A DNA stretch of 62,977 bases, filler included, from Dirinaria sp. TL-2023a (lineage: Eukaryota): the NCBI GenBank assembly GCA_051941275.1. It is 5 parts of 5 records of this genome, joined end to end, with 100 filler letters (N's around TTAATTAATTAA, not from the genome) between each part and the next. Parts side by side here need not be neighbours in the genome. Positions count along the whole stretch, not along the records: positions 12,622 to 25,141 come from JAVEBF010000758.1; 4 more parts are not named here. The stretch is one strand, 5' to 3'. The notes under the pieces were generated by a model. It did no database searches. It had not been told where the DNA came from and saw nothing but the letters and a program-made list of their open reading frames with translations. Positions 1 through 62,977 of this stretch are shown here, piece after piece; within the stretch, counting starts at the first letter, position 1; every line of letters begins with the position of its first letter. The translations under genes were made by a program, and so were the position numbers.

Positions 1-547
1 CCGGGGCAATTGGCTTGTACTCGAAGCAGGTGAACACTTCTGAGATTTCCAGGGCAGGCGCTTTGATGGCCGCCCGGAGCCGATCAATCCGGAGCCGATC
101 GATCGGCAGCCGATTTGGCTGGTCAGAGGTCGTTTCCAGCTTGGGAGGCTGGTAAAGAAACGACATTAACAAGGCGCCGAAGATCATGACGAAGGTTGTG
201 GCCGTTTTGTAGCGGCGTTGGTCCATGCTCGACATCCTTGGCATTAAAAGCCCGTTAAAACGCACTTTGGCGTTGGTGGTAGCGGAGGCAGAGAGCGGAA
301 CGGACCCAGAAGACGGAGCGGAGGCGGCGGGCGAAGCAGTGATCTCAATGACTGCGGTGGTCGTGATGGTGATGGTGATGGTGTCGGCGGGAATGGTTGT
401 AGTGGCGGTTGGTAGGAGGGAGAGCGCGGGTGCCATGATGATGCTCGTGTCGTTGGCGGACGGCATCGGAGCATTCGTGCTGAAGAGCACGGCGGTCAAA
501 ATCCCCACAACACCGGCAAAATAGGTAGCGCAGCGCGCAGTTGGCAT
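1..547 (-). CDS. Orphan putative membrane protein, 5' part only (runs off window edge)
   Basis: ATG at 547 opens a stop-free frame to base 1 (MPTARCATYFAGVVGILTAVLFS...PTATTTIPADTITITITTTAV...TFVMIFGALLMSFLY...IDRLRIDRLR...). N-terminal hydrophobic segment, Ser/Thr/Pro stalk, second hydrophobic segment. Absent from the ORF track because it has no stop inside the window. TATAAATA and a (CTTT)n tract lie upstream. Confidence 0.55.
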   Translation of the reverse strand, partial: MPTARCATYFAGVVGILTAVLFSTNAPMPSANDTSIIMAPALSLLPTATTTIPADTITITITTTAVIEITASPAASAPSSGSVPLSASATTNAKVRFNGLLMPRMSSMDQRRYKTATTFVMIFGALLMSFLYQPPKLETTSDQPNRLPIDRLRIDRLRAAIKAPALEISEVFTCFEYKPIAP

Positions 548-771
548 CTTTGCAGATATTGGAGTTGAAAGCGGTAAATAGTAGTGGTGATGCGTCCAGC
601 GCAAAAGCAAAGATGAAAAAAGGGCTTGATATTGCTGCAATATAATAAGCTGTAATGATGATGTCTGGAGCAGGTGTAGAGGAGTGTATGGATTTGGTAT
701 GCAGCGAAATGGTTTATGAGGAAAGAAAAGAAAGAAAGAAAGAAAGAGAAGATTGGAAAAATCTGACCAGG

Positions 772-779
772 TATTTATA
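772..779 (-). promoter_or_regulatory. TATA box (TATAAATA) for the orphan gene
   Basis: TATAAATA on the minus strand ~225 bp upstream of ATG 547, followed by a pyrimidine-rich (CTTT)n stretch (721-750) typical of fungal core promoters. Confidence 0.45.
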
Positions 780-812
780 CCCATGAAGAGGACAGGACCT
801 GGAGCTAACATG

Positions 813-1108
813 ACAATAGCAAGATCGATATTGTATAGACATCTATTGTACTCAATTAACCTACCTATTGTGACAATAAAAGGACTCGTTGGAGTGGAGC
901 CTGAATAGTGGACTCCTATTGTGCGCCACCTAGCGTAGATATTGACAATAGGAGTAATATGGAGCTAGGAGACGACAATTGACCATGAAACATTCCTAAC
1001 AAGAGATCAGAGCGTAGTGACCAAGGAGAATCGTACTTCCCTAGACTCCCGACCATAACAATTGCCTAGATTCTTCTGAGTGAAGCACAAGTGTTGAAGT
1101 CCTATTGT
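813..1108. promoter_or_regulatory. Cluster of CTATTGT/ACAATAG motifs (HMG-box-like sites)
   Basis: Exact 7-mer at 813, 843, 865, 916, 945 and 1102; near-matches at 828, 873, 975 and 1058; perfect 11-bp inverted repeat 912-922/945-955. Confidence 0.5.
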
Positions 1109-1707
1109 CTTTCATCCCAGCGCTAGAGCCTAGTGCAATTGATACTGAATACGAAAACATGCTGTCAAAATGTCGGACCTAAGACTGGTCACGCGTGACC
1201 ATTCAATAGAAGAACTATGACCCTAAGAGAATACGATAGAAACATGAAACGCAGCTGCAAAATGGTAGACCTGGTATTAGTCGACAAAACTTAGAATTGT
1301 CAGATGAATACACGGAGTGAAACTACCAAGCACGCGAAGAATAATAAGGAGACTCCCTCGGCCAAATCTATGTGTTGAGCAGAGAAATGGAACTATCAGA
1401 CTACAGACCGAGATCAGCGAGAGGCGATTTACGTACTACGGCCTCTATATGTTACAATGAGATTGTATGGAAAGCAGCGCTGGGTTTGCGCTGTTGTGCT
1501 GAAGAACCTCGAGCACAAGTGGTTTGATAAAAGTCGTTGATGCCAAGACCGAACCGAAGCAACCTCAGCACCCTAAGCCCAAAGAAGCTAGGACCCAGAG
1601 TTCATCGATTGGCCACTGCTCGCCGGAACGAACGACTTCATCAATCACGCTTTGTACGAAGCTCTCCATCCCCTCTATCTGACCCTTTAGATATCCTGAC
1701 GGCGAAA

Positions 1708-2365
1708 ATGGTTTGACAATCTCCTTCCTGGGACTTAAATCAGTCTTACTGACGAGAATACCAGGTTCAAGGCCACCATGGCGTTGGGACATGGGCCCAG
1801 AAGCCACCATATGCTACCTACAAATCACCATACGGCCCCAAGTCAGTTCCAGACCTCCCATCCTACTACCTTCTCGGTCCCCTTCTCTTCCTTTCAAGTC
1901 CCTAATATTCAGCGTGAATTAAGCTGACCCTCGTGGTTTCAACAGCTATCGGATAGGCGCCAACTTCCACGGCATCAGTGTTGGGCGTGCGATGAAATTG
2001 TACGTCGGCATCCTGTGTCCACCTAGGTTGAGATATAGACCTCGGCAACAGTACTGATCAGAAGGCGGAGATAGCGGGATCACAGCGGGCTCTTTTGGCG
2101 TCGTGGCTGGCATTTTCGCCCTGCAGTTCTTCTCCGAGGTGCCGAAAGTGAGGCGGGATATCATGCAGGTACGCCGACTACGGATACAATGTGGTTTCTG
2201 CGTTTCAGAAAATATCTGACGCATTGGGTGTAATAGAAAATACCTGTTATTGGGGAATACTTCGAGAGGGACATTCCGCCGAGCGATAATGTGAGTGCTC
2301 ATGGAACCACATCCTGCAGAGAGCTGCGTTTCAGACCTGCTAATGCGTTTCCACAGCCGTACTAG
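1708..2365 (+). CDS. QCR10: Cytochrome b-c1 complex subunit 10
   Basis: Six exons (1708-1710, 1765-1841, 1946-1999, 2075-2168, 2238-2290, 2357-2365) with GT-AG introns give M-VQGHHGVGTWAQKPPYATYKSPYGPNYRIGANFHGISVGRAMKFGITAGSFGVVAGIFALQFFSEVPKVRRDIMQKIPVIGEYFERDIPPSDNPY*, matching the fungal Qcr10 pattern. Confidence 0.9.
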
Positions 2366-2646
2366 AATACAAGCTGCAAGGAAAGACAAATACCGTGGCA
2401 AGACGGTGACAGTGATAGAAGGGCTGATTGCAGTAGAATTGAGACCTCAGAACTTAGATTTTGTGTTGCAACAATGTACATATTTCCTACCCTTTTCCAT
2501 GCTTTCCACTCGCAATTACGATAACAAGCGGCTGTCCTATGCAAAGTATACCGCACCTAGTCTGGACCTGAAGCGCCGGACACCACTTATATACTCATAC
2601 ACAGGAAATATTCGTCTCATCAACACAAAACCCAGACTCTCCTACG

Positions 2647-5028
2647 CTAATCTGCCTTCCCGTAGCCACCTCCATTCAGCAGCCCTTCCTTGCCGTCCAA
2701 GTGGAAGAAGCCGCCGGTACCACCCCTGGTCTTTCTTATCCTACCCTTGCCCCACATGCTAACAGAGATGGCAACTCCAATGATCAAACCCAGCGATACC
2801 CAAGGATGGCTAGCCAGAGGACTAGTAAGGGCGAAGTAGACTTGCTTGATGACGCCAGCACTAGATTTCGAGCTCAATTTAGGCGGGTTGGCAACAACCT
2901 TTGGCAAGGTCTCGAGGATTGAAGTTCGTGACGGAAGAATGTAATTGCCGGATTCAGTCATATCCCAGTAGCGATGATTCTAAGGTTATGTCAGTCCATT
3001 AATGCAAAGGTAACTTGCAACGGAGCTTGACTCACGTCTTCGTCATTGATGATTACCCTCTCCCCATGCCGCACGTCAATACCATAAGTAGATCGTATCC
3101 AACGTTCCCAGAAGACGCCATCCACCCACGCAAAGCCCACCTGTTTCTTGTCTTCTTCGCGAATCGTGATCTGCATGCTCTTTGCAGCTCGCAAAGCACG
3201 TTGGTCACCCCTATCTTCCGCTTCTTCCTGTCGAAGCTGTTTGGAATCCCTTTGCTCTTGCCGCTCGAGCTGGAACGCATGAGTCTGCTTTTCCATCCAG
3301 TCCAATGCCGCATTCTTGATCTCTCGCTTGTCGAGAACGAATTCATCAGCACGGTCACGTGAAAGTATTCCGAGAACGACAAATTTTCCGTCCATAATCT
3401 CACGAGCGTTGGACGCTGTGAGCTCTGGCACCAAAGGAAGCCATACGGACTGCATCCAGCCTAGAACTGCGCGGAAGTCCCGCATGTCCTTAGGGGATAA
3501 TGCATTGTAGTAGCTAGGCCTGCCATCCCTCGAGACTAGCAGACGAGGCCAAGTGGAGATTTTGAAGCGATCAGCGAGCACCGCACTGTCTGTCTTCACT
3601 ATTCTGGCATGGCCAACCAAGCTCAGTGTGAGTCGATCTAGTGCCTCGAAATCTTCAGTCGTCGTAGCGTGGTCGTAGAAGTATAAGAAAATAACTTCCT
3701 CGGTTTCTTCCATCTCTTTGAAAGCTGCCGCATCAACATCTACCACACCTTTGCCAATGTCTAGCGCCTTCTTGGCGTAAGCTACAAGGTCTCCAAGGCC
3801 TCGAAGGCCATCATACTCGACGCGTTCCCCCCCTCGGAAGAAATGCATTGTAGGATACGCCTTGACACGAACATCTTTACACAGCCTTGGCTCTGCCTCG
3901 CAGTTAACTTCACCTATGTTGAGCTTCCCTTGCATTTCTTTTGACATTTGAAGCCAGCTTGGTGCAAGAGCTTGACAGTGATGACACCAGGGCACATAAA
4001 ATTTCACAAACCAGGGATCTTGAGTATTGGTGACGAGCTTCTGGAAGCTCTCCTGTGACAGCGAGACTGATGTTCCGATTGGGTTTGGTGTGGTATGCGC
4101 CTTTGTTGGCTTTGGGGCTTTCTTGATGCCAGCTTTTGGTTTCGGACTTGCTGTTTCGGAGGGATCAGCAGTTGCGACTTTGTTATGCTTTGATCCAGCA
4201 GCCTTCCCAGCTTCCTTGTTCTTATCCTTTTCTGCAGGTTTGTCTGGCTCCGATTCCGTATCGACTGATGTTGCGCCAACTTCTGGCAGTTTGGGACCAT
4301 TCTTCGGTCTTGAACCGGGCCGAATAGCCTCCAACGTCTCTTCAACAAATGCGCTGAGACCCGCCATATCCTTGTGGCCCTCAAACTTTTTAACAAATTG
4401 ACCCTCCTTGTAAAGCGAGAAAGTAGGAAAGGCATTGATGTCATGTTTGCTGCAAGCGTCACCGAAGGCTACGCAGTCCAGGGAGGCGAAGTGGAAATCA
4501 TAGTAGCGGTGGAACGAGTTCAGATTCTGCGTGTCGGCGCTTTTCGTGGACGCAACAGGTTTTGAACTCTGCCAATTCATCAGGATTCCTGCAATGTTGG
4601 AAATATAATCTACTTACGTAGTAGAATTCATATAGTGTTTGCCACGTAGGCGCTATGGCGATACAATGGTGACAATAAGGCGAATAATGTTTCACGAACC
4701 TGGAAAGCCGAACATCAGCACTGGACCACTTCGAGGCCTTCCTTGGTAATAGAATTCTGCAATACCAATATCCGTCCTTCACGTCCTTATCGAAGTCATC
4801 CCCATTCAATTCTTTCATTGGGGGCACCTTTACGCCATTAAAAGTCGTGGATTCGTCAGATACAGCTTCGCTGTTGGTAGATCCAGCAGCTGCACCGGCA
4901 TCTTTCGGTCCTCCCTTGGTCTCCGAAAGGACATCTTCGACCGTGTTCAATTTGTGTTGGCTGTCTTGGGCGTATATTGGGCTGAAGAGCGCAAGTATGA
5001 GCAGCGCTCGTGATACGAGGGAGCGCAT
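2647..5028 (-). CDS. EPS1: ER membrane protein disulfide isomerase, Eps1 type (multi-thioredoxin)
   Basis: Signal peptide MRSLVSRALLILALFSPIYAQ; thioredoxin motifs YSPYCHHC and YVPWCHHC; C-terminal TM (WVSLGLIIGVAISVSMW) and ...GKAD end; several introns. Confidence 0.85.
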
Positions 5029-6226
5029 GGCTTCTCCACAGAAATCGGCAGCCACGGACCCGGACGCAAGATGCTTCAAAGACTAAACATTAGATTATAC
5101 AGTTTGCCCTGTACAAGCGCGGCCGTAGCTCCCTGCGCAAACTGAGGGCAAAGTGACGGGGCCTCGAGACTTCACCTAGTAACCACCTGCTGCGGTATGG
5201 CAACCTCGATGGTAGGACCTTTGGTATGCGACGCCTTGTAAAGTTCGAAATGTGTTTATAGCTTGGAAATAATTAAAATTGGAAAGGAAACGTTGGGATA
5301 ACCTGTCTACGGCATGGATCGCATATGAGTAGAGGCATGGATTACATGGTTGTGGCTTGTGGTTACCCCTTGTCTGGCCTTGGCTCTATCTTTCAGTACC
5401 TTACTGTACTTTACAATACTTAAGGTATCGAGAGCATCAATTTCGCAAATTCATTTTGATCATTTTATGATCTCGGAAAATTGCTCAACAGCTCCAAATA
5501 TTCTGTACTTTGCCTCCATCTCTCGAAAGAGGCTCCGAAGCACCTGAGAAAAGCTCGTCGGGACTTACGGCGTGGACTTCTATCCGGACCTCCACATCTT
5601 AGTTGCAGCGCAATCTCTTACAATAGTCTTTCAGCTTAGATCGAGACATCGAAGACATGCAGAGAGCTTAAATTTCAGCTTGGTACTACCAGACAACAGA
5701 ACAATGCTCTTGAGTCGCGAATTCGGTGTCTTTCAGAATAGCTAGGGTCATGTTTCGGGTCCGGGCTTAACGCTTTACATCATTCACTTTTGGCCAACCA
5801 TTTGAATCGATACACCGAAATTCGGGACACAGATCCATTGATACTATTCTTAAGGATTATGAAGACCATAAGCTGGGCCAATACTGTAGAAAAGATCTGA
5901 AGCGATGTGTTCCAGCTAACTCGGAGACTTCACTAGGCTGAATTGCATTATTGCATTCCGTTGTTCACCAGCGGCAACTGCAGTGACCTGGTGATGACCG
6001 AACAATGGGAATGCCCATTGATGCAACATCATCCATATATCTCTCTTTGACCTCTCTTTCCACTGACAACTATTTGATCTTTGGATTTCCATAATAATCT
6101 CATTCTTCTCTTTCTCTCGAAGCTGGCCTTCTGCCAATATACCTTTTTCTGTACCACTCGCCCTAACCAAAAGATCGTTGACTATCACTTCAGTGCAGGA
6201 TCTACCTCAACCACTACAAAATCAAT

Positions 6227-7286
6227 ATGCAGATCCGTCCATATGCATTCGCACCTCTTCTCCTTTCCCTGGTCGCGCTCATACTTGCATTGCTTTGCGT
6301 TTTCGCAGGCTCTAAGAGAGGATATCTGGAAAATGCGGACCTACTCACTCTCAACACGTCTATGTTAGGTCGCCTTAGTCCCAATAGTTCTAAATCACAT
6401 TCTCCTTTTATCAGTTCAATCGAGAGCAGCATCAAGGGAGACATCAACAACCTGATGGCTGATATTGCAAAAGAGTTGCACATACATGACTTCTACAGTG
6501 CACACATTCTGGATTACTGCGAGGTAAGCCGTCGAAGTAAGTATCTCAGTGCATCAAGTGCTAATGGTAATTTCAGGGCTTCTTTACGCCCAGCCCCGTC
6601 GCTAATATAACAGTACATCCAAGCAAGAATGTGACCAAGTGTTCCAACCATTCTTCAAGCTTCCACTTCGATCCTGCAAAAGCCATCCAGAGCGAGCTAA
6701 AGCCGGGTTTGAACCTGACGGACCTGAATTGGCCATCGAAAATTCAAGACGGTATTCAAGCAGTCAAGCTTGCGAGTAATGTTATGTTCGTTCTGTACTG
6801 CATTGGCATAGCGGCAGTTGGGCTCGCCCTGCTTGGATCCATTATTGGCATAGTAGCGGCTGGGCGCTTCGGTGCTATGGTCAATTCGATGCTCGCTTTC
6901 GTAAGTCAAGCAAGCGAAACATGGCCACTGACTGCTAACATGACTTCCAGATCGCATTCTTCTCCCTCATGCTGGCGTCTGCTATCTCCACGGGAGTCAT
7001 CGTCAAAATCAGCAATCTTGTCACCAAGCACGGTAGTGATATCGGCCTAGCAGTCACCCGAGGGAACAGATTCATCGGCATGACCTGGTATGGCTTCTCC
7101 ATATCATTCTTTCCTTAGGTGTATTGCAGTCAATTCCGATCATAGTACTTGTTATCCGAATTCACGATCTGCAATGGAATCACTGACGTGGTTAATTGCT
7201 CTAGGGCGGCTACTATATTGGTCCTTCTGGCATCCATTACATGGTTCGTCGAAATCATCATCGGCCGGAAGAAGCAGGCAGCATAA
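6227..7286 (+). CDS. SUR7/PalI family membrane protein
   Basis: N-terminal TM (ALILALLCVFAGS), IHDFYSAHILDYCEG signature, paired Cys and three further TM segments; four exons ending ...IIIGRKKQAA* at 7286. Confidence 0.85.
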
Positions 7287-7941
7287 AGTTGAGCGGCGCC
7301 AAGTCAACGGGGATAAGGCTCAGTCGAACAGCAGCGAGGGACTCGGCTGAGGGCACCTGTATCTTCTACGACCGTAAATGTGTATGATACCCGTATTGCT
7401 GTTACTGAATGCATTCGTTCCTTCAATCGTCTCACTGCACGCGTGAGACTGCCTGTCTTTTTCCATTCTTTCAATTCCATATCTTTCCTTGCTGCCGTGG
7501 TCCGCTTGCATCTGCCGGTGGTAAGAGAAACCCCTGAAGGGAAGATCTTAGCTGACTTTTCAAGTACTGACAAGGTAAGGTACCTTATGGAAGGCAGGGC
7601 GAGATAGCTCAATTAAGCTAGGGCTTTGAGCCTAGAACCCTGACTTCCGGCACTGGAGTGGGGCAGCCCCCACGTCTAAAGTCAAAATGGCCAAAGCAGC
7701 AAAGCTCCCGTCGCCCACTTCACCTTAAAGTAGCCAACGTACCCTCAGACCGCTATAGCTACAGCCTACAGCCTACAGTACTTCACACAGACGGTCCAAT
7801 CGTGGGGTAAATTCTCCGACCTCCTTTCAAAGACCTATCACGACTGACCAAAGCATTCATGCAGAACCCGAGAATTATCCCTTGACGCAACATCAACCTC
7901 CGTTCAGCTCAATTGCATCGTAGGAGTTCAACACCGCCAAT

Positions 7942-9224
7942 ATGGGAAAGAAAGCAGTGCATTTCGGCGGGGGGAACATTGGTCGTGGCTTTGTAGCCGA
8001 AAAGATGGTTCTGTCCAACTTTGAGGTATTCAAAGCTCCTTACAGCTACCCAGATCCCATGATTGACCTCGTGCCCAGGTCGTCTTTGTCGACGTTATGG
8101 ACAAACTCATCGAACAGCTCCAACAAACTCCCCAATACACCGTAACGGAGATTGGTACCGAAGGAGAGAAAGTGAACACAATTAGCAACTACCGTGCTAT
8201 TAACTCCAAGACCCATGAAGCAGACGTGGTCCAGGAGATTGCTACAGCAGACATTGTACGTTAAGCCTAACTTTACCCACAATTAACTGCTGGGTGCGTT
8301 AACGAGGCCTCATAGGTGACCTGTGCTGTTGGGCCAAACATTCTGAAGTTCATCGCTCCTGTCATTGCCAAAGCAATCGACGCGCGTAAAGAATCTAAGC
8401 CCATCGCTGTCGTTGCCTGCGAAAATGCCATCAATGCCACCGATACTCTGGCTTCCTTCATCAAGGATCCTAAACTTACCCCGGCAGACCGCCTGGCGAC
8501 TATAGATCAACGTGCCCGCTTTGCCAATTCCGCTATTGATCGCATTGTTCCAGGACAAGACCCGGATGCAGGCTTGAACGTCAAGATCGAGACTTTCTAT
8601 GAGTGGGTGGTTGACAAGACCCCCTTCAAAGATGTCGGACACCCCGAGATCCACGCTATCCACTGGGTGGATGACTTGACTCCATACATCGAGCGTAAGC
8701 TCTTCACCGTCAACACCGGTCATGCAACAGCGGCTTACTACGGACACGTCCGGGGAAAGAAGACCGTTGACGAGGCCTTGGACGACAAAGAGATCCGGGA
8801 GATCGTACACGATTGTCTCGCCGAGACATCTCACTTGATCGTGAACAAGCACCGCATTGGCAAGCACGAGCAGAAGGAATACGTTGATAAGATCATCAAG
8901 CGTATCTCGAACCCCATGCTCAAAGACATTGTGGAGCGTGTCGGACGTGCTCCTCTCCGGAAGCTCAGCCGCAAGGAGCGTTTCATCGGGCCAGCACACG
9001 AGTTGGCCGAGATGGGCGAGAAGGTGGATGCTCTGCTTGGAGCTATCGAAATGGCCTTCAAGTTCACTGATGTGGCAGAGGACGAAGAGAGCGTTCAATT
9101 GGCCCAGATCCTAAAGGAGAAGGATGCCAAGGGCGTAGTAGAGTCTGTGTGCGGCTTGAAGGAGAGCGATAAGCTCTATCCTCAGGTGTTGAAGGTAGTC
9201 GAGAAGGTGCAGGGCGGGAAGTAA
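7942..9224 (+). CDS. mpdA: Mannitol-1-phosphate 5-dehydrogenase
   Basis: [14 protein letters not shown]ossmann motif, [32 protein letters not shown] and [10 protein letters not shown] motifs; two introns. Confidence 0.95.
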
Positions 9225-9843
9225 AACCGTAAGGTATCTCTGCCTCGCATGAGCATGAAAGGGCGTAGAACGAGCACTGGGCAAGTCCGAGAACGGGAAT
9301 AAGCTGTCGTTGCTGCTGCAGGATCGGAAACATTTTCTGGTAGGGATCGTGAAAAAAAAGCATCTCTCCTTCAAATAGACTTCACTTCAGCATGAACACC
9401 CAAATTTATGAGTTTTAAAACCCGGCTCCAAGCCTCTCTCTCTCTTTCTCTCTCTTTCTCATCACGTCACATGCTTGCATATGACACAACCCTCCCCCCA
9501 CAGGCTTCCTTCCCTTGACCCTTTGACACACACTGGTTTTAACCTCAAATCACAGATCGTGCTTTCCTCACTGGGTGCCCTAGTTACTTGTTCGAAACCA
9601 GAAGTGCGGCAGCTCCCTTGACCTAACCTTACCTTACTAAGGTAAGGTACGCTTACGAAGGATACAGCACATAATTTCAAAAAAGAATATGGCTCGTGAG
9701 TCCCCCTGCCTGCCATGCACACACTCCTGAAAATCTCCAGCTTTCCAAAAAAAAAAACAAAACAAAACAAATCAGGGAACTCGAGAAGAAGCTGATTTGT
9801 TTCTGTACTTATTTTTGAAGGCAAAATCGCCAGCCAGGTATCC

Positions 9844-11807
9844 ATGCCAACCACCATGGCGTCGGGGACTAGAGCATCCTCTCAAGAAGACACCGCGAGT
9901 ACTCGTACGAGGGGGCCTTCCTACGCCGCCGCCGCCGCCGGCGGAGCGCCTGCTCCAGAACCCCCGATGGCGACAGAGCCGCTACCGATCCGATCCTCGG
10001 CTCCCACGATCGATCACCGGCAAGGTTTCGGGCTGGGTCGGGTGTCGGACGACGTGTTCGAGCCGTCTCGCTGGTATCCCTCCGCTCCCGTGCTGTGCGA
10101 GCAGTACACCAAGTTTGTGAACGCCATGTTGGGGCGGATCAGGGCCAACGAGAGCAATGCTCACGAGGTGCGCTTGTTCTTCGAGCTGCTGAGGGTGGAG
10201 GATGGTGAGCCCGGGTATTGGAGACCCGTGAACGGGTTTTTGCCCGCGTTGGAAGATGGGATGTGAGTTCGCCCCCTTTTTCGTGTTCAGAGCTTGCCCG
10301 CCAGCTCCCCCCCCCCAGGTCTCGCTAACTCGGTTTGTTTATAGACCCGCGGCGACGAATGATAGGAATGAGCCATACTTGCTACTGGTCACGTTACTGA
10401 GGCTGGAAATGAGGGACCGGAAGCGTGGGAGCAGAGCGAGGAGCGACGGCAGTGGGGTGGTGGCGGCAAGAACGGGGCTCGATCAGCGTGAACAGGTCGG
10501 CGTGGCTGCTCAGATATTCGGCAAGGAGAGCACGGGCAGCAGTCGGACGGTGGATCAGAACCGCTTCCTCAAGAGCTGGTTTGAAATGGGGTATCCACCA
10601 GGTGGTGAGAATGCTACCTTCTAGATCTCGAATCCTTACGCTCGTAGCATCTGCTAATGAAGCTTTATATGTAGTGATGGCGGATGATGAAGCAAGGGCT
10701 GCCGCAAAGGGCAGAGCAATTCAAAAAGATAGCCTAGGCCTACCGGTACTCGTCGGGACTGAATCTGAATCCGAGTGGCTTAGAACATCAACGTCTATCA
10801 CTGAGCCTACTACCGAAGGACCATCAATCAATGAAAGCGCGCCGCCTGCAACCCAGCAAGCCCCACGTCACCGACGACCAGCCCTCAGTCACCAACCACT
10901 GTCAGGTTTTGCCCAAGCCCTAATCGAGGCGGAGGAGGAGAAGGCTCCAAAGTTCGCTCGTGGCTACGTGGAAGCCCGTCACGAACCCACCGTCGTCAAA
11001 GGTTTCGACATTGAAGCAGACACGGAGCTTGCGGGCAAGGATTCGACTCCGAAGACGATCGTGAGTGCCATTGAACAAGAGATGAAAGAGCATCTCCTGA
11101 AATTGCGTACCGAACCCCCGCTCTTCCCGAATCGGCTCAGGACCTCCTATGACGGAGCTGAACAGCACGTGGCGGGTCCGACTCGAAGGGCGAGCATGAG
11201 TGCCATTGGGCAAGAGCTGAAAGAGCGAGACCTCCTAAGCCCCTACGACTCATCTCTGGATTCCAGTTCGTGGACAAACAACCTCTTAGCGCACATGCCC
11301 CGGACCTCCTATGACGGAGCACAACAGAGTCTAGCAAGCCTCGAGCCAGGAGAAGCGTTTGCTTCTCAGGCCAGCCCAAACAGCCCGGCCTTCGGTTCAA
11401 GGCGAGTCAGCGACACAGATCGCAACACGAACAACGACTCACCGCCGCGTACCCCGCTCGGTGATGGCAGACCTCAACGGAACACGACAAATCTCGAGCA
11501 GCAGGGAGAAGAAGCCTTTGCTTCTCAGATCAGCCCAAACAGCCCGGCCTTCGGTCCGACGAGGCGGTTCAGCGACTCAGATAGCGACACAGACAGCAGC
11601 GACACACCACCGCGCAGCCTGCTCGTCGATAGCCGTGAAGATGTCGTCTTCCGGGCACGAGATCACGGTTCCGAAGTCGAGGTCGTTACTCCTTCCCCCA
11701 ACACGCGCCGGAGGAGGAGGAGTTCGAGTAATCATCCGCCGGGCTTTTTCGATCACATTGGCGGCGATCCGATGGAGTCGAATTCACTGCTGGACCGCTT
11801 GCCTTGA
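9844..11807 (+). CDS. Orphan 603-aa protein with internally duplicated low-complexity C-terminus
   Basis: Exons 9844-10262, 10345-10604 and 10675-11807 join in frame through GTGAGT..GCTAAC..TAG and GTGAGA..GCTAAT..TAG introns (1812 nt). No recognisable family. Confidence 0.7.
11140..11620 (+). repeat. Imperfect ~160-bp internal coding duplications
   Basis: GGACCTCCTATGACGGAGC at 11140 and 11302; AGAAGC.TTTGCTTCTCAG..CAGCCCAAACAGCCCGGCCTTCGGT at 11351 and 11510. Confidence 0.85.
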
Positions 11808-12521
11808 TATCTAACCGGTTTTGTTTTTCGACGACGACGCGTGTGGATCAACAGCAACACACCTCATATCTATACTTTAGTTTTCTAGCAGGTTCGAGTT
11901 GAATTGCTCACGAAACTTCACACACACTCCAGCTGCACCAAAAGTTTCCTTGTTATTGACATTGTTACGAGTCATCATCATCGAGTTGACTAGTCTATAC
12001 CTAGTCTATTGTTATATATACCCCTAGCTCACCACGCTAGGAACCAAAAAAGTGGTTTTTCTGAAATGTCCGTAGGTTCTTTGCGCCTCTCTCTCTTAGT
12101 TTTAATTGCATTACTACGTACCTTAGGTGGCCCGATTGAATATTTATAGCTAGTGCAGCTTTCACGAATTGAATGAATAGTCGTTTCTGTTAGTTTATTA
12201 CCTCAATGGGTCGTGTTATGTTCTTCATTATTGTTCTGCTGAGGTGAGATGCGCAATATTGATTGAGGAGACTGGGAGCGACTTTTCAACCCTACCTAGG
12301 TCGGTATTCGAGGATACGCAACCCTAAGATAATTGGACCCGAGGACCGAGGCATCTTCAGAACCTCGATCGTTCGCAACAAGCAGCAGTATGTAGTCACA
12401 ATGTGAAGCTTTTAGCTCTCCACCTTATTATTGCAATTGTCCCCCCTCAAAAAAAAAATCCCCCACTGATAAAATAAGGCCAGCACATGTCATCCCACCC
12501 AGAATTCTCATTCTCAAGTCC

Positions 12522-12621
12522 NNNNNNNNNNNNNNNNNNNNNNNNNNNNNNNNNNNNNNNNNNNNTTAATTAATTAANNNNNNNNNNNNNNNNNNNNNNN
12601 NNNNNNNNNNNNNNNNNNNNN
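12522..12621. other. Artificial contig linker (N44-TTAATTAATTAA-N44)
   Basis: 100-bp spacer with stops in all six frames. Confidence 0.99.
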
Positions 12622-12916
12622 GGATTGGATTAAATATGGAAAGTGGAAGGAAAAATTTTTTTTCTTTTTCTTTTCTTTTTTTTTTTTTTTTTTGGAAATT
12701 TGCATGGGAAGCTCGGAAGCAAAAGGGATTTGAACGTCTTTTTACATCTTTCCAAGTGCACATGATTCTTCTCACGTCGGTGAAACATGGTATGCATAGT
12801 CTTCGGGGGGTTTTTTTTTTCAAAAGATAGTGATGATACTCTATTGCATACTTCATTTCTGGAATCGAACAAACTCTCTTTTTTTTTTTTAGCCTCCGTG
12901 AACATGCTGGTTTACT

Positions 12917-13307
12917 CTAAGCTACATTCTCGCCCGGTATCACGCAGCGGCTGCAAATCGGGCTCGAGAGTTGGTTGCGAATGCTGCTGCTGCTGTTGGC
13001 GTGTGTGTGTGTGGATAGATCGGGATTGAAGATTTGTCGTGAAGGTCCTTCTTCGGAGATATCAGTATCGAGTTGTTGGACTGCAAGGGGATGAAGAAAT
13101 ACCTTTGCATCTGCCTGATTGCAATGATTTCCGTGATGGTAAGTTGACGAACAGGCTTGGCGCGCTCTGCTTCGCGAGTCTGCCTTTCACAGCCGGCACG
13201 TGATTGTGATCCGCCTGCTGATGTTGGCGGGAAGCTGGCTGATCGTCCCTCGGCGGCGGAGGGAGACCTCGATGCGCTTCCTCGCTCAAGACGAGGTTAC
13301 AAAACCG
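12917..13307 (-). promoter_or_regulatory. eRF1 3'-UTR: in-frame readthrough extension plus predicted 3'-UTR intron (13102 to ~13048)
   Basis: TGA-CGG stop context; frame open from 13307; donor AAG|GTATTT at 13102, branch TACTGAT 13067-13061, AAG acceptor at 13051 or 13048; spliced frame stops at TAG 12919-12917. Confidence 0.6.
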
Positions 13308-14854
13308 TCAGTCTGCAGTTTTCGTCAGCCGGTTTTTCCTTTCGGTCTTCACGCACCCTCGTACAAAACAAGGGTGGAGTAAAAGTTGGGAAAAACACAC
13401 CATCATAGAATTCGTCTTCGTCGTCGTAATCGGCCAACTGCTCAAAGTTGAGGTTGTACCTCAACAACGCTCCGATGCCACCAAAACCCTTCACGAACTG
13501 GTTTCCCTCGCTCGAGCGGTCCGAAACAAACTCCAGCGCGGCGCCGAAGTCTTTGTACTTCTCCGCCAGCCACTCGAGGAGAGAGCCGCTGTCGACGACT
13601 TCCATCTCCTGTCCGGTATCTTTGTCCATGAACATCTCGCGGTCTGTCTCTTGCTGCTTGAGCGTGTGCAGTACGACTTCCGTGCCACTGGACGCTTTCA
13701 TCACCCACCGCGTAACGTCCAAGTCTTCAAAGACGATCAGGGTCTCTGCTGCGCCGGCTTCGAGTGCTTTGAGAGTGTCATCAACGCCATAGCAGACGCG
13801 ACCGCTGTCCTGGCTGATTTCCTCGAAGTACTTCCCAATGAGCTTCTTCTCTTGGATGAACTTGACATTGCTGAGAGTCTCAGACGCAAGCTCAATGGCT
13901 TGGTTAAATCCGTTTTCCCCGCCGTAGGAAACGTCGACAACTTTGATTACTTTGCTCTGCAAGCGATTGTCGAACATGTCAGACTGGTTGAGGTCGTTTT
14001 TGAAGTCGGCAGACCCGGCCAAGATAATGCCTGCAACGTTGACTTTGTCACTAGTGATGAAGTTCTGCACGGCCAGTTCTGCCACTTTACGGACGTAGTT
14101 GTGCCGCTTTTCTTCACGCAGACGGGCGAAACGGAGAGCGGATTGTCCACCTCGGCCGTGCTTCTTGGGTAGGTCGACCGAGAATTTGTGCACTACGTCT
14201 CTAGTATTGCCACTTAGAGTTCCGAATAGAGCACCATTGCCATCCATGACAATGAAACCAAACTTTTGGTCCGACTCGAGTAGTTCGCTGAGAGCTTCAG
14301 TATGGAACTTGTTGTCGCAGAGGTATAGAGAGGTGTTGATCGGCTTGAAGGGCTCAAAATCGATGTTGATCTTACGCTCTTTGCCTTCCGAAGTGATGAT
14401 TTCACCGCAGTAGACGACGAGACCATTCGTTGGGACCTTGTTGTAGAGCTTCAGGCGCTGCTGAGTGGATGTGATGGCTGAGAGCACCGAGAGACGATTG
14501 ACACGGGATTTGATGTTGGAAGCAGTCCCCTACGATGGTTAGACAATCGCTTCAACGATGGGAACCGATGATTGGGCATACAAACTCTTCAGCCAGCATT
14601 CGCGCTTGGCGAGAAATCTGATCCCTCGGAGCTGCATCACAACATCATCAGCCTCACTTCTCTGGCGGACGCTCAATAGAAGTCAAGCGCAGGAGAGGAT
14701 AGGGAAAATAGATGGACGACGTAGACGACATACGGATAATGAGCGATATCATGGAGGTTCCATTGCCCCGCGCGGATTCCAGACGCTTGATGAGCTTTTT
14801 GACCTTCCATATTTCGAGATTCTTCTCGGCTTCGGTAGCCTGCTGAGCACTCAT
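13308..14854 (-). CDS. SUP45: Eukaryotic peptide chain release factor 1 (eRF1)
   Basis: [24 protein letters not shown] and [10 protein letters not shown] motifs. Three coding introns; the last (13400-13313) leaves a terminal exon AC-TGA giving ...DEFYDD*. Confidence 0.97.
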
Positions 14855-15763
14855 GGTGGATTGTGGTTGTTGTCGGATCCTTCAGAAATCTCCCTAAGAT
14901 TGTAGTGCTAAACGTTTGCCAAGGAAGATCTGGATGGGTAGCACGCAGAAATGTGCTCGAGGTGCTGTACCTCAAGGTACTACTTACTGTGTGTTTGCTG
15001 GAAGTGGGATGGTGCGGGATGGATTATTATCACTCGCTAAGAGCCGGTTGAGTCATTCGCCACGTATTAGATAAGCACGGGGGGTTTGGTGCTGTATGAG
15101 TGGCTGAGTAGAGCCTTGGATTGGAGTGGCTGAGTGGGGTTGTGATAAGGTAAGTGATACTCGTACATTATTGTTGTCACTCGCAGTTCCAGTTACCTTA
15201 AGGTAGCGACTGGATTCAAATCACTAGCAGAGTTAGGTACAATGTAGGTACTTTTTTCAAAATCCCATACCCTCTCATTCCCTCCATTGATCCGGGATTC
15301 TATTACCCCTAACATGCAGTCATCCCAACCCACAAGCGTCTTGGGGTGGGGTATCCCGCAGATAAATGTGCTTTTCATCCACCCGATTCTTGCTCTTATC
15401 GCTCGCTACTTCCTACCAGGCTACTGCGCACGCGAAATGGAAAACTACTCACGCAACTGCATGAATGGACCCGCTAAATGGACCCTCGATGCCAGAAAGA
15501 CATGCATGTTGCGGTCATTCATACTTTCTTCTTTTGCCTCTTCATCAAGCTCCTCAATCCTTCTCCTTTTCTTGACTGGGTCATTGTGGTTTTCTCTCCA
15601 TATCCTATGTATACCTGCCCCGCGTGACACCCTAATCTACATACCTTACTCCCTAATCAGCTAGTCTGATACTGGAGGACGGGCGGATTCTCCTACTCGA
15701 CCTACACTGTCCAACATGAACTGGTTCTGAGACTGTGACTATGAGCGGGCGTGTTAATGCGAA

Positions 15764-18068
15764 ATGGCCCATCAGCCCAGATCGAATGTACCTCAAAGCT
15801 GGGAAGACTATGAACGGGGCCTCTCACCACGGCAGGGTTCAGTTGGCTCTGAAACCAGCCATGTTCGTTTCGGTGAAGGTTCTCCAGCTGCCTTATCGGA
15901 TCGCCTTGAGATCCCCAGGTCAAGGGGCAACAACGATGACATGGAAGAGGGCTCACATCCACGAAGGTACGCTCGGAATCATATATGCAGCTAGTATCTG
16001 GCCATCGATCAAAATACAGAACGCCGAAACGCATGTGGACGTGTTGCAGGCTGACCCGGGCTCGTGATAGATCTTCCTTCTCCATGCGTGTCAGACACCT
16101 CGGAGGTGTGAACAGTCTCGAAAACTTTGCTCGCTCGTGGCAGCGTGCTGCTGGGTTTAATGAAATACCTTCGAGCCGACCTTCTTTCGTGTTTTCAGAG
16201 GAGGACGACAATGTGGGAGGACGACATCAGATCTCTCATCCGGCCAGCCAGCAGACTTCGTTGCTGAGGCAGCAACTGGAAAGAGGAAGGCTCCCTTCGG
16301 AAACTGTCGTGGATGACGGACCTACGCCCCTAGGTCCCTCCGATGAAGAAATTGGACCAACGCAAAGTGCCCCCACGTCATACGACCCACGGAAAAGCGA
16401 CATTTTGGGCAGCACTCCATATCTAGCTTCCCCTTTTGCATCAAGCTATGCCGGTCAGTATGGCTCTTTGGCTTCACGAGTCAACTCTTCGTCTATGCAT
16501 CATGCTGGTAGACTGTACAAGGAACAACAAGTTACTGGCGAGCAAGACCCTGACAAAGACCACCAGCCACTACTCTTGAAGGCGGTCGAGAGAGAAGATG
16601 GCAAAATCGTCCACGTCGTAGTTGGCCAATCGACTTTGCCTCAAACAGTTTTCAATTCTGTGAATGTTCTGGTTGGGGTAGGTATCCTGAGCTTGCCCTT
16701 GGGCGTTCACTATTCGGGGTGGCTCCTGGGGATGCCTTTTTTGCTCCTTTCGGCAATGGCGACGAGATACACAGCTAAAACCCTTGCCAAATGTCTTGAT
16801 GTGGACAATTCGCTGGTCACTTTCGCTGACATAGCGTACGTTGCGTTCGGTTGGAAAGCCAGGATAGCTACGAGCCTCATATTTACCGTGGAGCTTCTCG
16901 GAGCCTGCGTTGCACTCGTCGTTGTTTTTGCGGACAGTCTTGATGCGTTAATACCTGGCTGGAGCATAGTGCAGTGGAAGGTCTTCTGTGGAGCAATACT
17001 GATACCATTGAGCTTCGTCCCTCTCCGATTCCTCAGCTTCACGAGCGTGTTGGGCATAATGTCTTGCTTGGGAAGTAAGTCCTCCAAGCGTGTTGTGCAG
17101 CACAGCAGCTAAGACTGTACAGTCATCATCTTAGTCTTCGTCGATGGCTTGTTGAAGGCAGATCCCCCAGGCTCTCTAAGGCATCCTGCGAAGACCCACC
17201 TACTACCCGCAGCCTGGTCCTCTTTGCCGCTCAGCTTCGGTTTGCTTATGTGTAGGTCTCCCAGTTCTGTTCATGAATTCGGACACAATTGCTGAAATAG
17301 AGAAGCACCTTGGAGTGGCCACAGTGTTTTTCCAAACATATACAAAGACATGAGGCACCCCCACAAGTATCCGAAAGCAGTCAACGATACGTATATCTTT
17401 ACTGTACGTTGACAAAGAGACCTAGCGCTTGCGTTTGCTAACAGTTCAAGTATCTCGTAGAAATTAGTATGGCAGTAATTGGCCTGTTGATGTTCGGTGA
17501 CCGCATCCGCGATGAGATCACATTCAACATCCTAACGACCAAGGGTTACCCTCATGCTTTATCTGTATGCATTGTGGTCTTCATCGCAATAGTTCCACTG
17601 ACTAAAGTTCCGTTGAAGTAAGCCACAATATTACCGACGCTCTCTTCGACTTCTGGAAAATAAGATAGAGCTAATGAATCTTTCAGTGCTCGGCCAATTT
17701 TCGTTACGATCGAGGTCCTCTGTGGACTGCATGCACGCTCCGTTCCCACTTTGCCGGGCATTGCTGGTCTGCCAGGGTACACGCGAGGGCTGCTCAAGTG
17801 CTCTATACGAGTAATCCTCATCGTCGTGATCACACTAATTGCAGTCCTGGTCCCATCGTTCGATATTATAATGACTCTCATGGGTTCCGCTATGTGCTCC
17901 ACCATTAGCATAGTCCTACCTTTATCCTTCTACTTGAAAATATTCGGTGCGGAGATTAGTAGAAAAGAAAGGGGTTTGGATTGGTTCTTGATCATCGTTT
18001 GTTTAATAATGGCGAGCATTTGCACGGTTTGGGTCTTTCTTCCACAATACTCGACCGGCGATCGCTGA
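15764..18068 (+). CDS. AVT1: Vacuolar amino acid transporter (AAAP family)
   Basis: Long hydrophilic N-terminus with GGVNSLENFARSWQRAAGF, then GQSTLPQTVFNSVNVLVGVGILSLP, HSVFPNIY and many TM segments; about five introns. Confidence 0.9.
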
Positions 18069-18593
18069 GCAGGGGCAATTTGCAGAGTTCGAAGGCCTCC
18101 TAACGGTAAATTAGCGGCATTGCAGGTGTTTCTCGTGTAGGTGTACTGGTGGCAGCCTTTGCGAGATTGTCCCATTTGAACCATTCATTGAGCCCCACAG
18201 CATCGACTCATATCTTTATCTAGGCTCTTCTATATAGAGCTCCCTATTAATAGGTATTATGAACTGCACCAAAGCAAGCTATGTGATGGCAATGCCAAGC
18301 AATCGTATGACGAGGAAACTAATTGCTTTAAGTTGACGCGCGAAATTAAAGAGGTACATGTAGCATGCAGTAGTATCGCCACAACCTCCTAATGCTTATG
18401 GTTTATGGCTTATGGCTTATGGCTTACATGTAGTGAATCTTGAACGTGGCCGTCTTACTCAACACTTCATTCCAGCCTGGCATTCAAGGTAAATATTACA
18501 AGCTATTCACGATGTGAAAATTTTTGTAGCATACCTTACCGTAAGTACAGTAGTAGATGTACGTAGACGTCGGACGCGTAAGGTAAGTATTCG

Positions 18594-19730
18594 ATGATGT
18601 CTGGGGCCAAAATGCGAAGCAAGATCGCGTACCTTGGACCACCATCGTCGTACACCCATCAGGTACGTTCTCCTGAGATACTTTTACTCCAAATGTGCAA
18701 GTCTGAAGGTCAACTAGGCTGCTCTTAGCCTGTTCGGAGACGACAACGATTTACTAGAGCCTACGGTATCTATCTCAGGTATTCCTCGATACCTTTCCAC
18801 GTTATGCCACAAAGTATCCATTAACCATCTGTCTCAGATGTCTTTGAGGCGGTCCACTCTGGCTCTGTCACTTACGGCGTGGTACCGTTCGAAAACTCCG
18901 CCAATGGCTCCGTCGTTTATACACTGGACCTTCTGATAGACCGCGAGAAGCGGTTTTCGGGCATCGAGGTCTGCGGTGAGACCTACATTGATGTCCACCA
19001 TTGCCTGCTGGGATTCGGCAAAAGGGTCGCCAAAGTCGACGAAGCACCCGAATCGGGCTCGATAACCCCTACAATGAACGCACCCAACCCGGAGTCTCCC
19101 CGTACTCGTCCGTTATCAGATCTACGGCACATCCGACGCATCTACTCTCATCCTCAAGCTTTTGGGCAGTGCGAGGCATTTCTATCAACCTACCTTAAGG
19201 GCGTGGAGCGTCAGGAAGTCTCGTCTACCTCCAAAGCAGCCGAGGTCGTGGCAGCAGATAGCCTTCGAACATCGGCTGCCATCTCAAGTGAGCTCGCAGC
19301 GAATGTCCATGGTCTAAAGGTTCTCGCCAGAGGAATCGAAGATCGCGAAGACAACATGACTCGTTTCTTCATCTTAAAACAAGGGGACTCTAACCCTCTC
19401 ACGGTTTCCCTAGATTCTGCAATGCCTTCGCAACCAGCGACACAGGAGAAGTGGAAGAATCTTATTGCGTTCAGGGTCGACCATCAGTCAAGCGGAGCAT
19501 TGGCCAAAAGCCTCAGCGTGTTTGGTAGTCATGATCTCAATTTAACGAGTATCAACAGTCGACCCAGCCGCGAGCACCCCTGGCACTATGTTTTCCTGGT
19601 GGAGTTCAGTGACGAGCGAAGAGGCGGCCGGTCCGAGCAAGTCAACGCTGCGCTAAACGAGCTGAGCACACGCACACAAGGCTGGAAATGGTTGGGAAGT
19701 TGGATCGACAAAGTACCAATAGAGAATTGA
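18594..19730 (+). CDS. PHA2: Prephenate dehydratase
   Basis: IAYLGPPSSYTHQ, VPFENSANGSV, IYSHPQAFGQC, NMTRFFIL and ACT-domain NLTSINSRP; two introns near the 5' end. Confidence 0.95.
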
Positions 19731-20327
19731 ATCTCGCGCAGACATGGCAAGCGCATGATCCCGCTCCTTCAGCCTCAGCTACAGTACAGAAGCAAACTAA
19801 TACCTTCATACGTGTGGTGTATTGTACTACGATTTGCCTGCTGTGCTCTAAAAGCCTGAACGCACAACCTGACTGTCTAGACGCGCGAGACTGGCAATTC
19901 AATACTGACCGTAAGTTAGAACCCTATTGCTGCATGTTAACGAAGATGGTATAAGCTGAGACGAAGTAGAAATTTGAACGAAATGCCAAGACTTGTATCC
20001 GAAGAAATCCCGACAACCCCAACCGAGCCAACCCAGTGAAGATCCCCCGCTCTTCGCGAGCCTCACTCGACTCAGTCCTGCCCTGCACTCAACAATATGT
20101 AATAATCGCTCTTGAACTGGAACTTCGCTGAAACGCCTTCATCGGCCCAGTAACCACGCCATACTCGCTACCCCGTGTTACTCGTACCTCTGTAAACACC
20201 GAATATGGCAGCACATCAGGCGGCGTTAAGCTCATTGGTCCAGACTAGCAGCATGCGCTCAAAGTTGCTCAACGGCTACGCACTGCTGGTCTGGACCCCC
20301 TGGCCTTCAACACTTTTTTAAGGGGCA

Positions 20328-20334
20328 TATAAAA
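20328..20334 (+). promoter_or_regulatory. TATA box of the GH3 gene
   Basis: TATAAAA ~60 bp upstream of ATG 20391, followed by a CT-rich leader. Confidence 0.5.
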
Positions 20335-20390
20335 GGCACCATGCCTCCTCTCTCGAGACCACTTTCCCCCCTCATCTCCAAACTTTCAAC

Positions 20391-23010
20391 ATGGCGGATA
20401 TTAACGTGGATGACGTGCTATCGCAATTGACACTTCAGGAGAAAGCCTCTCTCACAGCCGGTAAGTCCAGTTCAACGGTTGAGGTTCGATTCGCTGACCG
20501 ATCTGTAGGCTCTGACTTCTGGCATACACATCCAATACCTCGACTTGGTATACCTGCGTTACGGACATCCGATGGACCGAATGGCGTCCGTGGTACCCGC
20601 TTCTTTAATGGGGTTCCTGCAGCTTGCCTACCGTGCTCAACCGCGCTTGGTGCTACCTTCGATGAGACGCTCATTCACTCCGTGGGTCGCCTGCTAGGCC
20701 GAGAAGCCAAGGCCAAAGGCGCACACATATTGCTGGGTCCAACTGTCAATATCCAACGCGCACCGATCGGAGGACGAGGCTTCGAATCATTTTCAGAGGA
20801 TCCATTCCTATCGGGCACGCTATGTGGGGCATACTGCAATGGAGTACAAAAAGAGGATATCATTACAACTCCAAAGCACTTTGTCTGCAACGACCAGGAA
20901 CACGAACGCATGGCAGTGAATAGTATTGTCACTGACAGAGCGCTTCGGGAGATCTACTTGATGCCTTTCATGCTTGGGATTAAAATCGCGAGGCCTGCCG
21001 CCCTCATGACAGCATATAACAAAGTCAACGGGATCCATGCAAGCGAGAATACGATACTCTACGACATTCTAAGGCGAGAATGGAAATGGGATGGCTTGGT
21101 TATGAGTGACTGGTAAGAAGTTAACCGTCGCTCAAAACGCTGGGCCTAGCTGACAAGTTTTTAGGTTCGGTACATATAGTACGCCAGACGCAATCAACGC
21201 CGGCCTGGATCTTGAGATGCCAGGGCCCACCCGATGGCGAGGTCAAGCACTGCCTCACGCTGTTACATCGAACAAAATCCGTGAATACGTGCTTGATGAG
21301 CGTGTTCGTGCAGTACTAAAGACTGTAAAGCTCGCCGCAAAATCAAAAATCCCAGGCAACGCTCCAGAGAAGGAGCTCAACGAGCCGGAAGACCGCGCGC
21401 TCTTAAGGCGTGTTGCTGCTGAATCCATCGTTCTTCTCAAAAATGAGAGCAAAGTCCTGCCGTTCGATAATACGAAACCTATTGCTATAATGGGCCCGAA
21501 CTCAAAGTCAGCAGCGTACTGTGGTGGGGGCAGTGCATCACTGGCACCATACTACGCCGTTACTCCATTCCAAGGGCTGTCGTCGCAGTGCCATTCCACC
21601 GTCCACTACGAGCAAGGCGCATATGGTCATAAGGAGCTGCCCTTACTGGGATGCTTACTGCAGCATCCCGATGGCAAGGCAGGATTCCGCTTTCGTGCGT
21701 ACGACAAGCCACCAACCGCAGCTGACCGAAAGCTCTTGGATGAGCTACATCTGACACATTCGTATATGCAATTTATGGACTACAAGGTCCCCAACCTAGA
21801 GGGTTCCTTGTATTATATTGATGTCGATGCGATCTTTGTGCCTGCAGAGGATGGATTATACGACTTCGGCCTCACAGTTCAAGGCACGGCCTGCCTGTTC
21901 GTCGACAGCAAGTTGTTGGTGAATAATGCAACGAACCAGCGGCCAGGATCTAGCTTCTTTGGCGCGGGTACGATGGAAGAAACTGGATCGGTCGATCTGC
22001 AAGCGGGAAAAGCATACTCTGTCAAGGTCGAATTTGGCACTGCACCTACATCGACTTTGCAGCGACCTGGTACTGTATCATTTGGCCCCGGTGGCCTCCG
22101 CATAGGAGGATGCAAATCCCTCGATCCTGAGGCGGAGATTGCTAAAGCTGTTCGGCTAGCTTCAGAGTGTGAGCAAGCTGTCATCTTCGCTGGTATTAAC
22201 GGGGACTGGGAGAGCGAAGGTTATGACAGACCTAATATGGACTCGCCCCCATACGTTGACGAGTTGATCTCGAGAGTCATTGCTGCGAATCCCAGGACCG
22301 TTGTTGTCCTTCAGAGTGGTACTCCAGTAACGATGCCATGGGCTGACAGCACAAGTGCCATCGTTCAAGCATGGTACGGCGGAAATGAGACAGGCAATGC
22401 GATTGCCGATGTGCTCTACGGCCAGGTGAATCCATCTGGAAAGCTCCCGATGACATTCCCTCGCCATCTTGCGCAGAATCCTGCATTCCTGTCGTTTCGA
22501 TCAGAACGTGGTCGCGTGCTGTATGGCGAGGATGTTTACGTTGGATACCGCTACTACGAAAAGCTTTCCATCTCTCCATTGTTTCCTTTCGGCCATGGCA
22601 TCTCTTACACCACATTTCGCTTCTCTGACCTCGAAGTCACTCAGTCGCATTCCGAAGCTCCGGCATCATCTGCAGAGGCTTCAATCACGATTCATTGTTG
22701 CGTGGAGAATACTGGCACCGTAGAGGGCGCCGAGGTCGTCCAAGTCTACATCCAGCAAAAAAACCCTAGCATATCCCGACCGCTCAAAGAACTAAAAGGA
22801 TACAAGAAGGTCTTTCTCCAGCCTGGCGAGAAGGAGTCCGTGAGAATTACGATGGAGGGGCGATATGCATGCAGCTTTTGGGACGAAGGGAGAGACAAAT
22901 GGGTAGTGGAGCAAGGCAAGTACAACATAATGGTTGGGCGGAGCAGTCAAGCCGATTTCTTGGAGCACCAATTGGAAGTGAAAACAACTGGTTGGTGGGA
23001 TGGGCTTTGA
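20391..23010 (+). CDS. Intracellular GH3 beta-glucosidase with PA14 and Fn3-like domains
   Basis: [29 protein letters not shown], catalytic [25 protein letters not shown] and PFGHGISYT; no signal peptide; two introns. Confidence 0.95.
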
Positions 23011-24535
23011 AAGCTTAGATGCGGGCAAATTAGAAGTGGATCCTAGAGCGTGATGAGCTTACGACACCATACGCCTAGATCGTAAGTACGCTATGAATGG
23101 GATCGAAACTACTGTCTATAGAAACCTATCGAGCAGAGAGGGATCTATACTTTCTTTTCACCAAATTGGCTTGCTATCACCACCCCAGATCAATGCCCGA
23201 AGCCTGCTCAAGCAGCAAGACGAGCAATCCTTCCTTTTCTTTTCCCTTCCTTCCCTTGTAGGAAACAAAACGGATGGCTCGAATTCGGGAGCTCGGGCAT
23301 GGATTTGCTCAACGCATTGAATTAATAGCTGAGTTGGTCCGCAAGCTGCCGAATTTTGGACCGGTGGTCGGCAAATTTCAACATTTCTTAGTCCTTTGCC
23401 TCTGACACTTGATTGGTGCACGGCATCGAGTTTCCTAACGGCTGAGCGAAGGAATATCCACACGCCTTGCTGGGAATGGAACATGCCAAGCTGAGATCAA
23501 GGGTGATTTGGCGTGTGCATATATGTGGCGAAACCTTGGGGTCTCGAAATTCTACCCTCCCCTACATGCCCAGTGTACGAGCTAATTTTTTTTTTAAAGA
23601 AGTCTGTCCCACGACAGTAAGTAGTGATATTTGCGCATGTAGGGGAGAGAAAAAGTTTTGGATGCCAACATTCCGCAACATACATGCACACGCCAAATCG
23701 GGACGACTTCAACAATGCCGAACCTGCCTACGCAGCAATGTCGAGCTGATCCCACTGGCGCAGGATGAGGACGTTTGTGCAAAGGAGCTCACTTTTGGAT
23801 CTAATTACGCAAGGCAGGCTCCATATCATACAGCACAGCCAAAAGAGCCGTCTTAGCGGATCAAAGCTCCACTTTCTTGGGCAGTAATGAATATCCATTT
23901 GCCACGAGGCTGAACTTCGCCTACGGAGGCCAGAGTGACATGTCAGGATCCATAGACAACACTCCGTCAACCGATTCAGCCTCTTGTCCTTTTCAACGGA
24001 ATAGCGCTCAGGGTTCGGATGTACTTGTCTCTCAATTGCGCCTTTCCACTTTAATCAAAGGTTTCTCCTCAATCTTTGACCCAATTTCGCTTCGAATCAA
24101 TGCTTAGGGGTCAACCTTCTTTCGCATGCTGTCGGATTCTTCATTTGCTGTTGAATTTCTGCACATCTGATTCCGTGGTACCGGGTCAAGCACGACATGT
24201 GGCGGACAGTCAACGCAAGACAACTGTTCTTATGTCTTGCGATGAATTTCACGGGTGCGTAGCATTCCGCCGCATCGCGGACCTTGTGCGGGAAGACTTT
24301 TTCAAGTCGAATGAGATGTGTTCGAAAATTGGGAATGGCTCGTGGCTGAAGATGTGGAGGCTCGAGCCTCCATCTCTCACACGTTGTAGCATTCATTGTT
24401 GAGTGGCCGTCGTAGTTGCAACTCGACATATAGAGCCGTTTCCTATCTCCAACTGTCACCTTTCAAAATTTCCTGTCCTGCTCTTTCTCCATCTCAGAGA
24501 CCAAAGATTTGAATAATATTCGCACAAGTGCAAAC

Positions 24536-25141
24536 ATGCGGTCGTATTCCCTTTTGTTTGCCCTGTCTGGGTTAGCTGCTTCGTCCCCTATAATCGAGCC
24601 ACCAGCCGTTGTCGAGCTATCATTTTCGCTTGCTACAGTTGATTATCCCTCGACAATTGAAGTTGCGGCAACCAGTGATACTGGAAAACCGCGATTCTTT
24701 GACCGCCTGACGGGCCTGGTGAGGAGGCAGGCAGGCGCAGCTGTGGCAACCTCCACCGTGACGAAGACTGTTGCCTCCACACCTGCGGCGGCGTCCAGCT
24801 CAGTCAGCTCTGGATCCGCTCTTGTCTCTTCGACTACGACGACTGTTTCGAGCTCCTCCAGCTCCAGCGACGTTGCCGCCTCCACAACTTCGGCGGCGTC
24901 CAGCCCAGTCAGCTCTGACTCCGCTCTTGTCTCTTCGACTACTACGACTGTTTCGAGCTCCTCCAGCTCCAGCGACGTTGCTGTCTCCACAACTTCGGCG
25001 GCGTCCAGCTCAGTCAGCTCTGACTCCGCTCTTGTCTCTTCAACTACGACGACTGTATTGAGCTCCTCCAGTTCCTCCAGTCCGGTCTCTACCTCGATCA
25101 TCACGGTTTCTAGCAATAGCTCTAGTGCAGCACCTTCCGAG
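24536..25141 (+). CDS. Secreted Ser/Thr-rich tandem-repeat (cell-wall/mucin-like) protein, 3' truncated by contig end
   Basis: Signal peptide MRSYSLLFALSGLAAS-SP, dibasic LVRR-Q Kex2-like site, 35-aa Ser/Thr repeats. Confidence 0.75.
24786..25085 (+). repeat. 105-bp coding tandem repeat (~3 copies)
   Basis: CGGCGGCGTCCAGC.CAGTCAGCTCTG units start at 24786, 24891 and 24996. Confidence 0.95.
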
Positions 25142-25241
25142 NNNNNNNNNNNNNNNNNNNNNNNNNNNNNNNNNNNNNNNNNNNNTTAATTAATTAANNN
25201 NNNNNNNNNNNNNNNNNNNNNNNNNNNNNNNNNNNNNNNNN
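25142..25241. other. Artificial contig linker
   Basis: N44-TTAATTAATTAA-N44. Confidence 0.99.
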
Positions 25242-25521
25242 TCTCGCTTTCTATTACATTTAATGGGACCTTGCAGCCTGACTAGATGTTTGGGACAGAG
25301 AGAGATGAGATGCTTAAGCAATAAGTATGGACTTTTGAAGCATGAGAATGCACCGATGCCGCTGTAAATTGACATGCCAAGAGATTAGATTCCAGCCTTA
25401 TCAGGCTGAATCTGATCTCTGCCATGGGCTCCTCATGAAATGCACCCCAGGAATCCCTTGACTATGTAGTTCCGAGTCCTTCTTATATAGCTCGGCAAAG
25501 TCTTAGAACTAGTTTGAAAAG

Positions 25522-26564
25522 ATGCCTGTACGTTATTCAAATACAATACCACTTAGCCAGAAAGCTGACACGCTCCTAGGCCTACCACTCCGTATTCCTC
25601 AACGACCAAGATGTCCGAGTAATAGGTAGGTACCTAGCTACCCACCCTTCTCTTACCAGCCCCGTTCCCCATGCGCGGCTCCCTTCTCTCTCCCTCCCTC
25701 TCCCTCTCTCTCTCTCTCCCATTACTAAACACCATACATAACATATCCAGGCAACTTCGCCCTCCTGCCCCTGCGCACTCGAACGCGCGGGCCCGCCTAC
25801 ACACTCCCTCAACTCCCCCCCGGCACATCCGAGCTGGACATCGACGGCAACGACGAATCCTACGACCCTTTAGACGAGATCCTGTCCCTCTTCCGCGCGA
25901 ACACCTTTTTCCGGAATTTCGAGATCAAGGGCCCCGCCGATCGGTTACTGATATATGGGATCCTGTTCGTGAGTGAATGTTTGGGGAAAATCAAGCCTAC
26001 GATGGGGAAGAAGGATGCGGAGAAGGTGCGTGTTTGTGTGTGCGCTGGCTTTTGAAAACCCCTTTGTTATGCGCCTTTTCTTTCTCGAAAGCGAATCTTG
26101 GGTAGACAATGGGTTTTGGGTGGAGTGCGGTGGCAAGAGCTGTGTATGTATGTATGTGCAGTCAGCCGGGATCTGACTTTCTGGTGTGCGTTTGTTTTTA
26201 TAGGCACTATTGAATACGGCGCTGGATCAGTTCGCCATACCGGGAGATGCGAGTTTCCCCCTCAATCAAGCTTTCGAGGCACCGAGGGACAGGCAAGATG
26301 CGGAGACGTTGAGGCAGTGGGTTACCCGTCTTACCTCAATCTGAATTTTATGTTCCGGCTCATTCTTTCTACCTAGATACCTGGCTCAGGTACGGCAAGA
26401 GTTGGCGATGAGGCTTCTTGCCCGGGTGTATGCTGATGGCAATGCACCTTCGAAGGTAAGCGTGCAATATTATCCTCGAGCATTCTTTTACTGGGTTGGC
26501 TGATACTTTTCAACAGTTCTGGTTGAGTTTTACGAAGCGGAAATTCATGGGCAAATCATTATGA
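25522..26564 (+). CDS. ARC18: Arp2/3 complex subunit 3 (p21-Arc)
   Basis: Spliced MP-AYHSVFL...GNFALLPLRTRTRGPA...LFRANTFFRNFEIKGPADRLLIYG...FAIPGDASFPLN...FWLSFTKRKFMGKSL*; five introns. Confidence 0.95.
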
Positions 26565-26684
26565 TAGAGTAGCTAGAAGCTTTGCCATGCCAGTACCTGA
26601 TGCATGCATATATCCTCGTGGCTTATGGGCGAATCGTGTCTGAAATCCACTTTTTTGAATACATGCTAGCTTGCCGTACATTAT

Positions 26685-28492
26685 TTACACCGTCTCAGGA
26701 ACCACTGCGTGACCCTCAATCGCTATCTCTCGGCTGTCTGACGTCGAGCTGTCACCATCGCCTACCTTCCTTCGTTTCTGTTTTCCCCTTGCTTCGACCT
26801 TTCCTTCGGCTGGTATCGCTCTCGTCGCACTGAAGATGTAGCCTTCAGATCCGCCCCGGTCACTCATGAGCGGGTGTGTCCTCCCAGGAAGCACTTGCCA
26901 TGCTCTTGACCTGACTGTGTGAATCGTGGTCGCCAGCAAGAAGGTAGGATTCACCGGAAAGTCCTTTGTGGGCATCGAGTCCGGATCCGGGGGGTCTGCG
27001 GTGAAGGCGCTTCGGCGGCCAGATGAGTACAGATCGGCAAGTTCTGTCAATGGTTCGATGTTGGGAGAATACACCACGATTGGAGCTCCACCTCGCAATA
27101 ACGGCACAGTGTGCTGCAGAATCGTTACGAGGCTCATGGCCGAAGCGACCACAAGGCCGTCAAATTCGCCATCACGAGTTTGATCAACAGTGGACTTGAT
27201 CCGTTCCCAACGCCGTCGTTTACGGTAATAGTTTCCCCTCCGACCACTCTTCCATGATTGAATCACTTCTTCCGGGAAAATATCTGGTTCCATGTAGCCT
27301 AGATCCTCCTCAGGCACCAGTAGTTGCAGCCACGTGATGGTTCTCAAATGCCGGTAGAGAGGATGAGAGACTGACGGATTGCCAAAATCGAAGCCGAAAT
27401 ACCTGAGTAACGCAAGATTGGGCTGCGAATTTGCGTGCACAATGGTTATCGTATTCCCATTTGCTATTTTGACCGACTTTCGGCTGGATGACGGGCCCAG
27501 TGACTGTGATGCGTGGCTTCTTTTCGAAGCGTCATCATGGAGGAGCACGTTGGCATTGGTTGTGCAAAGTTGACCGGGGTCGTTTGAACCTTGCTCGTGG
27601 CCATCGAGTTCATGGAGAACCCCCATCTTCTCAGCCATACCAGCCACCAATAACCCTGCTGTCTCGTCTATGGTAAGCCATCGTCCACCGACATTACCTG
27701 TACTGCTTCGACGGTCAAAATGCTCTTCGCTAATGTCAGGGATGCAGTGCACGTTCGACAAGCTGGTAAGAAGAGCCAAGGTTTCCTCTCTAAGTTCCAT
27801 TATCTTCATAGGTTCCTTGCCGTTCAGCACGAATCTAGCCAATGAAGGGACGTCGAGCGGTAGAACAGTAAAGCTTCGCAAGAATTTCCTCGTCTTTCTG
27901 AGGGTATATTTGGCTAAAGCGTACGCAGTCTTTTGATCCAGTGCGACGTGTGAGTCGAGGATTTTAGCAATAAGATCTCGACCGGATCCTGTTCCTTCTG
28001 CCTTCAGTGCCTCAATCTCGTCCATTGTCATAGTCTGGCTCTTGGGATCATCAATGATCCCTCGATTTGTGCGCAACACGACTTCCCCATTCTCACCAAC
28101 GACTTCGTACTCTGTGCCGTCCTTGTCATTAGGTGTTGGATCATCGCCCGTTTCAGCTCCCGAGTTTGCGTTCTCTTCATCGATTTTTGCGTACAGTTCT
28201 GCGGCGCTCACCACACGCAACCCCGTCTTCGACGTTTTCTCTCCATGATCAAGAAGTTCGAAGGTAAGATAGTAGGGTCGGCCGATGACATGATTGGCTT
28301 GAAAACTACCGTACTTACCAATTGAAACAATGCTTCTTTTAATCAGTTTCCAACTAACTGGGCGATGAAGTGATTGCTCACTAAAGCTATGACAACGTAC
28401 GTATTCGGTACCAGCTGAACGAGTTGTAGTGCTTCCGATGGCAGTCGCAAGGCCGCATATGCATTAGGCTGCACATATCCAAAAGGGTCCAT
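26685..28492 (-). CDS. TRM6: tRNA (adenine-58-N1)-methyltransferase non-catalytic subunit
   Basis: N-terminal IGKYGSF...VIGRPYYLTFE, QTMTMDEIEALK, DQKTAYALAKY and WQVLPGRTHPLM (Gcd10p family); one intron near the 5' end. Confidence 0.92.
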
Positions 28493-29143
28493 CTTGAAGC
28501 TTTATCTATCCACTTCATTTATAGTGAGTGCATCATTTTGCGGTACTCGACCAAATTGCAGGACGGGATGCCGGTGGATTTCTCTCAAGTTCCCCTTGTG
28601 GTTTAGCTTGAGGCTTATCGATTGCGGCTCCTTGAGATGTGGCTTGACTGGCTTCTCTCCTTCTCTGGTGGCTTCGCTCATCGCTGGTGGCTCCAGGAAC
28701 GCCCGTACTTTGTGGTCTACCTTGTGGTCTACCTCTTCCCCGGCTCTACAGTACTGTGACAAGCCAGGTTTCTAAGTTTCAGTTCATCGCTTGTTCTCGT
28801 TCTCTATTTGCAGCTCCTCTACAGTCTCTTTTCAGCGCTCTCAATGCGTCAATAGTGGATTACTTGTGCGCAGATTGAACTGCTCTTTGGTTATGTCATA
28901 CAATTTTCGTGGCTTGTACCAAATGCAGCTGCCTTGCACAGCCCATCAACAACAATCCTCTTCGGCGGATTTTTGAATTCCCGCTTTTTGCCTCGCAAAT
29001 GGTGCAGGCAATTTCATGCGAGAGTCTTGCTGCTTCGGCGTTTCTATCAAGTCGTTCGTGGATCGAGCGCTTCTAACGACATGCGAATCCCGCTCACACC
29101 TTCCCTTCCATGACCGCTACTTCAAGCTTGAGGAACACGCACC

Positions 29144-32121
29144 ATGACGTTCCGAAAACATCCAGGTAATGGTGGACGATCGCCTGGACATAGTCCATCT
29201 CTTACCAATCGTACTTCACAAACAACGCCCGAAACTGAGTTGTTGACCAACGCACACGTCAGCGAAAACCCAATACCACAATCCAACGCCAACAACATTC
29301 AGGACGGGAGTCCCTCTGTGGAGAGAACGGGATCAGCAAGATCCGATGCGCCAGATATCAGCGAGCTTCCCCCTCTTCTTTGCACTGCGAGCAGTCAAGT
29401 GAACACTGATGTTTCTTCTGGCTCGCGTGGACCACCGCTGCCACTCGATGCCCCGCAGAGACTTGCAACTCCCGGAACGTCGTCGGGACGCTGGCAATCA
29501 GAAAATCCTTCATCACCAGAAATGCAAAATAATATGGCAACGAACGAGCAGTTTTCAGGATCAGTGAGGTCTACTACAAATAACCCTTTCCGGCATAGCA
29601 CGGAGAAGATACCATTGGCACAGGCAGATCTTTCTACAGAAGCGAGCAGTGCAGAAGCTTGGGCCGGTGAAGCCAATCGAAGTCATGTGCATCCTCAGGC
29701 ATGGACGAATAATGCAGGTAAATGCTTTAGGTCGTTAAAGTTATTCGCGCAGGTATGGCTAACCTTATTATAGTCTATCCGCACTATCAACCGAGTGAGA
29801 ATAGAAATCAGTATTCTCATGTCGACTACGCAGCATTCACTGGGCCATCGATAAGCAGTACCGCTCCCCCAGCGCCACAAAATCAACCCTGGGTTACAAA
29901 TAATATGGAGGGAGAGAAGGACGTGGTGCGCAAAAAGCTTAACATGGAAGAAAATAATCAAGTCCAACCTTACTCGGCCTCACAAGACTCGAACCGTGTA
30001 GCCTTCCACACAGCGTCACCGCAATTCAGTGGACTGCAGGCATCAGAAGGGTCCGAGCTAGAGCGTAGAATCATAGACGTTCTATCATCTGAGACTCTAG
30101 CGAGCACCAACCATGACAAAAGCCTGCCACCACTACCTCCACGAGATGAAGATAGAGGCCCACCACTACCCCCTAGAGCGGCCAGCCAACAGCCCACAAA
30201 TTCAGTAGCCCGTCCTCCTCTTCCTCGAGTGGATACCTCCGTGGGAACGAAGGATGGCACACCAGGTCAAGCACAGCCGGGAACGAAACGTAGCCAGATT
30301 AGGAACCAAAGAAGCGAAACATACCAGATTAGGCTTGTCAACTGGTATGACGCTTCCTCTAATATCAATCCTCGGCGAAGCCCTATTATGGTGCAGAACG
30401 CCAACGGACCATGTCCGTTGCTTGCGCTTGTCAACGCGCTAGCCTTATCTACTCCAGCAGGGCTTTCAACAGCACTGATAGACACGCTTGAAAATAGGGA
30501 GCAGATCAGCCTAGGTTTGCTGCTTGACGCAGTGATTGACGAGTTGATGTCTGGTCGACGGGGCAACGCAGCCCAGAATCTTCCAGATGTTAGTGAGCTC
30601 TACGCTTTCTTAATCAATCTTCACACAGGCATGAACGTCAATCCCCGTTTCGTCCCGTCTGAGTCACAACAACCACATCTATTGGATGCCCCAATCCAGG
30701 AGTTCCCTTACGAAAGCGTGTCTCGTACAAGGTTCGCAGGAGTCTTTGAGGATACAACCGAGATGAAGCTATACAGCACGTTCGCTGTCCCACTGATTCA
30801 CGGTTGGATCCCATCCAGGACTCACCCAGCTTTTGCCGCGCTCGGACGATCAGCGAAGACGTATGAAGATGCACAGAATCTTTTGTTTGCAGAAGAAGAC
30901 TTAGAAGACAAGCTTCAGCGGCAAGGACTTGACCCGAGCGAGCAGTTACTTCTCGAGGACATTGGGAGCATCAAACATTTCCTTTCCTCTTCTGCGACGC
31001 AGCTTACCGGCTACGGACTCGATAGTATAACGGAAGCGCTTGACCCCGGCCAGATAGCGATTCTCTTTCGGAACGACCACTTCAGTACGCTATATAGGCA
31101 CCCCCGATCGGGTGGCTTGTTCTGCTTGGTCACAGATATGGGATATGCCGGGCATGATGAGGTAGTCTGGGAAAGCTTAGTTGATGTGAGCGGAGAAGGC
31201 AGCGAGTTCTTCGCTGGTGATTTTCGAGTGGTGGGAAATAATCAATCAGCGTCGATACATGCAGCCTCTGGAGCCGCTGACGGGTGGACAACTGTGCCAA
31301 GAGCACAACGCAGTAGCAGATTTCCGAGGCAACCGTCAAGAGACAAAAGTGGCAATCCTGGTACAAGTTACCAACAGAGTACCGTGACAGGCTTCGCAAA
31401 CCTTTCTTTACACGGGGAGGATTCGAACCCGAAGTCACCGAACACGGAGCAGGAGGATCACGATTTAGCACTTGCATTGTCACTCCAAGAAGAAGAGGAA
31501 GAGCGAGAACGTCAAGACATTGCTGCACGTAAACGGGAGGATGAACTTTCTCAGGTCTTTCTGGAATCTCAGCCCTCTTCAAAGGGGCGTTCAAGCACCA
31601 AAAGAGGTTCAGATCCCCGCTCAAGCGTTCCCGCTAAGACCAACACTCGTGCAGGGTCGCGATCGAGCCAGACCGCAGGAGCGACTGTCACACCTCGTCG
31701 TGTGCCGCCAGCAGGGTCCGAGGAAGCGGACGAAGCCCCACCTCCATCATATGAGCAGGCAGCCAACGGTCCAGCGTACAATCCGCCGCCAGGCCATCCG
31801 ACGTATGCAAATGCTTCGAGTGGCACGATACGGAACACTCCAAGGCCGCAAGGACGCCAGAGGCAGTCGAGCGCGTACATGGAGACTTCAGCAGCGTTGG
31901 CCAACTCACCTATCACTTCGAGCCCCATCAGCGCCTCCTCTTCGCAACCGCCAACACTATCGGCCCCGTCTCGACGGCAGTACAGCGGCAACAGGGCCAT
32001 ACATCCTAGAGGAGGGTTGAGCGGGGTCGAAGGGGCGCCCGGATTATACAGGCGCAATGGTAATGCAGCTTTGACGGCTGATCAGGCAGACCGGAGTAAG
32101 GGTGATTGTTTGGTTATGTGA
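29144..32121 (+). CDS. MINDY-family (DUF544) K48 deubiquitinase with MIU-like motif, PPxY and CaaX
   Basis: QNANGPCPLLAL (catalytic Cys), LIHGW, FRNDHFST (catalytic His), LVTDMGY, EQEDHDLALALSLQEEE, PPPSY and terminal CLVM; intron ~29718-29772. Confidence 0.92.
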
Positions 32122-34015
32122 GCCAGGGCCCTTGGCATCCGGCGTTGAATATGTACTTGATATGACGAAGACACGACCAAGGAGGAACGGCCGTCACTGC
32201 ATGGCGTTCTAAGATACCAGTGCACTGAAGTATAGGCACATCCGAAAGGCATTTTTGAGCTACTTAAGCAGCTTGCTTGACTCAGTAGTACTTCAAATAA
32301 ATTGAATTATTAATAGAGGACGAATATTAGGTAAGTATGTAGGTAGGTATGTGAAAGTAGACACCCGAGTTGCCCAACAATACAGTAAGGTACGTACTTG
32401 TACTGTAAGTACTCAGTACTGTACCTTACCTCAGCTGTTCCCGCCAAGGCTTCCCTTAACCCAAAACATCCGACCACCATAAAGTCACATGACCGAAAAG
32501 GACCCGGCGCTGCGTCTTGGAGCGGCTTACGCGTGAACCTCTGCATCGGGACGACTCCTGGAACCGATCGAACGAAGAGACCGTTACGTCGTACAGTCCT
32601 AAACTTACGCCGCCGGCTAGATGGAAAGGGAAGTCAGGAGGTACATACCTTACAGTAAGAGCACGATAGAAGGTTCGATTCTGTAGGCGTCATGCCAAGC
32701 CCCTCTCGGCCTATTACCTGCATCTTCTCTACCTTAACGCAGGGCAAAAGCAAGGGGAGGTGGCCGCAACTCCCGTTGGGCCTGCACGATTGGCTCAGAA
32801 TCGACAATAGCAGTGAGGTAGCGGGCATAAATCCCGTCATCACAGGACGTTGGTGATGTTCATTATAATCATCCGGGGCAACGCGGAGGCAAATGCCGCC
32901 CAGGGCAGACACCGCACATGACAGGCGCAAGGAGGGGTTTGCAGCAAGCCAACGCGGAAAGGCTGCTGCAGCTCGCCGCAAATGAGCACAACCGTCGCGG
33001 CTAGAGGTCTAAAGGTCTGGGAACCCGTTTAGTCTGTTCTTCCATCACCAGCCAATAGTCCCAAATCAGTAATAATGATAATGCCGTCGGTCGCTTGAGT
33101 GTTCCATGGAGTTCAGTAAGAGGGCTCATGGATAGGCCGAACACGGAGTGACAGTGGTGATGTTGCGACGGGCTATGTTACAGCGAGACCTCAAGCAGGC
33201 ATTTTGCCCGAGGTAGGGTAGCCCGGCCCCTAAAGGAAACTCCCGTGATTTGGCATCTGGATCAGCCAGATTTCGTGGTCGAATGGTGACCCTCCGGCCT
33301 TCTCGAAGCTTTGAGAAAAGGATCCACCAGAGTGCAAGAGCAAATGATCATAGGACTATAGGAGGGGAGATGGTGGGAGAGGCCCGTAACTTGTACGCAG
33401 TCGTGTTCGCTAGTGTGGTAGCCAGAGATAATGCGCCAATGGGAACTCTGAGGAGGCGGATATTATTTTGTTTGGTCAGACGGGCGCTATAGTTTTTCAA
33501 GCCATGACCGCACAGAACTCGTTGAATAGCTTATGTGGTGTATGCTGCTGGCGTTGAGACGCACTAAGTAATTACAGGATTTCTCCTGTCCGTAATATCT
33601 TATTTCCCCCTTTTTTTGTGTGTGTGTACAGTACAATCAAGATTTGAGCTTGGCAATGCGGTAGTGGAAGTGGTAGGAGTAGTAAGCAATCCTGTTTAGT
33701 GTATGATTAAGGTAACTGTAAAATTCCCCCATCGGCCATCGTCCCCTTAAATCCCTTTAATTCTCAACCCTCATCAAACATGGACCAGGGGTCCACGTTG
33801 CCATCCACTTTAAGTTCGCTACCCGAGTCCGCTAAAGGGTTTAGCGTGATTCAGGCCCGTTTCTGCGTTTCCGAGTCAGATCATCCACCAGCCGGAAGGG
33901 CCAGACACAGACAGGAAAGAGTAAAGTGAAGTAATAAAGGACTGTACTGTAACTCTACTGTACTGGTGGTCGTCCTAAGGTAGCTTGCTTTAGTGACCTG
34001 CTCCCTGCTTCCTGG

Positions 34016-34047
34016 CCCCAGCTCCCAGCTCCCAGCTCCCAGCTCCC
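34016..34047. repeat. (CCCAGCT)n heptamer repeat
   Basis: About four tandem copies upstream of the Pin4-type gene. Confidence 0.8.
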
Positions 34048-34636
34048 TTTCACCACCTCTCCTGCATCCTCCTTGACGCCATCTGAACCCAACATCTGCG
34101 ACCTTCGCATCCCGTCTTGCTTTTCCTTTCAGTTTGAACGGCTTCTTCACACAGATTCACCTTGGTTACCCGTCCTTAATCGCCTCTTCTTTCTCTACCT
34201 TCATTGTCTGACACAACCCACAAGCACAGCAGCTCCCCGGCAACACGCTCAATACTTCAGGTCCTCATTTTTAAACTCCTGGAGATCCTGTGGGCGCATG
34301 ATCACTGTCAGAGCAATGCGTTGATCCCCAGCTCAACAAGTGCCGGTAACTGTCACCTGAGCTGTTGACGAGCTTCACGCAAAGTACGATCCACGATCAC
34401 CATCTGAGCTATTCACCATAATCAAGCTGCGTTTCACATACAAATCTTTCTTCGGCACTCACATAGCACTACAAGCCGGCTCCTGATTCGTTTCTTGATC
34501 TATCAACACCCAGTCTACAGTTTAGCGATCAACATTACTCTCTGGATCATCGGCAATATCGGTACCCGGTTTCGACTCAGTGCTGGCGTCGCATCTCCCA
34601 CATTTAAGTATCAGATCAAAATAGCATCCGAACAGC

Positions 34637-36648
34637 ATGCACAGCCATCATCTTCACCACGATATGTACTACGATCCCATCTCATCCCGCTCTCCAGGAG
34701 CTCATCGTCACCAACAACAGACACTGCATCGGCAACCCTCTCGTCAGTTCGACGCTTACGGCCCCATGCCAAACAACATATATCCGCAAGAAGATCACAA
34801 CCTTCGCTATGACAATAATAGGTTTGACAGGATGAACCAAGGCATGCAGAACGGAGGATACACATACGAGCCGCTCGGGGCTCAGTCTTGGAACCCGACG
34901 GCTTTTGGGGGTGGGAACAGCCAGTTTTCCAATTTTGGTGCGACGGGCCGGATGAAACCACCAGCTAGGGGTCGAAGCGGACTTCCGCCGGTACGTAGAA
35001 ACTTGCGTTGCACATCTAGGAACGTACAGTATCAACAAACCGCTGACATCATGGTCCTTAGACTTGGCTCGATCAGCCGCAGCTTCAATCATCAAATCCA
35101 TTTCCGGGCTTCGGCGGCTCACAGATTGGGGGCTCTCAACTCCGTCAGGAGCAGTACCCCACAGACCCGGACGACGAGCTTATACCTACCGCGATCGTCA
35201 TTAAGAATATTCCATTCGCGGTGAAGAAGGAACAACTTGTGGATATCATGACGCAAATGGGCCTTCCGTTACCATACGCGTTCAACTATCACTTTGACAA
35301 TGGCGTCTTCCGAGGGCTTGCCTTTGCTAACTTCACCTCGGCGGATGAGACTGCTCAAGTCATCTCGGGCCTAAATCATTTTGAGCTGCAAGGTCGAAAG
35401 CTGCGTGTTGAGTACAAGAAGATGCTCCCTCTGCAAGAGAGAGAGCGGATCGAGCGGGAGAAGAGAGAGCGTCGTGGTCAGCTGGAGGAGCAACATCGGC
35501 CTCTGGGAGGCAACCCGCTCCATAACCAGCCGTCGATGTCGTCCATGTCCTCTCACGTCCATGCGAATTCGCCGTCGCCACTATCCGCTCAAAATGGCAG
35601 TCAGCCAGGTACGTCCGGCCCCTTACGCTCCGCCGAATCTACTGACACGGTTATCGCAGGAGTTGATCTCAACGATGCCGCCACGTTGGGCTTTTATTCC
35701 GAACTCCTTCTCTTCAAAGACGACCATTCCAGAGAAGCCTTGATCTTCCCCACCAGCGTGACCCCGGCACAGCGCCGTGTTATCCATACTCTAGCGCATC
35801 ATATGGGGCTCGCTCACATCTCAAATGGGGAGAACGATCGTCGCCAAGTCCATGTATTCCGCGCGCCACAAGGCAGCAACTTGAGTCCACCCATCCCTCA
35901 GGTCTCTACAATCCATGCAGCCAATTCGCAGCGCGGGCTCAACCGAGCTGCAACCATCGATTTCAATGAAGTCCGCAACACGGGGAACGGTGTCTACAAC
36001 ACCTTACGTGGACAGCAATCATCCGGTTTCCTTGGTATCCCAGACTCACCCGGAGGGTTTGGAGCTCAACAGAACCTTCGTGCAGCCAAGTCTTTTGCAG
36101 ATCTGCGGTCGTATACCCCGTCACCGGTCGCCTCAACAGCGAGCTTCCCAGCTGCTCTCAGCTCTCAGGTTGCTAGGCTTCAGACAGAGTACGCCGCTGG
36201 CACTGCTGCCTCTCTGACACCAACCCTGACCCCTGCCGCATCTACATCTGCCATCGGCCAGCATCGCGACGAAGCCAGCACACTTGTGAATGGCTTCAGC
36301 GGTCTGTCACTAGGCGGAAACTCTGGTGGGCAGAGCGCTGGGGCCTCCAACTCAAGCACTTTCGGTCCTGGAGGTCCCAATAGCGGTAGTCCACGACGCC
36401 TCCGTGGAATGTTCTCATGGGATCAAGATACACAAGCCCAACCAACGGGACCCATCGGCAGCAACCGTTCCTTCAGTATGAACTTCGACGATCAATCGCG
36501 TGATCGCTCTGGCAACCTACCAATGCGTCAGCCCCGCGGGCCGGCGGAGCGTGGCACTGGCTTCTCCAGAGGTCGACAAAACGGTCATCAATCGCGCGGT
36601 AGTGACGAAATGCGGTCATCGTCCGGCGTGGAGATTATAGTCGAGTAA
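34637..36648 (+). CDS. PIN4: RRM + R3H RNA-binding protein (Pin4/Cip1-Cip2 type)
   Basis: IPTAIVIKNIPF...PYAFNYHFDNGVFRGLAFANF (RRM), ERIEREKRERRGQL coiled coil, R3H QRRVIHTLAHHMGLAH; two introns. Confidence 0.88.
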
Positions 36649-37759
36649 AGACAGAAAACAACATCTACCCTGGAGAACAAGAGAGACAAACCTCCCAGGC
36701 TTATGGACTCATCCACGACATTATGATGGACGATGATATGATATCTAGAGCAACTACACCCCTGGGGCAACCCAAAAACTTTTCCGGTGAGGATCTTTGA
36801 GCCAGAAATTCGATAAAAATACCGACTGTCCTTGGATGCGGGACCGTATTTCCAGATATTTATCCATCTTGTATCTGACATGCGCGATGGATACCGCATC
36901 TAACTACCTTAATCCCCACATCCTATCTCCCTCTCCTCATTCCCCTGAGACGCTAAGTCTTCTGGTCCATTTGGAAAACCTACTATCATCCGATACCCAA
37001 GTTTTACGATGCCGGTGCCAACCAATGTCTTATGGAGAACGAACGAATCACACACATTTACATTCACTGACCGGATATCTATGGATGGCTTGAGACGGCG
37101 GGAAAAGAAAGTTATGTACGCATGCATGCATTTGTTTGTCTGTTTCTTCCCTTCAGATTGTGATGATACGGGCTATGTTTGTAATCGAGAAGTGACAGCT
37201 CCACAACAACATAGGAGGCTGGGTTTTCCTTTTTTTTTTTTTTTTTTTCTTTTTTAAAATGGACCTCAACTTAATAAAAAGATGCGCGATGTGATGTGCG
37301 AAATGGAAGGGGGGGAAAAAAGTATGGACATGGTGTATGGCTCTTCTAAGTCTTACCTTAGCGGTTACTCTAGCGGCCAGCTTTAGAGTCACCACAGTGT
37401 GTGCATCTTGTCAGATAGTCGGCATGTTGTAAACAAAGTTTTTCTAAATCTTTGAACCCTGGCATCGAGCTTCTCTGCTTCTTGTTTTTCGGGACACATT
37501 TAACCACGGTACTCAACTTCGACCCCCAAAAATCGAAAAACGATCAATTCTGGATCACGCTTCATGATTCCTTCTCTTCCACGCCTCTACCTACCTACCT
37601 ATCTTACACTCTTCTTCGCTTTCCAAACATTCAAAGACCCTCAATACCGCTCCTCAACTTCCCAGCTCATCGAGATCATCTCCCTATCCCCTACCTGAAA
37701 CCTCATATTCATAACCTCCAACCCCATCATCCTTTCTTAACGTATTATCTTATCTTGAC

Positions 37760-37859
37760 NNNNNNNNNNNNNNNNNNNNNNNNNNNNNNNNNNNNNNNNN
37801 NNNTTAATTAATTAANNNNNNNNNNNNNNNNNNNNNNNNNNNNNNNNNNNNNNNNNNNN
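37760..37859. other. Artificial contig linker
   Basis: N44-TTAATTAATTAA-N44. Confidence 0.99.
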
Positions 37860-38502
37860 GGGTGGTAGGGTCCATGGGCACGGTTTCGGTGCCTGCGGGT
37901 AAAGGGTGGCAGTCCACTAGGATGTCGTGGTAGGAGGCTCCGCCGCCTTCGGTCGCGATGATGTGCGCGAAGTCGGCGGGGGTTACTTCGTAGACGACGC
38001 CTACGAGGGGTTTCAGCCAGCGGTTTTTGTGGTATTTCGGTTTGTCTTTTTGAGAGAGGAGGAGCGGGGTGTTCTCGGATTTTTCTGTGGGAGGTTTTTC
38101 GGTGTGGTGACGGTATGCGGTGTTCGCGAAGCAGGGTTCCGTATATGGCAGTCCTGCGAGATCGAAGGTCATGACTAGCGCTGGCACGGCGACGTTGATT
38201 TGGGAGAGGGGCCGGATGCCACGTTTGCCAAGGAATGTTTCCGCGCACAGATTCGAGCCGTAGGCGAGGTAGAGGATCGTTTTCGGCTTCGGCTCGTCGT
38301 CCTTGGAGAGATTGAAGGGGGTTTCTTGGAGGGATTCGTGCTGTCGCTGGCGCGAGGGACATGGGAGATAGCGTTGATAGCATCGTAGATTTGTCGTCGG
38401 TGGAGGCTTTTTCAAGGTCTTCACTTTTGTAAGAGCTGCGCTCGCTTGAGCTTCGATGGGAGAAGCATCTCCTCCCGTCATATCGGAGGATGTGGTAGCC
38501 AT
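37860..38502 (-). CDS. GliK-like gamma-glutamylcyclotransferase, 3' truncated
   Basis: YLAYGSNL, FDLAGLPYTEPCFAN and GVVYEVTPADFAHIIATEGGGASY (GGCT fold). Confidence 0.85.
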
Positions 38503-40111
38503 TGTTTCGTCAACTTCCTCAGAAGTTAGAGAGATGTTGAAGGAAAATAGGAGAATGGGCCGGAGTAGGCGCAAGCGAGACGTGTCTTTAGGAATATTGA
38601 CCTGACCGCTCGTCTATATTGAGAAATCGGGTTCTGCTTCGTCCGATGTTCACGGCCTCGCTGCTGACAGGACGCCTGTTTCTTTGACGGTTATTAATAA
38701 TGGCCTGTCTAGGCTGCAAGCTAAAGTACGTAGTTGGAGGCTTCGGCTTTTTGGACGGACTAATCTCCGCAGATAGCGAATCTTGGCGCTGAGAGTCCAT
38801 TTTCGTCCTTCCTCCGCTCTGGTCTCACCTGTTCGGCTGCGTACAGTAGTAGTACACACAGCGGCTATTCATTTTGCTCGGGTTCGGCGACCATAGACCA
38901 TGTTTCTTTGACTTGATATTATTATCCCTTTTGAACTGAAGACGATCCACGTGCGATATTCTCAACTGAGGTTGGAAAAGGAAAAAGGAAAAACAGCAGA
39001 GGAAACAACCGTTTCCTGATGAGGAGAAAGAAATGCCCATCCCAGCCATTCATTCTGTCTTCGCACCAGCGACGATGAAACATACAACGAAGAAGAGCGA
39101 TGAAGATAAAAAGGCTTGAGAGATGAAGATAGTATTTTCTGGTGCAAATCAGATTCTGCCTACGTGCATGCTTTCATGCTCCTTTGCGATTCTCTCTCAT
39201 CATCGCTTCCATCCCGATGGAGCTGAACTCAGAATGTATCTTTTGAAATGCTCAAGAACTTGGTTGGTTGCTGAACCGTGTTTAGATGGCAAAAGGAATG
39301 TGAAAACTCGCAGGCATGGCTGAGTTTTCCTCGTCGGTGGTGTTCCGAAGTCCGTCTGTGTTCTCAACGTGGCTATTCATCGTCCCTTTGAAGATTCGAG
39401 CTTCTTCTTCGGCATGTGGACCATGTCCGTATGAGGGAATCAAAGCCAGACAGTTGTTCTTCAGATTCAAAGTATTGATTTCCAGCCTCTCGCGTACCTA
39501 TCCGGCCGCCATGGCGGGTTGGCGATGTGACGGTTGGCCACGGTACATTGAAGGCCACTCTTGAGAAGTCAGAAACCTGAGACCAGCGGCTCTTTATATA
39601 CTGGTACTGGTACTGCAAAGCAGAGGTCTGGGTATTGCGTCAACAGCCAAAATATGACGCCTTTCACAGTTAATTTTAGGGTTACAACCAGGGGTTACGC
39701 CGAGGCACTCCGTAAGGTGCATAAAGGTCATTTCGTACCTGACCTTAATTTTCAGGTGTACAGTAGACAGGGGTCGCCCTTGAAATTTCTTGGGAAACTC
39801 ACAAAACCTCTCAAATCAGAAGAATGATAAATGAATTCAGATATCCAAGGTATCGAAGTTTTTTTTTCCAGATCTGAATCCGATCACCTTTAGGGCTGTA
39901 GAAATTGGTCTAGAGTATCCAGTTCCTAACAGTAGTACCTTCCTAAACCTTCCGGATCTTGAAGCAAGTCCTAGCCAATCGGAAGCGAGAAGTCAAACAC
40001 CAGCAGAAGTCAGAACAGACGGAGTGTCATCCCGTAGCAGCAAGTACTTTACCTGTCAGAACAAGATGACTGGCCCAAAGTGGTACGTATAGCCAACCCT
40101 CTCTACCTGAC

Positions 40112-41053
40112 ATGACGGAACCCCAGGTATTTCGCTGGCTCCTGGATGTTCAACACCTTTGGCCTTCCCCACTAGGAGACAGCCATCGAACCGGCGCAAC
40201 CGCACAATGGGGCAATACTCATGCAGCGAAAGAAGCTCTGGACTTCTTGCCCTTGAATGAGCGCGAAAAGGCTCTGCGCTTTTTCGCTCCTCGAGATGCG
40301 AAGCTCTCCCTTGCCTCAAGTCTCCTGAAGCATCGAGCTATAGTCCGCGCCTGCCGTGTTCCCTGGTCAGCCGCCATTGTCGGTCAGGATGCGAATCGGA
40401 AACCCTGCTTTATACCATCAATCCAGGGGACACCGAAAGTGGAGTTCAACGTCTCGCATCATGGGACGCTGGTCGCCCTTGTCGGATGCGCTGGCGACAA
40501 TTGTAAACTTGGGGTGGATATTGTCCATATCGACTGGGCGAAGGACTATCCCTCCGTGCTGAAAAACGGGTTCCCTAAATGGGCTAGAATATTTGAATCG
40601 GTGTATTCGGAGCGTGAAATGAGAGACATCATTGGATATCAGACAGGGGAGAGGGAACAAGAAGCGGACATCTCCGGCAAGCTCCGCCATTTCTATGCTC
40701 ATTGGTGCTTAAAGGAAGCATACGTCAAAATGAATGGAGAAGCGCTTGTCGCGTCATGGGTCCAAGAGCTTGAGTTCAGGAATGTTAAAGTACCGCTGCC
40801 ACTAAGCCGTACACCAAGCAGCGACTGTGCAGGCTTATGGGGACAGACGTACAATGATGCCGAAATTTGGCTCCGTGGCGTTAGAGTCGCAGATGTTCAG
40901 CTTGAGCTCCAGGCATACGGCGAAGACTACTTGATCGCCACCGCGGGTTCGAGTACTGGGAATACTTTCTCGGCTTTTAAGAAATTAGACCTCTTGCAAG
41001 ACGTATACCCTACTGATAGAGATACAGATCAGGGCGAGGTTCACGCTCTCTAA
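40112..41053 (+). CDS. npgA: Sfp-type 4'-phosphopantetheinyl transferase (NpgA/Lys5)
   Basis: DAKLSLASSLLK, EFNVSHHG, LGVDIV and FYAHWCLKEAYVKMNGEAL; intronless. Confidence 0.93.
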   Translation: MTEPQVFRWLLDVQHLWPSPLGDSHRTGATAQWGNTHAAKEALDFLPLNEREKALRFFAPRDAKLSLASSLLKHRAIVRACRVPWSAAIVGQDANRKPCFIPSIQGTPKVEFNVSHHGTLVALVGCAGDNCKLGVDIVHIDWAKDYPSVLKNGFPKWARIFESVYSEREMRDIIGYQTGEREQEADISGKLRHFYAHWCLKEAYVKMNGEALVASWVQELEFRNVKVPLPLSRTPSSDCAGLWGQTYNDAEIWLRGVRVADVQLELQAYGEDYLIATAGSSTGNTFSAFKKLDLLQDVYPTDRDTDQGEVHAL

Positions 41054-41560
41054 GGGCTTTCAGAAGACATTGACAGAATCCTGACTTTTGGCCTGCTGCG
41101 GGATTTTCAACTGAAGCAGCGGTCGTACAGCTTGCCTGATGATGGTCCTCGGTAACTCCTGTAGAGCGGTACACAGGTTGTTGAGAGAACCAAGACAGGC
41201 TAGATTGTTGGCTCTACTGATTGCTGTCGTGCATTGGACTTGGAGTTTCAATAGGTAGGTAGCCATTTTGTACTTTCTGAGCTTTGTAATCTACCTCAAG
41301 GAGACTAGGTGTAGATTACCTGGCTTGAATTCTACTCTTGCAAATACCTACATGACCTTAAGTATGTGCGAAATTCGTTCATCGACTAACCTGGTCTGGT
41401 TATCGACATTATGTAGCGAAAGCCAAGCATTCATGTCCCTCCACTTGAGCAGCACCTGTTGTGCTTTGCTGTCCTCCTTACCTCCAGCCCCACGCACTTT
41501 TCAATTGCAAGACCTGATCGCATCTCTCTTCGTGCATACAGAGTGAGCTGAAGTCTCAGG

Positions 41561-44500
41561 ATGGCGACGCAAGCTCAAGCACACACATCGTGGGCTGTTG
41601 AGCTTACAGACTTTCTGCGTCAAGCTCGCTCCTCTTCTGGCGTCATTCGGTAAAGACTTCGTATTGCTGGTGCGAGTGCACACTCACGATTGAAACAGTG
41701 TCAGCGATGCCCTCATTGAAAACTTCAAAAGACTTGTCGCTGCCAAAACCACCTTCTCTAGCGGCGCGGTTGAGGATTTGGTCGGCGTGCTTGACGCTCC
41801 AAAAGAATCGAACTTGTGCAAACGGCTGCACTCAAATTCATTGCAGGTTGTGAGCGGCGTCTTTAGACTCTCCGTACCAAGTCAAGCACAACAGCGAGGC
41901 TTTTTTCTCCTCGCAGTTTGCCGTACCTGATCCACATTGCGAGTTCCTTCACTAAATTTCGACAGGAGTGCCTTCATCAAGATCATGACTCCAGTACAGC
42001 TATTGAAGCTCCGAACAAAACCGAGAAAACAGCCCTAGGAAAGCAGCATCTTGACTGGCTCATCGCGAGATTCGTAGAACCAGAGAGATCTGATCAACAA
42101 CGGAGAGCTGTAAGCCCCACGCAGTACAACAATCAGCAATTCATGCAGGTACTCATATACCCCTTTCCAGATTGGTGCCTTCGCACTCGAGCTTCTGGCC
42201 GATAGTGAAGAGAACATGGCTCGCATGAAAGAGCCAGATCAGAAGGACAGACTGTATGTGGATTCACTCACGCTTTCAGCTTCGAGCCTAACATATTTAG
42301 CCTTGCGCTTGGCCGTATGGTTCACGCTGAGAAGTCGGAGATCCTCAGGCTCATTGCTGGCTCGATCATCCGTGAAATGCTCTCGTTCGGTCTCACGGAT
42401 CAGCAATTTTGGTCACCTCGAGAGATGTCGCAGAGGGCACGCGGATTCCCAAGGCAGCCCCATACATCTCAATGGGTATATGATTTCGAAGAGTTTGCCG
42501 ACGATCAAAGGTCTTTAAATGACGGGTCAGCAGCCTTCCAGCGAGTGGTTCTTAAAGCTAAGCTTTTTCTTAGGAAGGAAGTAGTCGTCTTTGCGGCCGC
42601 GGCTATAGTGGGAGAAACAGTCTATACTATCAAAGGGGTGTCCGCAATACTAGTTGCAATTGGTACAGGATTAAGCTTCGCAATGTTTTCAGCCGATGTA
42701 GATCCGCCGCTTTTTTTCGACATAAGGATCCAGAACGTGAGAAGCATTGAGCATGTGGATTCGCATTCTCAACCCCTATCGCAAATTAGGCTCTCTCAGA
42801 GACCTCGTGCATTCTGCCTTCTCATGCAGTTCACCAAGTTCGAAGGAAGCAACTACTATATCAATGCCAAAGCTGGTCTGGAAGACTCGATTATGCTTGT
42901 CTACGACCATCCTGACGACGCCAAAATAGTAGCTGACGCGCTATCGAAGCGTTGGGCCGAGATACATGGCCGGCCGTTAGAGAACATGGCTACGGAGCAG
43001 CTTCAGAATGTCCAAGCTGAGCCGGATTCGCAGCCTCTGAACCTTTCTAAAAGTTTAGTGCGGCGGTCAGACTTTGCAAGGGATGAAGATGAGAATTTGG
43101 TTGAGTTAGAATCCGATCTAATTTATGCTGGACGAGCAAATTTCGAGGACAATGTGTTGGATACTTCCAAAACTAGATACGATTTCCATGGGGATGCTGC
43201 CGTTGCTGCGTCAAGGACTTTTTCTGAAGTAAAACAAGGCAACAGTGAGACAGTCATGGACAAATCATGTGATTTACAAGAAAACAATGTTGGGACTAAC
43301 ATTGATGGTCAGAGTGGACGCGCCGTTAGCGGACACGCGCGTGCTTCGTTCCCATTTCTTGATGACCAAAGACTAGCCGTCGACATGGAACTCCAAGTCC
43401 CACCCCAATCTCGTCCTGAAGGATCAACACTTATGGACAAGTCAGCAGTTATCCAGAGGCCCACAGATCCAGCACCAACTAGCACGGACTCAGCCGGCGA
43501 CACTGAGAGCAACATGCAGACTGATCAGAGGTCTACTCAGCATAACACTTTTGACGATCTTTACGGTGCAACTCCTAGTCCGCAGCTTGATAGATCTTCC
43601 CACCTTCGCCAACAATCAGAAACGCCTGTATACAGACCAGCAGTCACGGAGGACATAGTATCCAAAGACAAAGCGCCTAAGCGTACGAAGTTGAGCCATC
43701 AGATGCGCGACCACAATGGTCAGACCATTTCCCACCTTGAAGAGATGTCCGGACAGAGTGTGGCAAAGGGGTCTCGAAAAGATAAGGATGTCTTATTACC
43801 GCCCGCTCACGAAGCAAGCTCCTCTGCCTTAGCTATGTCGCCCTCTGGCAGCAAAAAATCCACACGGAAAGCCATGATTCGGGTACATAAATCACCGGAG
43901 CCATCCTTGCAGCAGCCTAAGAAGGACCCAAACGCGGCTCATGCTCATCTATCACAAAAAGGTAAGCCATTACAGCCGCTACAACAACCTGTCGTCACCG
44001 CCAAATCAGGAAAGTCGAAGACTGCAGGAAAGCAGAGGTTGCCTTCGAACCCTCTTAGCGCAACTACCCAAGCTTCAGCTTCGAAGAATAGAGATGGTAG
44101 TCTTAGTGTATCATATCCAGGGTCCAATACTAGCTTGAGAAATGTACCGGATTCTTCGGTTAATTGGGAAGAGGCTTATGAACCTCAGAGAGACGAAAAT
44201 GATGCTGCGAAAAGAAAGGCTGCGAAGCCTACTAGGGGACGAAAGCCAGCAGCAAACCAGAAGAAAAGTAGGACTCGCCCATGGTCACCTCGCCCATCGA
44301 AGGGTAAAGCGTCGGCCATTTCATTGAACAACCAAAGGTCAAGAAGGACTGCAGCGGTCAAAGCCAATAGAGCTATCCAAGGCATCGCTGACGACGAGTC
44401 TCCCAAGGCTACCGAGTCTTCGTCTCCTAAGACACCAGAGGCTGATTCACTCACAAAGGCTTCTACAATGGCTTTTGAGAACCGTGATCTTCCGATTGCC

Positions 44501-47177
44501 ATAGCGCCGATGGTTCCTGCCGGAAAAGCATCAAACAACTTGAAGGTCCCTGCTGCCGCACCGTCTCAGATTCTTTCATGCAACAATACTACATCCCAAC
44601 AGGGGCTTTCGACTAGTGAGATAACCGCTCAGCCAGCCAAAGCTACGATACCCCAGAAAAGTCTACCTGCCACTACACTCTCGGCACATCCTCCATCGAA
44701 AGCGCTCATATCTCCATCCCCGCACAGGCGTGTGAACTCTGCTTCTGACGAAAGCTCCTCAATGCAGAAGCGTGACGCAGTTAAGGATTGTGAAGCTGCG
44801 CGAAGAGAAGCTCCCAGCGGAGATATACATCCAGGCATGCCAGCTTCAATTAATCTTCTCGAGAATACAGCCTCCATTGGCATCAACCAGTCGATTGATG
44901 GAATAATAGGCGAACAGATGAATGCTTCGGGTAATACAACCTCTAAGTTATCGAAGGCCACTTCCCGTGAAATTCTGCCTCGTGGGAAACATCATTTACC
45001 GCATCAGTTTCCTATGATGGAAGTGGAATTAAAGCAAACGAGGCCCGCGATCTCTACCGAGCTCGGCCTTCCTCCGCCTAGAAGCCTGCAAAAAAGCCCT
45101 CAAGCCAAGGGCAGCTTGTCTGAGGACAGCAAAATGGCTATCGAATCTGTGAACGAACCCGCAAGAATGCTAACACGCGCCGAAAATTATACAGAAGCTG
45201 AGAGTCATCAGCAAATGGTGACAGAAATAGAGCAGCCTTTCTTTAATGACGCCATGGAGTTCGTTGATGAGCCTGACAGAGCTGTTGCGGTTGATACTTT
45301 GCAAACTCCTGTGCAGAACGAGGTGCGGTGGCCCTCGCTAGAGGATAATCATCCTCTGGTCGATGTGAAAAGCGATCATCCGAAGGTGACGGATAGGGCG
45401 ACAGAAAAGCGAGCGCCAGTATCTAGGCTACTTACTGCACCCAAATTGCAGAGTGCTCTTTCAGGGATTCCTCATCTCCAATCCGTCCAAAGCGAGCAGA
45501 TTGCCGCAACTAACTTTGGAGCTCGCCTATCACAAGGCAAATCTATAGACCAAGGAAGAAAGCGACACAAAGTAGCTCGAGAGTGGCCTACGGACAAAGT
45601 TGAACCTGGTCCTCGAGCTGGTCAGAAGCGGCGGCAAGACCAACCAGATGGAAAAAGAATCAAGAAAAGCAGGATCACAGAGGAGGAAGGAACGCACAGC
45701 GCCCGCAAAGAACAACTTGACGGCCAACATAGCAGCACTTCTGATATCCCTGGCAGCCACCGGAAACTCAACGTTCACCGAAAGCCTAACATCGTCCACT
45801 TTGATTGTGCAGGACCGGCAAATCAGGGTTCCAGCGCTATGAAGAAGCGTAAAAGGCCTCTCGCACAGGATACCTCCAACGCCGATAGTATACAATTGAT
45901 GATTGATCAAGAAGGTGAAACCTGGCCTGATCAGAGCAGGATTAGTCCGAAGAAGAACGGGCCCACACCGCCAAAGAAGCGCCAGAAAGTCGAAGCTGTC
46001 AAACCCTCGGGTAGTGCGGTCAAAAAGCCCGTCCCTAACGCGGCCAAGCCTCCCAAAGTGAAGTGGGTAGAGCGATCGCAGGTTGCGAGTTCGCAAACTT
46101 CACGAGTTGACGAGTTTGGCAGCCCCAGGCCGCTTCACGATGTTGGCAATGCAGTCAAAGCACTTCCAAAGGCACTGCTTCAGGATAGTGACATATTGCT
46201 TGAACCATTAGAGGTCTTGGAAGCTGACGACGATTTTGAGCCGTCTTACCCAGAGGGCTTCGACCTAGCTCGACAAACTGGGCAAGATCTGAGTGAATAT
46301 CGCCCAATGACAGGATCGAGCGTTGCGGTTTCAGTCAACAGCAAGCACCGTCCAAGTTCACCACTCGCGCCATCGAATCTAGTTGCAGGCCTGACTGCGC
46401 ATGAACAAAAGCCAAGTGGTCAATTAGTCGACATCCACACCGCAAAAGTGATAGAACCGCAGAAGCCTCAGGATCCTTTCTTGGAAACAGCCCGCGAGCG
46501 CCCGAATGCCTTCCTGGAAAGACTGAAAAGGGCTAGTGAGATGCGGACGGACGAGGGACAGACCCGCGGCAATGATCAGATCCGTTCTTCGCACCATGGT
46601 ATCCAACATGATGACCCAGAGAAAACTTTGGTTGATGAAAGTGCGTTTCCGGACAAAGACGTGTCAGGTACCGTTTCTGGAAACAGTTCGGATTCTGGGA
46701 GCTCCTCTTCAACAATTCACGAGCCATCTAACGATGGAGATACCAATGGAATCTTAGCCTGGCGGAAGGCGCTAGAGCCGCACGAACAAAACATGCTGAA
46801 AGTGCTCGATCGAATTGGTAGAGTAGGTAAACCCCGGATTAACTGCGCCAATGCTAATGAGCTTGTAGCGTATCATAAACACCTTGGGTGACAGAGAAAG
46901 CAGACTTCAAGGCCTTGTAGAAGAGTACCAACGGGAGGGTTCGTTGATCCTAGATGAATTTTCGGAATCATGTATGAAAGAGTACGCAGATCGCAAGGCC
47001 AAAGGAGAATCGACGAAAATGGAGCTGGCAGACTCTTTGCAGCAAGCCCAGAAGGAGTTGAGCGGCAAAGTAGAGAAGTTCAAGAAGGAGATGGCAGGGC
47101 TTAGAACCGAACGGGAGACGAGACAGGGGAAGGCCGATGCTGGTGTCGAAAGACTTCTCTCCATGTGCGAGGAGTAA
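41561..47177 (+). CDS. ~1787-aa protein: helical + PH-like N-terminus, long disordered middle, C-terminal coiled coil (candidate Red1/Rec10/SYCP2-like meiotic axis protein)
   Basis: Exons 41561-41649, 41699-41915, 41966-42109, 42171-42253, 42301-46822 and 46869-47177 join in frame (5364 nt). The gene is well supported; the family call is inferred from architecture only. Confidence 0.7.
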
Positions 47178-48460
47178 TTTCCGGCTTGCTTCCGAGCTTT
47201 GACCCTGAGTATGGTTTACGGTTGCCAGCTATCGGCGTGCTGGAAGCTAGAAGAGCTATTTGCAGAGTTTTGTGCTTTTGCTCCAGCTTCTTGAGGAGAT
47301 CATATCGATAGTAGATGACATAGGGGCGCATCCCCTTAAAACGTACATAGATACTTATGTAAGATTATCATATTGAAATTGGTGAACCCAATCTGAATGG
47401 GCAATAGCAATCTTCTAGACTCAGATTCTGAACCCGTTAAAGGATATTGTGGACCTTCGTCGCCCTTAGACAGATCTAGAAAAGTGATCTGTCATGGGAA
47501 CCCAAAGCAGAGCTGGGTCTCCGATAACCTCACGTCACTCAATCCGCCGCAGCCACAGGTCCTTCGCCCCCCGGAATCAGCTGGGCGAGCATTATTAGCC
47601 GGGAACCACTATAGCACGATACATAGCAAAAGGCATCGAACCATGCATATATTATTCCCATTCAGCAAGATCTTGGGTAGGGACGTGTTCGATCCACTGT
47701 AATCACTGTAACAATGGAACACCAGAATCAGCCAATCTGCACGATTTTATTCTCTCTCGAATCGGAAACTTTATGGAGGAATTCATCACATACAATTCGG
47801 TCACATCCTCTAGGACCATATCTAAACGCATAAGTTAGTGAAATTGATATTCGGGGTTTCACTGAAGGTCAGGGTCAGAGGTAGGTACTTACTGACATAG
47901 TCGTCGAATCCTAGGAGTGTCCCTACGAATTCTATGATGCTAGTTAGTCTATTTTCATAAAATGTGAGGGAATTTTTTTTTTTAATTTTTGGTGAGAGAC
48001 GGACCTTTATCTCCTTTCATCACGACCCATATCCGAGAACCCACGCACTTGTCAATCAGCTCTGGGCCAGAGGATTAGGTCTGGGCAACGGATGTGATTG
48101 AGTGGACTCACCCAGCGGGAGCAGCTGCGATGTCATTGCGGTGTACTGGAAGTGGAGATCCTAGATTTATGGAGGATTTCCTTTCTCCAAGTACATTGTT
48201 GGAATATTCAGCCCTTCTCTCACTACTACGACCTCAGGATGAGCAAAGAGCAATTGCTTGGCACTGGTGGGAGCTAAAGTGGCGCCGACGGAAACAGCCG
48301 CCGATGTTGCCGATGGATAGTCCGAGGCTCCTCCGCCATTCGATTCTCCGGATCCGTCGTCTCTTAAGACATGCTGCGGTGCAGTAGCAATTCATACAAA
48401 GCAGCCTTCTCACTGTCATGCCATGATTGGCCGAAGTGGCCATGGGAATAACCAAGGGCC

Positions 48461-50369
48461 ATGCAATCTCACCGCAGGCTGGTCATGACAATCACTCGTG
48501 CTGGTCCATGCGGTCCTGCACTGATCATGTCCACAGTCAGCATTGCCCAATACGATGATAGGAACTTCGAAGATGGCGTGTCTGATGCCGCCTCTGCTAG
48601 GTATGGCTTTCTATCCTATCGTAGCGCGCTGCTGATGCCCAATCAGCTTACCCTGTATACGTCCATCTGTCGATCGACGATGGAGGGCATCTCAAGGCAT
48701 AAACTTTAGCGCGTTGTCCAAGAATCAGACGTGGAGGCCGTCGCAAGGCATCTCTCTCTCTCCCTCTACCAGGCAACCCTCTTCCGGGTATTCAACAAGA
48801 TCCTGCTCCGCACATAGTGATCGACCTCCTATTGCATCGCCCGGAACTCAGAGTCAAGCTCTCCCACCACCATCGCGGTTTCGCCCGCAAGAAGGCGTCC
48901 GAGTCGCGCGTTCCCCTCATCCTCGTCACGAACCAAGATCCCCACAGTTGTCAGAGTCGGAGGGGTTCTCATCGGGAGCTGAATGGGGAGAGCGCCAGCC
49001 CATGCACAAAGAGAAAGGATTCAGTGAGCTTCTGGAGGGAGTCAGCAATGGAGAAGAAAGCGATGCGGAGAAAACTCGGAGTCCACAGCGGAAGTTAAAG
49101 GAATTTACAAGCTACGATGGGGATCTTCAGGATTCAGATGTCACTTACTCTTCCACTGTAGATGCTGGTGCCATTAAGTCTTGCCCAACCAAAAGGTGCG
49201 CTTCACAGTGCACGCCCTCGGCTATGTTTCGTGCCGAGGACTCGCACCAAAAACCTAGGGAATTGGACAACGCGCATGCCCGTATGTGTATTGGTGATGA
49301 AGTCGATATCTCTTCGGCATCAATGGGACAACAACATCATACAGTCAACGCCGAAAAGCTGAAGTTGTCATCATCTGAAAACTCCGTGTCAACCCATCGG
49401 GGTCGCGGCCCTGCTGGCTTCCATATCCCAGATGCACTACTTTATGACACGAGCGACCAGCAAACGGATCTAATGCGCTGGAGTTACGGCTTGTACAGGG
49501 GCCCCAATGGAGAAAGAGTAAAGGTCCATTATTGCAAGACTCGAACCGATACGGAACGGATCGCAAGACTCTTTCTGGATGAAGAGGTACTGGGTTTCGA
49601 CATTGAGTGGAAGCCTAGCTCTTCTGCTTGCCAAGGAATCAAGAAGAACGTCTCTCTGATCCAAATCGCGTGTGAGACACGCATCGCGTTGTTCCATATT
49701 GCTCGATTTTGGGGCGAGGATTCGGTGGAGAACCTCGTTGCGCCAACATTCAAGGAACTTATGGAGTCACGGCGTATTACCAAGGTCGGCGTCGCCATCA
49801 AAGGCGACTGTACTCGGCTCCGCCGCTTCATGGGCATCCACTCCCGTGGATTGTTCGAGCTCAGCCACTTGTACAAGCTGGTCAAGTATTCCGCCACGGA
49901 CGCAAGCAGCGTCGATAGAAAGATGGTGAGACTTGCCACACAGGTTGAAGAACACCTCGGTCTACCTTTGTGGAAAGGTGCCAACGTCCGAAGGAGTGAC
50001 TGGTCCGAGGCGGAATTGGACTACGAGCAAGTGCAATACGCGGCGTCAGACTCCTACGCCGGCCTCCAGCTCTACTACACTCTGGAGGCAAAGCGCAAAA
50101 GCTTGAACCCCGTCCCACCTCGGCCGTACCACGCAGAAACGAACCTCCCAATCCGGCTCTTTAGCGGGCGAGCGATCTACACCGCCGACGACGAGCAGTC
50201 GTCTGCTGGTGTTGACAACGATCCTTCACCGACCACCACCCTCAAAGACCTAGCATGCAACTTACTCTCCCTCAATATCGGAAACACCAACCCCACCACC
50301 GCTTCTCCAAAACCCTATGCGCAGCGCCCCCTCAATCCAGAACACACATCAACCCCCCAACCCACACCC
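48461..50369 (+). CDS. DEDDy 3'-5' exonuclease (WRN-exo/EXD2-like), 3' truncated
   Basis: LGFDIEWKP (ExoI), KVGVAIKGD (ExoII), RRSDWS...YAASDSY (ExoIII). Start uncertain; intron 48601-48709 inferred. Confidence 0.85.
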
Positions 50370-50469
50370 NNNNNNNNNNNNNNNNNNNNNNNNNNNNNNN
50401 NNNNNNNNNNNNNTTAATTAATTAANNNNNNNNNNNNNNNNNNNNNNNNNNNNNNNNNNNNNNNNNNNN
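50370..50469. other. Artificial contig linker
   Basis: N44-TTAATTAATTAA-N44. Confidence 0.99.
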
Positions 50470-50994
50470 GACTCTCCCTTTTTTCTTTCTAGCAATAACA
50501 ACAACGATAAAGGTTTGAAATACCGTGTTTCTGTTTTTAAGAGGGGATATAGATATGTATTGCTTAATGAATGGGAGAATGTGTATGTATATCAAAAGGA
50601 GAAATAAAAAAGCGGGAGAAGCTAGAATATAGGTAAGACCCCCCGGCCCGGGCCAGGTGGTGGTGGTGGGCCCGGGCGGGGGTTATTTCTTTGAGAACGC
50701 GCGTAGGGAGAGGGATAGGAGGATGGTTTTAAGAAAAAAAAAATTTTCTTTTGGGAACCGGATATGGATAGATATGAAACAAACCACGGCATGAAAAATT
50801 TTTTCTTTGATAGATAGATACAGTAGATATTTGAAGAGAGATTGGGGGAAGATGGGTAGACTCACTGCCCTAGAATTTCTGGGCTCTGAAATGGGGCTCA
50901 ATTATTATGAGTATTGCTATTATTATTATCTCCAAAACCACGGAACCTCTGTATGAGCGCGATTTACTCTGAAAGTGTTTTGAATCAACTTGAA

Positions 50995-52759
50995 GAGCTT
51001 AAACCCGCCCCTGGACCAGCTTCTTAGAAAACCATTGCCAAGTCATACCTCCACACTTTCTTCCAGTCTTCGACATTCTTCGCTCTGTAATGTCTTATGA
51101 TATCCTGATCGTAGCTTGTGTCTTTCATGAGTAGATACTCCACATCCAAGTCTTGCTTTTTCGCCCCCCTCGCAATCCTGTCCCTGATGACGCGAGTGGA
51201 GTTGTGCATCGTCTTGTCGTCATCTGCAGTCCACCATTCCGCGTGGAGGACAAACCAGGTCTGGTTGACACTCTTCAAGCCGAGCATATTGCTATCGCGA
51301 TCGTGGCCGGCGCGCACAAAACTAGAGGAGATGGGCTGTAGGACAAGCGTCAGCGTATCAGCTGTGACAGATACGATATCATTCATCTCTAGTGCCTCGA
51401 CGACGATCTTGGCGATTTTCTGGAACAACGCGGCGCTACTGGGCTTGAAGCTCGAGGCGAACCAGTCCCACCTATACGATTGAAAAAAAAGAGTTAACGC
51501 GACTTCAATGTTGGGAGACGGGCTCGCAATGATCTGTTTTTATGTACCGTGGCATGGCAGGGACGCGTTGTCCGCTCATCATCTGTGTCAGACTCTGGAT
51601 TTTGGTCGTATCACCGGTGGTGGGAATTGAGTAGAATGGATCAAAGGCCCTGGGCGACGGCTCTGCCTTAAGGTAGATCATATTCAGGACAGCACCAACG
51701 CTGGCGTTGGTGGTAAATGCCTGCATCACAAGATTCGCATACTGGTCCTTATTCGCTGCAGACTGATATGCATCCGCCGCCGAGAACAGGGCTAGTAGCT
51801 GCTCAAACGAGTAGCTCTTGATCCCGCCCCAGAAATCGTGCATAAGAATGCTGGCGAAGATGAATGTTGTCACGATGCCTGATCGCTTGGTGAGATCGTG
51901 GAATCGATTGTTCTTAGAAAGAACGGAGCTTCACTCATATTATTGATTCCGCCTTTTAAAGCTTTGAAAAGATCTCTATTGCTCGTTGCGCTGGCCTGCA
52001 CCGCAGACCCATTTACAACAACTACCTTAGGCAGTGTGAGCTTTGACTGTGAGTTGGATCCTGAAAGTCGGAGAACCTTATCTCAAACTTGACGACACTA
52101 TCGAAGATCAGTCCGTACAGGTTAGACTGATACGAAAGTCCAGCTAAGAGATTAGCGGCCCGTTGATGGTTCAAAGGACAATCAGTTAATGTTATGCATA
52201 CAGCCAAGTGTGAGACCTCTCACACATACGTTCAATTCTCTGCCGCCTACTATTGTGACGTTATATTTATCGAGGTTGCAATAGAGATCCCCCGAGCGAT
52301 TTTCTGTATCAACCATCGCCATGTTCTATGCTGGACGGTATTCACTTCCGTTGAACTTGAACATGTCAATCAATACACCGGCGTCAATATTTGCAGCAAA
52401 TGATGAAGGGCAATAGATACCAGAACGCATCGTAAAATGAGTCTGCGTTTCGATGAGAGTCTTGACCACACCCTGAAGCTCTTCAACACTAATCGGCTGG
52501 ACAATACACGCAGGGTGTTTCCAAGCCGTTTGAGACCTGAAAATGTTGGTGCGAAATCTACTCACTGGGCAAATGAAATGAAAAAACACCAATTTTCTGT
52601 GCTGAGTGGGCTGCATTCACTCTGAAAGGGAGAGAAAGTGACATTGGTCCAATTCAAGTCGAGCTACTGGCAGGCAGCAATAGTCCGGCTGCAAACAGCA
52701 GCAACGCTTGTCAGATAGTAAGTTGCAACAAAAAGCCGTAATGTCTGATGATGGCTCAT
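50995..52759 (-). pseudogene. Degenerate secreted FAD-linked oxidoreductase (VAO/BBE-like family)
   Basis: PACIVQP, GVLIDM, GGR...GLTLG, DLFKALKGG.NN.GIVT and YD..MVF motifs. In-frame TAG at 52666-52664 and 52328-52326; RSGGH-type motif reads RSGIY; apparent GT->AT donor loss at 52081; disrupted C-terminus. Confidence 0.85.
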
Positions 52760-53857
52760 ATTGCTTCAGGTGCTAGTAATTCTTTCTATATGAGACTTCG
52801 CTAAATTTTGAACTTCGTCGTTGATATGTGACACTCATTCGAAGGGGCAGACTGCGCCGAGGTCTTTTATTGTGCCTTGAGAACACATACGGGAGGCCAA
52901 AGAATTGTGTGCCTGCAACTCCACAACCACTCATATTGAATCAGTTATAGTGCGTAGTAACTGGGCAATGCCGGAACGTTTTCCGTAGCTTGCTTCATTC
53001 TTGGCCAAAAAAGGTGTTTACTCGCTTCAAAACTATTCGTCTGAGCCACGGTCGAGAATGCCAGCTGAGTGGGCGATCATGTGCGTTCGGGGATCGTCAA
53101 ATTCATCAGTAGTCCAAGGGAATGCAGCGGTGGATAGATATTTGCAGTGCTCTCTGCGCTTCGCACGTCTAGCCAGAGCGACACTAGACATGTGCTGACT
53201 TTAAATTGGCTTGAGAGAACAAGACTCGAGCAGCTCCATGAGCGCTGATTGGTGTTGAATGGACACTAAAATAGCCATCTAAGTAACCAACGTGAGTCGA
53301 TGGGGGCCATCAGGAAGACCACAGCCTAGATGAAAACGCTGCCATCTCCTGGAAGGCTTGCATGAATCCGTATGGATGGAAGCGCAACTTCTGTGAGTTT
53401 CAACCGCGACAGTCTCCCTATTGAAACATAGATACATACTTCAAAAAGGTTGCACGTAATATAGGAATGCATTGTCTAATGTACCTTGCGTTTGCCCAGT
53501 CTGGCTAAGGGTAACAGCCGTATCCGGTCTCTCGGCGCGCGGGGAGATGTCATGCGTACATGCGTCGGGATCTAGAACCGGAAGAGCGCCTCGATAAGCG
53601 TATCACTAGATCGGATTCAGTGGCATATAGGGTAAGGTATGTACCTATTTGTACCCAGGTACCTTACCTTAAAGGAACATGTGCTGCCTTAGGTTGTATA
53701 TTGTAAGTTACCTACCTGAAGCAATCTTTTTGTTTACGATACACTTCATCTCGTGGCAGCCCAAGGTACCTCAGGTAACGTGGGTTTAAGGTAGGTAGGT
53801 AGGTAGAGCTCAGATCCTGAAGGAGCTTCAAAAATGTAATTTCTTCCCATCCCAGTC

Positions 53858-54939
53858 ATGGGCGGTACTATCATCATCACGGGAGCCAACGGATCCCTTG
53901 CCATTCCCGCTGTCCAACACCTCCTGACCCATTATCCCGACTACACTCCCCTTCTGACTGTCCGCAACGCTTCCGAAGCCGACGTGAACACCAACAAGCT
54001 TCGAAGCATTCTCGCCCGCTTCCCCGATATCAAAAGTGCCATTGTCGAACTTGATCTGGCCAGTCTCTCCGCCGTGCAAGACTTCTCCAGCTCGATCGCC
54101 GCCGACATCGCAGCTGGCAAGCTGCCGCCTATTGCAGCCATAGTCTGCAATGCTTACTACTGGAATCTTGTGCAAGACGTCCAAATCACCGAGAATGGAT
54201 ACGAGAAAACCTTCCAGGTCTCACATCTTGCCCATGTCTCCCTAGTGCTACGACTTCTGAGCAGCTTTGTAACGGCGGGTGGCCGAGTCGTGCTTCTTTC
54301 CAGCGACGCTCACTAACCAAGGAAGAACAGTCTCGAAAAGTACCCGCCGACGCTTCCGGAGGATTTGGACCTGCTCGTCAAGCCAGATGTCCGCAAGACT
54401 CCGGACGACTTCGGGTGGAAGTTTCAAAGATACGCGAATTCGAAGCTGGCGATTGTTACTTGGATGTATGCACTGAATTCGCATTTGGAGAAGGTGGATT
54501 GTTCTCTTTTTTTTTTTTTTTTTTTTTTTTTAGGAAAAATTTGACAGCACTCATTTGTAACCAGTGCACAGATCCGACTTTGAGTCAGATCACCGCTGTC
54601 GCCATCAACCCCGGTAACCTGTCAAACTCACGTACCCTGCAAACCAACACCCCCACCATGCTGTACTATTTATCCAAATTCATCATCCGGCCCCTGCGGC
54701 CTCTGCTCCGCCTCATGGACCCGACAATGCGCACAGCAGCCGAGGCAGCCTCCGATGTGATCGATCTCGCAACGGACAAGGCGTATCCTCGGCAAAGAGG
54801 TTACTTCACGCTGCTCAAAAAGGACGAGGGCGCGCCGGAAAGCCGAGACCAGGAGAAGCAGCGAAAGATTTGGGCGAAGAGCGCACAGTGGGCTCGGATC
54901 ACTCCGGAGAACACAGCTCTTAAAGCCGCACTTGAATGA
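53858..54939 (+). pseudogene. Short-chain dehydrogenase/reductase with a single in-frame TAA (54314-54316)
   Basis: IIITGANGSLA, ELDLASL, VCNA, VLLSSDAH*PRKN..., catalytic YANSK (54431-54445), AINPG; frame continues past the stop; one intron ~54494-54564. Confidence 0.75.
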
Positions 54940-55496
54940 TGAGTGAGCGAGAGCCGGCGAAGTGGGGGGCGGCGTTCTGGAAGAGCGCTGGGGGAGAAGG
55001 TGCCCGTTTGCTAATCAACCCATTCAAATGCATGTGCTTTTGTTTTTTAATCTAAGAAACAAAAATCCATACCCTACCTCACTCCCTCCTCATCGAAGTC
55101 CGTGAAACTAACTTCTTTTACACACGTACCTTCCCCTCTGATCCTCCGTAGTTAGGGTAGTTCACTCGACCCCTGCATGGTCCGTAAAACGTCTCTTTCA
55201 TCTTGTCGCAAGCCCAATTCCGAACCCGATGTCCACTGCCGATAAAAAGGGCTGGTAGCCCATAAAAGTCACCGATCCCAACTTCCCGAGCCTTCCAAAA
55301 CGCGCATTCTCGAAGGAAGGAAGCGATAGATAGATAGGATCCGCCGGCAATCGAATATCGCTTTGCATTGGAAGTCGTTAGCTTGGGGGGTGGGAAATGG
55401 TTTGTAGATTTATCGCTTTGATATCTCTGCCTTTTCAAAATCCAAAAAACGTCAAAAAAAAAAGAAGAAAAGAAAAAAGAACACTAATGATCGTCC

Positions 55497-55518
55497 GAGA
55501 CAGACAGACAGACAGACA

Positions 55519-55588
<70 letters not shown>
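55497..55588. repeat. Compound microsatellite (GACA)n(CA)n(GA)n
   Basis: Directly visible. Confidence 0.98.
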
Positions 55589-55591
<3 letters not shown>

Positions 55592-56870
55592 GGGGTCTTT
55601 ACGCATTAATATGGTGGTTGGGATCGGGGATTGGAGAACAGTATGCTTCAGGAAAATCTCATTCTCGGTGCTGAAGTGCGTCCCCAAATCGAATAAATAC
55701 CTCAGGACGCATCTTTGCTCCCCCAAAGCCCCAAAGTAAGGACGTAATACCCAGATATAAGTAAATCATCAAGACGGACCCCTCTCGCAGCTCGCTCTTG
55801 GCAATAACCTCCCTACCTTAAGGTAGCCAGGCTTCTAGATGCATTCTGAAGCGTCTTTCAATGCAGCCGCTATAAGTACTGACTTTAGCTTCAGTGTGTG
55901 CTGTGCGGAGAGGCGCTGGTCCGAATGGGGGGCTTCTCGGCTCTGCTTGTTTAGCCTGGTACTCGAACTCGTACTTCAGCTCCAATTCATGTGCTTGTGA
56001 CACTCGCTAACAGTCAAGATGGCGCCGAGCTCCGAGCAGGCTTTTTGCGTCTTGTCAAATGTGCAGAAAATGCGTTCCCTGCACGAGAATGAGCGATAGC
56101 CTCACAGAATGTGCCTTCTTCATTAATGGCCAGTACTCGTACCGGTGAAGCTGGCGCCTTTTTTTTTTTTTTCGCAGTCTCTTCTCATAACTACCTGTGA
56201 TGGGCCGGGATCAAGACGTTTCACTTCACACGCAAAATATTGGCAACGAAAAAGTTCCTACAATAAGTGGGATGCTGCGGGTGACTCAAGGGTTTTAGTG
56301 AAGAAGACAGATCCAACATGTAAGATTACTTTAAGCCGGAAAGGCTTGTCAACCGCTCTTCCAGCGCAGCGTCGTCCAAGCAAAAGCGCACACACGGCGC
56401 CGCCCTTACGAGCTTTGGATCCGTATTTTGAGCACCCCTCGACGGCAATGACAAGAACGTTGTGAAAATGGCTTTCTTCTGCATCCTTCCTGGGTTCGGT
56501 CCAGCTTTCAGCGCCTGAGTCTTTGGTGCGCGTACAGGCTATGAGGTACGATAGGTTTGCACCTAGGTTCCTGTTGTTTCCTCGAGAACCAGTAGAGTAA
56601 TGATATGGTGCATGATTAATCATCACGGTTACTTATCGATGCGACCGAGCGCTGTTTGACAGCTCGTTGGCACTCTGCCGTGGATCTGTTGACGATATGT
56701 TGTCTTCTATTACTGTATATAAGGCCGCATGTAGACTCTTAATTGACTCATCTGAGCTTGTTTTAATTGAGGCCAGTGGGGCGCTGCTCTTATATATATA
56801 TGTGGAGCTTGTTGCGGTTTGTGATTCAACACAGTCTGACCTCTTCCCCGCCCCCAAACAGGAATGCGTC

Positions 56871-58514
56871 TCAACGTTTCAGTCTCGCTGTCAAGGCTGC
56901 AAGCATGAGGAGCACGAAAATCAATGAAGCGGTCAGGAAGTTGATGCCATCGGATCCGTGGTCTTTCCTGCGTCCAATAGAGAACAAACGAGCCATAACT
57001 GGACCGCCAATCAGTTTGCCGATAACCTCGAGCACCGTGGCCAAAGTCAATAAGCGAGCGTTGTAAGAGCCATCGATGAGCGAAGTCGCAAGCCCCTTCA
57101 GAGAAGGCTCGAAACCTTCACCAAGGCCACAGATGAAGAGCCCAAACGCCATCATCCAGCTTGCTTTGGACTGCCATAGAATCGCGAAGCCGATAGCTGC
57201 AATCAGCAAGCTAAATCGGATGACGTTCAAGTCAAGCTTTTTCGCATGGTGATCTTTCCAGTCCAGGTAAGTAGACAGCAAGGGGAGAAACACGAATGTG
57301 GCCAAGGAAGAGCCTACTGCTTCGGAAAACCGGAGCCAATTAGTTCTGCTCATTGGCCAGTGAAAGGTCTCCGATGCATGCTGGTAGACGAACGCCCGGC
57401 TGATTAGAGCGATCGGTCTTAACACAAAAAGAGCAAGGCAGAATGGGAGCCCGGGGACTTTGAGGAGTTGAATAACGTCTGTGAAGGTTTTGGCGAAGTA
57501 TTTCCAGAATACCGGCTCATCCGGTTTATTCTGGGGAGCAATTATGGCTGGCGACGACTCTGGGTTTGATAGTGGCTGCTCAGAATGAAGTAAGGGAGTC
57601 GTGGCGCTGGGGAAAGCAGTAGGGATTTGGATCTTGTGCAAATTCTCCAAAGACTCAGGCATAGCCCATATCACTAGGAAGCCTGTAGACAGGCACCCTG
57701 CTGCAATGGCAAATGGTATCCAAATGTCGATGTTCATGAACAAGTTCGAGAACAGAGGAGCGATCAGCGTCGTTAGATGCGGAACAGAGGCGAGAATGTA
57801 CATATATCTCGTCCTCTGCGGTTGCTGAAGTATGTCTGCCAAAATGACAAACACGATCGACTTCGCGATGCGCTGTCCCCCACCCTATTTGGATGCAATT
57901 AGGACACCGGTACTTTGAGCTAGAGGGACACTCACTACGAGGACGAAAACCGAAGAAGCCCAAACAAGCTTAACAGGTAGTACTTCGTTCGCATAGCAGA
58001 CAACGACAACCCATATTAGGCTGCATAGAAGCCCCAAACAGGAAAGAGACAAGATTGCACGCCTTCCGACTCGGTCTGCAAGTCGTCCATAGAGCAATGC
58101 TGTTAGCAATCCAGGCACGGCGTCGAAAGCGAATCGCCAGCCTACAAGAAAAGCGAGCTCGTTCTGGATCTGAGGGATCTTGCAACTCTTTTCGTCAATA
58201 TTTGCAGCTTGAAAATATACTTGGCTGACGAGCTGCTGGTTGCGATAGTATCGGTTGCAGATTGCGATTTCGAAAAGACGTATCGTTGGAACCTCAATGA
58301 TATGTTTGGCAAAGCTGATCAGGAATTGGAGGCAGAGGACACATGCAACAATCTTGGATTCTCGTCGAAGCCCACTGCCACTTAGATTTTGTAGGGAAAG
58401 CAGTCGTCGCCAGTAGCTCCGCGGCTCTCGTGTATCAACTGAACGGCCGGAAGGACTGGTAGAACGCAGCAACGGCTCCTCCTCAGTGCGAGGCCTTGTA
58501 GTCATACCATTCAT
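56871..58514 (-). CDS. MFS transporter (SLC46/efflux-like)
   Basis: PTIRLFEIAICNRYY, CKIPQIQNELA, motif A YGRLADRVGRR, about 12 TM segments; one intron ~57886-57934. Confidence 0.9.
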
Positions 58515-59795
58515 ACCCAGATCGTACAAGAAACAGAAGAGATGAATTCAGAATCATTAGATCATCAGCATTGAAAAAGCAACAAGCAGCAAGGAACCCG
58601 TTGTGGCTATGCTCCGACAACAAACGCACCACAGGAAGGCTTTGGCTGGATTTGAAACATGCTCAAGCCCAGCCGGCATTTGTGCAGTGAATGTTGGCCG
58701 ACACAACTATTACTGCTCCAACATTGTCTCTCGTGTAAATGCGTGAGTCTGGTAAATCCAAGGAGAACCAACAAGGCGTGATAAGAAGTCGGGTGGAGAT
58801 CATGCAGCGCTCAGCCCTGCCCAGATCTCGTGATGTCGATCAAGTACCCCGAACTTCCCTTGATTTCATGTAGCGAGTAGTATCCGGCGAGCACCTCATG
58901 GCTGGAAATTGCCCTTTTCCCAAGCAAAAGTCCCATTCCACACTGTTCGAGGTGAGATTATTCGAGCAAAAAGGTAGCGTGCGCTTTCCATACACACCAA
59001 GCGTAGGTAGGTGCCTGATCACTCGCGACTGTTTGCTGCATCAGTGCTGCATACTGTACGTAGAACCAAGCGTGTCTTAATGTACTGCCAGCTTCTTCTC
59101 AAACCGTAAACCAAGGCCTACTACGCATTGAGGGTATCAGAATGACCACAGTGTGGACAATTCGATACGGGCCGGGATCAAGCAGTGTGAAGTGGAACGA
59201 AGAGGGGATGATAAGCATGAACCTAAAGCAAAAAGAAGTGAACATAACCGAGTAGAGTGGTAAATGCTTCGAATGCATGCCAGTTATATTGTTGCTTAGC
59301 TTCGAAAATCATCGCTGTGTAACTATTGTACATAGATTGTCTCGCAACCCAAGCCGCCCATTGGAAAGCTCTACTATCTTTTCACGACACAACCACAGCC
59401 TGCTTCCCAAATATCCCCCCACCCTCTGATTGTCAAGGGCTCTTCCCGGGTAACTGTCCATTCTCGTAGGCTTCAAAACGAGAGCCTATGGCAGGACTAC
59501 CAAGATCTCCCTCGATCAAAGGTTGCCAATAAGATGTTTTCTAAAGCAAACGAGGTATCTCTCAGAAAAAACAAGATTAGATGGTAGAGGAGGCTTCGTC
59601 CAAAAGAGCATCCAACAGGACCAGCCTGAGCGCTGGTGGCACGGAGCGAAGAGAGGCGCATTAGATAGCAAGCGCTAGCGCCAGCCTGCACATGTACGTC
59701 TATGTCAGGTTCAGGAATGAAGGACGTCTTGTGACTCTATACCTTTATAGCGGAGACTTGAAGGAGAATCGTATCATCGTTAGATGGTCGCGTCA

Positions 59796-62564
59796 TCAGT
59801 AAGCTGCCTCCACACCAAGTTCCACGTTCTCCGACATGACGGTTCCCGAAGCGACAGCGTCCTCATAACCACCTAATGCTTGCGCATGCAGTTTGAAGGA
59901 CTCGCCCATCAGCTTGGTGATCCTAAAAAAGCCGTAAGCGATACTGGAAGAGTAATGCGCGATTTAGACCTACCCCCAGACGACCACATCGTCAAGCATG
60001 CTGCCCCACAACTCTGCAACCACGGAACTCATCTTCGCCCCGATAGATTCGTCGCTGAAGAGATTCCGTATTTGGTTGTACATGTTGCATTCTTCTTCCG
60101 TAGCCCTTTCGTCGTCATTCTCGACCCGGTACAGCCAGAGACTAAGGATGACGATGAGGTCGAGGCCGCATAGCGGGTGCTCGACACTCCAATTCGTAGC
60201 GCACGTCCTCCCGATCCACTTAATCCCTTGTTGAGCGACTATTTCGACGCATTTGTAGCATTCTTGTATGACTTTGATCATTTCCTCGGACCGCTTGACC
60301 TTGTCTCTTGCGGCGCTCATTGCCGCGGCGACTTCGTACGGGTCGTGATACCGCAACGCCTCTTGTATCGATTTCAAATCAACCTCCAGGCGAGCACGGG
60401 TATTTCGATAGACAGCCATAGCGTTGAAGATGAGAGGATGGCCCTTGTGCGGTGCATTTAGTTGGACAACAATGGTCTCCGGCTCGCACTGCTCGAGCGA
60501 CTTCTCCCATGTTTCAAGAGCCAGACGGAGCTTGTATTCCGTCACAACGTCCTGCAATGCCTCGAAACTGCGTTTATGGTACCAAACTTCTAGGAATAAT
60601 GCATTGATCATGACCCGTGTTGCAAAAGCACTGTAACGGACCGACTCGCCTTGGAATAGACTGTCATGGGCTTCTCGCACAGTTATGATCGTGGAGGCCA
60701 TCAAGCTGCCTCGCCATGAATCCTCGTCTGCTACTTCCAGGTTCCATAATGACTCTGAAGAGGGGAGGTCAAAGGTGTCGAATTCGTTGAAGCCAATTGC
60801 TGGTGTGTGGTTATAGGTCAGTGTCAGCATGCCGAGGAAGATGTATACAGCGTAGTAGGTACGCCTGCATCCTTCGTCCTCAACCCACTCTTGATGGCTT
60901 GGCTGTGCCCCTCCTCGCGCGTCGGAACGGAGCTTCATCTCGTAGCGATTGCCCGCGACCATCTGCACAGATGTCAGCTTGATTCACTTTGGTTTCGTTG
61001 CAGACTGACGTTGGTGAGCAAGCTCTTGATCGAGCATGCCCATTCCAGTCCTTTAGCATCACCGCTCCAGCTGGCAAAAATCATGTTCAATAGCGTACTC
61101 TGTATCAGCCAGAGCGGGCACTTCCGCGAATCAAAGCTCTCTTTCGTCTGGAGAAATTGGTTGACGAGCGACTTTGATCCAATGTGCGAAAGGAACGCCT
61201 TATCTTGGCTAAATGTATAGAGCGCTCCTATGGACAGCACTGAAAGCAACAGAGCCGGAGACACCTCACTTGGCTTGAAAGACTCGGGATGAAGAAAAGG
61301 GAGGTGGGGGTGGAAGAGATTGAAGTAGGCTGTCAGGCAGGCGTTGATATCCTCCATGTTCTGCTGTTGAAAGTTGGCTTGGGTTGATCCTTCGTTGTCG
61401 CATTGCTTCATGTTCTCTTGCATTGCTTCGAACTCTTCCTGCGACTTGATCTGGGGTGCTTTGGGTGTAGTCAGTGGTTGGCTCGGGCCAGGCGACCGTC
61501 TGTAGTCGACGGGCGATACTGGCCCGGTCAGGAAGGGATACGGGGACAGGCCGTTCGGCGTAGCAGGTCCCGAGATGGGCATGGGGTTAGTAATCGATTG
61601 CAAAGACGGAGCGAGTGTGTCGCCACCTGAAGGATATCTCTCCATAAGTGGAGGGAGTTGGTTCGGGTGAGTGTGGGGCTGGACGGTACTCGACGAATTA
61701 AAGGAAAGCTGCGACACTTGAGAATCTTGCGAACCAGAAACACTTGAAGAAACGGAGTGAGCTTTGGGTTGGATTACCGGTTGCGACATGAAAGTATCCC
61801 ACGGCATCTGAGGCAACGGCACCGCACCCGAGAGATACGGTACCGAGGTGTCAAACATCGTGGTGTGATCAGGCGAGTAGGACGCCGCATTGTCGTTCAT
61901 GTCGTCGTCTTGATTGGCCATGGCGGCAGTAGCTTTGTGATGAAGGTCGGTCATCAACATTGCAGCAGTCTCAAGGTCAACCATACCATCACTGCTTGCC
62001 TCAATCTGTTCCAGCGTCGCTGTATTATCCAAATCCATGGGTCCCTTGGAGGGGCCGGCGGGGGAGTTGGCGGTCGCTTTCGCGCCGGGTCGTCGCTTGA
62101 CTTCGCTGACCAGGGGGACTCCCCCATCTTTGGCATGGACGGTGCGGTCGTGTCGGAGCAGGAGATCTCGACGCACAAAAGTACTGCGACATTTCAGGCA
62201 TTTGAAGGGCCGTTCTTTTGTGTCTGCGATGGCGACACAACGTCAGTAAGAAGGTTTTTATTGCATTTGACAAGAGTGTTGTAAGGGTTAAGGCAGGGAA
62301 GGTAAGTAGGTAAGGTAGAGAGTGAAAAGGGACCAAGTGGGAGAACTTCGACGACCCCACCATGGCTCCACGACCCCGCGGACTAATGTGGGCAAGCAAA
62401 CAAATAAACTTACGCGATCGCTCATGTCTGCTTCGATGTTCACTCCGACTGAATGCGCGACTGCAAAAGGTACACTTGTACTTCTTCTCCGGCACCGCGG
62501 ACGGTCTTCGATTCGGAGTGGGTGCGGAGTCAGTGGGCGAAGTGGCGGTCGCTGCGGCAGGCAT
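59796..62564 (-). CDS. C2H2 zinc-finger transcription factor with fungal-specific TF (MHR) domain
   Basis: CTFCSRAFSRSEHRSRHERSHTKERPFKCLKCRSTFVRRDLLLRHDRTVH; YFNLFHPHLPFLH, SIGALY and EGCRRTYYAVY; three introns; ends ...GVEAAY*. Confidence 0.92.
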
Positions 62565-62977
62565 TATACAAATGGAGGAACAGATTGCGACTCGCTGGCG
62601 AGAGTGAAATCTGATCGTGAATGGTCGTCGGTGTGATTTGGGTCAGCGCCAACGAGGGAACTCTGGGGCATCCCTCAGTAGTCGTGGGTGGTGAGAGGGG
62701 AGGGGCGGGAGTCCGAGTCGGAGGGAGAAAGTGGTAAGTGGGTTCGTAGCTCGTTCGCGTAAACTCTTCTGGGTGTAGTGGCTGGCTATGAGCGCATGTG
62801 GAAGGTAAAGTAAGATGGGTGAAGGCGTGTGGGTTCGACGAGGACTAGGATTGTGTGATAATGTTGGTATTAACAGTATTATTATGGATGACTGAGAGAG
62901 GACTGGTATTGTTTGCTGGATGAATCTGGGAGGAGATGATGGGTTTCGAATAATTATTTTGGAGGGGTGTCTGATTT

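Follow-up and report, generated by a model that had tools for sequence, protein, structure and literature searches.

The eRF1 locus

The window (the whole stretch of DNA that was analysed, 62,977 nucleotides with filler) carries an eRF1 gene on its minus strand. The gene was identified by the Pfam domains on its main exon, eRF1_1 (E = 4.6e-15), eRF1_2 (6.6e-50), and eRF1_3 (1.2e-33). Spliced translation yielded a product of 434 aa with the C-terminus EFYDD, and all three coding-intron joints were present in RNA contigs of a relative. The coding part of the gene was laid out as follows (all on the minus strand):

13308..14854, minus strand, eRF1 coding region (spliced translation, Pfam, coding joints in RNA contigs)
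14854-14734, 14631-14581, 14528-13401, and 13312-13308, minus strand, eRF1 exons (spliced translation)
13313..13400, minus strand, last coding intron, 88 nt, GTGTGT..CAG (joint 13312->13401 in 4/4 RNA runs)
13305..13310, minus strand, main stop UGA (13310-13308) followed by CGG (13307-13305), read from the sequence

The first-pass annotation had the gene ending FYDD-TGA-CGG after its last coding intron, and this is what was read at 13310-13305, with the intron at 13400-13313. The intron stops 2 nt short of the UGA codon, and an intron was found at the same site in 23 of 47 fungal eRF1 sequences (46 loci and the window). The stop codon was TGA in 47/47 of these sequences and the +4 base was C in 46/47, and the UGA-C context, which was to be checked for conservation, is shared by nearly the whole set. 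The triplet after TGA was CGG in 18, CAG in 12, and CAA in 9 of the 47. UGA-CGG is given as the type II readthrough motif in excerpts of Firth et al. 2011 (PMC3159437), in line with the earlier description of this context as readthrough-prone. As judged at the sequence level, the main stop of the window thus lies in a readthrough-type context. Recoding of the UGA as selenocysteine was also weighed but set aside, since fungi are not known to have the Sec machinery.

Splicing in the 3′UTR

Downstream of the stop, one further intron was located:

13051..13102, minus strand, 3′UTR intron, 52 nt, GTATTT...TACTGAT...AAG (joint 13050->13103 in RNA)

It had been proposed that the frame stays open for 205 nt to a donor-like AAG|GTATTT, and that a branch TACTGAT and an acceptor at 13051 or 13048 follow. 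The donor G was placed at 13102, the branch-like TACTGAT at 13067-13061, and the end of the AAG acceptor at 13051. In 4/4 RNA runs, 13050 was joined to 13103, with intron ends that read CT..AC on the plus strand, which answers the call for a check of splicing in the 3′UTR. Because this joint skips 52 nt, the acceptor in use is 13051, and 13048 was discarded. The four runs come from one sample of one study and were searched as assembled Logan contigs (95–99% alike), and their source is a relative that is about 97% identical to the window strain (about 3% difference in the CDS). The contigs with the 3′UTR joint are 1830–1903 nt long, span the mRNA, and also carry the three coding-intron joints. 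They show the 52-nt 3′UTR intron to be genuinely spliced, exactly at 13102 and 13051.

The resulting junction lies 205 nt past the UGA, beyond the NMD criterion of about 50–55 nt. The RNA contigs continue past 13102, so polyadenylation upstream of that position, which would have counted against the proposal, is not obligatory. No further joint was seen past 13050 in the contigs, which reach down to 12893. They end at 12893-12910, where their likeness to the window decays. The loose contig end in this region has a T13 run, which is uninformative on the poly(A) site.

The closest DNA relative (L001) has a homologous 3′UTR intron (GTATGT, 54 nt, 182 nt past its own stop), and a canonical candidate intron was placed 161–400 nt past the stop in 30/45 distinct sequences. 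The placements were curated by eye from lenient-rule candidate lists (15/45 were left unplaced), because a PWM intron predictor trained on 23 coding introns had failed its control and was discarded. On reverse-complement controls the predictor scored as high as 19.3, and the best scores there overlapped those of the real 3′UTRs; the training introns were homologous, so that their flanks were over-fitted. A second lineage also appears to offer RNA-level support: the contig L041 (2062 nt) is intronless and transcript-like, missing precisely the GTAAGT..CAG stretch that measures 54 and 58 nt in the related genomic loci L076 and L040.

A hairpin after the stop

The region next to the stop contains a predicted stem-loop, which was absent from the first-pass description:

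13280..13296, minus strand, hairpin with 5′ arm CCUCGU (13296-13291), loop CUUGA, and 3′ arm GCGAGG (13285-13280) (pattern, fold, RNAalifold)

In the window, the G+C-rich hairpin has 6 bp and a 5-nt loop and was found in the minimum-energy fold. Its consensus is CCUCGY-loop-RCGAGG, beginning 11 nt past the eRF1 stop. With a UGA in the A site, +11 nt is approximately where mRNA enters the ribosome. The pattern TGAC-N10-CCTCG-N5-13-CGAGG matched once each, at the stop, in 41/80 loci, all of them fungal, and it was absent from all 34 distant eRF1 loci in that search. The spacer was 11 nt in 40/44 distinct sequences. Of the distinct sequences, 32 have a span of 17 nt and 8 a span of 20 nt; the reading frame is therefore preserved.

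RNAalifold, run on the 44 sequences, independently predicted the same stem. The six pairs were 95.7% paired, and the closing pair was CG in 29, UG in 8, and UA in 4 sequences; since the core hardly varies, covariation support is confined to this one pair. The fifth codon after the stop was CTC in 42/44 sequences, while CTC makes up only 32% of the Leu codons in the same genes. Since Leu-Ala/Val ... Glu is encoded by the arms, the hairpin may in part reflect constraint on the peptide. In two loci (L021 and L024), its position is taken by another hairpin, of 5 bp. An extended lower stem (UUUGG/CCAGA) that was seen in many single-sequence folds was rejected: the RNAalifold structure did not include it, and the 62-nt hairpin region of the window folded no better than shuffles (z = −0.39). 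The Rfam search over 12850-13450 returned two chance-level matches only (E = 1.1 and 2.4), far below the gathering scores. No description of a post-stop hairpin in fungal eRF1 was found in a search of the open-access literature, a search that did not extend to the text of the Neurospora erf1 paper.

The open frame after the stop

The frame of eRF1 continues past the UGA in two parts:

13103..13307, minus strand, readthrough frame part 1, 68 codons and 1 nt, 3′UTR exon 1 (translation)
12917..13050, minus strand, readthrough frame part 2, about 43 codons, ending with TAG at 12919-12917 (translation; RNA contigs to 12893-12910)

After splicing, the frame runs on to the TAG as had been described, 131 nt beyond the 3′UTR junction. 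The extension put at about 111 extra codons is real, and its length was corrected to 112 sense codons. Part 2 includes (CA)n and (CAG)n runs.

Such a frame could arise by chance, in an ordinary 3′UTR with an ordinary intron, from a C-rich and T-poor composition. Taken by itself, the window is weak evidence against this, as its open frame is only mildly unusual when set against dinucleotide shuffles: they stayed open for at least 111 codons in 174/5000 cases and for at least 52 codons in 1126/5000. The T content of the post-stop region is only 17%, and frame +2 also has an open stretch of 118 codons after an early stop. The comparison with relatives rules against chance, which we consider very improbable. 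In 45 distinct fungal sequences, the median number of open codons after the stop was 73 in frame 0, 15 in frame +1, and 2 in frame +2; frame 0 was the longest of the three in 43/45, so the relatives keep the frame open too, as the earlier proposal had required. Its minimum was 48 codons, leaving out L028, a locus that ends 32 codons past the stop. At least 40 open codons were found in frame 0 in 44/45 sequences and in the other two frames in 6 and 5. Most of the 34 distant eRF1 loci have TAA-A/G stops, and just 7 of the 34 have as many open codons in frame 0. Sequences whose tails are only 50–60% identical nevertheless have the UGA, the +4 C, the hairpin, and the open frame in common. The comparison thus clearly points to an open post-stop frame in excess of chance across the relatives.

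The frame also seems to be kept where the sequence changes. Within 13103..13307, the RNA relative has gained 6 nt in frame as compared with the window, and 0/10 listed substitutions make a stop. In pairs at least 70% alike, 6/6 internal indels in the readthrough frame were multiples of 3. In the 30 curated sequences, the next stop was 6–35 nt upstream of the candidate junction in 16 and beyond it in 14; in Sordariomycete-like loci, it is about 22 nt before the intron. The frame of L001 ends 35 nt before the homologous junction, and crossing of the junction is therefore not a conserved feature. The junction-spanning extension of the first-pass annotation accordingly holds for the window and fails as a conserved trait; what the sequences appear to conserve is an open frame that extends to the neighbourhood of the junction, and no junction-spanning isoform.

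These data bear on another reading, in which the 3′UTR intron would only keep the eRF1 mRNA constitutively low via NMD, or serve export or processing. Readthrough would then give no protection, and the hairpin and UGA-C would have another role, such as delaying termination, which would reinforce NMD, or serving as a protein-binding site. A spliced 3′UTR intron more than 55 nt past the stop is what this reading expects, and a hairpin near the stop could presumably slow termination as easily as promote readthrough. It leaves unexplained, however, why frame 0 is free of stops in 43/45 sequences when the medians elsewhere are 15 and 2, why all six indels keep the frame, and why none of the 30 curated cases has its next stop more than 35 nt short of the junction. 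We therefore hold it to be quite unlikely.

The readthrough tail

In the relatives, roughly the first 35 residues of the tail follow the loose pattern [QR]F..L[AV]..E...P[DE]...LTA.R. The tail ends with RPSPLRSVMTAS-stop or a close variant in at least 17 related loci, where the codons vary synonymously (Arg as CGC, CGA, AGG, and AGA; Leu as CTT, CTC, CTG, TTG, and CTA), and 4 further loci have tail ends of the RS.LR.M type. In several other lineages, a peptide motif is thus conserved through synonymous codon changes, which speaks against the tail being no more than a by-product in every case. Substitutions in the readthrough frame fell at the third position in 121/292 cases (pairs at least 70% alike), a mild excess.

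Together with the frame that is open in 43/45 sequences, this would suit a leaky stop kept mainly for a functional, C-terminally extended eRF1 isoform, with the 3′UTR intron incidental or a secondary tuner. We regard this reading as unlikely, as the tail of the window lineage is unconserved: between the window and the RNA relative, 10/10 listed differences in the last 3′UTR exon are non-synonymous, and 6/10 listed differences in the first 3′UTR exon change the residue. The tail is 48 codons long in L001 and 112 in the window, and the Pfam search of the window tail gave no match. The weak motif match SSPIC in the window is altered in the RNA relative. The extended protein of plants is described as inactive and unconserved in excerpts of PMC5397192.

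Two candidates in the tail were rejected. LSSPIC, taken as a conserved tail motif of the window, was put down to chance: the regular expression was permissive and also matched an unrelated site in L029, and the change in the RNA relative affects the Ser codon. A peroxisomal PTS1 was dismissed because the window tail ends ...GENVA, which is not SKL-like.

Comparison with known systems

The erf1 gene of Neurospora crassa is reportedly autoregulated by readthrough and 3′UTR-intron NMD (Kurilla et al., FEBS Lett 2020, doi 10.1002/1873-3468.13918), and the same authors are said to have proposed similar circuits in many fungi. EJC-dependent NMD of mRNAs with 3′UTR introns in Neurospora is said to have been described earlier by Zhang & Sachs 2015. 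The window shares with N. crassa erf1 the gene, a filamentous ascomycete host, a putatively leaky stop, a spliced 3′UTR intron, and an open frame between the two. Unlike in Sordariomycete-like loci, where the next stop precedes the intron, the window frame crosses the junction.

According to excerpts of PMC5397192, eRF1-1 of Arabidopsis and other seed plants likewise combines a 3′UTR intron that triggers NMD with a readthrough-type main stop and a non-NMD next stop. The plant extension, which is judged there to be unconserved and probably inactive, resembles the unconserved tail of the window lineage. The same excerpts point to differences in detail: the plant stop is TAG-CAATCA (type I, CARYYA-like), whereas the window has UGA-CGG with a hairpin, and the plant next stop precedes the intron by fewer than 25 nt, as against 131 nt downstream of the junction in the window. 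Plants are also stated there to retain a second, unregulated eRF1 paralogue. The words "stem-loop" and "hairpin" did not occur in the text of Nyiko et al. 2017 (PMC5397192) in a word search.

Viral signals of type II in the Beier & Grimm classification, as presented in excerpts of PMC3159437, consist of UGA-CGG or UGA-CUA and a 3′ stem-loop and occur in alphaviruses, tobraviruses, furoviruses, and coltiviruses, with a reported spacer of 7–12 nt between UGA-CGG and the 3′ stem. By that account, the likenesses are UGA-CGG itself (18/47 sequences in total, the window included), a conserved stem that begins 7–12 nt past the stop (11 nt in the window), and synonymous-site conservation over the hairpin arms. 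The viral stems in these excerpts are 10–12 bp or longer with loops of about 100–150 nt, whereas the window has 6 bp and a 5-nt loop. The window hairpin also differs in residing in a cellular mRNA, with a proposed coupling to NMD. In about half of the fungal relatives, the hairpin is accompanied by CAA/CAG-UUY (CARYYA-like) in place of the type II CGG.

In bacteria, prfB (RF2) is autoregulated by +1 frameshifting. By analogy, eRF1 would resemble it as a release factor that senses its own level through competition at a stop in its own mRNA. It would differ in using readthrough instead of frameshifting and in having an mRNA-decay branch, which prfB does not, and it belongs to a different domain of life. 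prfB is also named as the prokaryotic precedent in the excerpts of PMC5397192.

Proposed regulation of eRF1

The reading that we prefer is that the eRF1 3′ end of this lichen-type ascomycete is built as a readthrough/NMD feedback device (probability about 0.72). The layout termed "RT-NMD 3′UTR" is defined, in excerpts of Nyiko et al. 2017 (PMC5397192), by an intron that induces NMD, a main stop whose context favours readthrough, and a following stop that is not itself NMD-inducing. Judged from its sequence, the window has all three, and the layout appears to be conserved in eRF1 orthologues. The homeostatic circuit that the first-pass annotation had proposed from the readthrough/3′UTR-intron layout is supported to this extent. 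The layout as such is known, having been reported for Neurospora erf1 and for plants; the new element is this lichen-type eRF1 case.

By extension from EJC-dependent NMD in Neurospora and plants, splicing would leave an exon-junction complex in the eRF1 3′UTR, and because of this complex, termination at the UGA would mark the mRNA for NMD. A ribosome that passes the UGA would translate up to or across the junction, strip the complex, and rescue the mRNA. As readthrough would compete with eRF1, low eRF1 would lead to more readthrough, a stabler mRNA, and more eRF1, and high eRF1 would have the reverse effect. By analogy with the 3′ stem-loops at viral UGA-CGG sites, the most likely role of the hairpin is to increase basal readthrough. 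The 112-codon tail of the window would be mainly a by-product, and selection would act to keep in-frame stops out until about 35 nt before the junction.

A bolder version is possible, although we hold it only tentatively. The hairpin 11 nt past the UGA across filamentous ascomycetes may be a cellular equivalent, so far undescribed, of the type II stimulators of viruses and may set the gain with which eRF1 homeostasis operates. Beyond that, the tail in many lineages may not be filler, and the conserved RPSPLRSVMTAS-stop peptide and its variants could be either a degron in extended eRF1 or a signal that the nascent chain gives at the second stop.

Since the concentration of eRF1 sets the termination accuracy of every gene, its homeostasis is a basic question. 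Tests of the readthrough/NMD loop are, to our knowledge, confined to two systems, Neurospora and Arabidopsis/Nicotiana. The window and the 46 other loci indicate that the layout is under selection over a wide span of filamentous ascomycetes, a lichen-type fungus included. The invariant parts are the UGA, the +4 C, the hairpin at +12, and a frame open to within about 35 nt of the 3′UTR junction; the tail sequence and the crossing of the junction by the frame are variable. The invariant parts provide a precise and cheap mutational design for the hairpin. For annotation, the locus carries a warning, as the eRF1 mRNA has an intron in its 3′UTR and a 3′UTR that is putatively translated.

Structure of the eRF1 gene and its 3' end

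The minus-strand gene encoded a 434-aa eRF1 (spliced translation), and its main exon matched Pfam eRF1 domains 1, 2 and 3 (E = 4.6e-15, 6.6e-50 and 1.2e-33, respectively). The features of the 3' end were as follows.

Features at the 3' end of eRF1 in the window
13400-13313, minus strand: last coding intron, ending 2 nt before the stop
13310-13308, minus strand: eRF1 stop UGA, followed by CGG (CDS end ...EFYDD)
13296-13280, minus strand: hairpin CCUCGU + CUUGA + GCGAGG, starting 11 nt past the UGA
to donor at 13102, minus strand: readthrough frame, part 1, 68 codons + 1 nt to AAG/GUAUUU
13102-13051, minus strand: 3'UTR intron, 52 nt, with branch-like UACUGAU and ending in AAG at 13051
12919-12917, minus strand: UAG at which the joined readthrough frame stops (translation after splicing)

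The first-pass annotation had described an eRF1 ending in FYDD-TGA-CGG after the last coding intron and a frame open to the donor AAG/GTATTT at 13102, and both are present in the sequence. It had also led the frame across the junction to the TAG at 12917, which holds; its length of about 111 codons was corrected to 112 sense codons after the UGA in the spliced frame. Downstream, 12560-12621 contains the 12-mer TTAATTAATTAA between two N runs, with stops in all six frames. It looks like an artificial contig joint, the eRF1 3' flank apparently ending at about 12622 and the DNA after it being unrelated.

Splicing in the RNA relative

Assembled RNA contigs were available from one study and one sample (four runs, labelled lichen metagenome). 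They derived from a relative of the window (the RNA relative), which differed from it at 34 of 1128 positions of the main CDS exon. The contigs (1830-1903 nt, 95-99% alike) spanned the whole mRNA (aligned to 12640-15100) and showed four joints with CT..AC ends on the plus strand, equal to GT..AG on the gene strand: 14631 to 14734, 14528 to 14581, 13312 to 13401, and 13050 to 13103. The last joint skips exactly 13051-13102, and therefore the 3'UTR intron is spliced, with its acceptor at 13051, in the dominant assembled form; contigs from one sample, of a relative rather than this strain, cannot reveal minor unspliced forms. The proposed splicing at 13102 was thus seen in RNA, and of the two acceptors put forward (13051 or 13048), 13051 was retained and 13048 dropped.

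In the tail (the readthrough extension after the UGA), the RNA relative differed from the window at 11-12 positions plus a 6-nt frame-keeping insertion in 13103-13312, and at 18 of 158 positions in 12893-13050. None of the 20 tail differences listed creates a stop; a further 1-2 in 13103-13312 and 8 in 12893-13050 lie outside these 20, so that full openness of the relative's frame is not implied. Among those listed, residues were changed by 10/10 in the last exon and by 6/10 in the first 3'UTR exon. The post-junction readthrough frame contains (CA)6-7 and (CAG)4-5 microsatellite runs (12980-13015, minus strand), where several positions are changed in the RNA relative; this fits a post-junction tail under no constraint.

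The eRF1 5' leader contains an 8-codon upstream ORF (AUG ... UGA; 15056-15030, minus strand) roughly 200 nt upstream of the start codon, covered by one RNA contig only (run X2, reaching 15084). It could act as a second translational or NMD input.

Conservation of the stop context and open frame

The window region is T-poor (17%), and in 5000 dinucleotide shuffles at least 111 codons were open in 174 and 52 codons, which reach to within 50 nt of the junction, in 1126. Taken alone, the window's own open frame hardly goes beyond chance. Relatives were obtained by searching the main eRF1 exon against metagenome contigs, which gave 80 loci: 46 were filamentous-ascomycete-like (80-95% protein identity), and the other 34 (70-80%) were used as outgroup.

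The first-pass annotation had pointed to relatives for a conserved stop context and open frame, and both were found. Every one of the 47 fungal sequences (the window plus 46 loci) stopped at TGA, with C at +4 in 46 of them; the triplet after TGA was CGG in 18, CAG in 12, CAA in 9, and another in 8. After removal of duplicates, 45 distinct fungal sequences were compared. Frame 0 (the eRF1 frame continued past the UGA) had a median open length of 73 codons and a minimum of 48, leaving out L028, a locus that ends after 32 codons; the medians for frames +1 and +2 were 15 and 2 codons. Frame 0 was the longest of the three in 43/45 and at least 40 codons long in 44/45, a length reached in 6 and 5 sequences by the other two. 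In the outgroup, mostly with TAA-A/G stops, it reached at least 40 codons in 7/34 loci. In pairs at least 70% identical, which are not independent of each other, internal indels of the readthrough frame were multiples of three (6/6) and substitutions showed a mild third-position excess (121/292). Together with the 43 longest frames, these patterns argue for a frame kept open by selection and a peptide that is weakly constrained. The comparison across relatives rules out chance, and a constitutive NMD element, with readthrough playing no role, would leave the open frame unexplained.

Position of the next stop relative to the 3'UTR intron

A PWM intron predictor failed the reverse-complement control and was discarded. 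Introns in relatives were curated by hand, reading the sequences, from a lenient rule (donor-like hexamer, branch-like pentamer, AG acceptor, 40-160 nt). This placed a canonical candidate intron 161-400 nt past the main stop in 30 of the 45 distinct sequences; the other 15 were too short, transcript-like, or had weak donors only. The frame crosses the candidate junction and ends 32-131 nt past it in 14/30 (window, L002, L003, L005, L007, L010, L014, L018, L021, L024, L038, L040, L044, L076), and ends 6-35 nt before it in 16/30 (L001, L004, L043, L009, L012, L013, L015, L022, L025, L027, L031, L033, L034, L036, L039, L058). The closest DNA relative, L001 (95% protein identity), has a clearly homologous intron 182 nt past the stop (GAGAUGCAGAG/GUAUGU vs CAGAUGCAAAG/GUAUUU in the window), and its frame closes with a UAA 35 nt short of the junction. 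Crossing is therefore not the conserved property; judged from these sequences, that property is ending either inside a 'safe' zone of about 50 nt or beyond the junction.

The 2062-nt contig L041, with an intronless CDS, misses exactly the GTAAGT..CAG segment of genomic L076 (54 nt) and L040 (58 nt), and provides further RNA-type support for the 3'UTR intron, from another lineage. The tails of these three have 118-120 codons and the common end IGAAA-stop.

The coding region aligns intronless in L040, L038, L021 and L024, and the sole CDS intron of L003 lies just before the stop; a canonical candidate 3'UTR intron is nonetheless present in these loci, and that of L040 may be the gene's only intron. 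An intron at the site of the window's last coding intron, interrupting the final Asp codon 2 nt ahead of the stop, was present in 23/47 fungal sequences and absent from 24/47, a strikingly patchy distribution; its junction is too near the stop to matter for NMD.

Hairpin after the stop

Alignment of the fungal sequences revealed a near-invariant inverted repeat, CCUCGY-loop-RCGAGG, within 50 nt past the stop. It was absent from the first-pass description. The pattern TGAC-N10-CCTCG-N5-13-CGAGG had a single match, located at the stop, in each of 41 of the 80 loci, and none in the 34 outgroup loci; the bare repeat occurred twice in the 63-kb window (0.48 expected). The six stem pairs were 95.7% paired (slid registers, 36-56%). 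The closing pair was C-G in 29 sequences, U-G in 8 and U-A in 4. Covariation or pairing as strong as this arose in only 2-4 of 500 shuffles, the covariation resting on one pair in a highly conserved core. RNAalifold independently predicted the CCUCGY/RCGAGG stem. Among distinct sequences, 32 have a hairpin of 17 nt and 8 one of 20 nt, and therefore the loop varies by whole codons. Post-stop codon 5 was CTC in 42/44 sequences, against a CTC share of 32% among the Leu codons of these genes, which points to an RNA constraint rather than the Leu residue alone. In L021 and L024 the motif is missing and a different 5-bp hairpin folds at that place. The 62-nt folding of the window was no better than that of shuffles (z = -0.39), and no Rfam family matched 12850-13450.

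Tail peptide

The most serious rival reading is a functional, C-terminally extended eRF1 isoform. Against it, the tail is unconserved in the window's lineage; in its favour, the tails of at least 17 other loci end in RPSPLRSVMTAS-stop or a variant (L017, L020, L022, L025, L027, L030-L038, L058, L016, L026), via differing synonymous codons, and four further loci have RS.LR.M-type ends. The RPSPLRSVMTAS-type ends look like selection on the peptide, and the comparison suggests that part of the tail is under amino-acid-level selection in the RPSPLRSVMTAS/RS.LR.M lineages. The RPSPLRSVMTAS-type peptide usually lies 10-12 codons before the next stop, with varying codons for Arg (CGC/CGA/AGG/AGA) and Leu (CTT/CTC/CTG/TTG/CTA). 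A related RS.LR.MV.V-stop directly follows the junction in L002, L007, L010 and L018.

Comparison with known systems

The readthrough/3'UTR-intron layout was reportedly tested in a fungus, Neurospora, by Kurilla et al. 2020, who are said to have proposed it for many fungi. The layout is already published for Neurospora and seed plants, and the window adds a case whose intron has good RNA support. Only the hairpin and the tail motif may be new.

At the 3' end of the window gene, the UGA-CGG stop is followed by a hairpin at +12 and an open frame, both conserved, and by an intron that is spliced out 205 nt past the stop. According to PMC3159437, UGA-CGG is the type II readthrough motif, found in many viruses together with a 3' stem that lies 7-12 nt away and boosts readthrough. 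PMC5397192 describes how readthrough can counter an NMD-inducing element and how, in plants, the eRF1 level inversely sets readthrough and hence eRF1-1 mRNA stability. A readthrough/NMD loop like that of plants would operate in the window gene, with the hairpin probably raising basal readthrough and the tail being presumably mostly a by-product.

Among the outgroup loci, L055, L056, L059, L070, L049 and L075 (70-75% identical) have TGA-C ends, several after ...YF, and post-stop frames of 15-48 codons; a pattern search found the hairpin motif absent from them. These loci may be cases of this device from further fungal groups. L080, a transcript-like contig and one of the seven outgroup loci with at least 40 open codons, has the stop TAG-CAATCA (~1430-1445) followed by a 50-codon open frame; this is the exact context given as invariant for plant eRF1-1 (PMC5397192).
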